Position numbers and translations under genes: made by a program. Shown one piece after another: positions 1 to 64,000 of a stretch of DNA of 64,000 nucleotides. Where the stretch lies: IMG/VR virus record IMGVR_UViG_3300020331_000002, one strand, 5' to 3'. The DNA comes from a virus (Duplodnaviria > Caudoviricetes). The notes beneath the pieces were generated by a model. That model ran no database searches. It was not told the origin of the DNA and was given only the letters and a program-made list of their open reading frames with translations. Each line of letters opens with the position of its first letter. Positions within the stretch are counted from its first letter, which is position 1.

Positions 1-361
1 AAGGCTTTTTTACTTTTGGTTTGCTGTCCTCCTCGACAGCGACTATGGACTGTGACTTTTCGATAACTTGATCAACGTATTTCCACAGGGAGCCGTATTT
101 GTCGGGAAGTTCTGCGCCGCTATTAAGTGCGTAAAGGTATTTGCCTATTACTGCGAATTCGTAATCGGGCAGCTGGTCCAAGTCTTTGGTTACAGACGTG
201 CCTTTATTCTCTCTGGCCCAGCGAAGGGTTTCGGTTTTGAGTTTCTTTTCCAGCACTTCGGACTGAGCCCAGTGTAGCCAATGTCGCCATTGTTTAAGGC
301 ATTCAGGGCTATTAAGCTCAGTCTTGGTGAAGCGCGGTTTAGTTTGTAATACTTTTGCCAT
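1..361 (-). CDS. hypothetical protein, runs off window (MAKVLQTKPRF...)
   Basis: Manually translated open frame from ATG at 361 to window edge; TAAATA at 391-396; not in ORF track. Confidence 0.7.
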   Translation of the reverse strand, partial: MAKVLQTKPRFTKTELNSPECLKQWRHWLHWAQSEVLEKKLKTETLRWARENKGTSVTKDLDQLPDYEFAVIGKYLYALNSGAELPDKYGSLWKYVDQVIEKSQSIVAVEEDSKPKVKKP

Positions 362-569
362 AATTTCCGTCTGTGTGTTTTAATTATAGTTATTTACGAT
401 GTGCTATGATGCTCGTTCTCTAATCATAGTCACATAAGCAAACAATAATCTCCAGTCATTGCCTGACTCGCTGTGCTAGCAGACATGTACTATCGCAGAT
501 ACTGAAGAGTCGCTTTAAGCGACTCTTCAAACATCAGAATAGAACCATACCTCTTTATATATTTCAAGG

Positions 570-1238
570 CTAGGTGCCTGTCCCGGTGTTTATTCTCCAT
601 ATGTAAAGTGAATAATTCCATATCGAGGCCTTAGAACCGGATAAACCGGCTTTCAGTTGTACATCGATTGTATGCGTGCCTTCAGCCAATGTTAGGATAG
701 AAAAGTCATTGTAGCCGCGTTTGATTGGAGTTCCGGTAGACATGTAGTCGCCTGTAACAAGGTCGTCATTGGTGTCGGCGATTTCGTTTAAGTCTGTGGA
801 TGAATCTAACCGTACTTTCCAGCCGGCTACATTTTGCGAATCGCTACAATTGTAATTAAACCTATAGCCCACAAAGTAAGTACCGCCACCAACAGGCACA
901 CTAAATGTGTTTGACGGTCCTGTTGTCCACGCATCAGAGGTCACGGTAGTCAGTGTCGGTGCACTGAAATAATTAAAGCCTGTAAGCTCTTGAAACTCGA
1001 GTGAGGCGATGGCGGTATTGACATATTCTTGTGTGGCGCTCGAGGCACTAGCAAGGTCTAACCAATCGGTGTTAAGCTCGTTCCTGAATTTTATTGCGCG
1101 TGTGGTTGAGTTAATCCAGACACTTCCAGCGATGACACTAGTAGGTTCTACAGGAGTGTGGTAAATTTTCGGGCTTTTAGATCCAATTTGTATTTCGGAT
1201 TTAACAGTCCCAGTAAAAGCAAGGAATTTATCACTCAT
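570..1238 (-). CDS. putative virion/tail-associated protein
   Basis: 222 aa, Ser/Thr/Gly-rich beta-type composition, QEYVN motif typical of fibre proteins. Confidence 0.5.
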   Translation of the reverse strand: MSDKFLAFTGTVKSEIQIGSKSPKIYHTPVEPTSVIAGSVWINSTTRAIKFRNELNTDWLDLASASSATQEYVNTAIASLEFQELTGFNYFSAPTLTTVTSDAWTTGPSNTFSVPVGGGTYFVGYRFNYNCSDSQNVAGWKVRLDSSTDLNEIADTNDDLVTGDYMSTGTPIKRGYNDFSILTLAEGTHTIDVQLKAGLSGSKASIWNYSLYIWRINTGTGT

Positions 1239-1530
1239 ATCACATTTATTCTTTTTGTTCTTATATTTATCGTGTCCTAAACCTTGAATAGTAAGTATTA
1301 TACTGGAGTATAATCAACTAGGCAAAGGCCGAACAGGAATAGTGTTTTTCGAGAGTTTGTCTTTGAGATTTGTCTTTTTATGTTGTATGCACTTACCACA
1401 AGCCGTACCAACCAAATCCTTTTTGCTAGGCGGGTCGCTTTCCTTAACTGCATGACAAATACAAAGGTATGCCATTTTATTCCTCTCTTATTGTTATTTA
1501 ATACCAGCTCAGATGTAGCTGTGTCAGAAA

Positions 1531-2331
1531 TTAATCACTTAAGTACAGTTCGTTTTCTAGCTCTGCTCTGTATTCTGGATCTCTAATCGCCCGTGCGTAT
1601 CTGTCTGGATCATACGAACTGACTTTACCTGCCAAATAGTACTGATGGGCTTTTATGTTTGATAACTTGCGAGTAACCTGTCCTTCACTCATTATACCGG
1701 TATGGTGATAATGTGATTTTTCCATATACCTTAGTACATGGTCAAGTATCATCGGTGTGTACAGTATGCGGTTTCGGGTTGCTGTGTGGATCAAATGTCC
1801 GAAACTAACTTCTCGTTTATGTGCATTTCCGAGTGGTCTTGAAACAGTCACATAGCGCTTTATATAAAAACTCTTGTGTAGACGATCGGTGTTGTTTTTT
1901 ACTATGGTTTCATATGCACATTGCATGAGGTTCGCAAAAAACTTGGCGCGATCGCCGGCCACGCCGTAATACGGGCCGTCAAGTCTTATCACCTTTTTCG
2001 ACATGAACTGGAAAAACTCATGCTCTTCTAGTAATAAGTACTCACCGACGTGACAGTAATATGGTATTCCTATTCCCATCTTCGCTATAGAAGCGAGAGC
2101 ATTAGCTGTCTTTACCATTTCTTTAGGACTAGGAATATAACCGTCACATACGGCGCTAAGGTCTAGGTCCGGTGTACACAATGAAGTGCCTAGCCGCATT
2201 GCTTGCCAATGTTGGTGATTGCTACCCGACGAATAGTAGTCGAAACCAGTCAGTGATCCAGGCCTACATAACCGAGCTTTCGCTAGGTCTATGTCGATAC
2301 CGACTTTCTCGAAAAGTTCACGATATGTCAT
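1531..2331 (-). CDS. hypothetical protein
   Basis: 266 aa ORF on dominant strand. Confidence 0.75.
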   Translation of the reverse strand: MTYRELFEKVGIDIDLAKARLCRPGSLTGFDYYSSGSNHQHWQAMRLGTSLCTPDLDLSAVCDGYIPSPKEMVKTANALASIAKMGIGIPYYCHVGEYLLLEEHEFFQFMSKKVIRLDGPYYGVAGDRAKFFANLMQCAYETIVKNNTDRLHKSFYIKRYVTVSRPLGNAHKREVSFGHLIHTATRNRILYTPMILDHVLRYMEKSHYHHTGIMSEGQVTRKLSNIKAHQYYLAGKVSSYDPDRYARAIRDPEYRAELENELYLSD

Positions 2332-2369
2332 GCATTACACTCTGTTATGAATAGCTTGGCTAAAAACAC

Positions 2370-2528
2370 TTAGCAAAATGCCTTTAGCCAAGAATCTTCA
2401 CGACCCTTGTGTTTGCGCTTTCTGTTATACTTGGTAGCGTCTTCTTCAACACGCTTCCTAAACATCGGAGTTCTTACCACTTGTTTAATGGCGCTTGGTT
2501 GGCTATGTTTAACTTTCTTCTTGCCCAT
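2370..2528 (-). CDS. arfA: ArfA-like alternative ribosome-rescue factor (52 aa)
   Basis: MGKKKVKHSQPSAIKQVVRTPMFRKRVEEDATKYNRKRKHKGREDSWLKAFC with AGGAGG RBS; matches ArfA pattern AI..L..PLFR.RVE...Y.RK.KH. Confidence 0.55.
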   Translation of the reverse strand: MGKKKVKHSQPSAIKQVVRTPMFRKRVEEDATKYNRKRKHKGREDSWLKAFC

Positions 2529-2570
2529 AATTTCCTCCTGGCGTTAGAAGAGGGCATTGTATTAATGCCC

Positions 2571-2846
2571 TTACATTAGAACTGGTATGATCATCAAAGT
2601 CAACATCAAAGCGTAGAAAATTATCCGTAGGTAGATATTAGTCTTGTGCTTGAATGCCTCGAACCTTTCCAGATACTCGGCCACTTTGCGTGCTGACGGC
2701 AGTGCTAGTAACACCGCAATAATACCCACAAAAGCTTCTAGATACACCGTTAGCACTACGGCAGCGATACAGAGTACCACAACAATAATGCCGTGGCCTA
2801 TACAGTCTACGGTTTCTTCGTCTAAGTCGCTGAATAAATGATTCAT
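2571..2846 (-). CDS. small membrane protein
   Basis: 91 aa with 2-3 hydrophobic segments. Confidence 0.7.
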   Translation of the reverse strand: MNHLFSDLDEETVDCIGHGIIVVVLCIAAVVLTVYLEAFVGIIAVLLALPSARKVAEYLERFEAFKHKTNIYLRIIFYALMLTLMIIPVLM

Positions 2847-2975
2847 AATTAGCCCAGTTCTTCTACTAGGTTGCTGTAATGCATAATTGTTTTTGCATGA
2901 AGCAACGCGTTTTCAATACTAAATGAGTAGCATTCCAAAAAGGCCACTGCATATATGTATATATCCATAACAAGA

Positions 2976-3305
2976 TCACTCCATCGGCGGCACGGTTATT
3001 TTTCCTTGAAACGCAAGTAGAGCAATGGTTTCTGGCTCTATCTTAACAAACGTTTCACGGGTTTTATTAGACGCCCGGTTAGAGTGGCTAGGGGTACCAA
3101 CTCGCACAGATGATCCTATCCACATAGAAGCGCCGGAGGCAGTAGGCTTTTTGATGCGGCCCAGCTTTAAACCCGACGACTTGTAAACACTCACAGCAAC
3201 TATGTCGCCTGCACGTATTTCATTTCCGAGACAGTCAGTCCCTACTTCATCTGATGTATCTGACATAAGTTCCTCAACTTTTTGGCGATATGATTTTTGC
3301 GTCAT
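2976..3305 (-). CDS. hypothetical protein
   Basis: 109 aa, coupled to upstream ORF. Confidence 0.7.
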   Translation of the reverse strand: MTQKSYRQKVEELMSDTSDEVGTDCLGNEIRAGDIVAVSVYKSSGLKLGRIKKPTASGASMWIGSSVRVGTPSHSNRASNKTRETFVKIEPETIALLAFQGKITVPPME

Positions 3306-3637
3306 TACTCTTCTTTAAGATTCAGGAGGACAGGAGTGTCAAACCCGCCTCGTATTTCTCTCTTGTACTTACGCTTATCTTCAATGCCGGTCTCAGAAAC
3401 CTTACCAATTTTGATAATTGCTGCCAAAACTTCAAACACGTCGGCTAGCTCTTCTTCAAGCGCGTCAGTATCACCGCGATAAATTTCAGCCAGAACTTCT
3501 TCGACTTCTTCGTGCGCTTTGTCACATAGTAAGGCAAGGTGATCTTGAGTGGTAAGCTTGTCTACTGGAAGTAGAGGTAGTGGGTCAGATGCAATATCGG
3601 GGATTTTATCCCTGATCAATTTATGCGGGTATTTCAT
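3305..3637 (-). CDS. MazG-like / PRA-PH nucleoside triphosphate pyrophosphohydrolase
   Basis: KLIRDKIP N-terminus, EEVEE and EELADVFEV acidic motifs, KREIRGGF. Confidence 0.85.
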   Translation of the reverse strand: MKYPHKLIRDKIPDIASDPLPLLPVDKLTTQDHLALLCDKAHEEVEEVLAEIYRGDTDALEEELADVFEVLAAIIKIGKVSETGIEDKRKYKREIRGGFDTPVLLNLKEE

Positions 3638-3690
3638 CAGATATTCCTCTTGTTATTATCTCCTTATTATAAGGCAAGAGGCTGTCAAAA

Positions 3691-3942
3691 TCAAGACTTG
3701 GTTGAGAACTTTCCGGAAAATGTGTCTTCGTGTAACGAGTTTGTGAGGTGACTGATATACGCCATATCAGCCGCACGCACTGCGATCATGTTTTCGACAT
3801 AGTCGCGCATGTCATGGGCATCGATAGCCTGATCTAAGGTGCCTGCGAAGCTGCTAATCATAGGTATGGTAGACACACCCGTATAGACAGCGACTCTGGC
3901 CTGATCTTTAAATTGTTGAGCTACTTTTATGCCATCAGCCAT
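3691..3942 (-). CDS. hypothetical protein
   Basis: 83 aa in overlapping operon. Confidence 0.65.
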   Translation of the reverse strand: MADGIKVAQQFKDQARVAVYTGVSTIPMISSFAGTLDQAIDAHDMRDYVENMIAVRAADMAYISHLTNSLHEDTFSGKFSTKS

Positions 3943-4300
3943 CTTTGTCTCCTTGCTTGTTGGATAAAAACCCGGGTATCAGATCCAAGTATGCGTCGGT
4001 GATAGGACACCCTAACAACCTCAAACGAGCAACTGTTTCGGTATCCATCTTCATTGCGCCTTTGCCTTTCCAGTTATCGTACTCGTCATCTACCATACAA
4101 AACGGCAGATACTTTTTCCAGCGCATATATTCATCAACATCGTGTCTGATCATCGGGTGCATCAGAGGTTTCAACTCGTCAGCACTCATTTTACCGCGCA
4201 ATAAGGCTTCCGTAAAAGATCCCGGACTCACACCGTAAATCCAGAACATTTCAACAGCCGAACAAATGTTTGTGTCTAAGCTAAATTTTAAATCGCCCAT
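3935..4300 (-). CDS. hypothetical protein
   Basis: 121 aa in overlapping operon. Confidence 0.7.
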   Translation of the reverse strand: MGDLKFSLDTNICSAVEMFWIYGVSPGSFTEALLRGKMSADELKPLMHPMIRHDVDEYMRWKKYLPFCMVDDEYDNWKGKGAMKMDTETVARLRLLGCPITDAYLDLIPGFLSNKQGDKDG

Positions 4301-4764
4301 GTGAACTCCAGATCACTATCAGAAATCGGCTCGCCGTTCTTGTGCATCATCTTAATAATTTTAACGTAATCCTCGCGCAGCCTCTTCAGTTTATCCTCGC
4401 ATTCTTCGCGTATAATAGATATAGTCTCGTCGAGATTAGATTCCAAAACGCCGGTTGCCATAGTCCAATAATTTCTTTCTATAAAACATTCACGTATCCG
4501 GCGAAGTGCCTGCGCGTCTGTCACTTCTACTTTGACATGCTCGACATAATGCGCACGTAATGCGGCTAGGCGTGATGTAAGCGTATCGGCTATGGATTTG
4601 TCAATAAACATCATCGCGTCGGAGACTACTTCTAAATCAAGGATAGATGTGCTTCGGGGATATTCATAATCACCGTCCTTTTCAATCATGCCAAGTATAA
4701 AATGCAAGTTATCCATATCTTTTTGGATTAGGCTCACATATGGATGTAGTGGATCATTGCTCAT
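4288..4764 (-). CDS. hypothetical protein
   Basis: 158 aa in overlapping operon. Confidence 0.7.
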   Translation of the reverse strand: MSNDPLHPYVSLIQKDMDNLHFILGMIEKDGDYEYPRSTSILDLEVVSDAMMFIDKSIADTLTSRLAALRAHYVEHVKVEVTDAQALRRIRECFIERNYWTMATGVLESNLDETISIIREECEDKLKRLREDYVKIIKMMHKNGEPISDSDLEFTWAI

Positions 4765-5200
4765 TGATATGCTCCTTTACACCCTCGGTTAATGTTTGTT
4801 TAATTTTGGTAGCCAAGTTCCAAAATTTCTCTGCTAGTTTTTGTTCCAACGCATTGTGTTTCAACGTGTAGAGGTCTTTTCTTATTACTTGTCTGCGCAA
4901 TGACTCTATCATCCCGGTACTTCTTCTGAGATCAAGGTGGTGCTGGCGTGTCACCGCTTCTTGTGAACCATCTAGAACACTGCGTGATGCCAAGGCATGT
5001 GAGTATGCATCATACAAATCAATATAGGCACGAATCGCGTCAATCGTCTCTTGCCATTTTAGGGTGTAATCGAGGTTTTCAATCAAAGTTAGCCTAAACG
5101 GTGCAGACGCGAATATACTGTCGCTCTGGTTGACACCGTCAATCTTTGAAACCATAGCGAGTGCATCTATCAGATTAGACCTTAGTTGCTTGGTATTCAT
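4754..5200 (-). CDS. hypothetical protein
   Basis: 148 aa in overlapping operon. Confidence 0.7.
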   Translation of the reverse strand: MNTKQLRSNLIDALAMVSKIDGVNQSDSIFASAPFRLTLIENLDYTLKWQETIDAIRAYIDLYDAYSHALASRSVLDGSQEAVTRQHHLDLRRSTGMIESLRRQVIRKDLYTLKHNALEQKLAEKFWNLATKIKQTLTEGVKEHINEQ

Positions 5201-5874
5201 TATTGTGTCATTCCTTCTGCTATTTTATCAGCCAACGTTCGTACTTCGTTAGTGAGAACTTCGTGCTTGAGTGTCCATTCACCTGATGTCATGAGTTTCT
5301 TTATCGCAATCGCAACCAGCATATATGCGGTAGTAGGCGATACTCGAGTTTCAAGACGCTTGCATAATAAAGCAGGATCACCTAGTATGCCGTTGTCCAT
5401 CAAATTCAACTCACCAAGTAACGCCTTGCACGTTTTGTCAAATTTAGCAACGTCAGTTCCGCGGCCGTGGCGTGCAACGCCCGGGTAGGTTTTAATGATA
5501 TAATTAACGTAAGGCTGCACAGCGAATAAGTCATATCCAATCGGATCAGTTGGTCGTGTAAATTTATGACGTGCTAATTGCAACGCGCACAAATCAACCA
5601 ACATATTAGATGAGTGGGCACGTACCTTGCGCCGCATTTCGAGGCCAAAGCCGTACAGCTTACCGAGTCTCTCGCATAATCGATCAGCGTTGTAGGCAGC
5701 TATACGAAACCGGGCCTGACCTAATATGAGGTGGCCGTTGTCGCGTCTGACATCGTCGATTAACTCACGGTCGTCAGCTGTGAGTTTTTTATACTCGGCT
5801 GGGGTATCATATAACCACCCTAACATAGCGTCGACAAACACCAACAAGGTGTGCCGGTATGGCCTTTTAGACAT
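5200..5874 (-). CDS. hypothetical protein
   Basis: 224 aa in overlapping operon. Confidence 0.75.
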   Translation of the reverse strand: MSKRPYRHTLLVFVDAMLGWLYDTPAEYKKLTADDRELIDDVRRDNGHLILGQARFRIAAYNADRLCERLGKLYGFGLEMRRKVRAHSSNMLVDLCALQLARHKFTRPTDPIGYDLFAVQPYVNYIIKTYPGVARHGRGTDVAKFDKTCKALLGELNLMDNGILGDPALLCKRLETRVSPTTAYMLVAIAIKKLMTSGEWTLKHEVLTNEVRTLADKIAEGMTQ

Positions 5875-6142
5875 TTGCGCATTCCTTCAATACAGAGTCG
5901 ATGTGTGTCACTGCCTCTTCAACTTGCTCTTCGACGGAACCGTTGCACTTGCCTTCTTTGCGCAATTCGACAACTAAGTCGTATCGTTCCATAGGTTGAA
6001 GATGATTGATCCAAATAGAATACGCCGGGTCAACTAAATCAACCGGTGTGCCTAACTCTTCAAACAATTTTTGATCAACTGCTTTGCGTGCCTTCTCTGC
6101 ACTAAGTATTCTGTCTTTAAAAATCATCTTATCACCTTTCAT
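5867..6142 (-). CDS. hypothetical protein
   Basis: 91 aa in operon. Confidence 0.65.
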   Translation of the reverse strand: MKGDKMIFKDRILSAEKARKAVDQKLFEELGTPVDLVDPAYSIWINHLQPMERYDLVVELRKEGKCNGSVEEQVEEAVTHIDSVLKECANV

Positions 6143-6174
6143 CTATTAAGCAAGAATTAAGTTTCTCGCTACTG

Positions 6175-6948
6175 TTAGATATTATAGGGCAACTCAGTCA
6201 GAATAGCAAACTTATTTTCAACAAGGTCTTCTATTAGTGCAACTCTTTCTTTTTTAAGTATCAAGATAGCTTCTTCTATCACAGCATCAAGCTTTTGGCG
6301 TGCCAACTCCAGCTGTATTGTCCAGCCACCGTCAGCGCCGAAGTCAACTATGTCACTGCAAAAGTTACCGGTATACTCTAAACCTGCATCGAATATAAAA
6401 TCAATAAACTCAGTACAGCCGCTTATTATATCCGCTGCCAAATGAGCGTGCTTTGTGCGGTTTAAGAAAGTCCATGAACACAAGTCGTAATTGATTTGGT
6501 CATAGTCATAGTAGCCGTTGATTTTGGTTTCGAGTCTGGATATCAACGTGGAATATGCCACCTCTTGACGCGCTATACGACAAGCTCGTTTAAATTGCTG
6601 AGAGCCGTATTCTTCATCCAGTAACTGTACCGCTTTGATAATAGTCCCGAACGCTAGCTTATTTGAGATACCGATCTCATTCTTGGGCGCCGTCTGTGCT
6701 ACCGTGCCCCACGTAGGAAACGAGTCGCCTGACATTCGTGTGTTGGTCATAAGCCGAGAAATCGTATACGCCTTGTTTTCGAAATTGCGCCTGATCACGC
6801 TTCCTTGGTCTACCTTACCGGCGTAAAAATGCAAGTATCGAATATACCAGAACGTGCGATCACCGGCCCAACAAACCATAGGCGATGGATCGAAATGATT
6901 TAAGTTTCCGAGGTTGAGTATTAGTAACTTATGTTTTTGGATGTTCAT
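6175..6948 (-). CDS. hypothetical protein
   Basis: 257 aa ORF. Confidence 0.75.
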   Translation of the reverse strand: MNIQKHKLLILNLGNLNHFDPSPMVCWAGDRTFWYIRYLHFYAGKVDQGSVIRRNFENKAYTISRLMTNTRMSGDSFPTWGTVAQTAPKNEIGISNKLAFGTIIKAVQLLDEEYGSQQFKRACRIARQEVAYSTLISRLETKINGYYDYDQINYDLCSWTFLNRTKHAHLAADIISGCTEFIDFIFDAGLEYTGNFCSDIVDFGADGGWTIQLELARQKLDAVIEEAILILKKERVALIEDLVENKFAILTELPYNI

Positions 6949-7492
6949 TATATCGTGGTAACCCTAGTACGGCAAGCATATGGTCTATTTCATCTTCCGT
7001 CATAGCGGCCATGTCTTCAGCAGCCGGAATGTAAATATCATCAACAAAATTCTTGATGTGATCTCGCTCTCGCTTCGTTGATTCAAGAAGGTGATCATTA
7101 TCACGAACAAGTATAGTCCTACGACCGCGTGATGTGATCCAGTTACGTGTGCGCTTGTGTATGTTAGACGACAACATCGCTAAGCTTGTATAGCCGCGGT
7201 TTGCTAGCCTGATAGCATCAAATGCGCCTTCACTCAAAAATATAACCTCTGGACTCCAGTGAAAAGTCTCCATACCAAACAACGGCACCATGCCTTCCTT
7301 GCTTGATTTCGAAAAGTACTTGCTATTTGAATCAGTTGTGTCTTTAGACCCATTCGGGTAATATTGTAATATACCGGCTAGACGCAACCTATCATCAGCC
7401 AACCAAAACGTGACTTTGTCAGCTTCGTCATCAACATGACAGTGGTACATATCCACGTCAAGATGTCGTTGCTTCAAATGTTTTCTTATCAT
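6929..7492 (-). CDS. Toprim-domain (primase-like) protein
   Basis: IFLSEGAFDAIRL and LVRDND Toprim motifs. Confidence 0.75.
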   Translation of the reverse strand: MIRKHLKQRHLDVDMYHCHVDDEADKVTFWLADDRLRLAGILQYYPNGSKDTTDSNSKYFSKSSKEGMVPLFGMETFHWSPEVIFLSEGAFDAIRLANRGYTSLAMLSSNIHKRTRNWITSRGRRTILVRDNDHLLESTKRERDHIKNFVDDIYIPAAEDMAAMTEDEIDHMLAVLGLPRYNEHPKT

Positions 7493-8070
7493 TCCAAACC
7501 TAACTCTTCAGTCAATTTTAGTTGGTCGATTAATTTGCGCATACGCTCACGCGGGCGCAATTCGGAAATTTTTACTTCGGTACGTTCGTCCTGAAATTGA
7601 TTTCCGCGGTGGATGTACAGTAGCGACTTGTTTTTGTCGTAGTAAACATCGTGAGTATCATAGTGCATGAGGAACTCAATATCCTCCCATGCGGCGTACT
7701 TATTGCCGAAATTAGGCGTGCGCTTTCCCCTGCGATACATGTTTACCGCAATCTCGTTCAATTGTCGTGCATAGCGACATATTCTAGGAGCGCCACTGAC
7801 TTCTTTAGTCCAGTAACGGACTTGGCCGGGTGTAAGTGTTCTATACTTTAAAAAGTACTCGGCATGTTGTGTACCGATAAAAGAATCGAACGAAGTAAAC
7901 CCACGTCCGTTATGTTCAACGGTAGTAGCTGCTTCTTTCTCGTCTTCAGTTTGACGGTTGTACAGATTTACGAGTGCTTTGCCTATATAAACGGAGACGT
8001 AGTTGGTGCCCTTTTCGGACAATACCAGTGCCATGCTTTCGCGACTGATAATAGTGTGTTTGACTGCCAT
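7489..8070 (-). CDS. conserved phage hypothetical protein
   Basis: 193 aa; RQTEDE...NGRGFT motif recognisable from phage proteins. Confidence 0.7.
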   Translation of the reverse strand: MAVKHTIISRESMALVLSEKGTNYVSVYIGKALVNLYNRQTEDEKEAATTVEHNGRGFTSFDSFIGTQHAEYFLKYRTLTPGQVRYWTKEVSGAPRICRYARQLNEIAVNMYRRGKRTPNFGNKYAAWEDIEFLMHYDTHDVYYDKNKSLLYIHRGNQFQDERTEVKISELRPRERMRKLIDQLKLTEELGLE

Positions 8071-8465
8071 AGTTTATACCTGTTAAATTGAATGTTTATC
8101 AAATTGTAAGGTATAAATTGACCAAAGTAAAGAAAAGATTGAATAAAAAATGGCACACAAGGTAAAAGTAAAAAATCAAAAATCAAGGACTAGGCCTTCA
8201 ACGGCGCACGCCCACAACCCAAAGCATACTATCAACTAATCAAAGGACATCATTATCGATCAAAAATCACATGTATTGGCTTGCAATATTCTAATATTCG
8301 ATTTATCAATATCCTGCGGAAAGACTAGTAATCTACATTTAGTTAACTCGTATACGAGTAATAGGTTTTTACTTTTATTATTCCTAGTGTGCCAAAATCG
8401 GGGCCAGAAACGATCGAAATCACGCCCCTATCTAACAAGGTGCCTAAGCACCCCGTGAGAATTCG

Positions 8466-9050
8466 TTAAACTATTTCAAATTCACGTAGTGTGTCGATAA
8501 CGTCATCTGACAGTGTGATTTTGTTTGCAAGGTTCAGCTCAAGAAGCTCTTCGTCAATTTCACGAAGTCTGCGCTTCTTCAAGTTAATGATGTCTTTGAT
8601 ACGGCTAACATGATCTTCCGACATGATGACCACATCAGCTGTACCGGATCGGTAGTTAAACTCGTCCGAGTTTGTGCGCTCTGCTTTTGACTTGATGCGT
8701 TGATCTAATTCATCAGGGCCCGAAATCAGTGGCTGATGAATGTGGCGCGGGTCGAAGCGCTGTAGCATTTTAATTACTTCTTTTGCTTCGTTGTACTCAG
8801 ACAACAAAACATTAATGCCGTACTTGGCATTTGCTAGCGACAGTTCTTTTCGGATGAAAAACATTGCTGCCGTTACTTCTTCAATTTTTTCGATAGTGTT
8901 CCAGATACTATCTGACGCCTTTTGCGCGGACTGCACTGCCTTTTCCGGACTGTCGAGTGAAATTGACTTAGACATAGCAAAGTCAGTGTTGTGTAGTTCA
9001 GCTGACAGTAGCTTCGCCAGGGCTGAAGCCTTCTTTAGATTTACTTGCAT
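8466..9050 (-). CDS. hypothetical coiled-coil protein
   Basis: 194 aa with AAGGA RBS; promoter-like sequence upstream. Confidence 0.75.
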   Translation of the reverse strand: MQVNLKKASALAKLLSAELHNTDFAMSKSISLDSPEKAVQSAQKASDSIWNTIEKIEEVTAAMFFIRKELSLANAKYGINVLLSEYNEAKEVIKMLQRFDPRHIHQPLISGPDELDQRIKSKAERTNSDEFNYRSGTADVVIMSEDHVSRIKDIINLKKRRLREIDEELLELNLANKITLSDDVIDTLREFEIV

Positions 9051-9237
9051 CGGATTTCCTTCCTTTATAATGAATATTGAATCGCACGTGATTTCTGCGA
9101 ATTACTTTCTTTTTCATTTATTTTTCCTTATTATACATTATTAATTTTCAGTTGCAAGACCTTTTTGGGCATTTCTTAAAAGAAAAGTGAGTAGGGAATC
9201 TGACTTACTACCTACTCACTACCCGGATTGTGAATTA

Positions 9238-9651
9238 CTACTGCGCAGGAGTAGTATACGCCTCACGTTTTCCGAACATGATACGTGTGCTATCTCTGCG
9301 CTCATAGAAACGTCCATTTTCTGGGTTGCGTTCGACCAAAATAGGTCCGTTAGATTTCATTTTAAATACATGTTTCTCACCGCTTTTGTTGCGGGTAATT
9401 TTGTATTCCTGGATAGTTGCGTGTTTGCCGTTACGATCAGTTCTCGTTGCGCGGTCTTCTTGAACCACTACATAAGAAAATCGACCATGTGTAAACACGT
9501 CTATTACCGTGGCTGGCGTCTTGCCTTTCCACGTAACTAAGGTTGCTGGTTCGCCTATTTCGCGACCCTGTACAGGGTCAGGCCTCGGCTGTATTGGTGC
9601 TTTGATAGCTACCCCCACACCCTTAACCACATTTACTCGAATATTAGACAT
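9238..9651 (-). CDS. hypothetical protein (early)
   Basis: 137 aa downstream of TTGACT/TATAAT promoter. Confidence 0.75.
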   Translation of the reverse strand: MSNIRVNVVKGVGVAIKAPIQPRPDPVQGREIGEPATLVTWKGKTPATVIDVFTHGRFSYVVVQEDRATRTDRNGKHATIQEYKITRNKSGEKHVFKMKSNGPILVERNPENGRFYERRDSTRIMFGKREAYTTPAQ

Positions 9652-10021
9652 ACAAAAATTTCTCCGTGTTGTGTTAATTACACTGAGATTATTATACAGA
9701 AACGACCATAAGTCAACAAATTTCCTTAAAATAATTAAAAAACTTCGAAGACAAATTACGTAATGTTAACTCTGATTATTTGTAGTCATGAACCAGCGCA
9801 CCAAAAAAGTTCTTAAAAGTCTGTGTTTAAAATTGTTTTTCACAAACTTAATACTACCAAGTCCCTTGTCGATCTTGTCCGATTCCAGCTTTTACTAGGA
9901 GCACCTACAGTGTGCGCTCGAATAAAACAAAAGTAGCATCCCTGGACAACGTGATATAATATACGAAAGTATATTTGGCCTTGCAAGCATTTTCTGTATG
10001 TTTTACAAGGCCGTGTATATC

Positions 10022-10486
10022 TTACACTCTACGCCTTATAGACAGCGAAAGTCCAGTCGGTTTTACTTTATGCCACGCACGCACTGCCAAGTAATATATC
10101 TTAGCCATATTGAAGCCTAAGTCCTCCAACATCTCTTTAAAGATTACATCAATCTGCTTGATGGTAACCCATTCCATTTCTTTCGGGTACTCGTCTTTGA
10201 TTTGGAGAAGAACATCATGGACTAACGTGGCACGCCACAATTCAGGCCTTCCAATACTGGTGTCCCACTTGCCGTCCCATGTGCCAATAATCATTGGACC
10301 TATTCTGAATTTAGGTGAAGCACCGTCCCATGCGTATCCCGGATGTACCGTTAGTTCACCGGCTTTTGTTAGTGTTGCTAGAACTTTAGTACCGTCGGCT
10401 GTAGTAATGTTGAGGTCGGTATAAGGTTCTATATCGAAGCTCTCAGAAACATTTTCTGTGAGCGTGTAGAAGTAATTTTTAGACAT
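10022..10486 (-). CDS. DUF1353-like protein
   Basis: HPGYAWDGAS and ATLVHD motifs. Confidence 0.7.
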   Translation of the reverse strand: MSKNYFYTLTENVSESFDIEPYTDLNITTADGTKVLATLTKAGELTVHPGYAWDGASPKFRIGPMIIGTWDGKWDTSIGRPELWRATLVHDVLLQIKDEYPKEMEWVTIKQIDVIFKEMLEDLGFNMAKIYYLAVRAWHKVKPTGLSLSIRRRV

Positions 10487-10545
10487 ATCACTTTCCTTAG
10501 TTAAGTATTAGTGATATTTACTTAGATATGAAAATTGGGGCGGTT

Positions 10546-10854
10546 TTAATCCCAGCCCCAAGGATCCTCCCAGCGCTTGTTAGGTTTGAACTCGTAACAA
10601 GTAGTGGGGTCAATTGCCATTTTGCGACACGCATCGCGTTCATAACAGCGACGGGCGCGATTGTCGTAATGCTTGACGTCGCGCAGATAACCGCGCCAGT
10701 GGCCAATATCACGAGTGTAAGTCCTCATGTAAAACTTTTCGTCAAATTCATAATACCAATGAGAATCAAGACTCTTATTAATTTGACGTTCGATGTGTGC
10801 CTTTAGCTCACCTTTCGTTTTACAGTAATGGCGCTTACGTACAGTTCTAGACAT
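10546..10854 (-). CDS. hypothetical basic protein
   Basis: 102 aa with GGAGG RBS. Confidence 0.7.
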   Translation of the reverse strand: MSRTVRKRHYCKTKGELKAHIERQINKSLDSHWYYEFDEKFYMRTYTRDIGHWRGYLRDVKHYDNRARRCYERDACRKMAIDPTTCYEFKPNKRWEDPWGWD

Positions 10855-10910
10855 AGTGTCCTCCGTTGAAAATTAATTCAACGAAAAACTAGTGCTGGTC
10901 CTAACATAAT

Positions 10911-11261
10911 TTATACCGATTCAGTTGATTCCGGAACAGGGAATGTAGCGTAAAACATGCCGTCGCCTTTAGTCTGTAACTCAGATCCAAGGTCGCTTAG
11001 CTTTACAAATAACCCCGATTCACCGGATATTGTATACGCTGTGATTGTGCGCATAGTAATGCCAAAAAGTTGGCTATGATATTCAAGAGTGCAACGTTGC
11101 GAGCCTGTAACATCAGTTAACATCACTGGCGCCATTTTTACATTAGCGTCCGCTCGTAACGTGGTGCCAATCAAACCGTCTTCGATTACTACTGCCGGGA
11201 AGGCATTTAAGTCGTAATCAATTTGTACTTCTTGCTCTTCCGCTACTACCACTTCTGTCAT
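10911..11261 (-). CDS. hypothetical protein
   Basis: 116 aa. Confidence 0.7.
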   Translation of the reverse strand: MTEVVVAEEQEVQIDYDLNAFPAVVIEDGLIGTTLRADANVKMAPVMLTDVTGSQRCTLEYHSQLFGITMRTITAYTISGESGLFVKLSDLGSELQTKGDGMFYATFPVPESTESV

Positions 11262-11331
11262 GTTAAATCCTACGTGTTTGTTAATGTATAGGTATTTAAC
11301 GTGCGGTACTCAGTGTTGCGTCAAAAAGTAC

Positions 11332-11580
11332 TCATTTTTTTCGCTTGCGTGCCTTACTGCGTACAGCCTGGTAATAAGATCTTTCATCTTCCTTACTGTC
11401 AAATACTGTACGGTAGCCGAATCCGCGAGTCGAAGCAGTCATTTTGCCGTTATATTTGGCAAGATTACGCGCTTTTGCGCGTAACCTAGCATATTGCTTT
11501 CTGCCTGCATGAGTCCTTATCTCTGGCACAACCGACAATAATATTTGCCGGTTAAACCATTTTCGGATGCGCCTTAGCAC
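11332..11580 (-). CDS. hypothetical basic protein
   Basis: 82 aa, GTG start overlapping upstream stop. Confidence 0.6.
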   Translation of the reverse strand: MLRRIRKWFNRQILLSVVPEIRTHAGRKQYARLRAKARNLAKYNGKMTASTRGFGYRTVFDSKEDERSYYQAVRSKARKRKK

Positions 11581-11750
11581 TAAAACTCTCGTGAGCGATC
11601 AGTCAAAATGATAATCGCATCAGGGTCAGCAAGCTCTGGTTTAGACTCACGACCACTTACAAATTGCATCTCATTGACACGGCGCAAATAATCCGGCTTG
11701 TCTACATGAGAGTTGATTTCGCTTATTAAGTCGTCGAGTAATTGATCCAT
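11580..11750 (-). CDS. hypothetical protein (56 aa, MDQLLDDL...)
   Basis: Manually translated; below ORF-track cutoff. Confidence 0.55.
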   Translation of the reverse strand: MDQLLDDLISEINSHVDKPDYLRRVNEMQFVSGRESKPELADPDAIIILTDRSREF

Positions 11751-11768
11751 TTGCCTAAACCCTTAAAG

Positions 11769-11968
11769 TGGTGCCCGGCTTCATTTCATGTATTCTATCC
11801 ACTAACATCAAAGCCTCCAAGCGCTATGACTAGTATTAGCAACTAACGCAAACCCAGCCCGTAAGCACTATGTTTTCTATTATATTCCACAGTCAATTCA
11901 CTACTCGGGGTAGAGCGTACTAAACATTTAATGATCGTCGTGGACGGGCAGTTGTAAACCCGCCGGGC
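11769..11968 (-). ncRNA. putative 200-nt RNA closed by tRNA-like acceptor stem with ACCA end
   Basis: 5' GCCCGGC pairs with 3' GCCGGGC followed by ACCA; ORF-free; internal CCCGU/ACGGG helix. Confidence 0.45.
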
Positions 11969-12021
11969 GTTGTTAATTAAGCCGTGATTGTAACAAACCA
12001 AATCACACTTGCAAGGTGTTT

Positions 12022-12252
12022 TTAAGAAATCTTGTATTTCAATATCTTGTCTAAGTGAGCACTCATTTGGTTATAAGCTTTGACACTAATGCCGTCGGTG
12101 TTATTGCCGATCGCATCGTCAAGCGCCTTTATTGCTAAGCCTAGCTCAACAGGCACACCAAGCCTTGACGCTTGCGCTTGTCTTTTTGCTGCTAATTCTT
12201 CCGCAGCTTCATCCGCTTGCTTGTCGTGCCAATATTGTTGTCCTGAACTCAT
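12022..12252 (-). CDS. hypothetical protein
   Basis: 76 aa. Confidence 0.65.
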   Translation of the reverse strand: MSSGQQYWHDKQADEAAEELAAKRQAQASRLGVPVELGLAIKALDDAIGNNTDGISVKAYNQMSAHLDKILKYKIS

Positions 12253-12256
12253 AAGC

Positions 12257-12532
12257 TCATCCTCTTAGTATATCATTCACTTTCATTGTTTTGACTTTAC
12301 CGCGTCTTTCGTAGAGTATAGTCTTCACGCCTATTTCTTGCAGTAATTTGACACACTCTTCATATGCTTCACGCGTTAGGTTCTCGCCATGTGCGCCTGA
12401 AATATACACGGTCGTATCCGATATATGCTGTATTGTAAAAATACCAGTATATGGTTTACGATCTTCATATCCGTCGGAATCCTCGTATACCCTAATTTGG
12501 CTGACTATTCTGCTTAAATGTGCGCCGTACAT
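12257..12532 (-). CDS. hypothetical protein
   Basis: 91 aa. Confidence 0.65.
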   Translation of the reverse strand: MYGAHLSRIVSQIRVYEDSDGYEDRKPYTGIFTIQHISDTTVYISGAHGENLTREAYEECVKLLQEIGVKTILYERRGKVKTMKVNDILRG

Positions 12533-12564
12533 AAAATATCTCCTATTATAGAGATATTTACCGG

Positions 12565-12804
12565 TTACTCACTCGGGTTCCAAATCCAGAGCATTACTTT
12601 TTTGGAAGCCTTGTATTCAGTCCAGCCTTTTGGTATATCACCAACTCTGCCATTTTTACGCGCTTCGGATGTTGACTTTACCACCTTTAACTCTTTCAAC
12701 AAGTTAGGTATTGGCATATCATCTACAAAGATAACTTCTTCGTCACCGTACAAGATGTCGAGATCGTTTTGTGTCCACGGACTTGATCTTACTACTACAT
12801 TCAT
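12565..12804 (-). CDS. S4-like RNA-binding mini-protein (resembles TyrRS C-terminal domain)
   Basis: LLKELKVVKSTSEARKNG pattern typical of S4 domains. Confidence 0.55.
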   Translation of the reverse strand: MNVVVRSSPWTQNDLDILYGDEEVIFVDDMPIPNLLKELKVVKSTSEARKNGRVGDIPKGWTEYKASKKVMLWIWNPSE

Positions 12805-13133
12805 TGATTCATGCGCCTAAAGTGTTTGGCTAAGCTGCGAGTCCTGCACTCTGACAGGTAGCGTCTCAGTTTTGATACTTTTACATGGAACAAATTAGCG
12901 GCCTCGGAATCAGTACAGTCGTGTTCGTTAAGATACTTGGCTGCTCTGCGTACTGCATTACAGTGACGTCTGTACTGCCGTGCCACTTCTTTTTCGGTAT
13001 GATTAAACTTTTCGGCGATGCTTTTTGAGCACGTAACTACCACAGGATCAGAATCGTTTAAGATTGAAATACCTGTTGTGCTCAATACCAGGCGTTCCAT
13101 TTCCCTGTTTGCTTGGTAATATTTTCCTGGCAT
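12801..13133 (-). CDS. hypothetical protein, possible HTH
   Basis: 110 aa; SEAANLFHVKVSKLRRYL resembles an HTH. Confidence 0.6.
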   Translation of the reverse strand: MPGKYYQANREMERLVLSTTGISILNDSDPVVVTCSKSIAEKFNHTEKEVARQYRRHCNAVRRAAKYLNEHDCTDSEAANLFHVKVSKLRRYLSECRTRSLAKHFRRMNQ

Positions 13134-13146
13134 ACATCCTCCGTGT

Positions 13147-13401
13147 TTACTTCACGCCCATTATGCCCTCGATTTCTTTCTTAGACATCATGACATATGT
13201 GTTGTCAATTACTTTGCACCACTTGCCGTTGATTTTGGTAGCCACCTCACTGCGGTATTGATTACAGCAAGGATCGTGACCATCAGGGAATCGTGCATTA
13301 AGGCTCACTTTTTCACGATCATGTGGATACGTTGAAGCGTGGTAAACCTCGCCTCGTTTAATCCCTAGTCTCGTGTCGTTTTTCAAAATCATTACTTCCA
13401 C
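13147..13401 (-). CDS. hypothetical protein
   Basis: 84 aa. Confidence 0.65.
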   Translation of the reverse strand: MEVMILKNDTRLGIKRGEVYHASTYPHDREKVSLNARFPDGHDPCCNQYRSEVATKINGKWCKVIDNTYVMMSKKEIEGIMGVK

Positions 13402-13669
13402 TGGGTATTCCTTTTTCTAGAGCTTGTATTTCGCCGGTGTCGGTGTCTAATACGTAGACAAATACACGGCAGTATGAACGTATTGTTTCGTCACGGCATT
13501 GTTTACGGTCTGTAAGTGAATCTAACCGCTCGCATCCTGACAATATGGTGTTGAATGCAACGCGGTCTTCTCCGACCACATCAGTACAATCGTGTTCAGT
13601 AAATGGATGGAATCGGGAACAACCGGCGATAAACAATAATGGGACTAACACGCTGAATAGTTTTCTCAT
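13358..13669 (-). CDS. putative lipoprotein
   Basis: Start re-called at 13669 (MRKLFSVLVPLLFIAGC lipobox). Confidence 0.65.
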   Translation of the reverse strand: MRKLFSVLVPLLFIAGCSRFHPFTEHDCTDVVGEDRVAFNTILSGCERLDSLTDRKQCRDETIRSYCRVFVYVLDTDTGEIQALEKGIPSGSNDFEKRHETRD

Positions 13670-13856
13670 ACTTCGCTGCTCCGTTATGAATAAGGCCCGG
13701 GCGCTTTGAGCAGAACAGACGGCCAGTGCTGTATCTACCCATAACGCCCTTGAAGGCATAGAATCATCCCTCTATATGTTTTTTGCGCACGGCATACGCG
13801 CCGCGGTGGGATTCGCACCCAAATGAAACATGCCAACCAATTTAACTGGTTGAAAA

Positions 13857-13980
13857 GGGTGGAGAGCAAGGAATTGAACCTCATCTTCCGGCTTGGGCTG
13901 AATGAAAACATGCTGTTAGAATACTAATACAGTATTCGTTATTTTCGTGGCCGGCGTGCAACCGTTACACTTTCTCTCCA
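13857..13980 (-). ncRNA. tRNA-like RNA with 50-nt insert in anticodon loop carrying the UAACAGCA module
   Basis: Acceptor UGGAGAG/CUCUCCA, D arm GUG/CAC with GG, AC stem CCGGC/GCCGG, T arm with UUCAAUU loop; 57-nt loop instead of 7. Confidence 0.8.
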
Positions 13981-13999
13981 TATTCGCTATTATACATTT

Positions 14000-14239
14000 T
14001 TACTTGTCGGCGTCAAGTAGTTTTAGCAAATTTTTAAAAAGTTCTGGGTCTAGTCGTGGGGTTGGTGCAGTGGTTGGTGCTGGCGCGACGCGCACAAACT
14101 CGGCTTCTTTATCTCGTTTGCATGTCATGACACATCCGCATGTCATATCAAAAGCAGACTCGCCGAAGCCGTGACTCACTAAGTCTTCTATTTCGGTGAC
14201 GCAGTTGCAATTGGTGCATATTATCAGTTTATCAGACAT
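14000..14239 (-). CDS. small Cys-rich (Zn-binding) protein
   Basis: CTNC...CGC motifs. Confidence 0.6.
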   Translation of the reverse strand: MSDKLIICTNCNCVTEIEDLVSHGFGESAFDMTCGCVMTCKRDKEAEFVRVAPAPTTAPTPRLDPELFKNLLKLLDADK

Positions 14240-14288
14240 TATAGTTGCTCATATAACAGACAGGCTAAAGGTATCGCGGATAGCAGGG

Positions 14289-14660
14289 CTAAAGGTACTC
14301 TATGTCTATTACCTTAGCACTAGGCACGGTGAACTCGGTCTCGCGATCAGTTATATTACCGAAAATGATATCGTTTGGGTTGAACTCAAACGTTACCAAA
14401 ATTTCTTCTTCTGCTAGGCCGCTGTAATAGTCAAGCACATAATCACGGTCAAGTGACATATAAATGCCATTACCGGGCATTCGCATTGTGTCGCCTTTCT
14501 TTATATCAAGTACGATACGATTGTTAGCGCCTGCGACTACCTTACCGTTTTCTATGGCCATAACTTTATAGCCGGTCATTGTTTGTTCTCCAGCAATGTT
14601 TTCGGCCATGCTGCGCAGTGCAGCTGACAGATCATCCTGAAAAAGTTCATCTAAAATCAT
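14289..14660 (-). CDS. hypothetical protein (late)
   Basis: 123 aa, TAAATA upstream at 14685-14690. Confidence 0.7.
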   Translation of the reverse strand: MILDELFQDDLSAALRSMAENIAGEQTMTGYKVMAIENGKVVAGANNRIVLDIKKGDTMRMPGNGIYMSLDRDYVLDYYSGLAEEEILVTFEFNPNDIIFGNITDRETEFTVPSAKVIDIEYL

Positions 14661-14711
14661 ACAAGTCCCCGTTAGTTGTTACACTATTTATATGATTTTA
14701 GTTGAACGCTT

Positions 14712-14969
14712 TCAATCCTGTGCGGGAAAGCGAACAGCTACCTGGTTACCGTTTGTGTCAATGCCATTGGCAGTCCAGGTCTTGTTAATATGATTTTGAC
14801 GCACCATAGCAGTCAATGTCACAGATTCACCGGTAGTGAACTCTACGAACATCTTACACATATGGGTGTCAACGAATTGCAGATCATCAAAGTCCACAGA
14901 TGCGACAACGCGGGTGTCATACCCGCGATATCGTTTACTAAACCATTTGAGTGTTATTACTTCCATCAA
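14712..14969 (-). CDS. hypothetical protein
   Basis: 85 aa. Confidence 0.65.
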   Translation of the reverse strand: MMEVITLKWFSKRYRGYDTRVVASVDFDDLQFVDTHMCKMFVEFTTGESVTLTAMVRQNHINKTWTANGIDTNGNQVAVRFPAQD

Positions 14970-15343
14970 CCTCTCGCTTGTTTCATTGCTTCAATATCAT
15001 CTTCATCGTACAAATACGCATCACCAACAGCGTCGTGAGCTGGGCTACCGTAACGCGGCGCCACACTGTACCATAAATCTGAACGATGTAATTTAGGATA
15101 GCGACCTTCAGAAATTTTATGGCGCATAATTTCTAAGCGCTCACGTTGCAAGTCTAAATCTTCACTTGCCGCTACGTGACGATAACGCTTACCGTTGAAT
15201 AGTTCAACTTGAAAATAATAAACATCAACAATGACGTTGTCACCGTCTTCAGTGTAATGACCGGCTTTGTATTGCTGATCAGAAACAATCTCAAGCGAAT
15301 GTATTTGAACGCCTTCTAGGGCCTTAGTGTACTGGTCTGTCAT
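14966..15343 (-). CDS. hypothetical protein (early)
   Basis: 125 aa after early promoter. Confidence 0.75.
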   Translation of the reverse strand: MTDQYTKALEGVQIHSLEIVSDQQYKAGHYTEDGDNVIVDVYYFQVELFNGKRYRHVAASEDLDLQRERLEIMRHKISEGRYPKLHRSDLWYSVAPRYGSPAHDAVGDAYLYDEDDIEAMKQARG

Positions 15344-15377
15344 ATCGTTTTACCTTGTTTGTTAGCTTACAATAGAT

Positions 15378-15420
15378 ATGATAGCGCCTTGAGCGTCAAT
15401 GTCAAGGCCTTTTTGAAGAA
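15378..15420 (-). promoter_or_regulatory. phage early promoter (conserved class)
   Basis: TTCAAAAAGGCC-TTGACA-TTGACGCTCAAGGCGC-TATCAT. Confidence 0.75.
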
Positions 15421-15430
15421 AAATTAAAAA

Positions 15431-15628
15431 TTATTTCGGTAAACGGTCGAGCACTTCTTTTGCTGCTTCGTCCATCCTCGCATCTAGCAGGTTTGAGATT
15501 TCGTTCATGTAACCCAAGCGCAGATTAACGTCGTGGCCGTCGCAGTCGTTTTCAATGTAACGAAAGCGTTCTTCGTGTAGTTGCTCAGTTGTCATTGTTT
15601 GTAACTTTTCTAGTGCTTTGTTTTTCAT
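15431..15628 (-). CDS. hypothetical protein
   Basis: 65 aa with GAGG RBS. Confidence 0.65.
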   Translation of the reverse strand: MKNKALEKLQTMTTEQLHEERFRYIENDCDGHDVNLRLGYMNEISNLLDARMDEAAKEVLDRLPK

Positions 15629-15676
15629 GATATTACCTCATTAATTGGGAGGAAGGAAGGGTTGTCAAAACAACCC

Positions 15677-15949
15677 TTAGCGCAAGTAAGTTTGCTTCAA
15701 ACTGTCAATCCAGTTTGTCATGCTTACTAGTTGCTTCTGAGTCATGCGCTCAGTGCCTGCCAATTCAAGCACCTCGTCTAACATGTAACCAATTTGGTCA
15801 CTGTTAGCGTAGTAAGGGTTATTTTTGCTCAACACATAGCCAGTGTTGCGAGTACGGCGTTTAACAAAAGCTTTTAGGTCAGCCACAGTGTGCTTCGGCT
15901 TTTCAATCAACGCTAAATGTTCTTTTTTAATGCTGCTCAAAGTGTTCAT
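15677..15949 (-). CDS. hypothetical protein (early)
   Basis: 90 aa after early promoter. Confidence 0.7.
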   Translation of the reverse strand: MNTLSSIKKEHLALIEKPKHTVADLKAFVKRRTRNTGYVLSKNNPYYANSDQIGYMLDEVLELAGTERMTQKQLVSMTNWIDSLKQTYLR

Positions 15950-15990
15950 AGTGTCTTACCTTTGTTTGTTAAATGTCGTCTTCAGTATCT

Positions 15991-16040
15991 ATATTACTAC
16001 CTTGACGACCAAAGTCAACACCTGTTTGAAAAAATTTCAA
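15991..16040 (-). promoter_or_regulatory. phage early promoter (conserved class)
   Basis: TTTTTTCAAACAGGTG-TTGACT-TTGGTCGTCAAGGTAG-TAATAT. Confidence 0.75.
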
Positions 16041-16053
16041 TTATTTTTCGACA

Positions 16054-16497
16054 CTACTTTAGAAAGCTTTTTGCCATTAAGCTACCAGCAGGAATAATAA
16101 TATAGTACACCGCGTTGTCACCGTGTCCCATTTCATTCCAGAAAAACAGCACGTAATCACCTGAGTTTACTTCCTGGATTACTAACGACTCACCGTGCAT
16201 GTCATTAATGCTGAACGGATCCGTAGCGGAGTCGTATTGCACGGGCGATGATATAAATTCAAGGCCCTCTCGCTCTACGCCAATTAAATCAGCTATCACT
16301 GACTCGTCAGAGTCAACAATATAAAGGTAGAAGCTTTCTACGCCGGGATCAAGGTTTATGATACCGTTACATAGCACGTTCGACACCATACCGGGCGGGA
16401 TAGGGGTATGTAAAACAGAGCCGGGGCGTATAAAAGAAAGTGACGAAAGTCCTGATCTAACAATGCCATCAACGGTGTTTGCGATTAACTGTGTCAT
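16054..16497 (-). CDS. hypothetical protein
   Basis: 147 aa. Confidence 0.7.
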   Translation of the reverse strand: MTQLIANTVDGIVRSGLSSLSFIRPGSVLHTPIPPGMVSNVLCNGIINLDPGVESFYLYIVDSDESVIADLIGVEREGLEFISSPVQYDSATDPFSINDMHGESLVIQEVNSGDYVLFFWNEMGHGDNAVYYIIIPAGSLMAKSFLK

Positions 16498-16559
16498 AAT
16501 ATTACCCTTGTTATAAAAAAGTTCAAAGATAATATTACATATATGAGGTTTGAACGCAA

Positions 16560-16718
16560 GACTATTCGCGAGTTGCCTTGCCGGTCATTTCTTTCTACCT
16601 TCTAGTTGCCATTTAGTAAGGCTGACCCCGGACCTTCCCCTAACTAAGTTAGGCTAGCTGGTTAAGTAGCTGGCTAGGCTCCACAGCACATACGGCCCCA
16701 GTTTGTCGCGATCCGGTC
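16560..16718 (-). ncRNA. putative structured RNA (~160 nt)
   Basis: ORF-free; nested helices UCGCGA/UCGCGA, GCCUAGCC/GGCAAGGC, CUAAC/GUUAG, GGUCA/UGACC. Confidence 0.45.
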
Positions 16719-16726
16719 TTTTTCGT

Positions 16727-16978
16727 TTAATCTTTGGTTGTCTTTTCAACATCCTCGATGTTCTGCATTACATCTTGCCTAAATGCTTTATACGCGCTCG
16801 CTAGCACATCAGGCCGCGTTAACCCGATCCACCACGACATGATGTTATTGATTCTATTCGAATCGTCAGAGGGAGCCTGCGGCGTTTTAAACCAATGGAA
16901 TACAGTTAGCATACCCAACAGTGTGAAGAATATACCACTAACCGAGAGTAAAAACAAAAATAGTGACAGAATCATAGA
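16727..16978 (-). CDS. small membrane protein
   Basis: Start re-called at MILSLF (GGAGG RBS); TM helix. Confidence 0.65.
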   Translation of the reverse strand, partial: SMILSLFLFLLSVSGIFFTLLGMLTVFHWFKTPQAPSDDSNRINNIMSWWIGLTRPDVLASAYKAFRQDVMQNIEDVEKTTKD

Positions 16979-16991
16979 ACCTCCTTTTCTT

Positions 16992-17486
16992 TTATTTACT
17001 GTCACCAAGCGCGGAGTTTATCAGTTCTGCCTCGCCGCTTAAAACGATGTCAAATTCAGCTTGCGCTTTCTTGAAAGCTCGCTTCTTTTTCTCTTTGAGC
17101 GCGGATATTTCGTCAGCATAGACATTGATAAAGTGTGCTTTGCCTTCCGTGTTCAAGAAGTTCCATAAGTAGAAGACTGACACAAAATCATTATACGGGT
17201 TGTCAAGCTTTGCGCGTATTACCTGTACTGTATTAAAGTACTCAACACCGCCGAGATCGTATACGCGAGCTCCGGTGATTTCGATATTATAATCTTTATT
17301 TTCGTGACGAGTCCAGCCATTACTTTTGCCAAGAAAATCACCCTCGACTTCAGTAAACTCGATATCAAAATATGACATGAATGTTTTCATTTCAATACGA
17401 GTCGGCTTCTTGAAATTGATTGTATTCCTATCAACAGCACCGGCGATAGTCTCAATACCAGGCGATAGGCTAAAAGCTTCTTTCAT
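16992..17486 (-). CDS. hypothetical protein
   Basis: 164 aa. Confidence 0.7.
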   Translation of the reverse strand: MKEAFSLSPGIETIAGAVDRNTINFKKPTRIEMKTFMSYFDIEFTEVEGDFLGKSNGWTRHENKDYNIEITGARVYDLGGVEYFNTVQVIRAKLDNPYNDFVSVFYLWNFLNTEGKAHFINVYADEISALKEKKKRAFKKAQAEFDIVLSGEAELINSALGDSK

Positions 17487-17504
17487 TACTTACTCAATAA
17501 AGGC

Positions 17505-17580
17505 TGGAGCACACTGCGGGATTCGAACCCGCGTATCTGGATTTGCAATCCAGTGCCTATATCCTCTCGGCCAAGCGTGC
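17505..17580 (-). tRNA. tRNA-Cys(GCA)
   Basis: Cloverleaf, AC arm CUGGA-UUGCAAA-UCCAG, U73, CCA. Confidence 0.92.
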
Positions 17581-17587
17581 TCTATGA

Positions 17588-17827
17588 TTAAGAACTAGCA
17601 GATGCAACAAGCGCAACGGCGTCAACTAGTGCAAGGATTTCATTTTCAGTTTTGTTTTCCAAATTTTCAAAACATAGATCCATTGACACACAATCTACGA
17701 ACTGAAGCTCAAATGAGTCAGTCATTGTCGGAATTACACCGACGTGAAACATGATCGGTGCCTTACCGCGAATATGTTTAGTCAATTCGTTAAAGAATTC
17801 TTTCGAAATAATCTTCTTGTTTGGCAT
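17588..17827 (-). CDS. hypothetical protein
   Basis: 79 aa. Confidence 0.6.
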   Translation of the reverse strand: MPNKKIISKEFFNELTKHIRGKAPIMFHVGVIPTMTDSFELQFVDCVSMDLCFENLENKTENEILALVDAVALVASASS

Positions 17828-17835
17828 CTTTTTTC

Positions 17836-18414
17836 CTAGTATGTACTTACGTCTTGAGCGAACTCGTCGCCAAACCCAACCAATAACTCAGTCATGTTTT
17901 GGCAATCAAGATAGTTGGCAGCGTGCACGTCTGCAAATATAGCAACGTCGCCGCGCTCACGGGGCTCTAACATTTCTGTCGACTTAACTAAAGTTTCGAC
18001 GTCCATTTCATAGTGTGCTTTAATATACGCGCCGTTTACAATGCTTCCTAAGCGCTGGCCATCGGCGTTGCCGCCATATAACATGAATTCTTCAGCGACG
18101 TAGTTACCTACGGGCATCGAGAAAGACTCACTATCGATTACTGCAATACGGTATTCGCCGATTTCGCATACTAGCAGACCGTTCAAGCCGTTCAGGCCTT
18201 CGTGCTTTGCTAGATCAGCCGGGTCGAGCATAGATATAACTTCGTCTATGTGTTCTTGGCTTTCGCATAGTGCAAGGCTTGTGCCGTCAGCGCCGCTGAT
18301 GTCGAGTGTAAAGCTAGTAGGCGGCTTTACGTTAGGTTGACAGTAATACGTGCCTTTGAGGTCAAGCTTACTGCCTGGATAGTGGATTTCTACCTTGTGT
18401 GGTACGAGTTTCAT
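17836..18414 (-). CDS. hypothetical protein
   Basis: 192 aa with GGAG RBS. Confidence 0.75.
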   Translation of the reverse strand: MKLVPHKVEIHYPGSKLDLKGTYYCQPNVKPPTSFTLDISGADGTSLALCESQEHIDEVISMLDPADLAKHEGLNGLNGLLVCEIGEYRIAVIDSESFSMPVGNYVAEEFMLYGGNADGQRLGSIVNGAYIKAHYEMDVETLVKSTEMLEPRERGDVAIFADVHAANYLDCQNMTELLVGFGDEFAQDVSTY

Positions 18415-18787
18415 GATCGTTCTCCGTTACGTAAAGCCTAATTACTTTACTATGCACAGTGTAGCACCGGATCCAAATCAGTCAACTGTTTTGTGAAAAA
18501 TAAATTATTTCTTTTTCTTCTTTTCTTTTTTGGCTGGCGCTACTTTTTCTTCAACTTTTATTTTAGGTGCGCTAACTGCTTGAGGTTCAATGTTATTTGC
18601 AAACACCGATTCTATTAGTTCAACAAACCATATTCCGTTTTTTCCCATATATCCTCCGTTATTATGATGATGGTGACCCTAGTGAAATTTAAACAAGCTT
18701 GATAGGCAATGTTCGATTCAGAAGGAGACGGTCTTATAAGTATATACTAGAAAATTTCATTAATTACCGGCATGTGGTGTAAAGAAG

Positions 18788-18908
18788 TGGTAGGGAGTGC
18801 AGGACTCGAACCTGCGACCCACGGCTTACAAGGCAATAAGGATATGCTGTTAGAATACTAAAACAGTATTCATGTTTACGTTGCTCTACCCAACTGAGCT
18901 AACTCCCT
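18788..18908 (-). ncRNA. tRNA (UGU anticodon, Lys-like body) interrupted by 44-nt insert carrying the UAACAGCA module
   Basis: Perfect acceptor, D and T arms and CCA; removing 18835-18878 restores ACGGC-CUUGUAA-GCCGU. Confidence 0.85.
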
Positions 18909-19119
18909 AGAAGTTTCTGATGAACTGTCTTAAGTCTTTGACACCTCCACATCCGAGTATTATTAATCCGCCTAGCGGCACTGCGCTAAAAATACCCACA
19001 AGCACGTTAAACGCGAAACAGTATATTATAGCCATTGCCAAACCCACATTAAGGGTCAATATGCCTGCCATCAAAAGCATTGCACAAAAACGGATTAATG
19101 TTTTAAATGTATTTTCCAT
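18907..19119 (-). CDS. small membrane protein
   Basis: 70 aa hydrophobic. Confidence 0.6.
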   Translation of the reverse strand: MENTFKTLIRFCAMLLMAGILTLNVGLAMAIIYCFAFNVLVGIFSAVPLGGLIILGCGGVKDLRQFIRNF

Positions 19120-19140
19120 TTTCTTAGTATGAACCCAAGC

Positions 19141-19416
19141 TTACTTTTTGTCAAGGAATTTTTTAAAATCACTGTAAATTTCTATGCCAGCTTCTTCAAC
19201 TTCCGCCTGTGTCAAAAACGCAGAGTCTGAGTACAAGGTACCGTCGCGTTTAATGAAGTAAAACCGATCATCGACTTTGCCCAAAACAGCACCCCGGCCC
19301 AAAAGTCCGGGCACCATATCAATCAACGAGGCTGCGCCAAACACGGTTGCCTTAAACAGTTCAGCATCAGGCACGATACCGATTAAAATGTCAGTGACGT
19401 CATTTATAGTAGCCAT
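19141..19416 (-). CDS. hypothetical protein
   Basis: 91 aa with GAGG RBS. Confidence 0.7.
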   Translation of the reverse strand: MATINDVTDILIGIVPDAELFKATVFGAASLIDMVPGLLGRGAVLGKVDDRFYFIKRDGTLYSDSAFLTQAEVEEAGIEIYSDFKKFLDKK

Positions 19417-19423
19417 GATAACC

Positions 19424-19765
19424 TCACTTAAACTTAACCGGTAGTGTTATATAATTGTTTGTATCGAATTCTACGATGCGCATGAGAGCCCAGCGTTCAG
19501 CGATAATATTGCGCTTTTTCCCTTTGACAGAAAGTTGGCAACGGAAGCGACCGTCCCAGAAGCTGCGCTTGAGCTTCTTTAGCTGGCCGGATTTAATCGA
19601 GAACACTTCTTCGCGCTCAATAGAAACGTAGTATCCGGGCGCATTTGAAATTGGATGTAAGAGATTCGAGTCGTTTAGATCAACGATATCACAGGGCGGG
19701 GATAGGTGTTGTTCATTAAAGCGGTCTAGCGCCGCTAGCACAGCTTCTTTAATTCTTTTAATCAT
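19424..19765 (-). CDS. hypothetical protein with NUMOD4/HNH-like N-terminal element
   Basis: PISNAPGYYVS....VFSIKSG..KKLK pattern. Confidence 0.5.
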   Translation of the reverse strand: MIKRIKEAVLAALDRFNEQHLSPPCDIVDLNDSNLLHPISNAPGYYVSIEREEVFSIKSGQLKKLKRSFWDGRFRCQLSVKGKKRNIIAERWALMRIVEFDTNNYITLPVKFK

Positions 19766-19781
19766 AGTAACCTCGAGTTAA

Positions 19782-19888
19782 GGTTGCCGGGCCAAGGAAT
19801 CGAACCTCGTTCGGGTGCATACTTGCGAAGTTTGCTGCGACAAATCTAAACAGACTTAATGGAGTCCCTCAGAATCATTCACCCGGCA
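19782..19888 (-). ncRNA. tRNA-like RNA (acceptor + T arm) with CGCAGCAA module and no anticodon arm
   Basis: UGCCGGG/CCCGGCA stem, CGAGG-UUCGAUU-CCUUG T arm, hairpin-GUCGCAGCAA-hairpin core. Confidence 0.65.
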
Positions 19889-19932
19889 TAATAGGTACGT
19901 ATAAGGATAGTACCTATTTGATTAAAAGTCTA

Positions 19933-20403
19933 TTAGTTTCCAGGATGTCTACGATGCCATTCGCGCTCTTGTTCAGCTTCGGCGTCGTCGTGCCATTGTT
20001 GCTTTTCGTCACTTGTTGCTTCGAACTCAATCTCAGAGCCATTCACATCATATGTGACATTGTCGAAATACTTCTCGTTCGTGTCGAAGAATTCCTGCAC
20101 TTGGTCTGGGTTCGCTGTGCGCTTTGCTTCGCTAGCCAAACGCTGGATTTCTTTGTCAGTGATGTAATCGTTTGGACCAAACGAATCGGAGTTGGCGATT
20201 TCACGATCCATGTAAATCTCTACCGGATCCTTAGTGCCTGCCATCTTATTGAGATAACGTAGCATAGATACTAGGAGTTCTGCCACTGCCATGTTTTGAC
20301 ACATGTAGAATTGATCGTCTACACTGTGGTCAATAACAAGAGCAAGGTCTACGTTTAAAGAGCTCTCCATGAGCTTTGTTGATTTGGTGATTTTATCAAA
20401 CAT
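19933..20403 (-). CDS. hypothetical acidic protein (late)
   Basis: 156 aa, TAAATA at 20440-20445. Confidence 0.7.
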   Translation of the reverse strand: MFDKITKSTKLMESSLNVDLALVIDHSVDDQFYMCQNMAVAELLVSMLRYLNKMAGTKDPVEIYMDREIANSDSFGPNDYITDKEIQRLASEAKRTANPDQVQEFFDTNEKYFDNVTYDVNGSEIEFEATSDEKQQWHDDAEAEQEREWHRRHPGN

Positions 20404-20478
20404 TATGAATTACGCCTTGTCGTTGTGTTTTAACGTGTGTATTTAGCACTCATCAAAACACAACGTCAAGATCTTTAC

Positions 20479-21423
20479 TCATCGTTTTGATTTCTTCTTA
20501 GGTTTTGGTCTGTAAGCTGGTTTTGGTTTCGGCTTAAGCTTTGGCTTTGACGTGTATGATGAAGTCGGCTTCGGAGTAAAAGAACTCGCGGTGGCTTTAG
20601 TAACCGGTTTACGGGTAGTTATTGTCTGATTAGCTTTAGGCGTTTGTGTAGTGGTAGACGATGCTGCTTTGGCATTGGCGTTAGCCGCTGCGCGGTTCTT
20701 CTTACAGGTAGTAGTGGTGCAGTTATTCCAAGCGCTGTCTTTGTTGCCCGTCTTCTTGCTACCCCAGCCACCTTGCGCTACTGAGCTCGATTGTGTTTTG
20801 GGCTTCGTGTCGGTTGTCTTTGGCTTTGATTTGATCTTAGACGACACTGTCTGTTTAGTCTCTGTATACTTACGCTTGCGCACGTTATACATCGCATCGC
20901 TCGACGACTTACGTCTACGGTAATCAGCCTCTGTAATTGACTTTCCTTCTGACGACGTGTAGTTATTAACAGTGACGTTGGTAGTGCGCCAACCGCCTGG
21001 ATTAGAGCTTTCCCAGCTGTTACGAGTTAAAGCATATGCCGCTGACGCTGCTAGAACACCAGTCGCTATCTGATACGACACGTAGTTTCTAGACTGCTGC
21101 GCATAAATGCTATTAGGGTCATGCCATTCCCAGTTACCGAATGCGTTCCAATAACCGTATTGTAGGTTGCCACGGTAATCAACATACGCGCCAGGTGCTA
21201 CAGGGCGGTTATAATACGCCATTCTTTCTTCATGTCTGGATTTGTTTAGTTGCTCGTAATAGCCGGATTCAATCCTTGCTAATTCCAGTTCATGTTGACG
21301 TGCGCGTCGTAGCTCTTTTTCTTCAGCTGTTTCGCATCCGCTTAAGCTTGTACCTACGACTATAATGCAGAATGCCACTACCAAGGTGGTTATTGCGTTC
21401 CTTACCGATTTACTGATTTTCAT
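20479..21423 (-). CDS. putative lipoprotein with Lys/Pro/Thr-rich tail
   Basis: Signal plus SLSGC lipobox; low-complexity C-terminus. Confidence 0.7.
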   Translation of the reverse strand: MKISKSVRNAITTLVVAFCIIVVGTSLSGCETAEEKELRRARQHELELARIESGYYEQLNKSRHEERMAYYNRPVAPGAYVDYRGNLQYGYWNAFGNWEWHDPNSIYAQQSRNYVSYQIATGVLAASAAYALTRNSWESSNPGGWRTTNVTVNNYTSSEGKSITEADYRRRKSSSDAMYNVRKRKYTETKQTVSSKIKSKPKTTDTKPKTQSSSVAQGGWGSKKTGNKDSAWNNCTTTTCKKNRAAANANAKAASSTTTQTPKANQTITTRKPVTKATASSFTPKPTSSYTSKPKLKPKPKPAYRPKPKKKSKR

Positions 21424-21445
21424 GCTCTTTCCTTATGTGGTGAAT

Positions 21446-21459
21446 GGGGCCGAAGCCCC
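21446..21459 (-). terminator. UUCG-tetraloop hairpin GGGGC-UUCG-GCCCC
   Basis: Just downstream of SPFH gene; lacks a clear U tract. Confidence 0.5.
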
Positions 21460-21475
21460 AAACGTTTTGATTACA

Positions 21476-23458
21476 TTACTCGCCTTTCTTATCCGTAGAT
21501 AGGAACTGTGCAATGTTGTTGGTCGTGCCAAGTAATGTGGCTGCCGCTGTGGTGCTTTCGCCACCGTCGCCGCCTACAAATACAGTAGCAGTTTTAACCA
21601 TCTCTGGGTTCTTGACAGCGCCGTCTACAGCCATTTTAAATAACACCTGTTCTTGTACTTTCTCTTCACCCATTACTGCTACTAGCTCGCGCTGGCCTTT
21701 CGCAGCTTCAATGTCGCGGTCACGCATACCTTCACCCTCTTTCTTAAGTTCATAAGCGCGGGCGTCAGCTAACTTTTCACGTTCAGATTTGATCTTGTCA
21801 GCTGCTTGGTCACGTAGTTCAGCAGTAACAACGATCTTCTGATTCTCTGCTTCTACACGAGCTGCCTCTGAGTCTTTACGCTGCTCGTAGGTAGCTTGCT
21901 CTTCCTTAAACGTGTTTTGTAACTGTCGAGCGTAGTTAGCACGCATACGCGGGATAAGAGACTCAACTGGTAAGTTAGGATGACCCATAGTCTGGATGTT
22001 AATGCCCAGGCCGTAGTCAGAAACAAACTCATTAAGAGCTGTAATGCTTTCCGATTCAATCTCTGCACGGTTGTTAATCAAGTCAAATAAACGTCGACTT
22101 TCTTCAACACATTCTTGATCCTTATAAGTACCCGCGGCGTATTTTAGTTTTTTGCCTTCGTACACATCGTTTTCGTAAACGGCACATCGCATGATGTCCT
22201 GGCCCTGGGCTGCAATACGGAACGTACTTTCAATTGGGTTTTTAAGGAACTGCTCCACCGCATGTAAGCCTGTGTTTCTGTCTTGCACGAAGTCACCAAT
22301 CGTCGCAACTACTAGCGGCGCGTCAACAACTTGGTATTTCGTTTTAAGATCAATAGGCACAGTCCAGCCTTCTACCACTACATCAATGGCTTCGCCTTCT
22401 GCGTTAGCTGGTTTAGTGATAGTGTCAGATCCAATAATGTTTTTGATCTTGCCGTCATCTTCCATTTCAAACGATACGGTTTTCTTGACGTATCCGCCGA
22501 AACGATCAAAGTCTTGTTGGCGAGTAGGTACGTGGGTAATCGTATACACTTTAGGGTGGAAACGATACGTTTTAGGCTCAAGGTGTTCGTTCCAAACACC
22601 GGCACAGCCCTTAGGTACTAAGTAAGTAACCGCGCCATTAAACGAACGTACTTCTCTACGATTATCATTACAAAATGCACTAGGCAAGTCGTCTGTAGCT
22701 GAGCGCACAACACCTACTTCACCTGTCTTAATGTCTTCCGCTGGGTAGTTTCTAAAGCTGTATAGGATTTTGTTTGCCATGATCACACCACCCGTTACAA
22801 GTGTTGATTGATCACCGCGGTATCCAAGCTTGTTGCCGTCTTTGTCAGTTTTGGATAAGAATGTCGCAGCATCAAGGAATTCGTTTTGGTCCTTCCATTT
22901 TGGTGCAAGAATCATGTCGTCTGACATTGGACGACCATCACGTGTATTCACGATAGCGAAGTGGTTCGCAGGAATGCTGTGAGGCTTGGTCAGGTCAATT
23001 TCAGTACCGTTGATCTCAATCTCGTCTAGCTCGGTATACAAGACATCAATTAGCGGGAACCATTTAAAACCAGGCGTGAATACTGTCGCTTGCGGGCCTT
23101 TCATGCCACCAAACGGGTTCGCTGTCATTGGCTTGGTCGCAACATAGTGTCCAACTGGAAGTGGCTCACCACCATATACACGAGAGAAGTGTTTGATTTC
23201 ACCATCACTAACGTATACTGAGTTGAGGTCAACCATCAACACAATTACCAACACTGCTGCGATCACTGCCGGAAACTTGGAAACGACACGAACGATGCCC
23301 TTAGCAACTTTTGCTTGAGGTGATTCGTTTCGTCTACTGTACTGATCTTGATGCGAATGTTGCTCTGCTTGTTTTTGCTGGTTTTCTCGCTTCTTGCGCG
23401 TTAGTGCGAAGTACACGAGATAGATTATTCCTACGAGTAGGAGTAGTAGCTTGAACAT
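21476..23458 (-). CDS. SPFH/band 7 (flotillin-like) membrane protein
   Basis: Two N-terminal TM segments, SPFH core (PIDLKTKYQV...IESTFR...LINNRAEIE...GHPNLP), C-terminal AE/EA coiled coil. Confidence 0.85.
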   Translation of the reverse strand: MFKLLLLLVGIIYLVYFALTRKKRENQQKQAEQHSHQDQYSRRNESPQAKVAKGIVRVVSKFPAVIAAVLVIVLMVDLNSVYVSDGEIKHFSRVYGGEPLPVGHYVATKPMTANPFGGMKGPQATVFTPGFKWFPLIDVLYTELDEIEINGTEIDLTKPHSIPANHFAIVNTRDGRPMSDDMILAPKWKDQNEFLDAATFLSKTDKDGNKLGYRGDQSTLVTGGVIMANKILYSFRNYPAEDIKTGEVGVVRSATDDLPSAFCNDNRREVRSFNGAVTYLVPKGCAGVWNEHLEPKTYRFHPKVYTITHVPTRQQDFDRFGGYVKKTVSFEMEDDGKIKNIIGSDTITKPANAEGEAIDVVVEGWTVPIDLKTKYQVVDAPLVVATIGDFVQDRNTGLHAVEQFLKNPIESTFRIAAQGQDIMRCAVYENDVYEGKKLKYAAGTYKDQECVEESRRLFDLINNRAEIESESITALNEFVSDYGLGINIQTMGHPNLPVESLIPRMRANYARQLQNTFKEEQATYEQRKDSEAARVEAENQKIVVTAELRDQAADKIKSEREKLADARAYELKKEGEGMRDRDIEAAKGQRELVAVMGEEKVQEQVLFKMAVDGAVKNPEMVKTATVFVGGDGGESTTAAATLLGTTNNIAQFLSTDKKGE

Positions 23459-23548
23459 ATATGCTCCTTGTGTGTGTATGAGTATGTTCGGTTAGGTTTT
23501 ACATTATAGTCATATAGCCGTTCTGTCTAGATAACTATGAATTTTTTA

Positions 23549-23815
23549 TTAATACGAACGTCGCTGCCCGGCTCTTATTTGCGAGTAGCCTGACTTGGAC
23601 TTTACTTCGCCGATGGCGTCGACACAATGGTTTATCGACTTATCAATGCTGCGGCCTAGCTCATCCAATTCTTCATAGTCACCGAGCTTGGGTTCATGTA
23701 TCTTGTTAAATCTTTCTTTAATGCGTGTGAGGTCTCTGTGGATAGACTCCAGCACGCCCAAGTCGCCTGGAGATTCTAAAAGTAGTGCTATTTGTTTGAA
23801 ATCTTGATTGTTCAT
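23549..23815 (-). CDS. hypothetical protein
   Basis: 88 aa. Confidence 0.65.
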   Translation of the reverse strand: MNNQDFKQIALLLESPGDLGVLESIHRDLTRIKERFNKIHEPKLGDYEELDELGRSIDKSINHCVDAIGEVKSKSGYSQIRAGQRRSY

Positions 23816-23873
23816 TTGTTATCCTCAATTAGCACAGTATTTAATTAACTGCGCACGGATAACGCCGTATCAG

Positions 23874-24158
23874 TTACCAATCAATGTGCAAATCAAGCAT
23901 TTCGCTGTATACAAAACCGTCTTCTTCGTCATACGAATCGTTGAGCTCAGAGGTATACCTTTTGATTTCTTCTTCTTCGAAGCCAGCACGCTTCATGACA
24001 TCGGCAATTGCGTCAATCGCTTCTTGCTTATTTTTACATTCAACAAAGCCGTCTTCAACTGATAAAATCATTTCAAGGTCGTAGCTACCATCGTTTGGCA
24101 GGTCTAAAATAATAGCGTCATTGGCGTCAATAATTTTAAACGTGTTCGGTTGTGCCAT
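23874..24158 (-). CDS. hypothetical acidic protein (early)
   Basis: 94 aa after early promoter. Confidence 0.7.
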   Translation of the reverse strand: MAQPNTFKIIDANDAIILDLPNDGSYDLEMILSVEDGFVECKNKQEAIDAIADVMKRAGFEEEEIKRYTSELNDSYDEEDGFVYSEMLDLHIDW

Positions 24159-24190
24159 TTTTTTTGCCTTGTTTTGTTAAGTTCGTATAC

Positions 24191-24240
24191 ATTATAGCTA
24201 TTTGATGCTCAATGTCAATACCTGTTTGAAAATAATTTCA
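24191..24240 (-). promoter_or_regulatory. phage early promoter (conserved class)
   Basis: AAATTATTTTCAAACAGGTA-TTGACA-TTGAGCATCAAATAGC-TATAAT. Confidence 0.8.
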
Positions 24241-24297
24241 AAATAGAAACAAAAAGAGCCCTGTTAAAAACAGAGCTCAGTGTAGTATGAAGTTATA

Positions 24298-24498
24298 TCA
24301 CGCCAGTGTTATGACGTTACCCTTACGGACTGCAAAGCCTTCATTCAAAACGCGATGCACCCAGCGTATTGCTGTTTTTTCAGTGCAGCCAAACTTCGCA
24401 CTAACTAGGCCGCGTACTTGCCAATCAAAAGCTACAAACTCAGTTTCTGACAAAAACTCTGCTACTGCTTGAGGGTTAAATTTAGCCATTTTTGACAC
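24298..24498 (-). CDS. small possible DNA-binding protein (early)
   Basis: 66 aa, wHTH-like pattern; promoter at 24522-24555. Confidence 0.6.
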   Translation of the reverse strand: MSKMAKFNPQAVAEFLSETEFVAFDWQVRGLVSAKFGCTEKTAIRWVHRVLNEGFAVRKGNVITLA

Positions 24499-24561
24499 CC
24501 TGTGTTGTTAAGTTCGTATACATTATAGCAATGTGAACACCAAACACAAGGCCTAATTGAA

Positions 24562-24777
24562 TTATTTCTTCTGAATATACTTGTATATTGCGGCGCACTT
24601 GCCGAGAACTTCTTCTATTTGGTTATCGAGTTCAACCAACGCACGATCAAGGCTAGGGTCTGCAAGGTCAGGCATGTCGTTTTCAAGCTTTTGTTTGGCT
24701 GCTTTGATAGCCATGTATGTGTTTCGAATTGGCTTGGTTACCGCTGTCGAGCGTTCAGTAATACTACTAATTTTCAC
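24562..24777 (-). CDS. candidate capsid-targeted internal protein
   Basis: MKISSITE N-terminus; TAAATA at 24802-24807. Confidence 0.55.
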   Translation of the reverse strand: MKISSITERSTAVTKPIRNTYMAIKAAKQKLENDMPDLADPSLDRALVELDNQIEEVLGKCAAIYKYIQKK

Positions 24778-24821
24778 GGGCTACTCCGATCTTATTCGCA
24801 GTATTTAGCCGCCGGCTCAGA

Positions 24822-25013
24822 TTACCATACAAATCGCACGCCAGGGACAAGGGTGGGCTCGAGTGCGTCGGTGTCATCGTTAGCATCATGCTCTGCTGCC
24901 GTGATGTAGGCATCAACTACTTCTAAGTCAACACCATTGCCGATCAGTTCGATTGCTAGTGTGTCAAGGGCTTCTTGCTTTGATTTGAATTTACGTTCTT
25001 TCATAGTCTTCAC
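24822..25013 (-). CDS. hypothetical protein
   Basis: 63 aa. Confidence 0.6.
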   Translation of the reverse strand: MKTMKERKFKSKQEALDTLAIELIGNGVDLEVVDAYITAAEHDANDDTDALEPTLVPGVRFVW

Positions 25014-25069
25014 CTTTCTTTTTAGTACGTGAAGACTATAGCATCTGCCAATTAAACAATCAAGATGAT

Positions 25070-25510
25070 TTAAAAGTAAAAAGATTCATCGTCTTCACGA
25101 TAGTTTTTAAGGTTAGGTAGTATTTTGCCGTCGTTGTAATTCTCGGTGATTTCCTTTTTGTATCCCATGGCGCTAGCGCAATAGAATTTATCACCAGGAC
25201 ATAATAGGTAGTTATTGAGGAAGAACGGTCTCAAAACACTGTCACCGTTGTGCCACGGTTGTGTTTCAATATACCCGTTGCGTTCGAGATGGCCGCGCAG
25301 TTTCTGAAAGGCTGGATGATAGTCATGCGATACAGACCCAAACGATTCTTGTTTCGAGTTATAGTACTTCAAACCAGAAAAGACACTACATAAGTATTCC
25401 GGATTAATAAAGTAATACGGAGGACAGTCTAGATCAAGCTCAAGCTGATAATACACACCTTGACTTACTGCGATGTCATGGATTAAGCCTATTGGCACTG
25501 CGCCGAACAT
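25070..25510 (-). CDS. hypothetical protein
   Basis: 146 aa. Confidence 0.7.
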   Translation of the reverse strand: MFGAVPIGLIHDIAVSQGVYYQLELDLDCPPYYFINPEYLCSVFSGLKYYNSKQESFGSVSHDYHPAFQKLRGHLERNGYIETQPWHNGDSVLRPFFLNNYLLCPGDKFYCASAMGYKKEITENYNDGKILPNLKNYREDDESFYF

Positions 25511-25815
25511 TCTTCTACCCCCGTTACTAAATCTAGCATTGCAGCAAGGAACCTTTCAACATCACACAGGTGCCACATGTTGATATCGACATTTGCGGTG
25601 TGCATGTCTTGTCCTGCGAACACCCATTTCTCAGACACCATGGTGTCTATTTTTTCGATGTTTGTTTTGTTAGTTGTAATTGAAAGGCTGCCACTAGAAG
25701 TGACATTTATGATAACTTTATTCTCGTACAAACGAGATATGATATTTTTGCCCTGTGTATCGGGATAAAAGAACTCGCCCAAGTATATAGGACGAATGAG
25801 GTTTGCTACGAGCAT
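25489..25815 (-). CDS. hypothetical protein
   Basis: 108 aa. Confidence 0.65.
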   Translation of the reverse strand: MLVANLIRPIYLGEFFYPDTQGKNIISRLYENKVIINVTSSGSLSITTNKTNIEKIDTMVSEKWVFAGQDMHTANVDINMWHLCDVERFLAAMLDLVTGVEECSAQCQ

Positions 25816-25837
25816 GGATCCCTTCTTGTTATAATAG

Positions 25838-26045
25838 TGGTGCCCCGTGAGTCACTAGACTCATAAATGAAACGACAGGTTTATTGTACTGCCACGCTTA
25901 GGAGGCCACCACAGCCGTTCCCCTAGGTGATCAACGTCCTACTTATGCAGACAGTACATGAGTGGTTAGTCCATATAGCGGCCTACATACTTTCAAACTC
26001 AACAGTGACCAGAGAGATCATTTCATAAGTGCCATGCACCGGGGC
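25838..26045 (-). ncRNA. putative 208-nt structured RNA with acceptor-like stem and ACCA end
   Basis: GCCCCG/CGGGGC-ACCA; helices AUGAAAUGA/UCGUUUCAU, GUACUGUC/GGCAGUAC, GAGUC/GACUC. Confidence 0.6.
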
Positions 26046-26182
26046 ATAGAACTTTTACGACTTCTTGTCGTTTTGTTTCTTTTCTAACTCTTCAACACGT
26101 TTTGTTAACTCTTTGACCTGTTCTATTAATTTAGATACAGGATCTACACCAGCTGTAATCGTTAACATACTTTGTCTCTATT

Positions 26183-26269
26183 TGGCAGTGGGTGTGGGAT
26201 TCGAACCCACGTGCCCCGAAGGACAATTGCTTTCCAGGCAATCGCGTTAGACCGCTCCGCCAACCCACT
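26183..26269 (-). tRNA. tRNA-Ser(GGA)
   Basis: Cloverleaf, long variable arm, G73, CCA. Confidence 0.92.
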
Positions 26270-26289
26270 AAAATTCGGATATAAACTTA

Positions 26290-26592
26290 CTACGCTTTGA
26301 CCACATATGTGATTGACATGTTACTGTTAATCATTGTGGGCGTTCTGTGCTTGGTGCGCTTAAGGTCACCTTTCTTTAACAACCGTTTCAAGTCTGGATC
26401 CTTGTCCAGTACAATACAACCACGGAAATTTACAGGAATAGCCATACCTTCTTTACAATATGCAAGGATACGGTCTCTGCGCTCCTTGCCGTATGGCGCT
26501 CTATAAAGCCATTGTTGCACTTCTTCTTGTACCTCGAAGCTTGCGGCTTTGAGCCATGCATCGGGGTTACTGATGGTTTCTGCGGTCATCAT
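26290..26592 (-). CDS. hypothetical protein
   Basis: 100 aa. Confidence 0.7.
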   Translation of the reverse strand: MMTAETISNPDAWLKAASFEVQEEVQQWLYRAPYGKERRDRILAYCKEGMAIPVNFRGCIVLDKDPDLKRLLKKGDLKRTKHRTPTMINSNMSITYVVKA

Positions 26593-26611
26593 AGACTCCC
26601 TTAAGTGTTAA

Positions 26612-26936
26612 CCATTTTGTGTAATACCTCATGGTAGGACCTGATCCCTACTTCGTCAAGCCAAGCTTGATTTACCGGTACCTTTAAACCTGCCTTTCCT
26701 CGAGTAAACGAGCACAAAGTATTACACAAAATGGCACCAGCACCCCGCCGCATTCACAACGCTTATCTGGCTTATCCGCTCCGCATTCAGCGCAGAGACT
26801 AACAAGGTGATTACTGCAACGGTTGACAGGATTAGTAGGATTCCCGGGGTATCCACACCCCGCCTGTCATTGCTCGCCTGCATGGTGCGGTTCTATTAAT
26901 CCTAGCGATTGAATCCCGTGGACTGAATTAATCACC
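26612..26936 (-). ncRNA. putative structured RNA region (two domains)
   Basis: 16-bp perfect inverted repeat 26612-26627/26719-26734 enclosing 3 hairpins; second domain closed by GGUGAUUA/UAAUCACC (26806-26936). Confidence 0.55.
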
Positions 26937-26973
26937 AATAGACGCTCGATACCGCATCGTTACAATAATTCGG

Positions 26974-27585
26974 TTACAAGTCGTTTACTTCAACGACTCG
27001 TACAAAGTCAATAATAAATTGTACAATATAATCCCAAGAATGACCGTTTTCAATGTTGTATTCAGCAATACGACACAGCGCGTCGAGCGTAGCTTCGTAT
27101 TCTTCATCATCATCACCATCAACGGTGCACGTTCCTTCGTCGTACATTTCTTTGGCCGCTTCAAAATCCATTTCCAAGTCGTGTACGAGCATTGCAGCCA
27201 AGTCACAATCATGGATGGCAACATCGTCCATTTCAGCACCGAAACAAATCATATGTTCGTGCACGAACTCATTAACTTCGGGTCTCAGTGAGTCACCATC
27301 AGTAAACAAAATGAAGTAGTCAGCCACTTCAAATACGATAATCTCGTCGGAGCCAATATTGTCGACCAGTGCCTCAATATCACTCTCATCTAACATACCT
27401 AAGAAAGTTTGGATATCAGACTCGTTAGACGTCACATAAACACTAGCATAATCGCTACCTGTCAAAAAAGACGTATCGTCTACGTCACCGCGCACGGTGT
27501 CTGAGTCAGCAGGCAAGTATGATGTATATTCAACATCAAGCGTTTCGTGTACTAACTTACGTTTTTCGGTGGTGAATTCCATCAC
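26974..27585 (-). CDS. hypothetical acidic protein
   Basis: 203 aa, GGAGG RBS. Confidence 0.75.
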   Translation of the reverse strand: MMEFTTEKRKLVHETLDVEYTSYLPADSDTVRGDVDDTSFLTGSDYASVYVTSNESDIQTFLGMLDESDIEALVDNIGSDEIIVFEVADYFILFTDGDSLRPEVNEFVHEHMICFGAEMDDVAIHDCDLAAMLVHDLEMDFEAAKEMYDEGTCTVDGDDDEEYEATLDALCRIAEYNIENGHSWDYIVQFIIDFVRVVEVNDL

Positions 27586-27598
27586 GCCTCCAAAGAAA

Positions 27599-27674
27599 TG
27601 GTGCCCCCAACTGGATTCGAACCAGTGACCTAACGATTATGAGTCGTCCGCTCTGCACGCTGAGCTATAGGGGC
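27599..27674 (-). tRNA. tRNA-Ile2(CAU) (or Met)
   Basis: CAU anticodon; GCCCCUA acceptor and ACGA/UCGU stem resemble ileX-type. Confidence 0.85.
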
Positions 27675-27768
27675 TTTAGATAACTTCTTAAAACTTGTGT
27701 CTATTATACAACCATTTAGGTTGTTTGCAAGAAAAACTTTTAATTATTTTCCACATTGACACGGTGAT

Positions 27769-27843
27769 TGGAGCGGATAAGGGGAGTCGAACCCCTTCAC
27801 TACGGCTTGGAAGGCCGAGGGCGTCACCAGTGAGCTTACCCGC
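27769..27843 (-). tRNA. tRNA-Gly(UCC)
   Basis: GCGGG acceptor, CU-UCC-AA loop, U73, CCA. Confidence 0.92.
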
Positions 27844-27854
27844 GTATTATGTTA

Positions 27855-28304
27855 CTAAGCATGATTCACATAAGCCGTACTAATAATACAAGCAGTGTGA
27901 TAATCAGCTTCCTGTTTAAAAGCGTTAAAGAGTTCAGCGTACTGTTCCTTAACAGATAATTCTTGATCCATGTCAGTAATTTTGAAACGACATTTATGAC
28001 CACACAGCTTCATGCTAATTGAACGGCCGATGTCTGTTTTTGGATTACTGTCACAGTAAACGTAAAGGCCAATACGTTCTAGTGCAATACCGCCGCCCCA
28101 TTCTACGACTAGGCGATACGTGTTATCAATTGCATTACCGCGTATGTTAAGGAAACAACGGGTACTTCTGAACGTAGTGTCAACGTCGACGTTGTACTTT
28201 TGCTTGAGTTGCTCAATATAATCGACTAACTGCGCCTTTATAAAAGCAAAGCTGTCAAGTTCTTTAACAGCTTCGCCCATACTAATCATGCCTGGTAATC
28301 TCAT
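27855..28304 (-). CDS. hypothetical protein
   Basis: 149 aa. Confidence 0.7.
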   Translation of the reverse strand: MRLPGMISMGEAVKELDSFAFIKAQLVDYIEQLKQKYNVDVDTTFRSTRCFLNIRGNAIDNTYRLVVEWGGGIALERIGLYVYCDSNPKTDIGRSISMKLCGHKCRFKITDMDQELSVKEQYAELFNAFKQEADYHTACIISTAYVNHA

Positions 28305-28369
28305 CTTTGTAGCCTTCTTTCTTAAAGTTCACAAAGAGTATAACAAACGATTCCCAGTTTACAAGACTT

Positions 28370-28915
28370 TTAAGATACTACTTTGACCCACTGGTTATAA
28401 AACGCATCGCGACCAAAGCCAAGGTACATATCGTCACCAACGAGAACAAGAGCTACTTCACGTGAACTTGTCTTAGTTGCGGACGGATTAGGTGCCGCAA
28501 GATATTTGCTCCAGTCAGCACTAACGATACCGTGTTTGTCAAGAACGCTTTCGATATCTTCATAATAAACAACGTTATTGCCGTGGCCTATTTGGCGCCA
28601 ATTAGAAGGCTTAGTGTTCCACTCTGCACCCAAGTCATGTAACGCTTGGTAAATTTCACTTACTGCGTCATCGTCTTGTTCTGTTATCGACATTAGCTTA
28701 CGCATTGCGCTAGGCTGTTCAGCACTTTCGTCCATATCTTCGCCTATTTCATCAGCCATCATGTCTTCAAAGTCCATAAGCTTATTCATGATATTATCAT
28801 AAAATGCTTTGACTTTATCTGATGATGCTTGATCATCGACTTGAAGCATCAAGTAATTGCGCTCTTTAGTCAGCGCATTATAAGTGGCGTTCGCCAATGA
28901 GTTAAATTTTGACAT
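28370..28915 (-). CDS. candidate internal head protein (internal MRKLMSITE motif)
   Basis: 181 aa acidic; family motif at about aa 70-79. Confidence 0.6.
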   Translation of the reverse strand: MSKFNSLANATYNALTKERNYLMLQVDDQASSDKVKAFYDNIMNKLMDFEDMMADEIGEDMDESAEQPSAMRKLMSITEQDDDAVSEIYQALHDLGAEWNTKPSNWRQIGHGNNVVYYEDIESVLDKHGIVSADWSKYLAAPNPSATKTSSREVALVLVGDDMYLGFGRDAFYNQWVKVVS

Positions 28916-28955
28916 TCTGATATCCTATTCTTTTTATTTTTCGTTATTAGGATTT

Positions 28956-29031
28956 TGGAGCGGGTAACGGGGCTCGAACCCGTGGCCTCTACCTTGGCAA
29001 GGTAGCGCTCTACCAACTGAGCTACACCCGC
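28956..29031 (-). tRNA. tRNA-Gly(GCC)
   Basis: Canonical cloverleaf with CCA. Confidence 0.95.
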
Positions 29032-29039
29032 ATAATTGG

Positions 29040-29288
29040 TTATTCGCCTACGTACTCGTGATACTTTTCACAATGTCGATCTGAACAAGTCTGGTCAGTA
29101 TAAGTCATAGTACCGCATTCAGGACAAGGAATACTTCCTTCTCTTCCTTCACGCACTTGGGATTCGCTTCTGCGAGAACGGCGCTTATCTGAGCTTTCCG
29201 GTTGGTTTATGTCAGCTTGTTGATCGTCGTGGCCCATGCTATCACTTTCAGTAATGGCATTCATAAATTTACGCATTGTATCAGACAT
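29040..29288 (-). CDS. candidate internal head protein (MSDTMRKFMNAITE), C-terminal Zn ribbon
   Basis: Family N-terminus, TAAATA at 29313-29318, CPEC...CSDRHC. Confidence 0.65.
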   Translation of the reverse strand: MSDTMRKFMNAITESDSMGHDDQQADINQPESSDKRRSRRSESQVREGREGSIPCPECGTMTYTDQTCSDRHCEKYHEYVGE

Positions 29289-29311
29289 TAGTATGTCACT
29301 CCTATTTTTAG

Positions 29312-29707
29312 TTATTTAGCATGTTGCTCAAGGACTGATCTATTATCTTCTTCATCCGGATGCTTGTTTCTGCGTGCATCGGCTTCTTGCCTCATACTGA
29401 CTAAATGCTTGCCGGGCTTACCGAGTACCACATCGTGAATAGGTTCTATACGTATAGTATCAATAATTTGACAATACTTTGCTCTTAACTCGTCACTTAT
29501 CTTAGTATACTCGGTACGCGAGCCAAAAAAGAAATTACTAACTTCTTTAGGAGATCCTGCGATTAACCATTTTAGATGATTGACTGTTTTACCGATTCTT
29601 TCAACTAAATGGCCGTAATTGCATCCCGCAACAAGTGAGTCACCGTCTAAAAGAAATTCAGTATCACCATCTTTCAAAGTGTAAACAACGATGTATATTT
29701 TGGCCAC
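29312..29707 (-). CDS. hypothetical protein
   Basis: 131 aa, GAGG RBS. Confidence 0.7.
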   Translation of the reverse strand: MAKIYIVVYTLKDGDTEFLLDGDSLVAGCNYGHLVERIGKTVNHLKWLIAGSPKEVSNFFFGSRTEYTKISDELRAKYCQIIDTIRIEPIHDVVLGKPGKHLVSMRQEADARRNKHPDEEDNRSVLEQHAK

Positions 29708-29728
29708 AGTATTGCCTCGTTAAGAAAT

Positions 29729-29880
29729 TGGGCGAGCCGCCGGGATTCGAACCCGGGAATACAGAATACTTCCGCTATTTGCATTTCACTTGGCATTGTC
29801 CGTACCTTTAAACCCCTCATACCAATACTTGGCTTAAAGAACCGATGCACCGATTCTTAAAGTTGCAAGGAGTCAGCCCG
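29729..29880 (-). ncRNA. tmRNA-like/tRNA-like RNA, 152 nt, G3-U70 pair
   Basis: CGGGCUG/CGGCUCG-C-CCA acceptor, CCGGG-UUCGAAU-CCCGG T arm, no D or anticodon arm. Confidence 0.7.
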
Positions 29881-29890
29881 ATTGTTAAAA

Positions 29891-29970
29891 TGGCGCAGGT
29901 GTAGGGAGTCGAACCCTCAAGTCTCTCGACACGGTTTTGGAGACCGCTTTGCTCGCCAATGCGCACCTAC
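29891..29970 (-). tRNA. tRNA-Trp(CCA) with extended variable arm
   Basis: GCGGU-CUCCAAA-ACCGU; variable hairpin GUC-GAGA-GAC; G73, CCA. Confidence 0.85.
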
Positions 29971-30159
29971 TTAATTCAAATTACCTAGTATCGCAGTAAG
30001 CACGATACCGACTTCTAGTCCCAGTAAAACGCCTACACAAGCGCAGGGAATCATATAACGATATTCACTCTGCCGTGCATGGACAGGTTTTCTTGCATAG
30101 AACACCAACGGTGCAGCCATGCCTAATAACAATCCGATAATACCGCATACGATTATCAT
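29971..30159 (-). CDS. small membrane protein
   Basis: 62 aa, two TM segments. Confidence 0.6.
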   Translation of the reverse strand: MIIVCGIIGLLLGMAAPLVFYARKPVHARQSEYRYMIPCACVGVLLGLEVGIVLTAILGNLN

Positions 30160-30176
30160 AATTCACCCAAATAAAT

Positions 30177-30261
30177 TGGTACGGATGGAGAGACTTGAAC
30201 TCTCACGTCTTTCGACACTGGAACCTAAATCCAGCGTGTCTACCAATTCCACCACATCCGC
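30177..30261 (-). tRNA. tRNA-Leu(UAG)
   Basis: Class II cloverleaf, A73, CCA. Confidence 0.95.
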
Positions 30262-30265
30262 GTTG

Positions 30266-30526
30266 TTACTTTTTAACTTTCTCGCCGAGCGGAAGATCGT
30301 CTAGCTCATACGCTTCGTAATCGCCGAGCACCGTCTCTGCGTGCTCTATTGCATCTTCCACTGACCAAAACGGTTTAGGTGGTATATCATCTTCATGATC
30401 ACCTAACCCTTTTGCTACGTACCGTCTTGTATCTAACATTAGGTACACATTAAAGCGCTCATACGGGTCTTTGTATTCTATGAATGCCTTAAACTCGTAT
30501 AAAGGCAATAAATCGTCTAACAACAT
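30266..30526 (-). CDS. hypothetical protein (late)
   Basis: 86 aa, TAAATA at 30553-30558. Confidence 0.65.
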   Translation of the reverse strand: MLLDDLLPLYEFKAFIEYKDPYERFNVYLMLDTRRYVAKGLGDHEDDIPPKPFWSVEDAIEHAETVLGDYEAYELDDLPLGEKVKK

Positions 30527-30568
30527 ATTCGTACATCCTTATGGTATACGAATATTTATGCATTTGAT

Positions 30569-30865
30569 TTAATGCTCGAAAATATCGTCGCAGGTTATTT
30601 CACCATCAATTACGGCTCTAACTAGCGCACGTTTTTCGTCAGCTTTTCCAATAACGGGACAACCAGCAGTTTCAAAGTAAAAATCACACTTATTACAACC
30701 TGCGTTGGTTGAGCCTGATACAAAATCTTCGAACGTTGGTGTCATCATGGCCAACGCTTGCTCGCGCTGCATATCATACGAAGCAACAACTTTATCAATG
30801 GCGGTTGCTAGATGATTGATGAACCATGCTCGTAGATCATTTGAAATCTTTATACCTTTGCGCAT
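30569..30865 (-). CDS. hypothetical protein
   Basis: 98 aa, GAGG RBS. Confidence 0.7.
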   Translation of the reverse strand: MRKGIKISNDLRAWFINHLATAIDKVVASYDMQREQALAMMTPTFEDFVSGSTNAGCNKCDFYFETAGCPVIGKADEKRALVRAVIDGEITCDDIFEH

Positions 30866-30942
30866 AAGTAAACCTCATGTGCTATCTAAAACATAGCGTT
30901 AGTATAAGGCCTTTTTTAGCATTGTAAAGACTTATCTGGCAT

Positions 30943-30975
30943 AAAAAATGCGGCTAACTTTCGTTGCCGCATTTT
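30943..30975 (-). terminator. rho-independent terminator
   Basis: AUGCGGCAAC-GAAA-GUUAGCCGCAU then U tract. Confidence 0.75.
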
Positions 30976-30997
30976 GTGAACTACTTAATTTAATTTA

Positions 30998-31405
30998 CTA
31001 AGCAGAACGCATAATTGTGGCATAAATTTCTAACAGGTCGTTGAGTTGGAAAACTTCTTCTTGTAGAAAGTCGATTGCTTCCATAGCAACGTCGTTGCCG
31101 TATCCTACACGCTTAGCCCAATCAAAAAAGTACTGCTCAACAGCACGGTATTGATCGTCGCTAGCTGTACCGAAGTTAGAGATACCGAATTGCTTGAGGA
31201 AGCGGCCAGGGCGACGGCGTTTCATCTCAGCTGTGATTTCCCACGCTACGTGAACGATTTGCTCAGGCACGCCATAATCGCTAGCAAAGTCCATGACTTC
31301 TTCAGACTCAATTGTAGCGCCAGGCAGGGCAGCAATGTCAGCAGCATATTGACCAACTTCTGAATCTTCTTCAGTCATAAGGTTCATAATTTTTCTCATA
31401 TCCAT
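30998..31405 (-). CDS. candidate internal head protein (MDMRKIMNLMTEE)
   Basis: Family N-terminus; TAAATA at 31474-31479. Confidence 0.65.
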   Translation of the reverse strand: MDMRKIMNLMTEEDSEVGQYAADIAALPGATIESEEVMDFASDYGVPEQIVHVAWEITAEMKRRRPGRFLKQFGISNFGTASDDQYRAVEQYFFDWAKRVGYGNDVAMEAIDFLQEEVFQLNDLLEIYATIMRSA

Positions 31406-31508
31406 AAAGCGGTCTCCTTTAAAATGCTAATTGGAATGGTTGTCGCATGCATATCTCGCATAAATTACAAGAGTATTTAGTACGATATCGCATTGCTAGT
31501 TTCGAATA

Positions 31509-31709
31509 TTATCGCCTTATCAGTTCTACACGACATTTTCGCTTTATTTTGGCAGAAAGTTTTTTTGCTTTGGCCTGTAAGCGAAGCCACTCAATGGCAA
31601 TTTCGTTGCCGTGGTCACTTTCTATATGCAACATTCTTTCTTCAAGTTCGCCGATGCGATCGAGAACCTCAGCTTCCTTCTTAAGCAGTTTCAGGAGTTT
31701 ATGTGACAT
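31509..31709 (-). CDS. hypothetical coiled-coil protein
   Basis: 66 aa. Confidence 0.55.
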   Translation of the reverse strand: MSHKLLKLLKKEAEVLDRIGELEERMLHIESDHGNEIAIEWLRLQAKAKKLSAKIKRKCRVELIRR

Positions 31710-31724
31710 TATGTGCCTATAATA

Positions 31725-31801
31725 TGGCAGGTGCGGCAGGATTCGAACCTGCGACCCTTGGCTTAGAAGGCCAATGCTCTATCCAGCTGCGCTACGCACC
31801 C
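31725..31801 (-). tRNA. tRNA-Arg(UCU)
   Basis: Canonical cloverleaf with CCA. Confidence 0.95.
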
Positions 31802-31813
31802 ATTAAAGATGAT

Positions 31814-32107
31814 TTAATCAAACGGCCAGTTCGGGTCTTGTTCAGAGAATTCCATCATAGAGCCATGGAAATCAAGGTTAATTGAACCTACCTTAGCTTC
31901 GTGATAAAATATACCTATCACCGAGTCGTCTTGGTTGTATATTACCTCAACACGGTGCCCGTCAATTTCTGACTGTTCAATGTCGTCGCTGCTAACCTCC
32001 ATGGTGAGGTCTTCCCAACGACTGTAATTAACTTTTTTGAAGTTTCCGGATTCAGTAAGTGGCTTACCTTCCATCACGTTCATAAATCCGCGCATTGTAT
32101 CTGACAT
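31814..32107 (-). CDS. candidate internal head protein (MSDTMRGFMNVMEG)
   Basis: Family N-terminus; TAAATA at 32133-32138. Confidence 0.65.
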   Translation of the reverse strand: MSDTMRGFMNVMEGKPLTESGNFKKVNYSRWEDLTMEVSSDDIEQSEIDGHRVEVIYNQDDSVIGIFYHEAKVGSINLDFHGSMMEFSEQDPNWPFD

Positions 32108-32163
32108 ATTAAGTTATCCTATATAATGTACGTATTTAGTGACAGTGGCTCAACTACTGTATA

Positions 32164-32337
32164 TTAAGACTCACTCTCGTGTATCTTCTTCCACTGTTCA
32201 ACAGCATCAAAAAACAAGTCACTCACGGCATCTGCACCGGCGTCTGCAATAGATATCATCGTTTCTGAATCGTTCCATTGCGAGAGCCACTTCATGGTTT
32301 CATCAAACCATTTAATTTTATCTTCGTCTGTCATTAT
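32164..32337 (-). CDS. hypothetical protein (MTDEDKIKWF...)
   Basis: Start re-called to avoid tRNA overlap. Confidence 0.55.
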   Translation of the reverse strand: MMTDEDKIKWFDETMKWLSQWNDSETMISIADAGADAVSDLFFDAVEQWKKIHESES

Positions 32338-32377
32338 GTATACGCCTTTAAAACAGTACACACTTGCAAATTTAATT

Positions 32378-32461
32378 TGGTGCACGGTGTGGGACTCGAA
32401 CCCACACGCCTAAGGCCACGGCTTTTAAAGCCGCTATGTCTACCAATTTCATCACCCGTGC
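32378..32461 (-). tRNA. tRNA-Leu(UAA)
   Basis: Class II cloverleaf with CCA. Confidence 0.92.
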
Positions 32462-32472
32462 ATGAAAGACAG

Positions 32473-32904
32473 TTAGATAACTGCCTTTGCGATTGCTGAA
32501 GCCGATTTACCGTCGTACAAGCCTTCGTGATTAGCTTTAAGGTGCTTCATCACTTGGCCCATATTACAACCAGGGTTGGCTTCTACGAATGAAACGATTG
32601 TGCCTCTCAGCTCATCTTCATTCATTTGTTTAGGAATGTACCCGTTTACCACGTCAAGCTCAAGCTCATAAGCGGCAAGCTCTGATACCTGATTGCGCTC
32701 TTTCATGTTAGTGATAGTTTCATCAATTGACTTGACGAACTTTTTGCACACTTGCACAACCTCTGCATCAGTCGATAGACGCTTTCCATCGTCTAAGCCG
32801 ATGCGCGAAGCTTCAGAATACAACGTGGTTAAAATACTAACTCTGGCGCTGTCTCGTGCTTTCATAGCTGCCATACGGTCAGCCTTTATCTTTTCTATCA
32901 ACAT
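32473..32904 (-). CDS. yqeY: GatB/YqeY-domain protein
   Basis: LIEKIKADRMAAMKARD...PKQMNEDEL...MGQVMKHLK...DGK. Confidence 0.9.
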   Translation of the reverse strand: MLIEKIKADRMAAMKARDSARVSILTTLYSEASRIGLDDGKRLSTDAEVVQVCKKFVKSIDETITNMKERNQVSELAAYELELDVVNGYIPKQMNEDELRGTIVSFVEANPGCNMGQVMKHLKANHEGLYDGKSASAIAKAVI

Positions 32905-32921
32905 TTCTTTGTTTCCTTCGG

Positions 32922-33200
32922 TTATGTGCCGGCTACAGTGTCGCGGTAAGCGGTGTCGAGTTTCCCAACAACTTTTACTTTCATAATACGGTGCGGCGGG
33001 TAGTGTTCAAAATATTCTTCGCCTTCGGGGTTTTCAGGATTGTGGCGATAGCCAGTTGCAACAATAGCGGAAGAGTGTTCGCGGGCTTTATTTGCGTTCG
33101 CCACGTTGTATTTGAATACTCGGCCATCGTCAATGTAAACTTGGATTTCCATTAGTGTTACTCCGTGTATGTAGAAATGCAGGATCATGTCGCCAAACAC
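32922..33200 (-). CDS. hypothetical protein
   Basis: Likely starts at MEIQVY; 76-92 aa. Confidence 0.65.
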   Translation of the reverse strand: MFGDMILHFYIHGVTLMEIQVYIDDGRVFKYNVANANKAREHSSAIVATGYRHNPENPEGEEYFEHYPPHRIMKVKVVGKLDTAYRDTVAGT

Positions 33201-33224
33201 TCACCTGCATTGAGGACAAACTAA

Positions 33225-33578
33225 TTAATAATCGTCGGTAGGATCAAACACAAGATAAGTATAACGGCCGCCATATGCATTCACTGTGTGAACACGAGCG
33301 TATACGCCGCCTTCAGTGTCTACGCCACGATTACTACCGTAGGCTACTTGCACCTTAGATCCGTGCTTGGCTTTCACTTTTTGCAAGTCACTGATCAACT
33401 CGTCGATGTCATGTGCGCCAGATATTCTGTCGCCTGCATCTTCGTGCGGTTCATCTTCATCATCGTCTGGCATGTCGTAATCGTCTTCATTAACTTGTTC
33501 GACGTTCTCTTCAACAGCCCTGTTTTGTTCTGTTTCATCGCCAATGGCATCCATCAGCGAGCGCATATAATCCGACAT
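33225..33578 (-). CDS. candidate internal head protein (MSDYMRSLMDAIGDE)
   Basis: Start re-called at 33578 (GGAG RBS; TAAATA at 33607-33612); track start overlaps tRNA. Confidence 0.65.
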   Translation of the reverse strand: MSDYMRSLMDAIGDETEQNRAVEENVEQVNEDDYDMPDDDEDEPHEDAGDRISGAHDIDELISDLQKVKAKHGSKVQVAYGSNRGVDTEGGVYARVHTVNAYGGRYTYLVFDPTDDY

Positions 33579-33630
33579 GTAGTTCTCCTCGTTGTCGCTT
33601 TCTTTGTATTTAGCTACGACAAGGTCGATA

Positions 33631-33705
33631 TGGTAGAGACACCGTGGGTCGAACACGGAGCACCAGCCTTATGAGAGCCGGGCGAATACCTTCCATTCTG
33701 TCTCT
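33631..33705 (-). tRNA. tRNA-Met(CAU), elongator type
   Basis: AGAGACA/UGUCUCU-A-CCA, CU-CAU-AA loop, no GGG/CCC. Confidence 0.8.
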
Positions 33706-33711
33706 AGTATT

Positions 33712-33801
33712 TGGCGGAGAGTACAGGATTCGAACCTGTGCGCCCCTTTCGGGACTCTCGATTAGCAGTCGAGCGCGATAGACCTACTCTGCCAACTCTC
33801 C
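33712..33801 (-). tRNA. tRNA-Ser(GCU)
   Basis: Class II cloverleaf, G73, CCA. Confidence 0.95.
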
Positions 33802-33808
33802 TTTAAAC

Positions 33809-33905
33809 TAGTACCAGGTACGGGATTCGAACCCGCAGGGTCATTATTGCAGACCGCGACAAGCACTTCCGTGATGCCGCGCCTTCCCATTCGGCGCAAC
33901 CTAGT
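33809..33905 (-). ncRNA. atypical tRNA-like gene (CGG loop, A33, long variable arm, ACUA end)
   Basis: Paired acceptor, D and T arms; loop CACGGAA; about 25-nt variable region. Confidence 0.65.
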
Positions 33906-33908
33906 ATA

Positions 33909-34002
33909 TGGCGGTGAGGGTGGGATTCGAACCCACGGCCGATGTTACCACCGACGTTTGATTTCAAGTCAAGTGCAATAAACCAGACTCTGCCACCTCA
34001 CC
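33909..34002 (-). tRNA. tRNA-Ser(UGA)
   Basis: Class II cloverleaf, G73, CCA. Confidence 0.95.
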
Positions 34003-34205
34003 ATAAACCTTTACAAGCTGTTTATATCAGCTATAGCTTCTTTGAGAGATTCACGCGCACGTTTTTCGCGCTCGAGTTCTTCAACTCTTTTTTCTAGCTT
34101 TTTTACAAGCTTAACAAGATCACCGTGTGTCATTGTCATTGTGAACCTCTATTTAATATGGCGCCGGCCCTGCGATACAACAGGGGATCACCCGGCATTG
34201 TAAAC

Positions 34206-34280
34206 TGGTAGGTTAGGTGAGTATCGAACTCACTACAACTGCTTTGTAAGAACAGCGCCTCACCTGTCGGCCTCTAACCT
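34206..34280 (-). tRNA. tRNA-Val(UAC)
   Basis: Cloverleaf with CCA. Confidence 0.9.
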
Positions 34281-34287
34281 ATAATTC

Positions 34288-34584
34288 TTAAACTGCTTCG
34301 TGTGTAAACTTACACATTACTCGGTAGAATATCTGCGTTGCAGCATACTTGTCGATATTGTCAAGAAACATTTGGAAGAACTTCTTCTCCGAGTCACTAT
34401 TGTCCATAGCAACTGCTTTATTCAAAGTATCTACATATGTTTCTCTAGGAATCAACATAAAGTTTGCGTATTCTACACGACCCCATTCGATTAACTGCTT
34501 AAATGTTTCGGGGTCTAACTCCGCTTTAAGCTCGTTGACGCGCTCTGTAAGCTCGTCTATGAAGTTATTTTTGTAATCTTCCAT
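34288..34584 (-). CDS. hypothetical protein
   Basis: 98 aa. Confidence 0.7.
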   Translation of the reverse strand: MEDYKNNFIDELTERVNELKAELDPETFKQLIEWGRVEYANFMLIPRETYVDTLNKAVAMDNSDSEKKFFQMFLDNIDKYAATQIFYRVMCKFTHEAV

Positions 34585-34703
34585 AACGTTACTCGTTAAG
34601 TTTTAATCTATAATAGCACGTCTGTAGAAGCTTACAAGAATAATTTCTACTTTATTTAAAAATAAAAAAGTGCCAAAGTAATTACTACAATGACACCTTA
34701 AAA

Positions 34704-34776
34704 TGGTTGCGGGTGCAGGTAACGATCCTGCCGGTCCTGGGTTATGAGCCCTGGTTGAACACCATGTTCACCCGCG
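34704..34776 (-). tRNA. initiator tRNA-fMet(CAU) #1
   Basis: C1:A72 mismatch, GGG/CCC in AC stem, unusual AUCGUUA T loop. Confidence 0.85.
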
Positions 34777-34783
34777 ATAGATT

Positions 34784-34862
34784 TGGTTGCAAGGGCGGGA
34801 TTTGAACCCGCGTCCGCTAGGGTTATGAGCCCTGCCATCTGCCAGACTGATTGTACCTTGCT
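34784..34862 (-). tRNA. initiator tRNA-fMet(CAU) #2
   Basis: A1:A72 mismatch, CAGGG/CCCUA AC stem, CCA. Confidence 0.85.
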
Positions 34863-34868
34863 ATTGTT

Positions 34869-34948
34869 TGGCGCGGCAGGTAGGAGTCGAACCCACATGT
34901 TTCCAATTACTCTTTCGACTGGTTCGTAGCCAGAGGAGATACAACCGC
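34869..34948 (-). ncRNA. rearranged tRNA-Arg(ACG)-like RNA lacking a 5' D arm
   Basis: Acceptor GCGGUUG/CUGCCGC-G-CCA, CUGG-CUACGAA-CCAG, D-loop-like UAAUUGG located 3' of anticodon arm. Confidence 0.7.
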
Positions 34949-34958
34949 ATTAAACTTT

Positions 34959-35453
34959 TTAACCTTTTTCGTCAAGAAGGATATCTGTTATAATTTCTTC
35001 AAATGCGTGGTAGTCTTCCATACCATCCCAATTGCCTTCGTTATAAAAAATATCCGTCGTTAGTGATACTATCTCGCGTCGACGATTACGTGGCATTGCC
35101 TTCCAATCATCTATCGAAGTAACGCCTTCTCTACGCAAGGCCGACAAAATAGCAACAGAAAAACTGTCATCATTGTTGCCTGACTTATTAGCATCATTTA
35201 ACACCGAATCTATCATATCAGCAAACATTGCTGAATCCGGCATCGCTTCATCGTCAATCCAGCCATGATTGTAAAACAAGTCACTAGCTTGATCGCCGTA
35301 GCGATATTTTTCGCGTCTTGACAACGCGTTCCAGTCAGCCAGTGTGTTGATATTATCACGAGCTAACATCTGCAATACACCTGACTTAACAACGGCATCG
35401 TTACCGCTAGTGTCTTCCATCAAGTTCATTAATTTTCGCATCTGATCTGACAT
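34959..35453 (-). CDS. candidate internal head protein (MSDQMRKLMNLMED), two internal repeats
   Basis: Family N-terminus; repeated L.R....T..DW..(L/M).R....E.......DLFYN.GW unit. Confidence 0.7.
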   Translation of the reverse strand: MSDQMRKLMNLMEDTSGNDAVVKSGVLQMLARDNINTLADWNALSRREKYRYGDQASDLFYNHGWIDDEAMPDSAMFADMIDSVLNDANKSGNNDDSFSVAILSALRREGVTSIDDWKAMPRNRRREIVSLTTDIFYNEGNWDGMEDYHAFEEIITDILLDEKG

Positions 35454-35462
35454 AAATGTTCC

Positions 35463-35942
35463 TTATTTGATCTGCAATATGCTTGCTACTTGTCGTAATG
35501 CGACTTCGCGCATCGCTTGCGACTTGTATCTTTCTTGCATAAAACTCAAAAGTTGGTTTATGCCATCTTCGAAATCATCATACGCAGAGTTAGGGTCACC
35601 AATACCGTAAGCACCGATGATAACACCGTTAGCAAAGTATTCACCGTCTTCTGCTATTTCAAGGACTTCGGCTTCTTCTTTAGCTTGCGCGGCCTGGATG
35701 ACCTTAGTAGCAAACTCGTACGGAGCCATAGCGCCATATGATAAGAGTTGCTTGCCTACTTTTTGCGTATAAGACTCTACCGAACCTTGTTCTATACCGT
35801 ATATTAACGCCGACGCTTTATCGTAAAACTGATCAACTGATATAGCATCAGAGTTTTCCGAAATAGCTGTGTCAATATTTTGATTTAATGGCTCGGATTG
35901 ACCTTCCATTAAATTCATTATTTTGCGCATCTGATCTGACAC
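35463..35942 (-). CDS. candidate internal head protein (MSDQMRKIMNLMEG)
   Basis: Family N-terminus; TAAATA at 35976-35981. Confidence 0.7.
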   Translation of the reverse strand: MSDQMRKIMNLMEGQSEPLNQNIDTAISENSDAISVDQFYDKASALIYGIEQGSVESYTQKVGKQLLSYGAMAPYEFATKVIQAAQAKEEAEVLEIAEDGEYFANGVIIGAYGIGDPNSAYDDFEDGINQLLSFMQERYKSQAMREVALRQVASILQIK

Positions 35943-35992
35943 TTAGTATCTCCTATAAACTATTCGTATATAGCTTATTTACGCATTTAAGT

Positions 35993-36069
35993 TGGAAGGG
36001 GTGGCAGGATTCGAACCTGCGAGTACCGGGATCAAAGCCCGGGGCCTTAGACCGCTTGGCAACACCCCT
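35993..36069 (-). tRNA. tRNA-Gln(UUG)
   Basis: CCGGG-CUUUGAU-CCCGG, CCA. Confidence 0.92.
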
Positions 36070-36075
36070 ACAAAC

Positions 36076-36152
36076 TGGTCGGTGTAAGACGACTTGAACG
36101 TCTGACCCCTTGGTCCCAAACCAAGTGCTCTACCAAACTGAGCTATACACCG
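36076..36152 (-). tRNA. tRNA-Pro(UGG)
   Basis: C1-G72, UUUGGGA loop, CCA. Confidence 0.95.
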
Positions 36153-36158
36153 TTTAAC

Positions 36159-36236
36159 TGGTTGTCCCTGCTGGATTTGAACCAGCGATCAGCGATTATC
36201 AGTCGCACGCTTTAGACCAGACTAAGCTAAGGGACA
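36159..36236 (-). tRNA. tRNA-Ile(GAU)
   Basis: Cloverleaf with CCA. Confidence 0.92.
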
Positions 36237-36244
36237 ATAAACCT

Positions 36245-37345
36245 TTATCGTTTACGTAGAGTAATCTCAACGCCTTTAATTGCATTGAGTTCATCTACGA
36301 TTTGTTGAGGATCTACCTCTATGTCGGTACGACGTCTAGGCACATACTCAATGTCTCTACCTATTAATTGAATACGTTTAGGCAAAACACGCAATATAAA
36401 CGGACCACCAACCTGTAGATTTCTATTAGTTAGGTCATAGTAATAACCGAGCATTTTGAGCGCTTTCGCCACTTCGTCCGATACTACTTGTTTTTTCACC
36501 TGTTTTGATGGCTTGTCCGAAACGACATACTCTTCTGCAGGTGTATCGTCGTCATACTCAAGTGCTAACTCAACCACAGCCTTTACGTGTTTCTTTGCAA
36601 TAAACAAAACGCCGTCGTCCATGTCATGCTCTTCGTCATCTAATTCAAGATCCGAAACAAGACCAGCGATTTCACTTGCTGACCACCCGGGCATGGTTAA
36701 TTGTACCATATTACGCTTGGACTCTCTGACTGACTTTTTCGGACCGTTGCTTTGGCTAGCATAATACTTACTGAACTCTTCGTCAGCATATTCAGCCATT
36801 TCTTCAATGAAATCCCAGCGAGGGCCATCTTCAGCATATGCCAAATCCGGAACTATTTTTGTCAGCACTTCGTTTTCAACTGCCGACCCATCATCATCTA
36901 GAATTGCGCGGGTCAAGTCATGTAAGCGATCTCTGTCGTCGCCAAATAACTCGTTGCCAGCGTCATGTGCCATGCCATCTAATTTAGACATCAAACGGCC
37001 GAAAACATGTCTTCTTGCTTTAGCATGAATGTTCTGCGATTCTTGAGATTGTTCTGCTATTTGTATATCAAACGATACGCTACCGTAGCCGAGCTTGGCA
37101 ATTGCCCTTTCAACGGCGTCTTCGTTAGTTCCAGAGAACGTTACAAAAGCAACTAAATCACGGCCTCTTATTTCAGCCTCGTGTACTTGACCGTATTCAT
37201 CAAGGATATCTTCAATAGCATAACCGTCGCTACTATCAACACCTGATACGACCACACGGTAGCGGCCTTCTAAGCGATACTCTTCGGCGCTTTCGTTAAC
37301 ACCTTCAACTAAATTCATTAATTCGCGCATTTTTTCAGACATCAT
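36245..37345 (-). CDS. candidate internal head protein (MSEKMRELMNLVEG), multi-domain
   Basis: Family N-terminus, internal VNE/VRE sites, TAAATA at 37374-37379. Confidence 0.7.
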   Translation of the reverse strand: MMSEKMRELMNLVEGVNESAEEYRLEGRYRVVVSGVDSSDGYAIEDILDEYGQVHEAEIRGRDLVAFVTFSGTNEDAVERAIAKLGYGSVSFDIQIAEQSQESQNIHAKARRHVFGRLMSKLDGMAHDAGNELFGDDRDRLHDLTRAILDDDGSAVENEVLTKIVPDLAYAEDGPRWDFIEEMAEYADEEFSKYYASQSNGPKKSVRESKRNMVQLTMPGWSASEIAGLVSDLELDDEEHDMDDGVLFIAKKHVKAVVELALEYDDDTPAEEYVVSDKPSKQVKKQVVSDEVAKALKMLGYYYDLTNRNLQVGGPFILRVLPKRIQLIGRDIEYVPRRRTDIEVDPQQIVDELNAIKGVEITLRKR

Positions 37346-37389
37346 TGTCTCCCATAAACTATGTCATATAGCTTATTTACGCAGGTAAT

Positions 37390-37489
37390 TGGTGGACCCC
37401 CGCGGACTTGCACCACACGCCTCAATACTACCCCCACTTTATTTCTTTTAAGACACCGGATTTACAGTCCGGGGTGGGGAAAGGGATCC
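37390..37489 (-). ncRNA. rearranged tRNA-Tyr(GUA)-like RNA lacking a 5' D arm
   Basis: GGAUCCC/GGGGUCC-A-CCA; CCCCAC/GUGGGG helix enclosing CCGGA-CUGUAAA-UCCGG; degenerate T loop UGCAAGU. Confidence 0.7.
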
Positions 37490-37551
37490 TTAATCTGTTA
37501 CAAAAAACTGTTTTGGGAGGGGTCGCTACCAACCCCTCAATAAAACAATTC

Positions 37552-38043
37552 TTAAAAGTGCGGGTTTCTGTCATTGTGAACACCGCGTGCAAGCGTCCAA
37601 GTGCCTGCGCGTTTATAAGTAGCAGTGTTGCCTTGACGCCAAAACACTCCGCCGTCGCTTGTTGTAACTTTCTTCATAGTTTTAGAAATCTTTTCAATTG
37701 TACCGCACGGATACCAGTCACCGTTGAAACCGTAACTTACTACGTCACCAATCTTTGGCATGCGCTCTACTGCATAATCATCGTGACGCTCTACAGCAAT
37801 ATAGGTATCACCGGTTTCTTCACTTAACTGCTCAGCGATTCGTTGCGCAATAAAGCTAGAGCCGCAATAATTAAGGGTAACAAACTGGGTCATTATTTCT
37901 TTGTAAAAGTCCGGCGCTTTTTCTTCATCGCCGCCTGCCATCTTTAGTGCAGTTTCACGGACTTCTTCTGCCCATGCTTCAGTGTAGTCTTCGTTACGAT
38001 CAATAATGTTACCAGTTTCTAAATCTACTCTATAATGTATCAT
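37552..38043 (-). CDS. conserved phage hypothetical protein (early)
   Basis: 163 aa after early promoter. Confidence 0.75.
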   Translation of the reverse strand: MIHYRVDLETGNIIDRNEDYTEAWAEEVRETALKMAGGDEEKAPDFYKEIMTQFVTLNYCGSSFIAQRIAEQLSEETGDTYIAVERHDDYAVERMPKIGDVVSYGFNGDWYPCGTIEKISKTMKKVTTSDGGVFWRQGNTATYKRAGTWTLARGVHNDRNPHF

Positions 38044-38083
38044 AATTTGCTACCTTGTGTTTGTTTAATCAACCTACACAGAC

Positions 38084-38131
38084 ATAATAGCAAAATGACA
38101 TTCAAGTACAAGACTTGTTTGAAAATAATTT
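38084..38131 (-). promoter_or_regulatory. phage early promoter (conserved class)
   Basis: AAATTATTTTCAAACAAGTC-TTGTAC-TTGAATGTCATTTTGC-TATTAT. Confidence 0.75.
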
Positions 38132-38144
38132 AAAATATATTTTG

Positions 38145-38228
38145 CACAGCGGACGGGTCTCGAACCCGCAATGCGATATTCGCGCTGCCTTGAAAGGGCA
38201 GTGACTTTACCAGTTTGTCCACCGCTGT
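38145..38228 (-). tRNA. tRNA-Glu(UUC) with long variable arm, CCA not encoded
   Basis: CUGCC-CUUUCAA-GGCAG; variable GCGA-AUA-UCGC; ends G-CAA. Confidence 0.85.
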
Positions 38229-38300
38229 GGAAAATATACTTATTCTGGGCAAAAATAAAGCGACTTAATAGCCGCTTGATCATGGCATTAAGGGTTGTTA

Positions 38301-39011
38301 CTATGCGCGTCTGCGAACAGCTATTCCTAGTACCGCTAAAAGCGCAAGCGCTAATGATCCCGGTTCCGGAACCGCTGTTACGCCATCTAACTGCAAATCA
38401 TATGAACGCTGCATTAGCCCAGTATCAGGCGATGCAATATTACCGCGCACTTGGATGGCTCCTATATTTGTGAAGTCAGTATTACTAAATTCACTCGAAA
38501 GGAAAAACGCATCACGTCCTGGACGATCAACGCCCGGTATCGGTAACTCAACAGTTTCGGCGGTTCCGTTAGGACCTGACCAAAACGTTACGTCAAACCA
38601 AGCATCCAAATCTGATTCAATCATAGTTGTAATGAATTTTATCGGGCCGCCGATAGCAGTTAAGTCAAGTCCGCCTAAGCCGAAAGGATTAATTGCATTT
38701 GATCCGTCAACGCCGTCCCATTGAATGGTAAACATTGATTCATTACCTGCGCCTGAACTAAAGAAAAAGTTATCAGCCGCTACGTTTACAGAAGCGCCTT
38801 GGTTGTACACGTCAACAACGCTTGTTATTTCTAAATCTCGTTCTCCACCGATCATAGAACCCAATACCGAGCTAAACAAAGTTTCGCCTTGCATCACTGC
38901 TAATGGTCCTTGATCATCAGAGAAGTCGTCGATTGTTATCATACCTGCGTTGGCCGAGGTAGTTATACCCAGGGCCAATACAGCGCCTAACAATAGAGAT
39001 TTTATTTTCAT
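38301..39011 (-). CDS. PEP-CTERM sorting-domain protein
   Basis: Signal peptide (ANA/G), C-terminal VPEPGSLALALLAVLGIAVRRRA. Confidence 0.92.
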   Translation of the reverse strand: MKIKSLLLGAVLALGITTSANAGMITIDDFSDDQGPLAVMQGETLFSSVLGSMIGGERDLEITSVVDVYNQGASVNVAADNFFFSSGAGNESMFTIQWDGVDGSNAINPFGLGGLDLTAIGGPIKFITTMIESDLDAWFDVTFWSGPNGTAETVELPIPGVDRPGRDAFFLSSEFSNTDFTNIGAIQVRGNIASPDTGLMQRSYDLQLDGVTAVPEPGSLALALLAVLGIAVRRRA

Positions 39012-39219
39012 ATAAATGATCCTTTTGAAGTTATCCAGTTGCTCTTAGCAACATATACACTATACACTACTTTATTACAAGGTCAAGAAGTTTCTTTAAC
39101 TCGCAAAACAGTATTTAATAGTCATGTATGAATAACACGCGATTTTGACCTCTTATTCACAAAAAGCCAAAATCGCGTGTTATGCGATGACCATAATGAT
39201 CACCGCGCTACACTACCAA

Positions 39220-39498
39220 TTATTTTTGCAAATCGTAATATTCGTACTCATAACGGCCACCTTCGATCTCGCCCCACTGCTCCCAGCCGTTCTTTGAAAC
39301 ATGCATTGTGTTTGTTGCGTGCTCAGGAGTAATGATAAAACGTACATCAAAACCAGCAGCGTGTGCCTCAGCTTTTACACTTTCAAAGTCTTCAGCGCTG
39401 TGTGCAGCGCCGTGCCATACGTTTTCAGTTGCGCCAACCATCTCTTCTGCGATGTTCCAGTTCGCTACTACAAACATTGTTTCTTTACGTGCATTCAT
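39220..39498 (-). CDS. hypothetical protein (early)
   Basis: 92 aa after early promoter. Confidence 0.7.
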   Translation of the reverse strand: MNARKETMFVVANWNIAEEMVGATENVWHGAAHSAEDFESVKAEAHAAGFDVRFIITPEHATNTMHVSKNGWEQWGEIEGGRYEYEYYDLQK

Positions 39499-39544
39499 AA
39501 TTTATTACCTTGTTTTGTTTGTCTGCATCATTGCCTACATATCT

Positions 39545-39592
39545 ATAATAGCAAAATGACATCCAAACACAAGGCCTTTTTGAAAATAATTT
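39545..39592 (-). promoter_or_regulatory. phage early promoter (conserved class)
   Basis: AAATTATTTTCAAAAAGGCC-TTGTGT-TTGGATGTCATTTTGC-TATTAT. Confidence 0.75.
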
Positions 39593-39643
39593 CAAAAAAA
39601 TTTATATGTATAATATCTCGAAAAATCCTATACATATAAAGTT

Positions 39644-39728
39644 TGGTGGGTTGGGTGGGATTCGAACCCACGAAGCTTTACGCGCTAGATTAAAAGTCTA
39701 GTATCTTTAACCACTCGATCACCAACCC
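39644..39728 (-). tRNA. tRNA-Lys(UUU) with long variable arm
   Basis: CUAGA-CUUUUAA-UCUAG; 13-nt variable region; CCA. Confidence 0.88.
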
Positions 39729-39796
39729 ATATCGTTTTCGTACTTTCGTCTTTCGTTTCATTTTCTTTCTCCTGTTATTAATGCAAGTGTAGCATG

Positions 39797-39870
39797 CAGG
39801 GACGACGGGACTTGAACCCGCGCTCTCCGCAGTGACAGTGCGATATTTTGACCAACTAAACTACGCCCCT
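39797..39870 (-). tRNA. tRNA-Asp(GUC), CCA not encoded
   Basis: UCGCA-CUGUCAC-UGCGG; flanks extend acceptor stem by 12 bp. Confidence 0.88.
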
Positions 39871-39893
39871 GCATGCTACACTCATATCGTATT

Positions 39894-39985
39894 TGGCGGA
39901 CGGTGCTGGATTTGAACCAGCGCGGGGGATATTCTCCACCTCCGGGTTAACAGCCCGGCGCAATCGGCCACTATGCGAACCGCCC
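39894..39985 (-). tRNA. tRNA-Asn(GUU) with long variable arm
   Basis: CCGGG-CUGUUAA-CCCGG; about 20-nt variable hairpin; CCA. Confidence 0.88.
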
Positions 39986-40001
39986 ATAAACTTTTAAAGT
40001 T

Positions 40002-40077
40002 TGGTGGAGTATACCAGACTCGAACTGGTCAGGCTATCATCTTGCAAGGATGATCCGGGTGCCCATGCCCATACCCC
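40002..40077 (-). tRNA. tRNA-Ala(UGC)
   Basis: G3-U70, A73, UCAUC-CUUGCAA-GAUGA. Confidence 0.88.
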
Positions 40078-40085
40078 GTTAAACT

Positions 40086-40160
40086 TGGTGCCGAGTGGTG
40101 GTACCGCCCCACCCTCTAAGGATTTTCAATCCATCGCTAATCTGTCTCAGCTAACTCGGC
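40086..40160 (-). tRNA. tRNA-Phe(GAA), non-canonical T loop
   Basis: GCCGAGU/ACUCGGC-A-CCA; T loop GGCGGUA. Confidence 0.85.
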
Positions 40161-40165
40161 TAAAA

Positions 40166-40239
40166 TGGTGCCGGCGGAGAGAATCGAACTCCCGTAGACG
40201 CATTACAAGTGCGCTGCATGGCCACTGTGCTACGCCGGC
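40166..40239 (-). tRNA. tRNA-Thr(UGU)
   Basis: GCCGGCG/CGCCGGC-A-CCA, CUUGUAA loop. Confidence 0.92.
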
Positions 40240-40265
40240 TGAATATCTGTCTAAATACATTCGGG

Positions 40266-40339
40266 GGTAATAGACGAGCAACGATCTCGCATCTTCCAGG
40301 GTCACATCCTGGGGCTCTGCCAATTGAGCTACTATCACC
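40266..40339 (-). tRNA. tRNA-His(GUG), CCA not encoded
   Basis: G-1:C73, CCAGG-AUGUGAC-CCUGG; T loop AUCGUUG. Confidence 0.85.
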
Positions 40340-40453
40340 CCAGAATGTACTTGCGTACACACTGGGTTCTGTTTTAACGCTAGAACCAGCGTTTAGACCA
40401 GATATAAGTTTATATCCAAATTGTTAAAGAACGTTTCGACTCCTACGGAGTCC

Positions 40454-40495
40454 AGGCATAAAAAAAGCAGCCTGTTGGCTGCCTTTATGCTTTTC
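40454..40495. terminator. terminator hairpin
   Basis: A7-GCAGCC-TGTT-GGCTGC-CTTT. Confidence 0.7.
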
Positions 40496-40509
40496 AATTT
40501 CGTACGAGG

Positions 40510-40767
40510 TTAGATAATCTCTTTCTCGTCTAATTGCATAAAGGCAGTGTTAAAATCTTGATACTCTGGTTTATGGTTCGTTTGATTATTATCATCCGAC
40601 GCAATTCCAGATTCACGGATACTTCTTGTCGCGTTTACCGGAGCATACGATTTTTCGTTGCTTGGCATGATAAACGTTTCTTCACTACGCGGAATTTCAG
40701 CTACAACTACGCGTGGTGGCGTAATGTCGCTTAATTCTTTTGTTGCTGTAGTAATAAATGTTGCCAT
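40510..40767 (-). CDS. hypothetical protein (late)
   Basis: 85 aa, GAGG RBS, TAAATA at 40818-40823. Confidence 0.65.
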   Translation of the reverse strand: MATFITTATKELSDITPPRVVVAEIPRSEETFIMPSNEKSYAPVNATRSIRESGIASDDNNQTNHKPEYQDFNTAFMQLDEKEII

Positions 40768-40863
40768 TGTATCCTCGATTAATATTCAATAGGAACCGTA
40801 GTTCCTTGCTATAGTTTTATTTAGCACCGCAAAACCATTTTTTACGGCAGCTAGTAATAAAAC

Positions 40864-40918
40864 AGGCTAGTTTTTTTAAAACGCCAATGTTTTTTAAAAA
40901 AATTGCTGTTCCTAGCCT
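40864..40918 (-). ncRNA. AACAGCAA module copy A
   Basis: AGGCUAG-GAACAGCAA-[U7A4...U4A7 hairpin]-CUAGCCU. Confidence 0.75.
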
Positions 40919-40947
40919 AAGTCGTTTGTTCTAAAAACATGGTGTCT

Positions 40948-40975
40948 ATTATACATGCTTTTAAAACGTTGTCAA
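40948..40975 (-). promoter_or_regulatory. sigma70-like promoter driving module A
   Basis: TTGACA-N16-TATAAT. Confidence 0.8.
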
Positions 40976-41009
40976 GAACTTTTTTCAACTTTCTTGACTT
41001 TAATAAGTC

Positions 41010-41074
41010 GGGTTGCTTTTACTAGGTTCGAAGGATGAGTTCGAATTTTCGTAAAGTTTTGCTGTTAGCAACCC
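41010..41074 (-). ncRNA. AACAGCAA module copy B
   Basis: GGGUUGC-UAACAGCAA-[UUCGAA...UUCGAA hairpin region]-GCAACCC-GACUUA. Confidence 0.75.
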
Positions 41075-41304
41075 ATAATAGATATACACCGTGATGCACA
41101 TGTATTATGAGTAAAAATAGCAGCGAACTATCCAAAGGGTTGGGAGTTCTCCAGATAGTCGCTACCCAAGAGAGTGGATGAACACTCTAGACAAACAAAA
41201 TAAGTCGGGCTACATTATCTAAAGTCAAATTAAAAGTTTGATGATCGATAATATTGCTGTTAGTAGCCCATAATAGATATACACCGTGATGCACATGTAT
41301 TATG
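41072..41304. repeat. 38-nt perfect direct repeat (41072-41109 and 41267-41304), itself a hairpin
   Basis: cccataatagatatacaccgtgatgcacatgtattatg twice. Confidence 0.95.
41207..41269 (-). ncRNA. AACAGCAA module copy C
   Basis: GGGCUAC-UAACAGCAAU-[AUUAUC...GAUAAU]-GUAGCCC-GACUUA. Confidence 0.78.
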
Positions 41305-41449
41305 GGTTCTAACATTACACCCGGTTTTGGGTCCTAAATTGCCGTACTCCCGGGGTAACATTAAAAATTAACGCCGTATCCAAATATATGCGTTCAGGTC
41401 AAATCGGATAAAAATCACCTACTAACACATAAGAAGAACTTTGTTAAAC

Positions 41450-41513
41450 TGGATGCATTAAGTACTGGTTTGATTAGAAGTCAAAAGTAATTAAATGTTG
41501 CTGTTAGCATCCA
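41450..41513 (-). ncRNA. AACAGCAA module copy D
   Basis: UGGAUGC-UAACAGCAAC-[AUUUAAUUACU...AGUACUUAAU]-GCAUCCA. Confidence 0.78.
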
Positions 41514-41562
41514 AAACTTTTTAGCTTTACGGAAACTTTGTTTCCCTAACGCTGTCTTATCT

Positions 41563-41590
41563 ATTATACTTCATTTGATCGCTGTGTCTA
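41563..41590 (-). promoter_or_regulatory. sigma70-like promoter upstream of module D
   Basis: TAGACA-N16-TATAAT preceded by A/T tract. Confidence 0.65.
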
Positions 41591-41640
41591 GAACTTTTTT
41601 TAATTTTTTCAAATTAATTTTCTAACCAACAATCTTTTTA

Positions 41641-41673
41641 AGTGCTAGGGGCCGAAGCCCCTATACAAGCACT
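41641..41673 (-). terminator. UUCG hairpin (AGGGGC-UUCG-GCCCCU) within longer stem
   Basis: Inverted repeat agtgct...agcact. Confidence 0.6.
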
Positions 41674-41925
41674 GTGAGATCAGATGATATTATACTAGCG
41701 TAGTTCACAGGATTGTCTTCACCGGAAGGTCCCACGAAAAACATTTTCAATACCCGGGCAAGGTAAAAGCAGCAACCAAATTATACAAAGGTATATAGCT
41801 AACTCCCGCGGATCCTCTCACTGCTGGTGTTACTTCGCCACCAAACGATAACTAGACTAATATAGTTACCGACCCAGCTAGGCGTCTATGATGCAGGCTG
41901 TACTCTCGACAGCCGTCACTAAAAT

Positions 41926-42258
41926 CTAGCTAGGTTCAACTACGTCTGGTCGCACGTAAATGTCAATCGGCGATGCGTCACCGTACATACACCACTCACC
42001 ACCAAACAAATAAATTCCGGTTAAGTCGTTTCCGACTGGCTTGCCATCAATACTTAATGGCTTTACTTTTACAGTTAAATGCTTTGCTTCAAGACTGGTT
42101 ATGTTTTCACAACCATGTGCCTTAGCAACTTCCGATACAGACGAGTAACTCTCGCCTTTACACACAATCGAATCAACGAACCATAGTGCGTGATCTGTTT
42201 CGCCTTTAAATGCTACTAAGATCGTATCGTTCTTAACAATCTTTTGCTGTATAGTCAT
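41926..42258 (-). CDS. hypothetical protein
   Basis: 110 aa. Confidence 0.7.
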   Translation of the reverse strand: MTIQQKIVKNDTILVAFKGETDHALWFVDSIVCKGESYSSVSEVAKAHGCENITSLEAKHLTVKVKPLSIDGKPVGNDLTGIYLFGGEWCMYGDASPIDIYVRPDVVEPS

Positions 42259-42338
42259 TATTGCGCCTTGTTTGTTTTGTGTTTACGTAATCTATACTAG
42301 CACCAATTTAGTAGTTGTCTACAAGTTTTTTCAACTTT

Positions 42339-42824
42339 TTACCAACCATGTGCACCGTACGAGAACCGGCCTCGCAAGAACTGTACCATCAAGCGCGGAG
42401 CAGGTATACGAGAATCAACGGGGACGAGTCTCATTGTCTCTGATTTCGGTGTGTCCCGAAAATCCTGATATTGATTTTGTCCATCAAAGTATATTGAACG
42501 CTCGGAGCCTTCTATTCGTAAATGGAAGCTATGCGGGCCTACAAACTGATAACTATCATCTGAAGTGCGATACTTTTTTGTGTCGCGGGCAAGAATTTTT
42601 ATACGATGTAAGCCCTCCATCACAGCACGAATTGACTGTATCAGACCCGCCGACGATACTTCCACGTTGCCCATTATTACTTGCTTAAGTAACTCTTCAT
42701 CATCAGTGCAATAGTAGTACCCTGAATTCGGTATAAGGCATTCAGAATTTACGATATGAATATTATCGTATGTTACTTTGACCTTTTTGAACAATAGCGC
42801 GTCGGATGGTATCGAAAGATCCAT
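42339..42824 (-). CDS. hypothetical protein (start uncertain)
   Basis: Open frame overlapping 3' end of cytidyltransferase gene. Confidence 0.5.
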   Translation of the reverse strand: MDLSIPSDALLFKKVKVTYDNIHIVNSECLIPNSGYYYCTDDEELLKQVIMGNVEVSSAGLIQSIRAVMEGLHRIKILARDTKKYRTSDDSYQFVGPHSFHLRIEGSERSIYFDGQNQYQDFRDTPKSETMRLVPVDSRIPAPRLMVQFLRGRFSYGAHGW

Positions 42825-43386
42825 TTTGTTCTCCGTATAGTTCTTCAAATACTTGGCGGGCTTGTGTTTCATCACCGCGTGATAGAAGCTCACGCAAGTC
42901 CGTAGAGTTGTATACATTACCAGTCGAGTTAACTACGTTGTCAATAACGATAACTTGACCTCGGGTGTCTGCGGCTTCCGTGCTATTATTAAACCGACGG
43001 TAGTATCCAAGCCCGCCGTCTTTCTTATGTGTTGTTCCGGCTTCGTCAAATTTGAAACGATCAACATCCTTTTCACCAACAGCGACAATATATCGTATCA
43101 TCTCAGGCTTGCGGCCTAGGCGTTCGATAACCAAGTCACTGCGCATTGGACTCGCCACTTCTATTACGTATTCAGAAGGGACTCCGCTGGCTACTATTAA
43201 TGATTTACGAGTTTCAAAATCAAGTGGGCTTCGCTCGTTTACGACATTACTCGTTGCAATATAACAGTGGCCGAATTGTTCGACTACTTTGTCGTATACT
43301 GCCTTGTGTCCGGGATGAAATGGCTGGAAACGACCGGGATAAACCGCGATCGTCTCAAGCTGTACTATGTCAGCAACCCGCATCAC
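42763..43386 (-). CDS. cytidyltransferase-like (HxGH) nucleotidyltransferase
   Basis: YPGRFQPFHPGH, AVGEKD, NSTDLR motifs. Confidence 0.88.
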   Translation of the reverse strand: MMRVADIVQLETIAVYPGRFQPFHPGHKAVYDKVVEQFGHCYIATSNVVNERSPLDFETRKSLIVASGVPSEYVIEVASPMRSDLVIERLGRKPEMIRYIVAVGEKDVDRFKFDEAGTTHKKDGGLGYYRRFNNSTEAADTRGQVIVIDNVVNSTGNVYNSTDLRELLSRGDETQARQVFEELYGEQNGSFDTIRRAIVQKGQSNIR

Positions 43387-43691
43387 GCAACCTTTGAAAG
43401 AGGCGTGGTAGTTGCTACCCGAAGAGTTCTATCGAACTGTTCAAGCGTAGGTAAGTTAGAATGGAATTTTATAGTCTTTTCTTCCGTGTCATAGTCGTAC
43501 GTGTTACCTTCAACGTCGGTAAACGAAACAGCATAAACGGTTCCGTCGGATCCGGTCACTTTAAAAGCTGGATCAGAAGACATTAATTTAGGATCACGTT
43601 TTTTCGCAGCCGAAAGATAGGTAGCTAGCGTTTCTTTAGTTGACTTCTGCGTCATATCCAGAACCATGACTTGCTTTGTGTTTGTACTCAT
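43383..43691 (-). CDS. hypothetical protein
   Basis: 102 aa in operon. Confidence 0.7.
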   Translation of the reverse strand: MSTNTKQVMVLDMTQKSTKETLATYLSAAKKRDPKLMSSDPAFKVTGSDGTVYAVSFTDVEGNTYDYDTEEKTIKFHSNLPTLEQFDRTLRVATTTPLSKVA

Positions 43692-44038
43692 AGTTGTTTT
43701 TCCTTATTTCTTGTATAAGCCGACACACCCAACACGGCGCCGAATGCCAAGTGAAATGTGCCAGCGCCGCCTAAAGTAATAGGCTCCCAGCGCTCACGTT
43801 GAGTTGGTACAGCCGTCAGCATCTTAGACTGCACAGCATCTGATTCTAACGTGCGTACTAACTCTACGTAAGCAGGCATATCGAAGTTTTTAGCATTCAC
43901 CTCAATATATGTTGGCATAATAATAAAGTCAAAAATACAAATAATCAAGTACACAAATGCCGCCGTAGGTCTCCAAGATCTTTGGTACCATTTCTCCTGC
44001 GGCGCTTTGGTCTTTAATTCACATTTTTCACAAGTCAT
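43688..44038 (-). CDS. 3TM holin-like protein
   Basis: WRPTAAFVYLIICIFDF...WEPITL..AGTFHLAFGAVLGVSAY.R..EK pattern. Confidence 0.75.
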   Translation of the reverse strand: MTCEKCELKTKAPQEKWYQRSWRPTAAFVYLIICIFDFIIMPTYIEVNAKNFDMPAYVELVRTLESDAVQSKMLTAVPTQRERWEPITLGGAGTFHLAFGAVLGVSAYTRNKEKQL

Positions 44039-44040
44039 AA

Positions 44041-47000
44041 TTAGCCTCTATAATATTTCGGATGTGCAATCTCTACCTGGAACTGAGGGTCTTGTTCAAA
44101 GAACTTATTAAAGTAATTATCCGGGATCGGCTTTTCAAACGCCGGTATTAAGTCAGCGACATCTTGCGGTGTAACATCAGGCTCAATCACAGGCCATTTA
44201 AAATCGAACGTATCGACACGGAATTTAACGGTATTGTCTATCTCCGGTATTATACCGTAACGTAATCGACCGTTTCTTCTCCCTTCAAGCGTCTGCGGTG
44301 CGTATTGGATAAGTCCGTCCTCTGCGACGATACGAACACCGTCGCCATACTTTAATTCTTCCAGTGCTGCTGTCGGCCACTCGACTGCCTCGACTTTCGC
44401 ATTACCTATATCAAGCACGGTAAGGACCCCGTCTACCGGATCATGTTCTTGCGCTTGTATAGGATGCATCTGCTTAAGTACGTCTGGCAGATCTGTAATA
44501 AGCGAGTTGGACGTAATCGTAACAAGATCCTGCCTATAATAATGATCTTCTACTGCGTAAACGTCGGCCGCCTCGTCGAACCTTGCCGGTATCATATCAG
44601 CTTTAAACACATATGGACGGTTTCCGACGTCGTCGAGCAGCATACCGACTACCGGTATGTATTTGTCGTGTTCTGCTAGTACTGATACTACAAGATGGCG
44701 CGCCCACACGTCTGATTCTAAGTGGTGATCTATGGCCTCAGGCGCTAAATCGTCTGCCTCATAGGATACCGCTACAGCCTTCATAATCGCTTGAGTGTCT
44801 GTAATATACGATTTTACTACCCTGTCAAATGAAACAGTACTGATATCGAATACCGGTCTGATGTCCAGATGCTCGGGAACATCGTCACGGTAGCCGGTTT
44901 TTAACGGCCCTGTATCGACATGAACCTTAAACGGGTTGTACATTAAAGCGACATTGTCGTGATGGTATAGATCTTCAACAGGGGTTTGCTTATCTGTGAG
45001 TACCCACTTATCGTCGAATATGGCTTCTACCAAACCAGGAACAGTAGCAACTTCGTGATCTATCTCATATGCCGTATGCTGATATTGTTGGTCTATTATG
45101 TAGAAAGTGCCTTGCAATCTAGTCGGCGCCGCTATTGCAGGGCGGGAATATACTGGCTTGCCGTCTACATGATAATAATAATCAAACACCTTATGTTCAA
45201 GGTGTTCCGGCATATGCTCCCAACCATTATAGTCGGGGTCATAACCAAAGAGCGTATCTATGTCACGGCGAGCGTATTGGCCCCAAACCGGAACCGACTC
45301 TGTCCATGGCGTGCCTTCATACGGGTTCCATGCTTCTATCGGCGTGCCGGGCGAAGACATATGCGGATCGGTTACGTGACCTACTCGCATCGGCTCAGGT
45401 TCGTAATCATCAGCTGACTGGAAATCGAAGCCCCACTCCAGGATAACAGGATCTGAATCCCTGTTATCGATGTCACCTGCGCCGAATTCTGTGCTCAAAA
45501 CGTAACGTGTATTCCGCGAAAGTACTGGCCGAAACACCGCGCGTTGTGCTGTGTTAGTCACAACAGGGCGCACTCTATCTAGCACCACGCCTTCGCTGTC
45601 TTTCAGAACTAGCCACTTGACGTCATCGGGGTTGGTAAACACAGTGTTGCCTTTAGCAAACAACACTGTCAGTTTTACTTCACGATCCTCGGTTTCAAAG
45701 TCTATGTCATTAGGGTAAACACTATACCCGTCAGGATCATCTAGCGAGTTTAAGATAATTCCTGCGCTAGAGGACGTAGAGTATAATCTATTTGCATTTA
45801 ATTCAGGCAGAGCATCAGCGCCATCATCGTACTTGGCATCTCTAGACCAACCTTTGAATTGGTGATCTAAGGTGTTAACCGGCGACGCTGCGTTGCCACT
45901 TGCTGCGGCTAGTAACTCAGGCACAGTTAGCGGCCAGTTATAGGCAGTAATATCCTGCACAACTAGGTTCGGGTTTATGTTTGCCAAACTACTCACTACA
46001 CCAAGTGACAGATGATGCGTGCGCATCATTCCTTGGTCAAGCGGCAGAGTTGTTTCTTGAATACAACGTTCATTTACATACACTCGTATCAGTCCTCTAT
46101 CATATACAATACTTATAAGAACTCGCTCGTTATATTTTGTTGCGCTTGCCATTGCTGTATGGATTCTATCAGCTACGTTCAGCTTTAGTGGACCATCGTT
46201 TACGTCTTTTACAAAAGCGCCGTCAGACGAAACACCGTCGCGCCATATACCGATTGTTCTCGGAAATATGTCATGCTCGGTCGGCACGCCCCACAATATA
46301 TCATGCTGTGCAAAAACGCCTATACCACCGTCTTGTGCTGGATTGTTGGTTTCTTGCCATGCATTAGTCCTGATACTCAAAGTCCATTGATCGTACGTCT
46401 GTGGCGCTAGAGCACAGCTATCTATACTATACCAACCAGCAGGATACATACCGTATGTGCCGTCTGGGAATTGATATTTCGCAGGGTCACCATTATTGCG
46501 CGAGTCCAAGTCAGTACGCTTAAATCGCAATACATCATAATACGTATTATCCGGTGTATCGAAAGACACCATCATCGAACGTCCTTTTTCTCGCGTATCC
46601 TTACCGACTAACGAATGGGCAAATACGAACCGTCTTATAGTAATTTCAGAACTCGGATCCTGGTGCGGGTCATAGAACTCTACTTTATACGTGCCGGCGT
46701 ATGGTACTTCTATATCATACCATCTAGACTCAGTCTCAACCGCAGGATCATATTCTGTGTCAGATATAATTTTAGCGGTTGTCAGGTTATGAAGTCGTAA
46801 CGTCGTGCGATCAGTGTTGCCATGTGTCGAGTCAATATACACACGCACTCGGGCAGGTCCAGAAGCTTGGAACGATACATATTCGCCATGCGCAAATACC
46901 AAATCAGTTCTATCTGATGAAAAGTCATATGCGGCATTTATTAGATTATTGACCGACTGTACTGCTGCCGAACGCACTACTACGTTAGATATATCAAGCA

Positions 47001-50000
47001 ACTCACCAGTCGGTGCAGCAACGCCGACCGTACCGATCACACTGTCGAGTATGTCCACCGCGTCATTACCGCCCAATTGAATAAACATCATATCAGTACC
47101 ATCAATTACCCTATCAAACACAATGAGGTCAGATACCGTGTCTGTGTAATCGTACGGCGACACAGGGAATATAACTGATTTCGGTGTCAGGTATAATGCC
47201 TCTGGGTTCACGTAGTCACTGATCACAAGACGGTTACCCAAGTAAATTTTAATGTTATCGCCGCGTACCGTATATGTTAGCCACAAATCGCCGTTGAGAT
47301 CTAAATCACCAGATTTTACTACCAGTAAATCGTCGCTAGCAACGCGCAGGTCAGTGCCGCCGAACAGTCTATTAGAGCGTGCATCAGTAGCATCATTTGA
47401 AAATTTAACAACCCATTCCTCTAGGCCTGACCCTGTGCCTTCTATATCGAAATTAGTTTGATTAGTCTTACCAATTCGCATAAAATCACGCACATTGACA
47501 GTCGAACCGACGGCCTTGTTTAACTTCAACACCACGGTATATTCATCTAGAACATCAGTTAAGCCAAATGCATCTAGAGTCATACCAAACCTGTTAGCTA
47601 GTTCGCCAGGCGTCCAGTTGTACACTGCACCATCAAGTGCCTTAGTACCTGCCGGTATACCTGTTCCTGTAGTTAAGTTGCTGATATATGTTGGCGAGTT
47701 TTCATTATTGGCCAGGTGCAAGACCCGACGAGTGACACCTTTGCCGGCGCCAATGGTCTCGATAACCAAATCGTTTGTTTCGTATACCAGAATGCTTTCT
47801 AATCTAGAATCGACCTGGTAATCAAAGTCGTTGGACATAGAGAACTTATACGTGCCCGGAGGTAGCAAGTCCGGCATTAACCATGTATCACCACCGACGT
47901 GCTTGAACGTAGGGTCATCCGTATCCGCTGTGGTCCAGGTGTCACCTGTTGCTATATTTTCTATGACCACAGGCGCGTGATACTCGTCTTTCGCGTTCCA
48001 GACAAGCTGCATGTACGACGGCTCATCTAAAGTGTATAACTGTGTGCCAAACTTTAACCTAGCATCTGTTTCTAATACAGCGCCGTGGAATCGGGTTGAG
48101 CGCTTGCCGCCGAAATCGCAGCGCCAGACGCGTTCCAGATTAAACCATCTACGACCGACGAAGTTATAATCACCCCACTGCCTAGTTGTATTTGAGCGAG
48201 TTGTGTTTGTTCTGTACCCGTCGTAAACTGGGTTCATATAGTATCCGTTTAAGCCGTCTTCGAATATATCGCCTGCAGGTATTCTATAAAACTGCATACC
48301 ACGCGGGATACCAGTGGCCGGGTGACTGAATTCATCATAGAATCCAGCGCGTGCACGAATCGCATGTACTTCGACCGGATCATCTGTCTTAAATTCAACA
48401 ACAAAGTACCCTGGATACAAGTATCGTTCTCGCCAATATGCTCGTCTACTTAACTTTGCTGCGGTAAGACTTGTAGTCGGTTCCATGTATTCGTCATGTA
48501 TGTTCGGGGCAACCCACGGACCTGTTTTCAAATAATTACTTGCGTCGCGTGGTATTGAGCTGCCGCCGGCTGCAAGTGGGTTACCTTTATACCCATATGC
48601 CAACGGATTTCCCAGATAGTTACCGAACTTGCCCGGTAGTTTTTGCATAAAGCCTGATGAGTTAGGGTCGTCTAGCGCCGACTCTATTAAACTAATCGTA
48701 TACGGTATAGGGTCGCCGTTCTTATCATAAAACGTAATTTCGCCTATCGTCGCACCAGTGTTATAGAAATTCCACCAGTAGTGTCCTGCATCATTAGTCT
48801 CTTCCCACGTAGGTTTGAGTTCAGGCACATCATTAACAGACGCAATAACAGGCATAGGACCCGGGTCAGGATTAGTAGACGGGTCGCTATCGTGGGCGTC
48901 TTTTGCAATTTGCCACTCAGCCTGTCGGCGCGCTTCCTCTGCTTGCCTGCGGTTTTCCCACTCATTTGCGTGCCAGGCGTTAGCATCGGAACGTGCACGG
49001 AAAACTTGAGTTCCAGATCCGTTACGTATCACGTCGTCTATATACGGCGGCTTTTCAACACCAATAACCATATATTTTGCAGTGAACACGTTTGTTTCGT
49101 TAACCGACGGACGATTCGCGCGAATCTGTTGCCTGTAAACCTCGCTCTCAGTATTAAACGGCCAGCCAGAATCTAACTGGTTTACGTTATCAGCTAGCAC
49201 GGTGGCGCCCTGTGTGGCTTTCCTGGTATTATACCAGTTGTTTAACATACCGATATACTGAAAGTTGCCTCCTTGTGCATCCTGGCCGCCAGTTACCCGT
49301 TTAGCAGTAACAATCTTGCCGTTTTCTGATACTGATACAAAGTTAAAGCCACCGTCGTGATGTAACGGACCCAGGCGTTCTAGATAAAACGCGTCACTTA
49401 TTGTAGTAGGCTCGGAAAATGTAAAAAGCAGGCCGTCAGTTATATCTATTTCGCGAGTAACAGTGATATAACCTACACCGCCGCCGTTATACAACAAATC
49501 GTCTGCAGAGAAGCCGGCGTATTGATCCGCAACCCAACCGTCACTTAAGCTCACAGTAAGATTCTCATACTCACTAACCTGTGATCCAGATGTTATTAAT
49601 GAGCCGTAATCATAAACGTAACCCTCTGCGTCAATAAACCCCCAAGCCCCTATGAACGCGTCAGACGGGCCGCTTGCTGTTGCGAAACCGGTTAATGCAA
49701 TATTCTTTATGGCAAGAACGTTGTCGGCGGGCTCAAAATACGACACAGATCTATTGGTGAAATATTCAAACGGTGCGTATAACAGGTCTTCTTTTGCCAT
49801 GCGTAAGCGTGCGCCCCAGCCAGGCGGGAGCGTAACCGCGGGAGCAAGGAGACCGGTAGTAAGATCGCCGTCTTCCAGGATAGTTCCGTAACCTGTATCA
49901 TAACCGTTTTTAGCTATCAATACTTGGTTGGTAGAAGCGTCTACCAGAAACTGTATAACGTCGCCTTTATAAAATCCAGGCACATCGAATGTCGTGGCCG

Positions 50001-50451
50001 AAACAGACCCGTTACTATAGACTGAGTTAGTTCTTGAATCATAACCCACACTCACTAAGCCTTGATCGAACTGCTTGTCGCCTAATGCGAATACGTTTAT
50101 TCTACGATCATTTAGAATACCTATATCAGCTAGACCAACACGCGCCGACCATTCATCGACTGAGTTTTCCGGGTAGGCTTCTGCTTCAGTAATTTCTATT
50201 TCAAAATAGAACAGTTTGTTAGTTTTAAAGTCAAGCACTGTATCAGCTAGAACCATACCGAAGCTTCGTTCAATTAACTCTAACTGAGGTGCGCTGCCGT
50301 AACTCACGTACGGATCGGAGTATGTATTCATTACAGACTCTTGGTCTTCCGATATAACAAATCTAGACTGCTTAGCATGTCTTGGTACCAAATCAGGATT
50401 AAAGCCTGGCTTTAGTGTAGAAGTGCTATGTGGTATTTTTAACTGTGCCAT
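44041..50451 (-). CDS. very large virion/tail protein with N-terminal SPRY and LamG-like domains
   Basis: 2136 aa; YFEIEI...RVGLA...GDVIQFLVD SPRY pattern; concanavalin-like repeats. Confidence 0.7.
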   Translation of the reverse strand: MAQLKIPHSTSTLKPGFNPDLVPRHAKQSRFVISEDQESVMNTYSDPYVSYGSAPQLELIERSFGMVLADTVLDFKTNKLFYFEIEITEAEAYPENSVDEWSARVGLADIGILNDRRINVFALGDKQFDQGLVSVGYDSRTNSVYSNGSVSATTFDVPGFYKGDVIQFLVDASTNQVLIAKNGYDTGYGTILEDGDLTTGLLAPAVTLPPGWGARLRMAKEDLLYAPFEYFTNRSVSYFEPADNVLAIKNIALTGFATASGPSDAFIGAWGFIDAEGYVYDYGSLITSGSQVSEYENLTVSLSDGWVADQYAGFSADDLLYNGGGVGYITVTREIDITDGLLFTFSEPTTISDAFYLERLGPLHHDGGFNFVSVSENGKIVTAKRVTGGQDAQGGNFQYIGMLNNWYNTRKATQGATVLADNVNQLDSGWPFNTESEVYRQQIRANRPSVNETNVFTAKYMVIGVEKPPYIDDVIRNGSGTQVFRARSDANAWHANEWENRRQAEEARRQAEWQIAKDAHDSDPSTNPDPGPMPVIASVNDVPELKPTWEETNDAGHYWWNFYNTGATIGEITFYDKNGDPIPYTISLIESALDDPNSSGFMQKLPGKFGNYLGNPLAYGYKGNPLAAGGSSIPRDASNYLKTGPWVAPNIHDEYMEPTTSLTAAKLSRRAYWRERYLYPGYFVVEFKTDDPVEVHAIRARAGFYDEFSHPATGIPRGMQFYRIPAGDIFEDGLNGYYMNPVYDGYRTNTTRSNTTRQWGDYNFVGRRWFNLERVWRCDFGGKRSTRFHGAVLETDARLKFGTQLYTLDEPSYMQLVWNAKDEYHAPVVIENIATGDTWTTADTDDPTFKHVGGDTWLMPDLLPPGTYKFSMSNDFDYQVDSRLESILVYETNDLVIETIGAGKGVTRRVLHLANNENSPTYISNLTTGTGIPAGTKALDGAVYNWTPGELANRFGMTLDAFGLTDVLDEYTVVLKLNKAVGSTVNVRDFMRIGKTNQTNFDIEGTGSGLEEWVVKFSNDATDARSNRLFGGTDLRVASDDLLVVKSGDLDLNGDLWLTYTVRGDNIKIYLGNRLVISDYVNPEALYLTPKSVIFPVSPYDYTDTVSDLIVFDRVIDGTDMMFIQLGGNDAVDILDSVIGTVGVAAPTGELLDISNVVVRSAAVQSVNNLINAAYDFSSDRTDLVFAHGEYVSFQASGPARVRVYIDSTHGNTDRTTLRLHNLTTAKIISDTEYDPAVETESRWYDIEVPYAGTYKVEFYDPHQDPSSEITIRRFVFAHSLVGKDTREKGRSMMVSFDTPDNTYYDVLRFKRTDLDSRNNGDPAKYQFPDGTYGMYPAGWYSIDSCALAPQTYDQWTLSIRTNAWQETNNPAQDGGIGVFAQHDILWGVPTEHDIFPRTIGIWRDGVSSDGAFVKDVNDGPLKLNVADRIHTAMASATKYNERVLISIVYDRGLIRVYVNERCIQETTLPLDQGMMRTHHLSLGVVSSLANINPNLVVQDITAYNWPLTVPELLAAASGNAASPVNTLDHQFKGWSRDAKYDDGADALPELNANRLYSTSSSAGIILNSLDDPDGYSVYPNDIDFETEDREVKLTVLFAKGNTVFTNPDDVKWLVLKDSEGVVLDRVRPVVTNTAQRAVFRPVLSRNTRYVLSTEFGAGDIDNRDSDPVILEWGFDFQSADDYEPEPMRVGHVTDPHMSSPGTPIEAWNPYEGTPWTESVPVWGQYARRDIDTLFGYDPDYNGWEHMPEHLEHKVFDYYYHVDGKPVYSRPAIAAPTRLQGTFYIIDQQYQHTAYEIDHEVATVPGLVEAIFDDKWVLTDKQTPVEDLYHHDNVALMYNPFKVHVDTGPLKTGYRDDVPEHLDIRPVFDISTVSFDRVVKSYITDTQAIMKAVAVSYEADDLAPEAIDHHLESDVWARHLVVSVLAEHDKYIPVVGMLLDDVGNRPYVFKADMIPARFDEAADVYAVEDHYYRQDLVTITSNSLITDLPDVLKQMHPIQAQEHDPVDGVLTVLDIGNAKVEAVEWPTAALEELKYGDGVRIVAEDGLIQYAPQTLEGRRNGRLRYGIIPEIDNTVKFRVDTFDFKWPVIEPDVTPQDVADLIPAFEKPIPDNYFNKFFEQDPQFQVEIAHPKYYRG

Positions 50452-50500
50452 TAATTTACCTATTTATATTTTAATAATATTTAGTTTGACAGCCAGGCAT

Positions 50501-50527
50501 AAAAAAAGCGCCCACGGGCGCTTTTTT
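50501..50527. terminator. bidirectional terminator
   Basis: A7-GCGCCC-AC-GGGCGC-T6. Confidence 0.85.
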
Positions 50528-50539
50528 ACTTTTTACACA

Positions 50540-51979
50540 TTAGCCGTCGATTATAGCTAAACGGTAACCAGGGTTACCGGCTGTGTCAGTTTCATATGCC
50601 CAGATACGATAGTCTTGGTTGTTAACAGTCAACGCGTGGTGAGTTTGACCAACACCTGACGTAAGCAAGTAAACACCAGTGCCTGAACTTATATCGCCGC
50701 CAAAGTGACCTAGTCCGATGTTGTGTGCGCCGAACGGGATTAGAATCGGCTGATATGCCAAGCTTGAATCTAAGTGCAAGTTAACGTCTAGTCCTAGTGC
50801 GCCAACGATATCGTTAGGATCAGTAATACGAGGACCAACACCGCCAGAAGCAGTACCGTAAGATGGTGAAGCGCCACCTAGAGTCGACAGTTGCATCATG
50901 CAGTAATCGACACTCGAATCCATGTTGTATTCGCCGAAATCATTTATACACTTAAAGTAATCATAGCGCTCATACGCCGTGCCTATATTTTTCAAGTTAG
51001 GCATAGAGTCAAACTTAAAGAAAGGCATAACTGATGGGCCACCGCCACCGCCGAGGCTGTTAGTCAACATTTCAGTCGAAATAGGCACAGTAGTAAACAC
51101 ATACGGGTCATACGCGTTTTCAATCGTGTCCCATGGACTTAGACGGGTGTGTTCGAATAAGAATGGCGAGCCTGAGCTCGTAGACAAGTTATTGTAAAAC
51201 GACTGGAAACCCACGTGACGATCAGACGCTGTAATAAGAAGCATCGTCTCACCTTGCGCTTGTTTGAAAGCGAAGCTGATTTGTTCTTTATGTAGACGCC
51301 AGTTAGCACTGTTATTCAAGTCTTCAGCACGCGGCACACCAGATCCATCGTTATACGGGTTATAAAGTCCGTTATTGATTACTTTGTTTGAGCCCGTGGA
51401 GAATACCATGTTGTGGTATGCCGGGTAAATTTCGCCATTAATGCCGGACACTGCTGGATCCGGTGTAGCACCGACTGATGTCCACTGCGGTCCGTTAACT
51501 TTCAGAGTCGCATCATCTACATGAGCATGGAAGCGCACTAATACACAGCGGTCCATTCGTACTGTACGAACGCCAGTACCGTTTTCATCAAGTGTTGCCA
51601 TGCCTTCTACTGTAGAAGAGCCCGGATTAGCGTTAGCAAAAAAGTCCCACGATATGCCTTCTCCGGAAGGATCACCGGGCGGAACGCCTAGTCCAGGAAG
51701 CCTTTGCGGAATAAATAGTTCCATATAACGGAAGCGCGTCGGGTCATCAGACATTGGCTGTTTTAAGAACACACTCTTGTCAGCGCCTGCGGTGTTTTGT
51801 AACCTACCTTGCTCTACCCAGTTAGACGTGGTAACAGTAGTACTGATATAACTATCGTCCGGCTGGATACGAGCGCTTAGGGTCGCAATGTTGGTTTCGC
51901 CAGTTAACACACGGGCGATGTCGTTCATTACATCTACTGGATCGACATTTTCAATGTCATAGTGTAGAGCTGCGTACAT
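50540..51979 (-). CDS. putative virion structural protein
   Basis: 479 aa, Gly/Ser/Asn-rich; TAAATA at 52019-52024. Confidence 0.6.
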   Translation of the reverse strand: MYAALHYDIENVDPVDVMNDIARVLTGETNIATLSARIQPDDSYISTTVTTSNWVEQGRLQNTAGADKSVFLKQPMSDDPTRFRYMELFIPQRLPGLGVPPGDPSGEGISWDFFANANPGSSTVEGMATLDENGTGVRTVRMDRCVLVRFHAHVDDATLKVNGPQWTSVGATPDPAVSGINGEIYPAYHNMVFSTGSNKVINNGLYNPYNDGSGVPRAEDLNNSANWRLHKEQISFAFKQAQGETMLLITASDRHVGFQSFYNNLSTSSGSPFLFEHTRLSPWDTIENAYDPYVFTTVPISTEMLTNSLGGGGGPSVMPFFKFDSMPNLKNIGTAYERYDYFKCINDFGEYNMDSSVDYCMMQLSTLGGASPSYGTASGGVGPRITDPNDIVGALGLDVNLHLDSSLAYQPILIPFGAHNIGLGHFGGDISSGTGVYLLTSGVGQTHHALTVNNQDYRIWAYETDTAGNPGYRLAIIDG

Positions 51980-52035
51980 TTTATAAATTCTCCTTGATCA
52001 AGAAATCTTATTTCTTATTATTTAGCGGTCTGGTG

Positions 52036-53316
52036 TCACAGGACTATTGTTTCTAAGTTCTTTTTTATAGACACATCAGGGTCATCGTATAGTTGCGAGC
52101 TGCGGTTATCGCCCGCAACAACATACTCAATATCCTGACCTACTTGCCTGCGTATTATTGTATGGGTGGCGCCTGTATCAAAATCAACAACATTGTTTAA
52201 TATCAACGTAGGTGACAAAATTGTTTTCTCACCGTCAGTGTCGTTAGTGTCACTGGCCACGCCCATTTGTTCGTAACCGTTGAAGCCAAAGCCCCAGAGC
52301 TCACCGTTATCGTAAAGCACAAGTGTATGGCTAGAGCCGCATTTAACTTTTACAGGTGTACCGGTAGCGCCGGTATTAATTAAAACAGGGGTACTAGTTT
52401 TGTCATGTGTTAAGAAGGTTGGGGCTGTTATATCACCTAGCTGTCCGTAGAAATTGTGCCCGAGAGCGTAAAGTTCGCCGCCTTTGATATAGACTGTATG
52501 TGCGCCGCCACATGCCACCTCGTCAACTCCGGTATCAATTGACACAGGATCAGCGTTTTGTGAGGCAGTACCAGTCTGGTATATTGCGCCTACTTGTCCG
52601 TAGCGATTATACCCTAGAGCCATTAATTTGCCGCCGTTGGTGATGTATGCTCCGTGATAGTAGCCTAGGCTTACTTTATCCGGATGAACGTCTGTTATGT
52701 TAGTCTGCATAGCAAAAACAGCACGTTGAGAAGATCCATAAAAGCCGAGTTGGCCTGATTCGTTTGCGCCAGCTGTCCAAATGTTGCCGTCAAAGTCCAT
52801 TGCCCATGAATAATAGCCGCCAGCCCATGCACGCATAACATTTCTTTTTAACGGGCCACCTGTTTCTTTAATAGTAACCGAATTATAACGAGATTCAGAG
52901 TACCCTAGTTGCCCTTGTCTGTTACTACCCGTTACATACAAAGCGCCGTTACTAGCCAATAAGAGCGCATGCTTAACGCCAGTGGATATGTCTAGTACTT
53001 TTTGTGCTTTGCCGGTAAAGTAATTGTTATCTCTGTCTAAGAGACCCCAACTACCATAGTCAGGGCTATCTTCAGTGCCGCCATCCGGTAAACCTGCTTC
53101 TTCGTTTTCGTTGGCATACTGTAGGCCAAGTTGACCATACGTGTTATCACCGCTTACATTCAATGCACCGGTTACTGGATCCAGAATAATACTGAACGCA
53201 CGACTTACGCTGTAGAGGTTAATTAGATCGGTAAGCTTTGCGTTATCGTTGACAGCTTGGCCTATTATCACACCGCCTGTGAATACCTGGGAGCCTGTTA
53301 GGGTAATTAGTGCCAT
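52036..53316 (-). CDS. RCC1-repeat (beta-propeller) protein
   Basis: Seven G-x-N-x-x-G-Q-(L/V/M)-G-type repeats and GxxH motifs. Confidence 0.92.
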   Translation of the reverse strand: MALITLTGSQVFTGGVIIGQAVNDNAKLTDLINLYSVSRAFSIILDPVTGALNVSGDNTYGQLGLQYANENEEAGLPDGGTEDSPDYGSWGLLDRDNNYFTGKAQKVLDISTGVKHALLLASNGALYVTGSNRQGQLGYSESRYNSVTIKETGGPLKRNVMRAWAGGYYSWAMDFDGNIWTAGANESGQLGFYGSSQRAVFAMQTNITDVHPDKVSLGYYHGAYITNGGKLMALGYNRYGQVGAIYQTGTASQNADPVSIDTGVDEVACGGAHTVYIKGGELYALGHNFYGQLGDITAPTFLTHDKTSTPVLINTGATGTPVKVKCGSSHTLVLYDNGELWGFGFNGYEQMGVASDTNDTDGEKTILSPTLILNNVVDFDTGATHTIIRRQVGQDIEYVVAGDNRSSQLYDDPDVSIKKNLETIVL

Positions 53317-53738
53317 TAGTCCTCCTGTGACTCTTCGGCTTCGTCTTGCATAATAGTGGAAACGAATTTGGTGAATACTCGGTCAACATAACGTTCAATC
53401 TCACTAGTCACAATCGGCTTAAGAATGTACTTGTCAACCGGCCATTTAGCGAACTCTTCTACTATGTTCTTGTCATAATACGACGTACATACTGCGACAT
53501 GAGCGTCTGTTTTCTTTTCAGTGAACATATACTCCAATGTCTTTAACCCGCTGTCCTGTGAGTCTAAACAAATGTCCTGGAATATGAGGTGATAGCTCAT
53601 TAAGTCTAATAAATTGATGGCGTTCTCTAAGTCATACGCCTGCATAACATCGGCATTACTACCTAAGGTTTTTTCGACAGCCAGCTTGATAATCTCGCTG
53701 GTGACACGGCAGTCTTCTATTATAAGCACTTTAAACAT
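53316..53738 (-). CDS. stand-alone response-regulator receiver (CheY-like)
   Basis: VLIIED, FQDICL (phospho-Asp), VCTS, ILKP motifs. Confidence 0.88.
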   Translation of the reverse strand: MFKVLIIEDCRVTSEIIKLAVEKTLGSNADVMQAYDLENAINLLDLMSYHLIFQDICLDSQDSGLKTLEYMFTEKKTDAHVAVCTSYYDKNIVEEFAKWPVDKYILKPIVTSEIERYVDRVFTKFVSTIMQDEAEESQED

Positions 53739-53870
53739 GTTTAATCCTCCGGGACAGTAAAAGAGATTGTACCGTCCGTTGTTTAAGCTTATTTAGTTGT
53801 AAAACTTCTTGACAAGTTTGAATATGAAACTAATATTAACAACGACATAGACAAACAAGAGTAAATACTT

Positions 53871-54014
53871 ATGCAACGTGATTATATCAACATGTACCAA
53901 AAAGAAGAGAAAGGCATGTCAAACGAAACAAAGTCTACCATCAAGTGGGCGCTTGCTGCGTTAGTATGTACATTCATTGTTGTATGGATGGCAGCGCCGT
54001 ACTTACTAGCGTAA
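53871..54014 (+). CDS. small membrane peptide (47 aa)
   Basis: Manual translation, one TM helix, upstream TTGACA promoter. Confidence 0.5.
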   Translation: MQRDYINMYQKEEKGMSNETKSTIKWALAALVCTFIVVWMAAPYLLA

Positions 54015-54030
54015 TAAAAGTTTTTGAAAC

Positions 54031-54054
54031 AAAAGCGCCTACGGGCGCTTTTTT
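54031..54054. terminator. bidirectional terminator
   Basis: AAAA-GCGCCT-AC-GGGCGC-T6. Confidence 0.8.
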
Positions 54055-54072
54055 GTTACCTGAAATAAATTG

Positions 54073-54120
54073 AAATTATTTTCAAATAGGTATTGTGTTT
54101 GAGTATCATTTTGCTATTAT
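54073..54120 (+). promoter_or_regulatory. phage early promoter (conserved class)
   Basis: AAATTATTTTCAAATAGGTA-TTGTGT-TTGAGTATCATTTTGC-TATTAT. Confidence 0.75.
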
Positions 54121-54169
54121 AACGATGTAGGCAATAATGCACTACGCAGACAAACAAAGGTATAAAAAT

Positions 54170-54583
54170 ATGAACACAACTACTATTAAAGTTTTACAAA
54201 TCCAACTTAGCGATGAAATGTACGACAAAGTAAACGCTGGTGAGTTTGTCCCAGAATTCATGCTTAAACGTGATATGGGCTTTGACGGTTCTGAGCGTTG
54301 GAAGCCAGAAAACATCAACGCATATACGCACGTTGCTGACGTAGTTGTTGAAGAGCGCGAAGAAGAAGCCATGCTGAATGACGCAATGGCCAAAACTCAA
54401 GACTTAAGCAACTACGGCAAAACAGTTCATCCAATTTTACCAAAGCGCAAAGTCGTGATTGACGGTGAAGAGCACGAGTTCAACAATATGGAAACGCCGA
54501 GCTCAGGTACTGTGTTTATCGTAAACGGCAACTACTACATAACCGAATTTGTTGGCTTTAAAAAAGTTACTGTTAGCCAGTAG
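54170..54583 (+). CDS. hypothetical protein (early)
   Basis: Start re-called at MNTTTIK (AAGG RBS). Confidence 0.7.
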   Translation: MNTTTIKVLQIQLSDEMYDKVNAGEFVPEFMLKRDMGFDGSERWKPENINAYTHVADVVVEEREEEAMLNDAMAKTQDLSNYGKTVHPILPKRKVVIDGEEHEFNNMETPSSGTVFIVNGNYYITEFVGFKKVTVSQ

Positions 54584-54950
54584 TTCCGCTATCCAATACG
54601 CTACAGAGCTCCGACAGGGGCTCTACATACTCCCGGATATAATTGCCGGGGGTTCTTTTATCAGCTGGACCTTTACGTTTATACGTCACTTGCCGCGCAA
54701 TGCTTTTTATCCGCTCTGATACGGGCGCGTCATAGCTGCCGTTGGTGCGCATGTTTACTTTCAACGCATGTGCTGCCTGCGACAGTGTGCGAACTTCCGT
54801 TATTAGTATCTCGTTACCGTCTGTCCCGAATTCGCGTGCTATATACTCCATGTCGCTGCGCGGATCACTTGTGTCATCTATGCATAATCCGTATGCAACA
54901 TCGTCAAATACTTGCCCTATGGTTGTTGGCAGGTGCCTCACAGTTTGCAT
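54573..54950 (-). CDS. hypothetical protein
   Basis: 125 aa convergent ORF. Confidence 0.5.
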   Translation of the reverse strand: MQTVRHLPTTIGQVFDDVAYGLCIDDTSDPRSDMEYIAREFGTDGNEILITEVRTLSQAAHALKVNMRTNGSYDAPVSERIKSIARQVTYKRKGPADKRTPGNYIREYVEPLSELCSVLDSGTTG

Positions 54951-55190
54951 ATTTTACTACCTTGATGGGTTGCCTATAGTAACACATTAGCACCGGTAAA
55001 TTTTTTTGCAAACTTTTTTATTGGAAAACCTTTTTCAAAACAAGAACCTGTTAGAAACTGAAAACTTTTTTAATTTTTTTTCCAAAAACACTTGCGCACC
55101 TGTCAAAAAGACCTATAATAGATAATGTAGGTTAAATAAGTAACCCACTAAACAAACTTTTGATTTTTTGATTTTATAAGGTAAGACATT

Positions 55191-55514
55191 ATGACAAACG
55201 CAAACACTAACGTAAAAACTACTTTTAACGCTGTTCGTACTGCTAATGGTTATGACTACACTCACGTTAACCAAGACGGTGCGCAACACAAAATGACTTT
55301 TGTGTGGAAGAAAGGCACTCGCGGTAACCCAATACACCTTAAGGTTGCTGACGACAACAAAGCAGTTCTTTCACTAATGATCGGCGGTGCTAAGACGCGT
55401 GCTGATGCTGATAAAAAAGCTCGTGACTATATCCAAAAGCACAACCTACGTAAACAGCTTCGTGATTGGGCGAAAGGCAAAATTGATCGTCCGATGCTTG
55501 TTAAAGCGAAGTAA
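55191..55514 (+). CDS. hypothetical basic protein (early)
   Basis: 107 aa, highly biased codons, promoter at 55092-55119. Confidence 0.75.
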   Translation: MTNANTNVKTTFNAVRTANGYDYTHVNQDGAQHKMTFVWKKGTRGNPIHLKVADDNKAVLSLMIGGAKTRADADKKARDYIQKHNLRKQLRDWAKGKIDRPMLVKAK

Positions 55515-55526
55515 TTAATAATTTAC

Positions 55527-55554
55527 AAAAGCCTACTTTTATAGTAGGCTTTTT
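55527..55554. terminator. bidirectional terminator
   Basis: AAAAGCCTACT-TTTAT-AGTAGGCTTTT. Confidence 0.75.
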
Positions 55555-55574
55555 CATACCTGATATACGAAGGA

Positions 55575-55784
55575 ATGAATATGAAAAAAACTAATCCAGC
55601 CATTTTAGCAGTGTACAAGAGATGCCAACAGGGCGACAATTCTGCTCGTAAGGAGCTCGTAGAACATCACAAAAAGAAGTTTCCGCGCCACAGCATTCAC
55701 GCTAGCAAAGAAAACTTCGACACTATGTTGAGCTCTAACGGCGCTCCTAAGTTTTATCATATGCTGTACTTGCACCTAACTTAA
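55575..55784 (+). CDS. hypothetical protein
   Basis: 69 aa. Confidence 0.6.
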   Translation: MNMKKTNPAILAVYKRCQQGDNSARKELVEHHKKKFPRHSIHASKENFDTMLSSNGAPKFYHMLYLHLT

Positions 55785-55877
55785 TCAAACAGAAATTCTT
55801 TTTGAAAAAGTCTTGCGGCTGTCATTGTTTCATCTATAATAGATTATGTAAGTTGATTTATTAAAAAGGTTGAAATT

Positions 55878-56078
55878 ATGACACAGTTACTAGCAGATAT
55901 CAAAGCGTTTTGTTTAGCACACTACGAAGAAGGTTATGATTCTTGTGTAGAGTGCTGGGACGACAAAGATTATGTTGAGTTCATCGAAGAGTGGGGTGTC
56001 AAATCAGTTGACGATTTTGTTAAAGAATACGCCCCGATAATCAGTCACGCTAACGAAATCCGCAGCACTGCCTTTTAG
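55878..56078 (+). CDS. hypothetical protein (early)
   Basis: 66 aa, promoter at 55813-55841. Confidence 0.7.
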   Translation: MTQLLADIKAFCLAHYEEGYDSCVECWDDKDYVEFIEEWGVKSVDDFVKEYAPIISHANEIRSTAF

Positions 56079-56097
56079 TGCTGCAAGGAGTCTTGAT

Positions 56098-56388
56098 ATG
56101 CCATCGCCAAATATACCGCAAGAACTTCGTCAAGCTTGGGCCGAAATACATGGGTTCAAGCTACGTGAAATGATCAAAGCCGAATGCCCTGATGTTGAAG
56201 TACGTTCGTGTGACTCAAAACGACGTCACTATAAACTGAAAGGCAAAGTGCGAACTGTCAACTTGTACGCGTCAACGGGTACAATATCAGTCGAACCGCA
56301 CGGTGATATGAAAGGTTTTAACCAACGTTTAATGATGCCAGAACGCGCAATTAAACGAGCTGTTACTATAGCGAACATCGGCTACTAA
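56098..56388 (+). CDS. hypothetical protein
   Basis: 96 aa, AAGGAG RBS. Confidence 0.7.
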   Translation: MPSPNIPQELRQAWAEIHGFKLREMIKAECPDVEVRSCDSKRRHYKLKGKVRTVNLYASTGTISVEPHGDMKGFNQRLMMPERAIKRAVTIANIGY

Positions 56389-56412
56389 AAACTGTCACTT
56401 ATTTCAGCCAAC

Positions 56413-56440
56413 AAAAAAGCCGCTCGAAAGCGGCTTTTTT
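56413..56440. terminator. bidirectional terminator
   Basis: A6-GCCGCT-CGAA-AGCGGC-T6. Confidence 0.85.
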
Positions 56441-56462
56441 CATCTTAGCTATTCAACTAGGA

Positions 56463-59279
56463 TTATGAGTTGCGGTATTCAACTACAACCACACCTGCAC
56501 CTTCTGTCGCGCCATTCGGAGTAACAGTGAACTGAGCAGTAACGTCAGAGCCACCCACAGTAACAAGAGGAGTAGTTTCGAACACACCTTGTACTTCAGG
56601 ATCGTTTTCGTCAGCTGACATGTACACCACAGCAGAGCTGTCGTCGAACAATACTTCAGCAGCAGTATCAGCGATGCTGTTAACTTTGAAGCTAACGCGC
56701 ATAACAGTAGATCCTGCAGGGATAGTACCAAGTGACACAGTGCCCGCCGCAGTTAGATCAACAGCCGCACTTAGTGAAGCAATAGATCCAGGTACTACGT
56801 TACCAGCAATTTCTTCGTCAACGTATGCTTTGGTTACAAGCGTTGTATCAGTACCAGAAGTACGGATGTCAGCAGCAACGTCAGCAGAGTCGTTAGCGAT
56901 GTCGATTAGACCAGTACCCTTAGTAGCAAGAGTAAGACCAACATCAGTGTCAGAACCAGTTGCGCGTAATACAGGAGCAACGCCAGCAGCACCAGCAACA
57001 AACTCAAGGTTGTTTACCGCGCCTGCAGGAGAGTTAGCAACTTCAGCAACAAGGTTGCCGTTCGCGTCAATTAGCTTAACAGTACCGTTGGTACCTGTGC
57101 CAGAAGCAGAACCACCACGTAGTTCAACATCACCAGCTTGGCCGTCTTCAGCAGCACCACCAGAGATTACAACATCACCAGCGTTTTGGTTACCGGTGTT
57201 TTCACCAGCCTCAATTACAAGAGACTCACCAGTGTCGGCAGTAATTGCACCCGCGCCGCCAGAACCAATAATTACTTCGCCAGAGCCGTTAGGAAGAAGA
57301 ACTAAGTCTTGGTCCGCGCCTAGTGTAGTAATAGTGTTTCCAGAGATGTTGATGTCTGCAACATCTAGGCCGCCAGCAGCGTCGATGTCAACTTTGTCAT
57401 TTACTGAGTCGTAAATTACGCCAGCGCTTTGGTCGAAATCACCACTTGCGTCAGTGAATACTAGACCACCATCTACTGTAAGAGTAGAGTCAGCAAGACC
57501 AGCCGCAGAGAATGTGCCGCCAACTGATAGGTTACCAACAACATCAGCGTCGCCGCCTACGTCAAGGTTACCAGAGAAATCACCAGCGCCAGTTACTGTT
57601 AGTACGCCTGCAGAAAACGCCAGTGCCGCGTCGTCAACAAGTTGTCCATTAGCGCCAGCAAGTACTAGGCGACCAGAGGTTAAGTTAGCAGCTTCAACAG
57701 TGTCACCTTTAACAACTGTAGAAGAAAGTGCACCAGTAGCAGAGTCGAACGTAAAGGCTGCGTCGTCAACTAGTTGGCCGTTAGCGCCTGCAAATACTAC
57801 ACGACCTTCAGCAAGGTTAGATGCAATAATTTGGTTAGCTTGTAGGCCAGATGCATCCCAAACACCTGCTTGTACGCCATCAACAGTAATAGTGATCGCG
57901 CCAGTTCCTGAATCAGATACTGCTACACTTGTATCGCCTTCTTCAATAGAGTTAGCAGACGTGTAGTTGTCGCCGATATAAGTACCAAGCGTGTCAAGAG
58001 TTACTTTTTCGTTTGCGCCAGTTGAAGCGTTAAAGAACACAACTTCGTCTAGTACATCAAGAGCTTCTGCCGCAGCAGTTAAGCCATTAATGTCAAGACC
58101 AACAGTCATGTTACCAGATACGCCGTCGCCGTTAGCGATTACGATACCAGCTTCATCAGCAGCACTAGATGCTTCTAGTGTACGAGATGCATAAGTACCA
58201 GCCGCTGTGCGAACTAGAATGCCGTCAGCAGTCGCGCTTACTAGGTCTTTGTCGGCCAATAGTTGGTTGAAAGAGATCTTTTCAATTGTACCGCCGTTGT
58301 TAACGATAACTTCTTGTGAACCGTCAGCCGGTGCAGTTACCGCAGCAAGTGAAGCAAAGTCAAAAGAAAGAGTTGGGTCGCCAGCGATGCCGTCTGCGTT
58401 AGTCCATACTAGGCCGTCACCTGATTGGAAAGTACGAGATGCATAAGTGTCGTCAGCAGTGCGTGCAACGAAACCATCTGCGCTGATGCCTTTAACTACG
58501 TCAAGCGAGTTGATCATGCTTGCGATAGTAGTCTTAGCCATTGTGCCAGTTGACGCGTCGTAAATTGCGATTTCGTCAGCTTCAGCAGCCACAGCAGACG
58601 CAAGACCAACAGTGTAGTCTAGTTCAACAGTGTTGCCGGTTAGGCTAATACCAGTGTCAGTATTGATTTGGCCAGCTTCAGAGAACTGAACCCAAACAAT
58701 TGCATCAGTGTTAAGATCAATAAGACCAGAACCTTGAACCACCCAACCAGTAGTTGCGCCAGCGGCACCTTGTTCTACGAATACGAAGTTACCGGCTGAA
58801 ACTTCAGCAGCAGGTGAACCGTCTTGGTCCAATGCACGTTGCCATACGCCGTCAGCGCCAGTACCCGCTGTAACTACTTCGTAGATACCATTTTGTAGAG
58901 TGTCAGTTTGGTTCTTAACAAGAACACGATCACCGTCTACAAGAGTTTCGCCGTCTACTACATTAGGAGCAGCAGTAAAGCCACCAGTAGAGTTAGCACC
59001 AGCTGATGCGTCGTAAGTTGCGCCAAGGTCAGCAGTAGTCGCAACACGCACTGAGCCTTTAGGGTCAAGACCAGCAGAAAGGCTGTCTACATACTCTTTA
59101 GTCGTTGCGTCAGATGCGTTTACCGGTGTTGCAACTTGTACACGAGACAGTGTAGAACCATCTTTCGCTGTAGCCTTAAAGGTACCATTGGCTGTGTCAA
59201 ATCCTAGTTTACCGCCGCCTTTGCCAAGCTGTAAACTAGAGCCAACACCCTTAATGCTATAATTAATAATATCAGACAT
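56463..59279 (-). CDS. large Gly/Ala/Thr-rich virion structural (fibre/decoration) protein
   Basis: DATTKEYVD, SVRVATT, DRVLVKNQ....NGIY motifs; start re-called at MSDII (AAGGAG RBS); strong highly-expressed codon bias. Confidence 0.8.
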   Translation of the reverse strand: MSDIINYSIKGVGSSLQLGKGGGKLGFDTANGTFKATAKDGSTLSRVQVATPVNASDATTKEYVDSLSAGLDPKGSVRVATTADLGATYDASAGANSTGGFTAAPNVVDGETLVDGDRVLVKNQTDTLQNGIYEVVTAGTGADGVWQRALDQDGSPAAEVSAGNFVFVEQGAAGATTGWVVQGSGLIDLNTDAIVWVQFSEAGQINTDTGISLTGNTVELDYTVGLASAVAAEADEIAIYDASTGTMAKTTIASMINSLDVVKGISADGFVARTADDTYASRTFQSGDGLVWTNADGIAGDPTLSFDFASLAAVTAPADGSQEVIVNNGGTIEKISFNQLLADKDLVSATADGILVRTAAGTYASRTLEASSAADEAGIVIANGDGVSGNMTVGLDINGLTAAAEALDVLDEVVFFNASTGANEKVTLDTLGTYIGDNYTSANSIEEGDTSVAVSDSGTGAITITVDGVQAGVWDASGLQANQIIASNLAEGRVVFAGANGQLVDDAAFTFDSATGALSSTVVKGDTVEAANLTSGRLVLAGANGQLVDDAALAFSAGVLTVTGAGDFSGNLDVGGDADVVGNLSVGGTFSAAGLADSTLTVDGGLVFTDASGDFDQSAGVIYDSVNDKVDIDAAGGLDVADINISGNTITTLGADQDLVLLPNGSGEVIIGSGGAGAITADTGESLVIEAGENTGNQNAGDVVISGGAAEDGQAGDVELRGGSASGTGTNGTVKLIDANGNLVAEVANSPAGAVNNLEFVAGAAGVAPVLRATGSDTDVGLTLATKGTGLIDIANDSADVAADIRTSGTDTTLVTKAYVDEEIAGNVVPGSIASLSAAVDLTAAGTVSLGTIPAGSTVMRVSFKVNSIADTAAEVLFDDSSAVVYMSADENDPEVQGVFETTPLVTVGGSDVTAQFTVTPNGATEGAGVVVVEYRNS

Positions 59280-59420
59280 TTTTACTCCTTGTTTAAGTAA
59301 TTGATCAATCACTTGCTAGCTTGTCTTGCTAGCATACTTTATTTCCTAAAGTCGCTATTATTTAGCAACTCATGTATTTTAACGTATCAAAACAGGGTCA
59401 TTTGACCGTTTTAACTTTGG

Positions 59421-60542
59421 TTATTCTTGTACCAAGAACACACCGTCTTGATCACGCGCTCCGGATTTATTGGAACCCACTATATATCCATGATACATAT
59501 TAACGTTATTGCCACGAGCACCTGAAAACCTAACCGTGCCGTCATCGTCAACCCATGTTCCGTAAGACTTACTGTCAGGCTCAGAACCGCCGGTAATACC
59601 AAACGTGTCGTGCCAGTTTTGTAGTTCTTCTACACTAAGTGGTCCAGCCGGGGCTCTATTTGTAATTTCAAAGGATCTACCAAAGAAATTAAAAAGCAGT
59701 TCTTCAACTTCTTCCGGTGTTGCTAAACGCAACCCAGCATATTTCGGATCACTTGTTGCTGTATTGATAGGCACAGCGTCAGTGTAAATCAAGCGAAGCC
59801 ATTTAAGTCCTGTAACCGGATCGGTATAGAAGTTACTTGGATTAAAATTGCCGCGTGGGAACGGCGGTGTTTGATCTATATAAGTAGGTTTCGTGCCATT
59901 TCTTACTAAGAAAACCCCGTAATTTGAGTGCTGTTCAGATTCAGCGTGGCGCCAATCATAAACTGTGCCGTCAGGCCATAAGCCGCCAGAGCCTGTACCG
60001 TCTGTTACCGACGGTTGATCAGATGCGTATTCGTACCACCAGCCGTAGGCTGCTCTACTAACGTATCCTATGTACTCTTTAAAGGCTTCCCTAACGTCTG
60101 GAGGCACAGCTTTGCTATATGCGCTGAGGCCAGGAGTGGGGTCAAACAAAAAATCAGTAAAAGTCTGGTCAGTATCCAGGATAATGTTGTTAAAGAAAGT
60201 GATTACTTCCCAGTTATTTGCTACTCGCCATCCACTGTATTCAGTCGCAAGTAATGCTTCTACGTCCGGGATAGACTTGGTAATAGTAGCTGGCATTTTA
60301 AGCCAGTCTAATCCGGTGTAATAGTCGCTGGTGACCAAGCCATCGCCTGCCTGCCAGTCGCTGTGACCGAAGCCCGACGTCTGATCCCCATCTGGTTCAG
60401 TCGGTAGTGACCCGTTTTCTTTGTAATATAATACTTCTGATTTAATTCTTGGCACTTTGTCATTCCTCACTACGGGCATATTGATTGGATCTGGTGATTT
60501 TAGCTTATGTGGTCTTACCGGACCTCTAAATCTAATTGGCAT
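59421..60542 (-). CDS. tandem paralog 1: conserved N-terminus plus two DUF1566-like (D..TGL.W) domains
   Basis: MPIRFRGPVRP..., DYYTGLDWL, DPVTGLKWL. Confidence 0.65.
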   Translation of the reverse strand: MPIRFRGPVRPHKLKSPDPINMPVVRNDKVPRIKSEVLYYKENGSLPTEPDGDQTSGFGHSDWQAGDGLVTSDYYTGLDWLKMPATITKSIPDVEALLATEYSGWRVANNWEVITFFNNIILDTDQTFTDFLFDPTPGLSAYSKAVPPDVREAFKEYIGYVSRAAYGWWYEYASDQPSVTDGTGSGGLWPDGTVYDWRHAESEQHSNYGVFLVRNGTKPTYIDQTPPFPRGNFNPSNFYTDPVTGLKWLRLIYTDAVPINTATSDPKYAGLRLATPEEVEELLFNFFGRSFEITNRAPAGPLSVEELQNWHDTFGITGGSEPDSKSYGTWVDDDGTVRFSGARGNNVNMYHGYIVGSNKSGARDQDGVFLVQE

Positions 60543-60556
60543 AATAGTTCCTTATA

Positions 60557-61675
60557 TTATTCTTGTACTAAGAATACGCCGTCTTGGCCACGCGCGGTAG
60601 ATGTATCTGAGCCCGTGTCATATCCGTGATATATATCGTTTAGATTTAGTGTGCCCGTTAGCCTAATTATACCGTTCTCGTCAAGCCATGCGCCGTAAGA
60701 TTCACCTAAACCTCTGCTAGCACCAGTGACACCAAACGTGTCTTGCCAATTTTCTCGTTCTTCCACACTAAGTGATCCAGACGGAGTGCCATTTGAAATC
60801 ACAAAGGACCTACCAAAGAAATTAAAAAGCAGTTCTTCAACTTCTTCTGGTGTTACTAGTCGCAAGCCTGCATATTTCGGATCGCTTGTTGCTTCATCGA
60901 TAGTCACAGCAATTGTGTAATTCAAGCGAAGCCATTTAAGCCCAGTTACCGGATCAGTATAGAAGTTACTTGCATTAAAGTTGCCGCGCGGGAACGGCGG
61001 TGTTTGGTCTACATATGTAGGTTTCGTACCGTTTCTTACTAAGAATACACCGGTGGCCGCCCGTTGTTCAGATGCGTCGTAACGCCAGTCGTATAATGAT
61101 GTATTAGACCATACGCCGCCACCGCCTATACCGTCTGTTACCGACGGTTGATCAGATGCGTATTCGTACCACCAGCCGTACGCAACACTGCCATCAGGTG
61201 AACCGATCCACTCTCTAAGTGCTGTGGCTACTACTACGGTTACATCGTTGTTCACAGCGGGAGCGCCGGGCGCTGGGTCACCTAAGTTAGTAAATTCAGG
61301 ATCAGCATGCACTATTATGTTATTAAAAAATGATATGACTTCCCAGTTGTTTGCTATACGCCAGCCAGAATATGTAGTCGCAAGTAATGCTTCTACGTCC
61401 GGGATAGATTTACCAACGGTTGCCGGCATTTTAAGCCAGTCTAATCCGGTGTAGTAATCGTGCGTGACAAGTCCGTCGCCTGCCTGCCAGTCGCTGTGAC
61501 CGAATCCTGACGTCTGGACTCCATCAGGTTCAGTCGGTAGTGACCCGTTTTCTTTATAATACAATACATCGGATTTAATTCTCGGCACTTTGTCATTCCT
61601 CACTACAGGCATATTGATTGGATCTGGTGATTTTAATTTACGTGGCCTCACCGGGCCTCTAAATCTAATTGGCAT
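60557..61675 (-). CDS. tandem paralog 2: two DUF1566-like domains
   Basis: Same architecture as paralog 1. Confidence 0.65.
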   Translation of the reverse strand: MPIRFRGPVRPRKLKSPDPINMPVVRNDKVPRIKSDVLYYKENGSLPTEPDGVQTSGFGHSDWQAGDGLVTHDYYTGLDWLKMPATVGKSIPDVEALLATTYSGWRIANNWEVISFFNNIIVHADPEFTNLGDPAPGAPAVNNDVTVVVATALREWIGSPDGSVAYGWWYEYASDQPSVTDGIGGGGVWSNTSLYDWRYDASEQRAATGVFLVRNGTKPTYVDQTPPFPRGNFNASNFYTDPVTGLKWLRLNYTIAVTIDEATSDPKYAGLRLVTPEEVEELLFNFFGRSFVISNGTPSGSLSVEERENWQDTFGVTGASRGLGESYGAWLDENGIIRLTGTLNLNDIYHGYDTGSDTSTARGQDGVFLVQE

Positions 61676-61873
61676 TATTTTGATACCTTTATTATTCTTC
61701 CAGTGCTATCTCGAAACAGTATAAGTATTTAAGATATATCATCTAGTTACGTGTTAGTGTGCCAGGATAAAATCCCAGCACACTACGAGCACAGTGTCGT
61801 ATTAGACGCGCACATCAGTGAGACCTGTCGCTATTCCGTGTTTCATATGCGCTTGTTTATTCACCAGTATTTA

Positions 61874-63460
61874 CTATCGTTTGATTAGGAATATTCCCAA
61901 TCTTGCATCAGGCGATGCAAGACCTGTACCGTAATCATAGCGGTGATGGAATTGCAGTGTACTTCTTGAACCCGATAGCAAACGAGAGCCTTGATCGTCA
62001 AGCCACATAGCACCAGCGAAGCCGTTTGAATTCACACCCATAGCCGATTCCCATGCTTGTTCTTCTTCGTTAGTAATCGACCCACTGTAAGTAAACGTGT
62101 TAGGCGGAAGATCTCTACCTATAATGCGCCTAATCATCGGGTCTATTTCTGCATCAGTTGCCAAGCGCAGGCCAACGAAGCGGTAATCGGTATTGATGCT
62201 TTCGAAACTCTGGCCAGTTGAATTTGGTATTTTAAGCCATTCAAGACCAGAAACCGGATCAACATAAAAGTCTTCGTCAGTAAATGCCGGTTTTCTGTTT
62301 CCGTCACGAACAAGGTAAATAGAATCTCCACGGTTGTTCTGGTCTTTATAAACATTGTAAGTCGCATTGTTGTGGTGATGAGTATATTCGTAATATAACG
62401 GTATGCTACTTGAGCTGAAGTTGGCGGCACCTGTCATGTAGGCAACATCATCATCGCCTATATATTCACCAAAGACTGCGCCTGTCTTTCCGGGGTTAGT
62501 TAGTGCATCCGAAAATCTACCGTAAACGGCAGATCCCATATTACCGACGGCAGGCATGTTGTAATTAGGCGTTGGAAGATAGCCAACCAAGTCTTCAACA
62601 AGTTCGTTAACTTCGGTTTCTGTCGCTATACGTAAACCCGCATACTCGGGCTTGGATAGTACATCATTTAACACCTCATCGATTGAATAGTTAAGCTTGA
62701 GCCATTCCACACCGGTCTTGAAGTCAACATAAAACTTCGCAGGACCGTAATTGCCGCGCGGGAACAACGGCATTTGATCAGCGTAGGTCGGTGTGGTACC
62801 GTTTCTTACAAGGAAAACACCTGTATTCGCCCTCGCAGTAGACGAGCTATATCTATAATCATACACAGTGCCGTTTTGCCATACGCCACCACCGCCTATA
62901 CCGTCTGTTACCGACGGTTGATCGGAAGAATACTCGTAGTACCATCCGTATGCTGCGGAAGACACATAGCCGATGTACTCTCTTAAGGCATTGTCTATAT
63001 TTGTGGCCAGACTCTTGGTTACGCTAGGCGACCCAGGAGTCGGGTCAAATAAATTGTTGGGATCAAATGTCGGCTCAGTATCTATTATCATATTGTTAAA
63101 AAACGTTGCCACTTCGTAGTTGTTAGCTATACGCCAGCCAGGGTAGTCCGACGCAAGAGCCGCCTCTACCTCAGGTATAGTCATACCAGCAGTAGCTTGC
63201 ATCTTAAGCCAATCTAGTCCGGTATAATAGTCGCTGGTGACCAAGCCATCGCCGGCTTGCCAATCATTGTGGCCTATCCCCGCGACTAAGCCTTTATGCG
63301 TAACTGGGTTATCGTCTACCGGCAACGATCCGTTTTCCTTATAGTAAAGTACTTGTGATTTAATTCTCGGCACCTTTTCTCCCCTTATTGTAGGCATCGC
63401 AATCGGATCTGGTGATTTTAGTTTTCGTGGTCTCACCGGCCCACTAAATTTAATTGGCAT
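61874..63460 (-). CDS. tandem paralog 3: three DUF1566-like domains
   Basis: DYYTGLDWL, DFKTGVEWL, DPVSGLEWL. Confidence 0.65.
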   Translation of the reverse strand: MPIKFSGPVRPRKLKSPDPIAMPTIRGEKVPRIKSQVLYYKENGSLPVDDNPVTHKGLVAGIGHNDWQAGDGLVTSDYYTGLDWLKMQATAGMTIPEVEAALASDYPGWRIANNYEVATFFNNMIIDTEPTFDPNNLFDPTPGSPSVTKSLATNIDNALREYIGYVSSAAYGWYYEYSSDQPSVTDGIGGGGVWQNGTVYDYRYSSSTARANTGVFLVRNGTTPTYADQMPLFPRGNYGPAKFYVDFKTGVEWLKLNYSIDEVLNDVLSKPEYAGLRIATETEVNELVEDLVGYLPTPNYNMPAVGNMGSAVYGRFSDALTNPGKTGAVFGEYIGDDDVAYMTGAANFSSSSIPLYYEYTHHHNNATYNVYKDQNNRGDSIYLVRDGNRKPAFTDEDFYVDPVSGLEWLKIPNSTGQSFESINTDYRFVGLRLATDAEIDPMIRRIIGRDLPPNTFTYSGSITNEEEQAWESAMGVNSNGFAGAMWLDDQGSRLLSGSRSTLQFHHRYDYGTGLASPDARLGIFLIKR

Positions 63461-63475
63461 ATTAATTCCTTATAT

Positions 63476-64000
63476 TTATTCTTGTACTAAAAACACGCCG
63501 TCTTGATCACGCGCGGTGGATGTATCTGTACCCACGCCGTAACCATGATACATATAGCTTCTATAGTCGCGTGGACCGGTGATTTTGATCTCGCTGGTGC
63601 CGCCGGTATCGTCTATCCACGAGCCGTACGAGTTGCCAGCCGACGGACCGGTGATACCGAACGTGTCTTGCCATGCCACTCTTTTTTCAGTGGATAATCT
63701 GGTGGTCGGTGATCGAATTTGTTTAACAAACGATTTTCCGAAGAAGTTGAATAGTAATTCGTCAACTTCGGCTAACGTAACCATACGCATGCCCGCATAT
63801 TTTGGGTCGCTTATTACTTCATCGATAGGCACACCGGTTGTATGCGTTAATCGAAGCCATTTAAGTCCGGTAACCGGGTCAGTGTAAAAGTCACTTGGAT
63901 TAAAGTCACCTCCAGGTTCAGTCGGTAGTGACCCGTTTTCTTTATAATACAATACATCGGATTTAATTCTCGGCACTTTGTCATTCCTCACTACAGGCAT
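63476..64000 (-). CDS. tandem paralog 4 (5' end beyond window): one DUF1566-like domain
   Basis: Shares MPVVRNDKVPRIKSDVLYYKENGSLP; DPVTGLKWL. Confidence 0.65.
   Translation of the reverse strand: MPVVRNDKVPRIKSDVLYYKENGSLPTEPGGDFNPSDFYTDPVTGLKWLRLTHTTGVPIDEVISDPKYAGMRMVTLAEVDELLFNFFGKSFVKQIRSPTTRLSTEKRVAWQDTFGITGPSAGNSYGSWIDDTGGTSEIKITGPRDYRSYMYHGYGVGTDTSTARDQDGVFLVQE

What the first reader, a model, noticed from the sequence alone, without database searches (positions are those of the whole stretch)
13857..13980. Second tRNA-like gene with the module replacing the anticodon loop; 27/28-nt identity to the 18.8-kb insert
The anticodon stem CCGGC/GCCGG encloses 57 nt. These fold as an outer helix GAAAAUA/UGUUUUC, a hairpin GAAUACU/AGUAUUC, and unpaired UAACAGCA. 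The core atgctgttagaatacta(a/t)aacagtattc-type segment (13910-13937 vs 18844-18871) differs at one position although the tRNA bodies and insertion points are unrelated. This suggests a mobile or selected RNA cassette placed in two different tRNAs.
Basis: seen in the sequence. Interest (0 to 1): 0.85.

Follow-up and report, generated by a model that had tools for sequence, protein, structure and literature searches.

The report
Y-RNA-like module inside phage tRNA mimic
This small phage gene is a tRNA look-alike whose anticodon loop is replaced by a conserved RNA hairpin module, and that module looks like the docking site that "Y RNAs" use for a ring-shaped Ro60-type protein, which every phage carrying the module also encodes.

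Summary
Window 13857-13980 (minus strand) is a tRNA-shaped gene. Its CCGGC/GCCGG anticodon stem encloses 57 nt, and 28 of these match the insert of the 18.8-kb tRNA at 27 positions.

The cassette is not private to this phage. It has a fixed anatomy: an A-rich lead (..AAAAC), a 7-bp covarying hairpin, exactly 5 nt, then GCA. I found it in tRNA or tRNA-like genes of KVP40-type vibriophages (annotated there as "pseudo-tRNAs"), a cyanophage, an Aeromonas phage, a 735-kb phage and metagenomic phages. The window holds three copies (13.9, 18.8 and 19.8 kb).

All 8 module-bearing genomes tested encode one DUF2828/DUF7788 protein, against 1.4% of phage records overall. Its predicted fold is Ro60 (TROVE + vWA). 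"Stem + UAACAGCAA" RNAs, the same kind as the window's 41-kb modules, lie beside that gene in Listeria, Campylobacter, mycobacterial and metagenomic phages. One of them is a sub-threshold Rfam YrlA match.

The tRNA-embedded module is that Y-RNA stem closed by a loop. The finding is therefore most likely a circularly permuted, YrlA-like tRNA-mimic Y RNA. No canonical anticodon loop can be restored, and no splicing was seen.

Novelty: new variant of a known kind.

The parts
13857..13980 (-). tRNA-like gene 'a13': acceptor, D arm, anticodon stem and T arm, but no canonical anticodon loop
   Evidence: Read directly from the sequence. ARAGORN calls it only at a lowered threshold. No Rfam tRNA match.
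13989..14016 (-). Sigma-70-type promoter TTGACG, 16-nt spacer, TATAAT. The expected start lies 1-2 nt before the tRNA-like 5' end.
   Evidence: Promoter scan, 11 of 12 consensus matches. Kept in the relative as TTGACA.
13833..13853 (-). Terminator-like hairpin followed by a U-rich tail, directly after the gene
   Evidence: Terminator scan. Conserved in the relative.
13950..13954 (-). Anticodon-stem 5' strand CCGGC
   Evidence: Sequence; conserved in the relative.
13888..13892 (-). Anticodon-stem 3' strand GCCGG
   Evidence: Sequence; conserved in the relative.
13905..13947 (-). Conserved module: A-rich lead, 7-bp hairpin (13937-13919), tail UAACAGCA (13918-13911)
   Evidence: Covariance model R1, 42.1 bits, E 1.9e-7. 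Hairpin covariation. The 29-nt core is unchanged in G001.
18788..18908 (-). tRNA 'b18' with the same module. The 44-nt insert at 18835-18878 sits between nucleotides 29 and 30 of the anticodon stem. Removing it gives tRNA-Thr(UGU).
   Evidence: ARAGORN in intron mode. Junction scan. R1, 39.8 bits. A foreign intron-less tRNA-Thr contig is colinear with the exons at the junction, with 18834 as the last matching base.
19782..19887 (-). Third module-bearing tRNA-like gene 'c19'. Acceptor and T arms are normal; D and anticodon arms are aberrant. Module at 19827-19868.
   Evidence: R1, 24.1 bits, E 0.004. Conserved in relatives.
40863..41514 (-). Four stand-alone 'stem + (U/G)AACAGCAA + AU-rich hairpin' RNAs. 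They are Y-RNA-like and are the permuted counterpart of the tRNA-embedded module.
   Evidence: Sequence. The stem scan finds all four with 8-bp stems; with one further chance-level 6-bp hit the window gives 5 hits in all, against a mean of 0.6 in shuffles. The same architecture lies beside Ro60-like genes elsewhere.

Best explanation
The gene at 13857-13980 most likely encodes a small stable RNA of the Y-RNA kind. It is a tRNA mimic that carries a docking module for the phage's own Ro60-like protein (DUF2828/DUF7788, TROVE + vWA fold).

In known bacterial and phage YrlA Y RNAs, the two RNA ends pair to form the Ro60-binding stem, and a tRNA-like domain sits at the far end. Here the topology is circularly permuted. 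The RNA ends lie in a normal acceptor stem. The docking stem is closed by a loop and sits where the anticodon loop should be, still flanked by the same single strands (..AAAAC before the helix, UAACAGCA after it).

The gene has its own host-type promoter and terminator, so it would probably be made early in infection.

Inferred mechanism, not shown: the Ro-like ring binds the helix plus the ACAGCA strand, and the tRNA-shaped half recruits or occupies tRNA-handling or RNA-decay/repair enzymes (PNPase, RtcB or other ligases, the CCA enzyme). Published Ro60-Y RNA particles work in this way.

The same module also sits inside true tRNAs such as the 18.8-kb gene. Whether the module is cut out of those tRNAs is open.
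For: 1. Conserved anatomy. Fifteen copies from 7 genomes align as lead, 7-bp hairpin, NNNCN, GCA. In the hairpin, 94% of cells pair, 5 of 7 pairs show double changes and 0 of 500 shuffles reach the score.
2. The module is selected for itself. Its 29-nt core is identical in the 88%-identical relative, while the surrounding tRNA body takes 16 changes in 124 nt, including two broken T-stem pairs.
3. Co-occurrence. A comparison of four module-bearing proteomes left only NAMPT, PhoH, NrdA and a DUF2828/DUF7788 protein shared by all. PF11443 is present in 8 of 8 module-bearing records and in 0 of 14 control cellular genomes. Only 709 of 50,697 phage records (1.4%) encode it.
4. The protein is Ro60-like. 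The AF2 model has pLDDT 89. The Foldseek top hits are full-length Ro60 chains (9l5y, 9kop, 1yvp, 2i91, 2nvo) with probability 1.0 and TM 0.5-0.66. Mycobacteriophage homologues are annotated 'Ro-like RNA binding protein'.
5. Adjacency. Module-bearing tRNAs lie next to this gene in cyanophage BUCT-ZZ01, Aeromonas phage APT65 and metagenomic contig L083.
6. Link to Y RNAs. 'Stem + UAACAGCAA' RNAs lie beside the Ro-like gene in Listeria LP-124 (at least two), Campylobacter CP81 (at least one), L083 (three) and mycobacteriophage Clautastrophe (three by reading, one found by the scan). In Clautastrophe the middle RNA is an Rfam YrlA match (39 bits, E 2e-7, below the gathering score). Its terminal stem is followed by CACAGCAA and preceded on the 3' side by AAAAAC, the same flanks as the tRNA-embedded hairpin.
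7. Own promoter and terminator.
8. No canonical anticodon loop is recoverable, as in YrlA.
9. Literature. YrlA RNAs mimic tRNA and lie next to Ro60 genes, including in phages (PMC4201824). A phage Ro60 binds Y-like RNAs encoded upstream of its gene, and together with them host PNPase (PMC12135203). Bas63 gp130 is Ro60-like and lies upstream of tRNA genes, and its authors guessed that some of those are Y RNAs (PMC11482910).
Against: - No binding or expression experiment exists. The evidence is comparative only.
- In this phage lineage the Ro-like gene is not adjacent. It lies about 113 kb away in relative G001 and is not in the window.
- The Rfam YrlA model does not match the locus. The Rfam consensus next to its terminal stem reads AUGC, not ACAGCAA.
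- The co-occurrence count includes four related vibriophages. Large tRNA-rich phages probably encode the protein more often than 1.4%.
- Two of three randomly picked DUF2828 contigs had no module within 10 kb.
- In sister genes such as b18 the module interrupts what looks like a genuine decoding tRNA, which fits an intron better than a permanent Y RNA.
- The tRNA body of a13 may simply be decaying.
Confidence: 0.6

Rival explanations
1. The module is a protein-dependent mini-intron. It is cut out of the precursor and the tRNA halves are rejoined by Rnl1, Rnl2 or RtcB-type ligases. The conserved hairpin-CNGCA would be the handle for the splicing machinery, possibly the Ro-like protein itself. 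On this reading a13 is a tRNA, for example Gly(CCC), or a decayed one.
For: - Exact removal restores canonical tRNAs in many sister genes: b18, BUCT-ZZ01 A and B, the LR756501 copy, KVP40 Pseudo-3, the third F86 copy, D479 copies 1 and 2, and L083 tRNA-Pro.
- In those genes U33 is kept, and position 37 follows the rule for real tRNAs: A37 with anticodons ending in U, G37 with anticodons ending in G.
- Exon bases on either side of the insert covary with the opposite strand of the anticodon stem.
- A 44-nt bulge at position 29/30 should not fit the ribosome. This is an inference from known ribosome-tRNA contacts.
- An intron-less tRNA-Thr in the same samples is colinear with the b18 exons.
- RNA ligase genes occur in the carrier genomes. 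RtcB or RNA-ligase genes lie next to the Ro-like gene in LR756501, LP-124 and XbC2.
Against: - For a13 itself no single excision gives a canonical loop. Position 33 is A in the window and C in the relative. The same holds for KVP40 Pseudo-5, nt-1, D479 copy 3 and APT65, although their tRNA bodies covary.
- RNA-library contigs cover b18 unspliced and show no joints. This is weak evidence, because contigs drop rare forms and small RNAs.
- There is no group I core, no bulge-helix-bulge motif and no fixed distance from the motif to the junctions.
- G001 has no Rnl1, RtcB or AAA_33-type kinase (the only polynucleotide-kinase-type model searched), and only a weak ligase-domain hit.
Confidence: 0.2
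2. a13 is a decaying tRNA pseudogene. Its module copy is kept similar to the b18 copy only by gene conversion, and the RNA has no function of its own.
For: The tRNA body diverges at about the genomic background rate, with pair-breaking changes in the acceptor and T stems. The module is 27/28 identical to that of b18, which fits gene conversion.
Against: The promoter, terminator, anticodon stem and T loop are all kept in the relative. The same loop-replaced architecture is conserved with compensatory changes in vibriophages and an Aeromonas phage. The b18 and a13 copies differ at the same loop position in different genomes, so they are not simply homogenised.
Confidence: 0.12
3. The cassette is a miniature mobile DNA element (MITE-like, REP-like or a homing target) that happens to land in tRNA genes and has no role at the RNA level.
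For: Copies are near-identical within a genome in unrelated tRNA bodies, in the window and in BUCT-ZZ01. Insertion points vary: 28/29, 29/30, and in or after the loop.
Against: There are only three copies in 64 kb, all on the transcribed strand of tRNA-like genes. There are no terminal inverted repeats or target duplications. Strand-specific single-stranded motifs (AAAAC, CNGCA) are conserved over large evolutionary distances, while the stem covaries. The cassette co-occurs with an RNA-binding protein.
Confidence: 0.05

Closest known systems
YrlA-type bacterial and phage Y RNAs (Rfam RF02553; Chen et al. 2014, PMC4201824)
   Same: A tRNA-like domain (acceptor, D and T arms, no decoding loop) is joined through the anticodon-stem position to a helix that serves as the Ro60 docking site. 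The genome encodes a Ro60-type protein. In a mycobacteriophage YrlA homologue the docking stem has the same flanks, AAAAAC and CACAGCAA.
   Different: The topology is circularly permuted: the RNA ends lie in the acceptor stem and the docking stem is capped by a loop. The gene is not detected by the Rfam model and is not adjacent to the Ro-like gene in this genome. The partner protein belongs to the DUF2828 branch, not to annotated TROVE proteins.
Phage Ro60 with Y-like RNAs: Thermus phage phiLo (Hu et al. 2025, PMC12135203) and Bas63 gp130 (PhageMaP preprint, PMC11482910)
   Same: A phage-encoded Ro60 homologue has small structured RNAs encoded beside it or beside the tRNA cluster. The Bas63 authors already guessed that some 'tRNA genes' are Y RNAs.
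   Different: Neither work describes the hairpin-NNNCNGCA motif or tRNA genes carrying it inside the anticodon arm. The phiLo Yrl RNAs are defined by a CGAA motif.
'Pseudo-tRNAs' of vibriophage KVP40 and the 'enigmatic introns' of Lak megaphage tRNAs (Devoto et al. 2019, bioRxiv 10.1101/356790)
   Same: These are over-long phage tRNA genes with short, non-group-I inserts. KVP40 Pseudo-3, -4 and -5 carry exactly this module. A Lak phage also encodes a distant homologue of the Ro-like protein.
   Different: They were annotated only as pseudogenes or unexplained introns. I did not examine the Lak inserts here.
Archaeal/eukaryal bulge-helix-bulge tRNA introns and bacterial group I tRNA introns
   Same: These are intervening sequences in the anticodon arm, including non-canonical positions such as 29/30 in Archaea.
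   Different: There is no bulge-helix-bulge geometry and no ribozyme core (57 nt; no Rfam match). For this gene no canonical tRNA can be restored.

Membership tests
Y RNA / YrlA tRNA-mimic RNAs | The genome encodes a Ro60 (TROVE + vWA) protein | tested here: met
   The DUF2828/DUF7788 protein is present in the 88%-identical complete relative G001, and a 97%-identical copy occurs in public contigs. Its fold matches Ro60. The window's own full genome is not held, and the gene is not in the window.
Y RNA / YrlA tRNA-mimic RNAs | The RNA gene lies next to the Ro60 gene | tested here: not met
   The two are about 113 kb apart in G001. Adjacency is met in BUCT-ZZ01, APT65 and contig L083.
Y RNA / YrlA tRNA-mimic RNAs | tRNA-like domain with T arm, D arm and acceptor stem but no decoding anticodon loop | tested here: met
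   Cloverleaf elements read from the sequence. No canonical loop is recoverable.
Y RNA / YrlA tRNA-mimic RNAs | Helix with conserved flanking strands that serves as the Ro60 docking site | tested here: inconclusive
   The flanks (AAAAC / ACAGCA) are the same as in the RNAs beside Ro-like genes and in a sub-threshold YrlA hit. The Rfam consensus differs at this point, and binding has not been tested.
Y RNA / YrlA tRNA-mimic RNAs | Match to the Rfam YrlA covariance model | tested here: not met
   No YrlA match at E up to 10 in 13000-20000. A miss is expected if the RNA is circularly permuted.
Y RNA / YrlA tRNA-mimic RNAs | Physical association with Ro60 in cells | not testable with these tools
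   Needs immunoprecipitation or gel-shift assays.
tRNA introns (group I, or bulge-helix-bulge type) | Group I ribozyme core or a bulge-helix-bulge motif at the junctions | tested here: not met
   The insert is 57 nt with no Rfam intron or ribozyme match. Both junctions of the class I inserts meet at one point of the helix, not at two bulges 4 bp apart (read by eye).
tRNA introns (group I, or bulge-helix-bulge type) | Precise removal restores a canonical tRNA | tested here: not met
   For a13, every single excision leaves a loop without U33. The criterion is met for b18 and other class I genes.
tRNA introns (group I, or bulge-helix-bulge type) | A spliced RNA exists | tested here: inconclusive
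   Four metatranscriptome runs show no joints and only unspliced contigs. Contigs cannot show rare or small RNAs.
Canonical tRNA (Rfam RF00005) | Cloverleaf with a 7-nt anticodon loop and U33 | tested here: not met
   No RF00005 match. ARAGORN calls it only at an 80% threshold, with A33.
Miniature mobile DNA elements (MITE / REP) | Many dispersed copies in both orientations, with terminal repeats or target duplications | tested here: not met
   Three copies, all on the sense strand of tRNA-like genes. No terminal repeats were seen.

The most novel reading that the evidence does not exclude
The Ro60-like protein and its docking module form a previously unknown tRNA maturation route in bacteriophages. 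The module is a protein-recognised intervening sequence in real tRNAs (class I genes such as b18). The Ro-like ring holds the precursor while nucleases and a ligase (RtcB, Rnl1 or Rnl2) remove the module. This would give the phage a switchable supply of tRNAs whose anticodons change quickly: UGU, UUU and GAU in three near-identical phages. Loop-replaced forms such as a13 would be non-spliceable derivatives that act as regulators or decoys of the same machine.
Probability: 0.22. Interest if true: 0.9.

Novelty: new variant of a known kind. Interest (0 to 1): 0.72.

Why it matters
- It gives a concrete, testable identity to a class of odd phage "pseudo-tRNAs" and "enigmatic tRNA introns" that have been in databases since the KVP40 genome was published.
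- It defines a short RNA motif (AAAAC, helix, NNNCNGCA) that may mark the ligands of a very large, uncharacterised phage protein family. DUF2828 has more than 6,900 members at E 1e-10 or better and occurs in 709 phage records.
- It links that family to Ro60/Y-RNA biology.
- One member of the family, Bas63 gp130, already has a reported anti-defence phenotype, so the RNA partners matter for phage-host conflict.
- The permuted topology shows that tRNA-mimic Y RNAs can be built directly on a native tRNA frame.
- The sister genes raise the open question of whether bacteria or phages have a protein-dependent tRNA splicing route.

Tried and rejected
- **Known RNA families.** Rfam at the gathering threshold over the window, and at E up to 10 over 13-20 kb, gave no known family for the module. 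There was no ribozyme, riboswitch, intron or YrlA match.
- **Similarity to known phages.** There was no DNA similarity around 13.9 kb. The one large window protein tested (61874-63460) found no match in the phage collection.
- **Neighbouring ORFs.** Ten small ORFs next to the three genes had no informative Pfam or PHROG hit.
- **"Fills missing isoacceptors" argument.** I first read KVP40 Pseudo-4 as Tyr(GUA) and Pseudo-5 as Ala(UGC). I dropped this. The F86 orthologue supports only the loop AUGUUAA (Asn) followed by the module, the variable loop is short (not a bacterial Tyr), and Pseudo-5 lacks G3:U70.
- **Closing helix.** An outer helix between lead and trail is not conserved across the family.
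- **Bulge-helix-bulge geometry.** It does not fit.
- **RNase P-type minihelix.** The tail is not RCCA.
- **Ligase co-occurrence.** As a test for splicing it is uninformative. PF09414 hits all five genomes but also six control genomes, and the relative lacks Rnl1, RtcB and an AAA_33-type kinase.
- **RNA reads.** Only Logan contigs were available. They show no joints.
- **ARAGORN "tRNA-Met with a 244-nt intron" at 24228-24567.** This is a false call inside an ORF.
- **AACAGCA enrichment.** The word is not enriched window-wide: 17 copies against about 12 expected.
- **Own genome.** No genome is held for this window.

Full report
**1. The observation**

On the minus strand, 13980-13857 folds as a tRNA-like cloverleaf.
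- Acceptor stem UGGAGAG/CUCUCCA.
- D arm GUGU-AACGGUU-GCAC.
- A 5-bp stem CCGGC/GCCGG in the anticodon position.
- A short variable loop.
- A T arm with the loop UUCAAUU.

The stem encloses exactly 57 nt. These contain the hairpin GAAUACU/AGUAUUC followed by UAACAGCA, within an A/U helix.

The 28-nt core occurs twice in the window (13910-13937 and 18844-18871) with one difference, against none in 100 shuffles. The similarity stops at the module edges.

The gene has a sigma-70-type promoter (TTGACG, 16-nt spacer, TATAAT; 11 of 12 matches). Its expected start lies 1-2 nt before the first base. A terminator-like hairpin follows the gene.

The Rfam tRNA model does not match it.

**2. The cassette is a family**

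The 18.8-kb gene (b18, 18788-18908) becomes a perfect tRNA-Thr(UGU) if 18835-18878 is removed. The insert lies between nucleotides 29 and 30 of the anticodon stem.

BLAST of b18 led to Synechococcus phage BUCT-ZZ01, which has two unannotated tRNAs with an analogous insert. From there I found further carriers:
- KVP40, where the genes are annotated tRNA-Pseudo-3, -4 and -5, plus one unannotated copy;
- nt-1, F86 and D479;
- Aeromonas phage APT65;
- the 735-kb uncultured phage LR756501.

Fifteen copies align without effort. The anatomy is an A-rich lead ending in AAAAC, a 7-bp hairpin with a GNNA or 5-nt loop, exactly five nucleotides with C at the fourth position, then GCA.

The hairpin covaries: 94% of cells pair, 5 of 7 pairs show double changes, and 0 of 500 shuffles reach the score.

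A covariance model built from this alignment (R1) finds three copies in the window. The third lies in an aberrant tRNA-like gene at 19782-19887. It finds 1-5 copies in each carrier genome.

**3. Three kinds of host gene**

- **Class I.** The insert lies in the 5' strand of the anticodon stem, at 28/29 or 29/30. Removing it gives a canonical tRNA with U33. Position 37 follows the usual rule for real tRNAs: A37 with anticodons ending in U, G37 with those ending in G. Examples are b18, BUCT-ZZ01 A and B, LR756501, KVP40 Pseudo-3, the third F86 copy, D479 copies 1 and 2, and L083 tRNA-Pro.
- **Class II.** The module follows an intact-looking loop AUGUUAA. Examples are KVP40 Pseudo-4 and F86 copy 2.
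- **Class III.** The loop is replaced and no single excision yields a canonical loop. Examples are this finding, KVP40 Pseudo-5, nt-1, D479 copy 3, APT65 and one gene in L083. Even so, the tRNA bodies of the vibriophage members keep their stems through compensatory changes.

For this finding, the relatives are G001 (IMG/VR, 306.5 kb, 88% identity) and MDTA01088739. In them the tRNA body has 16 changes in 124 nt. Two T-stem pairs and one acceptor pair are broken. The 29-nt module core, the anticodon stem, the promoter and the terminator are all kept.

**4. Is it spliced?**

Four metatranscriptome runs hold this region. Their contigs run through b18 unspliced, and no joint was reported. These are contigs, and small structured RNAs are poorly sampled, so this is weak negative evidence.

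A foreign intron-less tRNA-Thr contig is colinear with the b18 exons exactly at the predicted junction.

There is no group I core, no bulge-helix-bulge geometry, no conserved closing helix and no fixed distance between the motif and the junctions.

**5. The partner protein**

I fetched four carrier genomes (G001, BUCT-ZZ01, APT65, KVP40) and compared all their ORFs. Only four proteins are shared by all: NAMPT, PhoH, NrdA and a protein of about 478 aa with the DUF2828 and DUF7788 domains.
- The DUF2828 model hits 8 of 8 module-bearing records and 0 of 14 control cellular genomes.
- Only 709 of 50,697 phage records (1.4%) encode the protein.
- An AF2 model (pLDDT 89) matches Ro60 structures over its full length. 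The hits include Thermus phage phiLo Ro60, Xenopus and human Ro60, and Deinococcus Rsr, with probability 1.0 and TM 0.5-0.66. The C-terminal part alone matches vWA domains.
- Mycobacteriophage homologues are annotated "Ro-like RNA binding protein".

The genomic context points the same way.
- The gene lies directly beside the interrupted tRNAs in BUCT-ZZ01 and APT65.
- It lies 4-15 kb from the modules in the vibriophages.
- It lies next to an RtcB-like gene in LR756501.
- It lies next to tRNA clusters, an RtcB-like gene or an RNA-ligase gene in CP81, LP-124, EFDG1 and XbC2.

**6. The link to Y RNAs**

An unrelated 112-kb metagenomic contig (L083) has a 1.7-kb ORF-free stretch right upstream of its Ro-like gene. 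That stretch holds:
- a class I tRNA-Pro with the module;
- a class III tRNA-like gene with the module (R1, 37.5 bits);
- three "stem + AACAGCAA + AU-rich hairpin" RNAs.

Those three RNAs have the architecture of the window's four modules at 40863-41514. They even share an internal stretch with the window's second module.

The same stand-alone RNAs lie immediately beside the Ro-like gene in three other phages:
- Listeria phage LP-124: three by reading, two found by the scan;
- Campylobacter phage CP81: two by reading, one found by the scan;
- mycobacteriophage Clautastrophe: three by reading, one found by the scan.

In Clautastrophe the middle RNA is an Rfam YrlA match (39 bits, E 2e-7, below the gathering score). 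Its terminal stem GGACCCC/GGGGUCC is followed by CACAGCAA, and on the 3' side it is preceded by AAAAAC.

If that terminal stem is closed with a loop, the order becomes AAAAAC, helix, loop, helix, CACAGCAA. This is exactly the tRNA-embedded module. The finding is therefore best read as a circular permutation of a YrlA-type Y RNA. It keeps the same tRNA-like half and the same docking helix with the same flanks, but the RNA ends lie in the acceptor stem.

**7. What is shown and what is inferred**

Shown:
- the anatomy of the gene;
- the conservation and covariation of the module;
- its spread across phage lineages;
- its co-occurrence and recurrent adjacency with a Ro60-fold protein;
- the shared flanks with RNAs beside that gene.

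Inferred:
- that the protein binds the module;
- that the RNA is stable and unspliced;
- that the particle acts on RNA decay, repair or defence evasion, by analogy with Ro60-Y RNA-PNPase particles (PMC4201824, PMC12135203) and with the anti-Ppl phenotype of Bas63 gp130 (PMC11482910).

**8. Rivals**

A protein-dependent intron is the main rival. It is attractive for class I genes and not exclusive of the Ro60 reading. It fits a13 poorly, because no canonical loop can be restored. A decaying pseudogene kept similar by gene conversion cannot be excluded for a13 alone. It does not explain the conserved class III genes of other phages or the retained promoter and terminator. A DNA-level mobile element is unlikely, given the strand-specific conservation and the tRNA-only context.

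**9. Novelty**

Y RNAs that mimic tRNA, and phage Ro60 homologues, are known. One preprint guessed that some phage "tRNA genes" are Y RNAs. I could not find three things described in the papers searched:
- the motif itself;
- its permuted placement inside native tRNA frames, including apparently functional tRNAs;
- its association with the DUF2828 branch.

Noticed in passing
window 18788-18908 (-); L036:2410-2560; L035:6064-6214: The anticodon of the interrupted tRNA b18 differs among near-identical phages. It is UGU (Thr) in the window, UUU (Lys) in CEUZ01267439 (96.5% identity) and GAU (Ile) in G001/MDTA01088739. Every stem is unchanged. This looks like rapid anticodon switching.
   Followed up: partly
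window 19782-19887 (-): A third module-bearing tRNA-like gene has normal acceptor and T arms but no recognisable D or anticodon arm. It is 95% conserved in relatives, and a coding gene starts about 17 nt downstream.
   Followed up: partly
window 40863-41514 (-): Four 'stem + (U/G)AACAGCAA + AU-rich hairpin' RNAs. At least two of them sit behind strong sigma-70-type promoters (read by eye; no promoter scan was run here). Modules 2 and 3 are each preceded by a repeated segment of about 50 nt whose 9-bp hairpin competes for the GGG of the module stem. The internal stretch CAUCAAACUUUUAAUUUGAC is shared with contig L083.
   Followed up: partly
window 33811-33905, 38144-38228, 39644-39728, 39894-39985 (-): tRNA-Pro(CGG), tRNA-Glu, tRNA-Lys and tRNA-Asn of this phage carry long variable arms (13-27 nt). 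In bacteria these isotypes normally have short variable loops.
   Followed up: no
L006:595-718; L005:595-716; L008:595-714: The KVP40, nt-1 and F86 tRNA(CAU) genes with the module would have an 8-nt anticodon loop AUUCAUAA after removal of the insert. A paralogue in F86 with the same junctions gives a normal 7-nt loop (UAG).
   Followed up: partly
L083:9032-9093; L086:2414-2965: A freshwater-1 RNA (80 bits, above the gathering score) lies between two module-bearing tRNAs upstream of a Ro-like gene. A ROOL-like RNA (87 bits, just below the gathering score) lies in the tRNA cluster upstream of the Ro-like gene of Listeria phage LP-124.
   Followed up: no
L083:9440-9850: Two further tRNA-like genes (class II-type D loop, good T arms) carry inserts of about 100 nt of a different kind. 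Repeats of the form CAGCUGG(G)AAAGAC lie nearby.
   Followed up: no
window 13600-13981 and 13600-13889: One metatranscriptome contig ends at 13981, the predicted transcription start of a13. Another ends at 13889, at the 3' strand of the stem that closes the module. Contig ends are not evidence of RNA ends, but they are worth checking with raw reads.
   Followed up: no
W02 (LR756501.1) 341431-343182: In the 735-kb phage the Ro60-like gene lies directly next to an RtcB-like ligase gene. This mirrors the bacterial rsr-rtcB arrangement.
   Followed up: no

What the first reader, a model, noticed from the sequence alone, without database searches (positions are those of the whole stretch)
18788..18908. 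tRNA interrupted by a 44-nt insert carrying the same UAACAGCA module
An otherwise perfect tRNA (Lys-like body, CCA) has 44 nt inserted in the 5' strand of the anticodon stem; deleting 18835-18878 gives ACGGC-CUUGUAA-GCCGU. The insert is a hairpin GAAUACU/AGUAUUC followed directly by UAACAGCA, a circular permutation of the 41-kb module. It is far too short for a group I intron, and an intact Thr(UGU) already exists at 40166. So it is either a protein-spliced phage tRNA intron or a tRNA mimic displaying a protein-binding module, similar in logic to YrlA Y RNAs.
Basis: partly seen in the sequence, partly recalled or inferred. Interest (0 to 1): 0.88.

Follow-up and report, generated by a model that had tools for sequence, protein, structure and literature searches.

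The report
Circularly permuted phage Y-RNA tRNA mimic
The "tRNA with a 44-nt insert" is real, but it is most likely not an intron-bearing tRNA: it is a rearranged (circularly permuted) member of the Y-RNA-like tRNA mimics that phages carry together with a Ro60-like RNA-binding protein.

Summary
A 121-nt minus-strand gene (18908..18788) is a perfect cloverleaf ending in ACCA once 18878..18835 is removed.

The insert does not look like an intron. When the RNA is rotated at its hairpin loop, it aligns along its whole length with YrlA-like (Y-RNA-like) tRNA mimics of many phages. The insert's 7-bp hairpin corresponds to their covarying terminal stem. UAACAGCA corresponds to their conserved ACAGCAA motif. 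The "anticodon arm" corresponds to a stem-loop they all carry.

In the relatives the acceptor stem is closed and the Y stem is open. Here the reverse holds.

- **Protein partner.** These RNAs co-occur with DUF2828/DUF7788 proteins. The copy in a 97%-identical complete phage genome folds like Ro60.
- **Motif link.** Helix plus ACAGCAA sits beside 51 of 79 DUF2828 genes, on the gene strand.
- **No splicing evidence.** That genome has no splicing endonuclease and no RtcB. Contigs of four metatranscriptome runs show only the unspliced form.
- **Variable anticodon.** It is UGU here and GAU in the close relative.

Verdict: a new topological variant of a known kind. Binding to the protein is inferred, not shown.

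Other first-stage notes on this genome had already flagged the related modules.

The parts
18788..18908 (-). The whole 121-nt tRNA-shaped RNA gene: a permuted YrlA-like RNA with an open 7-bp acceptor stem and an encoded ACCA 3' end
   Evidence: Sequence. ARAGORN -i call and insert-deleted cloverleaf. Rotated alignment to phage YrlA-like units.
18835..18878 (-). The 44-nt 'insert' between tRNA positions 29 and 30. It equals the Y-stem module plus the two internal-loop strands of the family.
   Evidence: UAAACAU aligns with the A-rich 3' linker of the relatives. UAUCCUUAUU aligns with their 5' linker before (U)GCC.
18853..18871 (-). Hairpin GAAUACU-GUUUU-AGUAUUC.
   Evidence: helix of 7-9 bp in every lineage, with at least six different sequences; only the loop differs in the close relative.
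18845..18852 (-). UAACAGCA. This is the family's conserved (A/U)CAGCAA motif directly 3' of the helix, and the inferred recognition site of the Ro60-like protein.
18821..18834 (-). Anticodon-like stem-loop GC-CUUGUAA-GCCGU. The last three bases pair with ACG at 18879-18881. The loop has U33 and A37, and the displayed triplet is UGU.
   Evidence: The close relative has CUGAUAA (GAU).
18879..18908 (-). 5' half: acceptor 5' strand, D arm, A26 and ACG
18788..18820 (-). 3' part: variable loop GGGUC, T arm GCAGG-UUCGAGU-CCUGC, acceptor 3' strand ACUCCCU, discriminator A, CCA
   Evidence: Nearly all tRNA genes of this phage also encode CCA.
19126..19154 (-). Sigma-70-like promoter (TTGACA-17-CATACT) upstream of a 70-aa hydrophobic ORF (19119..18907). 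The ORF's stop codon UAG overlaps base 1 of the RNA.
   Evidence: Contigs of three metatranscriptome runs end at 19112-19119.

Best explanation
The gene encodes a circularly permuted Y-RNA-like tRNA mimic of the phage YrlA-like family.

In ordinary members, the 5' and 3' ends pair into a terminal helix that is followed at once by ACAGCAA. The tRNA-like domain hangs off this helix and its acceptor stem is closed by a loop. Here the terminal helix is closed by a loop (hairpin GAAUACU/AGUAUUC, then UAACAGCA). The acceptor stem is open, with a normal tRNA 5' end and an encoded ACCA. Read linearly, the Y module therefore looks like a 44-nt insert at position 29/30 of a tRNA.

Inferred mechanism:
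1. The RNA is transcribed with a small upstream ORF.
2. It is cut out by RNase P and 3' trimming like the phage's real tRNAs.
3. It stays unspliced.
4. Its helix-plus-ACAGCA module is bound by the phage's Ro60-like DUF2828/DUF7788 protein.
5. The complete tRNA mimic (T arm, D arm, CCA end and an anticodon-like loop) engages a tRNA-recognising partner. Candidates are an exoribonuclease as in Ro-Y RNA-PNPase complexes, a tRNA repair or modification enzyme, or an anticodon nuclease.

The most economical origin is a tandem pair of YrlA-like units from which the outer halves were lost.

Shown here: homology, permutation, co-occurrence with the protein family, the Ro60 fold of that protein, and unspliced RNA-library contigs. 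Inferred: binding, processing and the partner.
For: 1. The only database match of the region is to Enterococcus Schiekvirus phages, and it spans the 3' half plus part of the insert. There the same sequence is a 3'-half / closed-acceptor / 5'-half unit lying directly upstream of a DUF2828 gene. It scores 45.9 bits, E=5.5e-9, against Rfam YrlA.

2. A pattern scan of IMG/VR found 21 loci. All except this phage lineage have YrlA topology. They hit YrlA at 33-48 bits.

3. Rotated at the hairpin loop, the RNA aligns with these units over its full length. The helix next to ACAGCAA is 7-9 bp in every lineage, with different sequences in each.

4. DUF7788 is present in 14 of 19 RNA-bearing contigs, and in 5 of 5 that are at least 90% complete. 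The 306.5-kb genome of the 97%-identical phage encodes a 478-aa DUF2828+DUF7788 protein. That protein is 32% identical to the Enterococcus phage protein. Only 710 of 50,697 phage records hold a homologue.

5. The protein model has pLDDT 88 and pTM 0.87. Its best 13 PDB matches are all Ro60.

6. ACAGCAA preceded by a helix of at least 7 bp occurs 98 times, in 51 of 79 loci, on the gene strand within 3 kb of DUF2828 genes. The opposite strand has 14, and control words have 1-23. It is also seen beside the gene in a Felixounavirus, a Listeria phage and a mycobacteriophage.

7. No tRNA splicing endonuclease and no RtcB were found in the relative's complete genome. RNA-run contigs are colinear with the DNA, with no joints.

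8. The hairpin stem and the motif are invariant between the two genomes, while the anticodon changes from UGU to GAU.

9. Precedent: M. smegmatis YrlA is opened by RNase P in its acceptor loop and receives CCA in vivo (PMC4201824).
Against: - No binding, processing or abundance data exist for this RNA.
- The Ro60-like gene lies about 100 kb away rather than adjacent. It was seen in the near-identical genome, not in the window itself.
- The unrotated RNA scores only 14 bits against Rfam YrlA.
- The motif differs from the canonical Ro60 site GNCGAAN0-1G.
- Removing the insert gives a flawless cloverleaf with a natural anticodon loop, which is what an intron-bearing gene would look like.
- Contigs can miss a rare or very short spliced form, and RNA libraries can contain DNA.
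- Part of the relatives' set was collected with a pattern that fixed UGCC and GCCG. Conservation of those bases is therefore partly by construction.
Confidence: 0.7

Rival explanations
1. It is a genuine intron-containing tRNA. The 44 nt are removed by a phage or host endonuclease and a ligase (for example the 690-aa protein with an RNA_ligase domain, or host RtcB). The product is a 77-nt tRNA-Thr(UGU) that decodes.
For: - Exact removal gives a canonical cloverleaf with a 5-bp anticodon stem, U33, A37 and CCA.
- The relative's genome has one PF09414 ligase-domain protein.
- The anticodon loops in both genomes are natural-looking, Thr UGU and Ile GAU.
Against: - The insert is homologous, part by part, to the Y stem and loop strands of YrlA-like RNAs that have no open acceptor and cannot be tRNAs. 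One example has its acceptor closed by a UACG tetraloop.
- No splicing endonuclease and no RtcB were found.
- I could draw no bulge-helix-bulge motif at the junctions.
- At 44 nt it is far too short for a group I intron.
- Intact tRNA-Thr(UGU) and tRNA-Ile(GAU) already exist in the window.
- A two-base anticodon switch between 97%-identical genomes is odd for a decoding tRNA whose acceptor stem is unchanged.
- No spliced contig was found in four RNA runs, although short cellular tRNA contigs were assembled there.
Confidence: 0.08
2. It works as an unspliced tRNA decoy or sensor independently of the Ro60-like protein. The displayed natural anticodon loop and CCA end would bait a host anticodon nuclease, a tRNA-modifying enzyme or an aminoacyl-tRNA synthetase. 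The hairpin and ACAGCA would serve stability or processing.
For: - Family members display loops that resemble natural anticodon loops. By my reading they look like Phe, Arg, Lys, Asp, Thr and Ile loops. U33 is present in 12 of 16 and purine 37 in 16 of 16.
- The loop switches identity between close relatives.
- The element sits among phage tRNA genes.
Against: The helix-ACAGCAA element also occurs without any tRNA-like domain (41-kb array, Listeria phage). It tracks DUF2828 genes statistically. The module is therefore tied to that protein rather than to the tRNA part.
Confidence: 0.12
3. It is a non-functional recombination scar or decaying pseudogene, left by deletion within a tandem array of YrlA-like units.
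For: - Tandem arrays exist in relatives. ARAGORN even pairs halves of different units there.
- The compact permuted form was found only in this lineage.
- The RNA region has 6 differences in 121 nt against about 2 per 100 in the flanks.
Against: - All seven acceptor pairs, the D, T and anticodon stems, the hairpin stem, the motif and ACCA are intact in both genomes. The changes fall in loops and linkers.
- Two further open-acceptor scaffolds carry the module in the same phage.
- The region is present at uneven depth in RNA libraries, with contig ends at a predicted promoter.
Confidence: 0.08

Closest known systems
YrlA (Rfam RF02553), the bacterial and phage Y-RNA-like tRNA mimic encoded near Ro60 (Chen et al. 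2014, PMC4201824)
   Same: - It has a T arm, D arm and acceptor-like stem copied from tRNA.
- It has a helix with a conserved 5'-side motif linked to a Ro60-family protein.
- Relatives of this RNA are sub-threshold YrlA hits.
- M. smegmatis YrlA is opened by RNase P and gains CCA, which gives the same open acceptor end.
   Different: - The topology is rotated: the ends lie in the acceptor stem and the Y stem is a closed hairpin.
- It is a single chain with CCA encoded.
- The motif is ACAGCA(A/U), not GNCGAAN0-1G.
- A full anticodon-like stem-loop is kept.
- The Rfam score is 14 bits against a threshold of 69.
- The protein gene is not adjacent.
Deinococcus radiodurans Yrn1
   Same: It is a Y RNA whose T- and D-like arms are oriented differently from YrlA relative to the RNA ends. 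This shows that permuted tRNA mimicry exists among Y RNAs.
   Different: In Yrn1 the Ro-binding stem itself takes the place of the acceptor stem. Here the acceptor stem is an ordinary tRNA acceptor and the binding module branches from the anticodon stem.
Thermus phage phiLo Ro60 with Yrl1/Yrl2 (PMC12135203), and Bas63 gp130 (PMC11482910)
   Same: A phage-encoded Ro60 homologue with phage-encoded Y-like RNAs. phiLo Ro60 is the best structural match of the DUF2828 model. Bas63 gp130 is a Ro60-like protein next to a tRNA cluster.
   Different: The phiLo Yrl RNAs are stem-bulge-stem RNAs with a CGAA motif, encoded next to the gene. No permuted or tRNA-ended form is described there.
Permuted tRNA genes of Cyanidioschyzon merolae, non-canonical archaeal tRNA introns, and two-piece permuted tmRNA
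   Same: These are tRNA-shaped RNAs whose gene order is circularly permuted or interrupted at unusual positions (my own knowledge, not tested here).
   Different: Those are processed into functional tRNA or tmRNA by a splicing endonuclease and ligase, or by cleavage. Here no such enzymes or motifs were found, and the 'insert' is the conserved functional module.

Membership tests
YrlA / Y-RNA-like RNAs (RF02553) | Scores at or above the Rfam gathering threshold (69 bits) | tested here: not met
   14.1 bits, E=5.8, for the region as encoded. Unpermuted relatives score 33-48 bits. The rotated sequence could not be scored with the tools.
YrlA / Y-RNA-like RNAs (RF02553) | A tRNA-like domain with T arm, D arm and acceptor-like stem | tested here: met
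YrlA / Y-RNA-like RNAs (RF02553) | The 5' and 3' ends pair to form the protein-binding stem, and the acceptor-like stem is closed | tested here: not met
   The ends are in the acceptor stem and the equivalent stem is a closed hairpin. This is a circular permutation.
YrlA / Y-RNA-like RNAs (RF02553) | A conserved GNCGAAN0-1G motif in the 5' strand of the stem (PMC4201824) | tested here: not met
   The motif here and in the DUF2828-linked relatives is (A/U)CAGCA(A/U).
YrlA / Y-RNA-like RNAs (RF02553) | Encoded in a genome with, and usually next to, a Ro60 orthologue | tested here: inconclusive
A Ro60-fold DUF2828/DUF7788 protein is encoded in the 97%-identical complete genome, about 100 kb away. 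Pfam TROVE itself gives no hit. The window's own genome was not available.
YrlA / Y-RNA-like RNAs (RF02553) | Bound by the Ro60 protein in vivo | not testable with these tools
   This needs RIP or EMSA.
Intron-containing tRNA (group I or endonuclease-spliced) | A group I intron core (P1-P9, over about 200 nt), or a bulge-helix-bulge motif at the splice sites | tested here: not met
   The insert is 44 nt. Rfam finds no intron family. By inspection, only a 3-bp UAA/UUA pairing is possible at the junctions.
Intron-containing tRNA (group I or endonuclease-spliced) | A splicing endonuclease and an RtcB-type ligase are available | tested here: not met
   PF01974 and PF01139 are absent from the relative's complete genome. 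One PF09414 ligase-domain protein is present. The host is unknown.
Intron-containing tRNA (group I or endonuclease-spliced) | A spliced form is present in RNA | tested here: inconclusive
   No joint was seen in contigs of four metatranscriptome runs, and the unspliced form was assembled. Contigs cannot exclude rare forms.
Canonical tRNA | A cloverleaf recognised by tRNA models as encoded | tested here: not met
   Default ARAGORN and Rfam tRNA do not call it. It is called only after the insert is removed or introns are allowed.
Ro60 / TROVE-vWA proteins (for the partner protein) | A HEAT-repeat ring plus a vWA domain fold | tested here: met
   Model pLDDT 88. The top 13 PDB hits are all Ro60, with TM 0.35-0.58 over roughly 490-565 alignment columns.

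The most novel reading that the evidence does not exclude
Phage Ro60-like particles may carry complete tRNA impostors whose displayed anticodon loop acts as a specificity cassette.

The loops resemble natural ones. I read them as Thr UGU here, Ile GAU in a 97%-identical phage, and Phe-, Arg-, Lys- and Asp-like loops in other phages.

This permuted form, with a true 5' end and CCA, could even be aminoacylated.

The particle would bait or sense enzymes that attack or repair particular tRNAs, such as anticodon nucleases of host defence. The two-base anticodon switch between near-identical phages would then be a trace of an arms race.
Probability: 0.15. Interest if true: 0.85.

Novelty: new variant of a known kind. 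Interest (0 to 1): 0.6.

Why it matters
Y RNAs and Ro60 are well known, but how they work in bacteria and phages is still largely open.

This element gives a natural, single-chain version of a Y-RNA tRNA mimic with genuine tRNA ends and an anticodon-like loop. That makes two things directly testable: whether such mimics are charged, and what the tRNA part recruits.

The work also yields a simple, testable recognition signature for the large DUF2828 branch of Ro60-like proteins. The signature is a helix followed by (A/U)CAGCAA. Homologues of the protein occur in 710 phage records, and at least 6,980 database proteins match it at E <= 1e-10.

The result also warns annotators that "intron-containing" or odd tRNA calls in phage tRNA clusters can be Y-like RNAs.

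Tried and rejected
- **Rfam at gathering threshold.** It finds only tRNAs in the window.
- **Canonical TROVE (PF05731).** It gave no hit in the relative's genome or in 19 RNA-bearing contigs. The link appeared only with DUF2828/DUF7788.
- **Neighbouring ORFs.** Pfam scans of 30 window ORFs, including both neighbours of the element, gave nothing relevant.
- **RNAs near the DUF2828 gene.** No RNA family lies near that gene in the relative's genome.
- **A mistyped pattern.** My first IMG/VR pattern had a one-base spacing error and found nothing. The corrected pattern worked.
- **A second pairing.** I considered that UAACAG pairs with a downstream CUUGUUA/CUGUA. I dropped it because it is not kept in several lineages and cannot nest with the covarying helix.
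- **A permissive window scan.** Scanning the window for any NCAGCAN with a 7-bp helix was too noisy to use: 37 hits on the minus strand and 27 on the plus strand. One apparent extra module at 13732 lies in coding sequence.
- **Thermodynamic folding.** The fold of the 122 nt alone is not significant, z=-1.46.
- **Sequence search against PDB.** It missed Ro60. Only the fold search found it.
- **Other permuted copies.** ARAGORN with introns on about 120 loci found no other compact permuted copy.
- **Complex prediction.** It was not used, because the question is RNA-protein binding.

Full report
**What is there**

On the minus strand, 18908..18788 encodes a 121-nt RNA. Its parts, 5' to 3':
- acceptor strand AGGGAGU, then UA
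- D arm GCUC-AGUUGGGUA-GAGC, then A
- ACG
- 44 nt (18878..18835)
- GC, loop CUUGUAA, GCCGU
- variable loop GGGUC
- T arm GCAGG-UUCGAGU-CCUGC
- acceptor strand ACUCCCU, discriminator A, CCA

The 44 nt read UAAACAU, hairpin GAAUACU-GUUUU-AGUAUUC, UAACAGCA, UAUCCUUAUU.

Default ARAGORN and Rfam tRNA miss the gene. The insert-deleted sequence is a textbook 77-nt cloverleaf.

The window is part of a large phage genome with 23 or more tRNA genes, all on the minus strand. Nearly all of them encode CCA, as this element does.

**Close relative**

An IMG/VR contig of 306.5 kb with terminal repeats, rated complete (G001), is about 95-98% identical to the window in the two stretches aligned (A1, A2), but not the same sequence.

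Its copy of the element has 6 differences in 121 nt:
- one in the 5' linker
- one in the hairpin loop
- one in the 3' linker
- one in the variable loop
- two adjacent ones that turn the anticodon UGU into GAU

ARAGORN then calls the insert-deleted form tRNA-Ile. All stems, the motif and ACCA are unchanged.

A second tRNA-shaped element at 13980..13857 carries the same core (27 of 28 nt) in place of its anticodon loop. Its tRNA body has diverged about 10% between the two genomes, with a weakened T stem in G001. Its 30-nt module is invariant.

A third scaffold at 19887..19782 has a hairpin followed by GCAGCAA. The 41-kb array has four units of helix, (U/G)AACAGCAA, AU-rich hairpin and closing strand.

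**Homology to Y-RNA-like tRNA mimics**

The only megablast match of the region in 50,697 phage records is a 55-nt stretch in Enterococcus Schiekvirus phages. That stretch covers the 3' half of the tRNA and the 3' part of the insert.

In those phages the homologous sequence is arranged as 3' half, acceptor stem closed by a short loop, then 5' half. It sits in a promoter-to-terminator unit directly upstream of a DUF2828 gene. Rfam YrlA matches it at 45.9 and 34.3 bits. That is significant, but below the 69-bit threshold.

A pattern built from the shared part found 21 IMG/VR loci. Apart from one evident chance hit and this phage lineage, all are YrlA-type units. Their layout is:
- helix strand [1]
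- (N)NACAGCAA
- 8-10 nt, then (U)GCC
- a 7-nt loop, then GCCGU
- variable loop, T arm, closed acceptor hairpin (a UACG tetraloop in one group), D arm
- ACG, an A-rich linker
- helix strand [1']

They hit YrlA at 33-48 bits and no other family better.

Helix [1]/[1'] is 7-9 bp in every lineage, with different sequences in each: GAAUC, GAAACC, AGACAU, GGUUAG, UUCCAC, AGGCAUU and their complements. This is clear covariation.

**The permutation**

I rotated the window's RNA so that it starts at AGUAUUC and ends at GAAUACU. It then aligns with these units along its whole length, part for part:
- hairpin 3' strand = [1]
- UAACAGCA = the motif
- UAUCCUUAUUGCC = the linker plus UGCC
- CUUGUAA = the loop, identical in one group
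- ACG-UAAACAU = ACG plus the A-rich linker
- GAAUACU = [1']

What is opened instead is the acceptor hairpin.

A tandem pair of units would give exactly this gene if the 5' half of the first and the 3' half of the second were kept. Tandem units exist in relatives, and ARAGORN even pairs halves across them. This origin is my inference.

Among about 120 loci and 678 predicted tRNAs, only the window and G001 have the compact permuted form.

**The protein partner**

G001 encodes a 478-aa protein with DUF2828 (118 bits) and DUF7788 (141 bits) domains. It lies between a metallophosphoesterase and an HD-domain protein, about 100 kb from the element. This layout matches an earlier first-stage note on the window's own genome.

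The protein is 32% identical over its full length to the Enterococcus phage protein.

Its AlphaFold model has pLDDT 88 and pTM 0.87. The best 13 PDB matches are all Ro60: Thermus phage phiLo, Xenopus, human and D. radiodurans. E-values run from 1e-8 to 7e-5 and TM-scores are mostly 0.45-0.58 (0.35 for D. radiodurans), over roughly 490-565 alignment columns. Pfam's TROVE model itself does not hit.

Homologues occur in 710 of 50,697 phage records (1.4%). Mycobacteriophage homologues are annotated as Ro-like RNA-binding proteins.

Of the 19 contigs that carry the RNA, 14 have DUF7788, including all 5 that are at least 90% complete. One more has the gene cut by the contig end. The remaining four are three fragments (6-15% complete) and the contig that holds the chance hit.

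**The motif tracks the protein**

ACAGCAA lies next to the DUF2828 gene, on its strand only, in three further phages: a Felixounavirus, Listeria phage LP-124 and mycobacteriophage Clautastrophe. In each case it directly follows a helix strand whose partner lies downstream.

I then examined 79 further IMG/VR loci with 3 kb on each side of the gene. ACAGCAA preceded within 0-3 nt by the 5' strand of a helix of at least 7 bp occurs 98 times on the gene strand. That covers 51 loci, 18 of them with clusters. The opposite strand has 14 occurrences and no clusters. Control words give 1-23. UCAGCAA behaves like a variant of the motif.

This supports, but does not prove, that helix plus (A/U)CAGCAA is the binding site of this branch of Ro60-like proteins. 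It would be analogous to the GNCGAAN0-1G site of cellular Y RNAs (PMC4201824).

**Against an intron**

- G001 has no tRNA splicing endonuclease and no RtcB. It has one weak RNA-ligase-domain protein.
- At 44 nt the insert cannot be a group I intron, and I could draw no bulge-helix-bulge motif.
- Intact tRNA-Thr(UGU) and tRNA-Ile(GAU) are present in the window.
- Contigs from four metatranscriptome runs cover the element colinearly with the DNA and show no joints.
- The short, very deep contigs that overlap 18799-18834 belong to a different, cellular tRNA with another acceptor stem.

In three of the runs the contigs end at 19112-19119. This coincides with the start predicted from a TTGACA-17-CATACT promoter. 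Depth drops beyond that point, which fits transcription of a unit containing a 70-aa hydrophobic ORF and the RNA.

Contigs cannot prove ends or exclude rare forms, and RNA libraries can hold DNA. This evidence is therefore moderate.

**How it probably works**

Established knowledge gives three precedents:
- Y RNAs bind Ro60 through a helix with a conserved motif, and use their other module to gate the ring or to tether partners such as PNPase.
- M. smegmatis YrlA is cut by RNase P in its acceptor loop and receives CCA.
- phiLo Ro60 binds phage Yrl RNAs and forms complexes with host PNPase.

A Ro60-like protein of phage Bas63, next to its tRNA cluster, counters the Ppl defence system.

By analogy, the 121-nt RNA would be released like a tRNA and remain unspliced. 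It would bind the DUF2828 protein through its hairpin and ACAGCA, and present a complete tRNA mimic to a tRNA-recognising partner.

The family keeps a 7-nt loop with anticodon-loop features: U33 in 12 of 16 units and purine 37 in 16 of 16. Several loops resemble natural anticodon loops. The loop differs between the two near-identical genomes. This hints that the displayed anticodon matters, but it remains speculation. Part of that sample was collected with a pattern that fixed the neighbouring bases.

**Verdict**

The feature is real, conserved and probably expressed. It is best filed as a new topological variant, a circular permutation with true tRNA ends, of the known Y-RNA-like tRNA mimics that accompany Ro60-like proteins in phages.

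It fails strict YrlA membership on topology, motif and Rfam score, but it is homologous to sub-threshold members and most likely works like them.

Other first-stage notes on this genome had already pointed to the sibling elements and to the Ro60-like gene. I checked those points here, on the window or on the near-identical genome.

Noticed in passing
window 13857-13980 (minus): A second open-acceptor tRNA-shaped RNA with the same hairpin plus UAACAGCA core inside a 57-nt replacement of the anticodon loop. It has its own extended -10 promoter just upstream. In the close relative the tRNA body has diverged about 10% and the T stem is weakened, while the 30-nt module is invariant.
   Followed up: partly
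window 19782-19887 (minus): A third acceptor/T-arm scaffold with hairpin AAGUCU-GUUU-AGAUUU followed by GCAGCAA, and no clear D arm.
   Followed up: no
window 40864-41513 (minus): An array of four mini Y-like units upstream of the tRNA cluster. Each is a covarying 6-9-bp helix, then (U/G)AACAGCAA, an AU-rich hairpin and the closing strand, behind sigma-70-like promoters. The layout matches tRNA-less units in Listeria phage LP-124 and in L023.
   Followed up: partly
79 IMG/VR loci L039-L117; L035, L036, L037: A helix followed by (A/U)CAGCAA is a strand-specific signature of DUF2828 (Ro60-like) gene neighbourhoods in very different phages. It is present in 51 of 79 loci. I did not find this motif described in the two Ro60/Y-RNA papers I searched by keyword (PMC4201824, PMC12135203).
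   Followed up: partly
window 39644-39728, 38144-38228, 39894-39985, 33811-33905 (minus): Several of the phage's tRNAs that are normally short (Lys, Glu, Asn, Pro-CGG) are 85-95 nt long, with long extra arms.
   Followed up: no
window 18907-19119 (minus): A 70-aa very hydrophobic ORF whose stop codon UAG overlaps the first base of the RNA. It probably shares the RNA's promoter.
   Followed up: partly
RNA runs X12, X16, X17, X19 over window 18799-18834: Very deep short contigs of a cellular tRNA (it reads as Thr-UGU to me) match the element's anticodon-3'/T-arm segment at 33-34 of 36 nt, but have a different acceptor stem and D loop. This may be the host's or another abundant bacterium's tRNA.
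   Followed up: no
L016 329-414, L022 890-975, L024 5077-5162: Phages of the L014 group carry a tRNA with anticodon UUA ('Stop') that ARAGORN calls with a 12-nt insert, UCAGCCUCCGAC. The same phages have tmRNA and RAGATH-34 matches.
   Followed up: no
L036 2414-2965: A ROOL RNA match (87 bits, below the 99-bit threshold) lies between tRNA genes and the DUF2828 gene of Listeria phage LP-124. An RtcB-like ligase gene lies 1.3 kb downstream of the DUF2828 gene.
   Followed up: no
window 38301-39011 (minus): A 236-aa ORF inside the tRNA cluster ends in a PEP-CTERM motif (25 bits). This hints at a Gram-negative host with exosortase.
   Followed up: no

Follow-up and report, generated by a model that had tools for sequence, protein, structure and literature searches.

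A divergent tRNA-framed RNA, probably of the CAGCAA family, in a marine jumbo phage, a candidate Y RNA partner of a Ro60-like protein

Y RNAs and their protein partner Ro60 are known from animals and bacteria, and their job is poorly understood. Ro60 binds the bulged stem of Y RNAs, and the bacterial Y RNA called YrlA mimics tRNA (PMC4201824). Phages also carry such pairs. Thus, the Ro60 of phage phiLo (phiRo60) binds two phage Y-like RNAs, Yrl1 and Yrl2 (PMC12135203; PDB 9L5Y). The Ro60-like protein gp130 of phage Bas63 counters the Ppl defence, and the authors of this work suggested that the neighbouring "tRNA genes" may be Y RNAs (10.1101/2024.10.10.617714). For the DUF2828 branch of phage Ro60-like proteins, which counts at least 6980 relatives, no published RNA partner was found. 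In the same way, no published description was found of the CAGCAA family of RNAs considered here or of its closed form framed by a tRNA.

The RNA under study, E3, belongs to an uncultured marine jumbo phage, of which a stretch of 64,000 nt (the window) was analysed. The closest relative of the window is G001, a 306.5-kb IMG/VR contig with terminal repeats that is about 90% identical across the window and is called below the sister phage. The window includes a long tRNA region on the minus strand, with 23 tRNAs called by ARAGORN and 21 Rfam tRNA matches. E3 lies on the minus strand, tightly between two small ORFs, and neither a sigma-70-like promoter nor an intrinsic terminator was found beside it. 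Directly upstream, the sequence holds a conserved 9-bp hairpin (AAUAGGUAC...GUACCUAUU, 19890-19918, minus strand); in the sister allele, an A-to-G change keeps the pairing as G.U and the loop diverges. This hairpin is possibly a processing or terminator element.

According to its sequence, a constrained fold and the comparison with the sister phage, E3 is a tRNA-shaped RNA of 103 nt (19785-19887, minus strand, as for all its parts), running from G1 to a discriminator A that is directly followed by ACC, not by CCA. The 5' strand of the acceptor stem (GCCGGGU, 19881-19887), unchanged in both alleles, pairs with the 3' strand (GCCCGGC, 19786-19792) through six Watson-Crick pairs and one G.U pair. 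After GA at positions 8-9, a D arm (AUG / AUUCUGAGGGACUC / CAU, 19859-19878) combines a 3-bp stem with a 14-nt loop containing GGG. The place of the anticodon arm is occupied by the hairpin S1 (UAAGUC-UGUUUA-GAUUUG, 19841-19858), recognized by the descriptor given below. It is followed by the linker UCG and the core CAGCAA (19832-19840), within which CGCAGCAA spans 19839-19832. Then comes a distal hairpin (within 19817-19835), folded by RNAfold as ACUU-CGC-AAGU (19831-19821) and drawn alternatively as GCAAAC-UUCGCAA-GUAUGC (19835-19817), an anticodon-arm look-alike with an A.A mismatch. The segment AUGCACCCGAA lies between the ACUU-CGC-AAGU hairpin and the T arm (CGAGG-UUCGAUU-CCUUG, 19793-19809), which was also found by a T-loop scan and shares 15 of its 17 bases with the T arm of E1, another RNA of the window (see below).

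The original prediction had described a tRNA-like top half devoid of anticodon, enclosing the S1 hairpin, CGCAGCAA and the ACUU/AAGU hairpin. All the named parts are there, the three core elements in this order on the minus strand, and so is the top half with its UUCGAUU T loop. The acceptor is better drawn as GCCGGGU/GCCCGGC (19887-19881/19792-19786) with A19785 as discriminator, the U-A pair of the first drawing being base -1 with the discriminator. The D arm (19878-19859) and the anticodon-arm look-alike had been overlooked. The lack of anticodon therefore holds for the standard place, whereas the distal hairpin is a degenerate look-alike of an anticodon arm, with the loop UUCGCAA.

E3 shares with tRNAs (RF00005) the 7-bp acceptor stem, the discriminator base, the UUCGAUU T arm and the GG of the D loop. 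However, it has no anticodon arm at 27-43, the loop UGUUUA or UGUAUUA bearing a G in place of U33. A 32-nt region separates the S1 arm from the T arm, and the UUCGCAA hairpin is displaced and mismatched. Neither ARAGORN nor the Rfam tRNA model calls E3 a tRNA, and its best Rfam match is tRNA-Sec with 15 bits (E=3). The cloverleaf-like constrained fold has an energy of -28.0 kcal/mol versus -33.8 for the minimum free energy fold, a gap within the range for real tRNAs. The CGCAGCAA 8-mer alone is not enriched in the window (59 matches with at most one mismatch versus 57 expected). Two other structural or functional candidates were rejected: an H-type pseudoknot, on steric grounds, and an anti-repeat of a Cas9 tracrRNA in AACAGCAUA, a resemblance with nothing in its support.

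The candidate protein partner is encoded by the sister phage (G001 55838-57274) as a 478-aa protein with DUF2828 and DUF7788. Since Pfam TROVE matched neither the sister phage nor the Enterococcus phage discussed below, the link with Ro60 comes from Pfam DUF2828 and from a structure model. In this model (pLDDT 87.9, from an alignment of 32 sequences), the DUF2828 protein is predicted to adopt the fold of a Ro60 ring, and each of its 13 top-ranking matches in the PDB is a Ro60/TROVE ring, headed by the Ro60 of Thermus phage phiLo (9KOP, crystal; 9L5Y, complex). No module was found upstream of the gene. It is flanked by genes encoding a calcineurin-like phosphoesterase and an HD-domain hydrolase (G001 55155-58190; L014 15155-18190), a neighbourhood that may be a context of RNA-end healing or nucleotide signals.

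Among the described RNAs, YrlA (RF02553) resembles E3 in that it does not decode and combines a stem-plus-bulge module with a tRNA-like body made of T arm, D arm and acceptor-type stem, and in both cases the genome encodes a Ro60-type ring protein (predicted, and through the sister phage, for E3). Furthermore, the CAGCAA of E3 resembles in form the Rsr site GNCGAA of YrlA, i.e. a helix end followed by an unpaired C/G-A-A. However, the topology is reversed: in YrlA, a loop caps the acceptor and the two ends of the RNA belong to the Ro-binding stem, whereas the acceptor of E3 is open and its module stem is capped. YrlA carries the motif GNCGAAN0-1G near its 5' end (PMC4201824), whereas E3 carries CAGCAA. 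A TROVE gene lies on the same strand as YrlA and at most 4 kb away, whereas the Ro60-like gene of the sister phage is not adjacent to E3 but about 118 kb away. In addition, the candidate partner of E3, a DUF2828/DUF7788 protein, is missed by Pfam TROVE, unlike the partner of YrlA. E3 gave no match to the Rfam YrlA model (gathering score 69 bits) at E-values up to 10. Topology, motif, score and gene distance all fail, and E3 is thus not a member of RF02553. The RNAs Yrl1 and Yrl2 of phiLo are close to the proposed reading of E3, as phage Y-like RNAs associated with a phage Ro60 ring, the binding being putative for E3. However, their CGAA motif sits in a large internal bulge of the 5'-3' stem, they are adjacent to the protein gene and no tRNA frame has been reported for them.

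The T-loop scan of the window revealed two further tRNA-like genes that are not called as tRNAs, E1 (about 13860-13982) and E2 (18790-18906), both tRNA mimics encoded on the minus strand. In E1, the anticodon-side stem is extended and bears the closed module at its tip. In E2, a tRNA-Thr(UGU) body is interrupted by 44 nt that include GAAUAC-UGUUUUA-GUAUUC-UAA-CAGCAU, so that the module common to both RNAs reads GAAUAC-UGU(A/U)UUA-GUAUUC-UAA-CAGCA(U/A). This module and that of the sister-allele E3 agree at 19 of 28 positions, the loop CUGUAUUAG being identical throughout. Of the nine differences, six sit in three stem pairs that are all still paired (G-C to C-G, A-U to U-A and U-A to G.U, from E1/E2 to S1 of E3). 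Judged from these sequences, the E3 module is homologous to the E1 and E2 modules.

Once its 44 nt are removed, E2 gives a clean tRNA-Thr(UGU) in ARAGORN, and the sister E2 gives a tRNA-Ile(GAU). The anticodon-like loop is CUUGUAA (UGU, Thr) in the window versus CUGAUAA (GAU, Ile) in the sister phage (G001 174227-174369), and the two E2 alleles are about 96% identical apart from this loop. The "anticodon" displayed by E2 thus seems to change while the frame stays.

A descriptor of the closed module (a hairpin of at least 5 bp with a loop UGU..A of 5-7 nt, then 1-4 nt and CAGCA[AU]) has four matches in the window, namely the three RNAs E1, E2 and E3 and a place within a coding region. Dinucleotide shuffles (300) yield 0.033 match each on average, and other phage loci totalling 1.25 Mb (both strands) yield none. 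Among the loci searched, the closed, tRNA-framed module is therefore confined to this phage lineage. The match within a coding region (UCUAC-UGUAAGA-GUAGA-GU-CAGCAA, 57468-57495, plus strand) is antisense within a gene of 949 aa and is conserved in the sister phage as coding DNA would be; this match, at +57490, is probably due to chance. Two weak HMM matches (16207-16225 and 46152-46168) also lie within coding regions and look like chance.

Relatives of E3 are scarce. Among GenBank phages, a DNA search with E3 and protein searches with both flanking ORFs gave none. The scans of IMG/VR, with an exact 20-mer of E3 or with a degenerate pattern of the closed module, both returned the sister phage alone, plus chance matches in coding regions. 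When metagenomes were scanned with the protein encoded upstream, no E3 allele beyond the two already known came up. Across all the collections searched, E3 is known from these two alleles (the window and G001), and the covariation within E3 rests on this single pair.

Other peculiarities were observed among the tRNA genes of the window. Long extra arms, uncommon in tRNAs of these types, are seen in several of the called ones (Glu, Lys, Asn and Pro). Three tRNA-like genes with good T arms (about 29830-29914, 29670-29752 and 34810-34892, minus strand) are not called by ARAGORN, one of them combining a CUCCAAA loop (Trp, CCA) with a reduced D arm. At 33811-33905 (minus strand), ARAGORN calls a 95-nt tRNA-Pro(cgg), and at the corresponding place of the sister phage (G001 189501-189597) a 97-nt "tRNA-Stop(tta)", which is possibly a suppressor-type allele.

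The CAGCAA module also exists in an open form, which came to light through a match between the 3' half of E2 and unannotated DNA of Enterococcus phages of the genus Schiekvirus. In these phages, two tRNA-like domains with loop-capped acceptor stems separate three CAGCAA modules from one another. This array (L001 1190-1870, minus strand; OL870611.1 39423-40103) is unannotated and extends from promoter to terminator. The Rfam YrlA model gives 45.9 and 34.3 bits for two units of the array (E=6e-9 and 1e-5), short of its gathering score of 69. The gene located directly downstream of the array, as in Enterococcus phage UTI-EfS3, is a DUF2828 gene annotated as hypothetical.

To examine this association, 80 IMG/VR loci with a DUF2828 gene (L050-L129) were fetched, module counts being made over 79 of them and start-codon distances over 75. 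In these loci, AACAGCAA was found 65 times on the strand of the gene and 13 times on the other strand. The structural scan of the 79 loci for the open module shows the same bias (176 versus 34), and 110 copies are at most 500 nt upstream of the DUF2828 gene. In 39 of the 75 loci, the 3' end of the module is 4-30 nt from the DUF2828 start codon and its UGU tail runs into the ribosome-binding site. In this position the module looks like an autoregulatory operator, a placement that suggests, indirectly, binding of the protein to the module. Open modules are present in arrays of two to four per locus, and some of them are far from the start codon.

The consensus of the open family is UUUUA-[G(G/A)(A/U)Unnn]-N1-4-CAGCAA ... 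[nnnA(U/A)(C/U)C]-UGUU. Among 106 family members, CAGCA is invariant by construction of the scan and the next base is A in 93%, whereas the base preceding CAG is free (A, U, C or G). This freedom, the fixed UGUU and the lack of covariation led to the rejection of a CUGU/ACAG helix, as pseudoknot or as switch; UGUU appears to be simply a conserved tail and no strand of a switch helix. The middle of open modules often copies the anticodon arm of a tRNA, with loops such as CUUUUAA, CUUCUAA, CUUGUAA, CUCAUAA or CUGUAAA. No Rfam family was matched by the open modules. A covariance model built from 35 open modules of other phages (R2) recognized in the window four open-form modules, A to D (40860-41517, minus strand), with 42.1, 32.0, 28.1 and 17.6 bits (E from 1.4e-7 to 0.11), as well as their copies in the sister phage and one module of an Enterococcus phage.

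The loops of E1, E2 and E3 (UGUUUUA, UGUAUUA and UGUUUA) correspond to the 3' tail UGU(U) of the family fused to its 5' leader UUA. Such a fusion of tail and leader indicates that the module of E1-E3 is a closed, end-joined (i.e. circularly permuted) form of the open module, held in a tRNA frame with an open acceptor. Open modules (A-D and the Schiekvirus array) share with E1-E3 the stem consensus, the linker and CAGCAA, and the leader and tail bases; an anticodon-arm look-alike often follows their core, as in E3. However, they have free ends at the stem, whereas those of E1-E3 are joined in a loop of 6-7 nt and the module is grafted in a tRNA frame.

E3 follows the family in detail. The 5'-type strand of S1, GAUUUG, which pairs with UAAGUC, fits the family stem of 6-7 bp with its start G-(G/A)-(A/U)-U. 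UCG-CAGCAA fits the linker of 1-4 nt followed by CAGCA(A/U), and the same 9-mer is found in locus L054. The leader UUUUA and the tail UGUU are present as a fused loop, UGU-UUA in the window or UGUAUUA in the sister phage. On the other hand, E3 departs from the open family by S1, which is loop-closed and without free ends. In its sequence features, although not in its topology, E3 thus fits the DUF2828-linked family, and its variant core lies within the variation of this family.

The prediction that E3 is a third tRNA-mimicking member of the CAGCAA family is supported by the homology with the E1 and E2 modules, by the UCG-CAGCAA of L054 and by the strong conservation described below. Its proposed verification with a covariance model gave no such support. 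A model of the closed copies E1 and E2 (R1), over-fitted since it was trained on four near-identical sequences, gives E3 9.6 bits (E=7.8, rank 10 in the window). R2, which recognizes A-D, does not match E3, but its open topology cannot fit the closed form. These failures have technical causes (training set for one model, topology for the other), so that the verification was taken to speak neither for nor against E3 membership. A sequence-only HMM of computationally permuted junctions places E3 at rank 8 in the window (E=0.8), the undoubted copy B having E=1.3. S1 of E3 includes two G.U pairs, and its loop is one base short in the window. E3 should be regarded as an added, more divergent copy beside E1 and E2, whose main contribution is natural covariation in S1.

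The comparison of the two E3 alleles reveals three substitutions and two single-base indels in 103 nt (2.9% substitutions), whereas 27.5% of the four-fold degenerate sites (690 sites) of seven flanking genes differ between the window and G001. Without constraint, 28 substitutions would be expected in E3, and the probability of three or fewer is 2e-9. By this measure, E3 is under strong purifying selection, as expected from a functional RNA and not from a decaying one. The sister allele is longer by one A in the D loop and by another in the loop of S1, which reads UGUAUUA versus UGUUUA in the window. A U-to-C change turns the closing pair of S1 from U.G (window) to C-G (sister). In the T loop, the fourth base (position 56 in tRNA numbering) changes from C to U, which gives UUUGAUU and would keep a G19.U56 contact. 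The last change, U to C in the distal hairpin, creates an A.C mismatch beside the A.A mismatch of the anticodon-like drawing. These changes are benign and avoid or preserve the helices.

Taken together, these data suggest that E3 is probably a third, divergent tRNA-mimicking Y RNA partner of a Ro60-like protein, i.e. a stable, non-coding and non-decoding RNA; we hold this reading with moderate confidence. Several other explanations were weighed against it. E3 could be a real decoding tRNA (Ala-CGC type), either functioning despite an extra arm or freed of a module of 23-26 nt by splicing. Deletion of 23-26 nt indeed leads ARAGORN to call a tRNA-Ala(cgc) with the arm GCAAAC-UUCGCAA-GUAUGC, the shortened E2 is likewise a clean tRNA-Thr(UGU), and many tRNAs of this phage bear unusual extra arms. 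However, only 4 of 2060 deletion variants of E3 are called, and none for the sister allele, which has the A.C mismatch beside A.A. Alanine tRNAs are marked by G3.U70, whereas the E3 acceptor has C3-G70. Moreover, the insert is away from the canonical intron site, we know of no short-intron splicing of this kind in bacteria or phages, and the E3 module is conserved, unlike a passive intron. A decoding role is thus improbable, and we read the distal hairpin as a degenerate display of an anticodon arm, like those of open modules, rather than as a working anticodon. That E3 would be a decaying pseudogene, arisen by duplication in the tRNA region, is a still weaker proposal: no caller accepts it, its loop length varies between alleles and its T loop and distal stem have changed, but the rate of substitution (2.9% versus 27.5% at neutral-like sites, P=2e-9) and the scaffold helices, intact in both alleles, make it very improbable.

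The failure of R1 and R2 to score E3 fits another explanation, which places E3 outside the CAGCAA family, as a tRNA-like RNA or a processing signal, for example a punctuation mark cut by RNase P/Z between genes, its resemblance to the family being a coincidence. The lack of enrichment of the 8-mer and the tight position between ORFs, without own promoter or terminator, would also suit such a signal. Coincidence agrees poorly with the rarity of the full descriptor (0.033 by chance per window and none in 1.25 Mb), with the identity of the sister E3 loop and the E1/E2 loop, and with stem differences that keep pairing. Furthermore, the interior of E3 is conserved, beyond the acceptor and T halves needed by RNase P, which argues against a mere punctuation mark. 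We consider this explanation unlikely. The last one accepts the module but gives it another reader, for instance a nuclease of the host, a different RNA-binding protein of the phage or a partner RNA, the link with DUF2828 being only cis-regulation. The overlap of the module with the ribosome-binding site of DUF2828 in 39 of 75 loci indicates regulation without specifying the binder, and the sister phage has a Ro60-like gene without upstream module. Nevertheless, autoregulation through the own binding site of the protein is the simplest reading of this placement, modules are also found in arrays of two to four and far from start codons, and the DUF2828 protein has, in the model, the fold of a known Y RNA binder. 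A reader other than the Ro60-like protein is therefore decidedly unlikely.

E3 would be produced from a longer transcript. Its excision is the natural inference from the lack of an own promoter or terminator and from the conserved upstream hairpin. Host tRNA-processing enzymes would cut it, with RNase P generating the 5' end and either RNase Z or exonucleases the 3' end, and a host enzyme would then add CCA; a search of the sister phage for a CCA-adding enzyme of the PolyA_pol family found none. Parts of the region were recovered in four marine metatranscriptome libraries. One of them includes a contig of 3204 nt (16710-19913), without differences, that covers E3, E2 and a tRNA-Cys at a depth of 118, its neighbours having depths of 4-15. 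This is a weak hint of transcription, as contigs come without ends or strand and the libraries may contain DNA. Positions 19624-19847 are without contig in runs X18 and X19, and the only contig in run X20 is thin and stops at 19775, but contigs cannot show absence.

The E3 module would dock the Ro60-like ring of the phage as the bulged stem of Y RNAs docks Ro60, and the tRNA body and the distal anticodon-like hairpin would lend the particle a tRNA-like face. More speculatively still, this particle might serve RNA surveillance or counter-defence while the phage infects its host, perhaps by acting as a decoy or adaptor towards tRNA-recognizing enzymes.

E3 provides natural covariation for the module stem, the same loop and core being found on a different, still paired stem. 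In E1-E3, the module still appears to be under selection with its ends joined in a tRNA frame, which suggests that the protein reading it would not need free ends. E1-E3 are, moreover, small, well-defined RNAs suitable for binding and structural work. One member of the DUF2828 branch has been reported to defeat a bacterial defence. As a tentative proposal, phages may possess a class of Ro60-type particles built around RNAs that display parts of tRNAs, anticodon arms in the case of open modules and whole bodies in the case of E1-E3. The closed forms would thereby bring the Ro60-like ring before host enzymes attacking or inspecting tRNAs. E3 would then be a processed, perhaps modified, tRNA-like RNA that, loaded with protein, could serve as a decoy or adaptor blunting defences of the anticodon-nuclease type or other RNA-directed defences.
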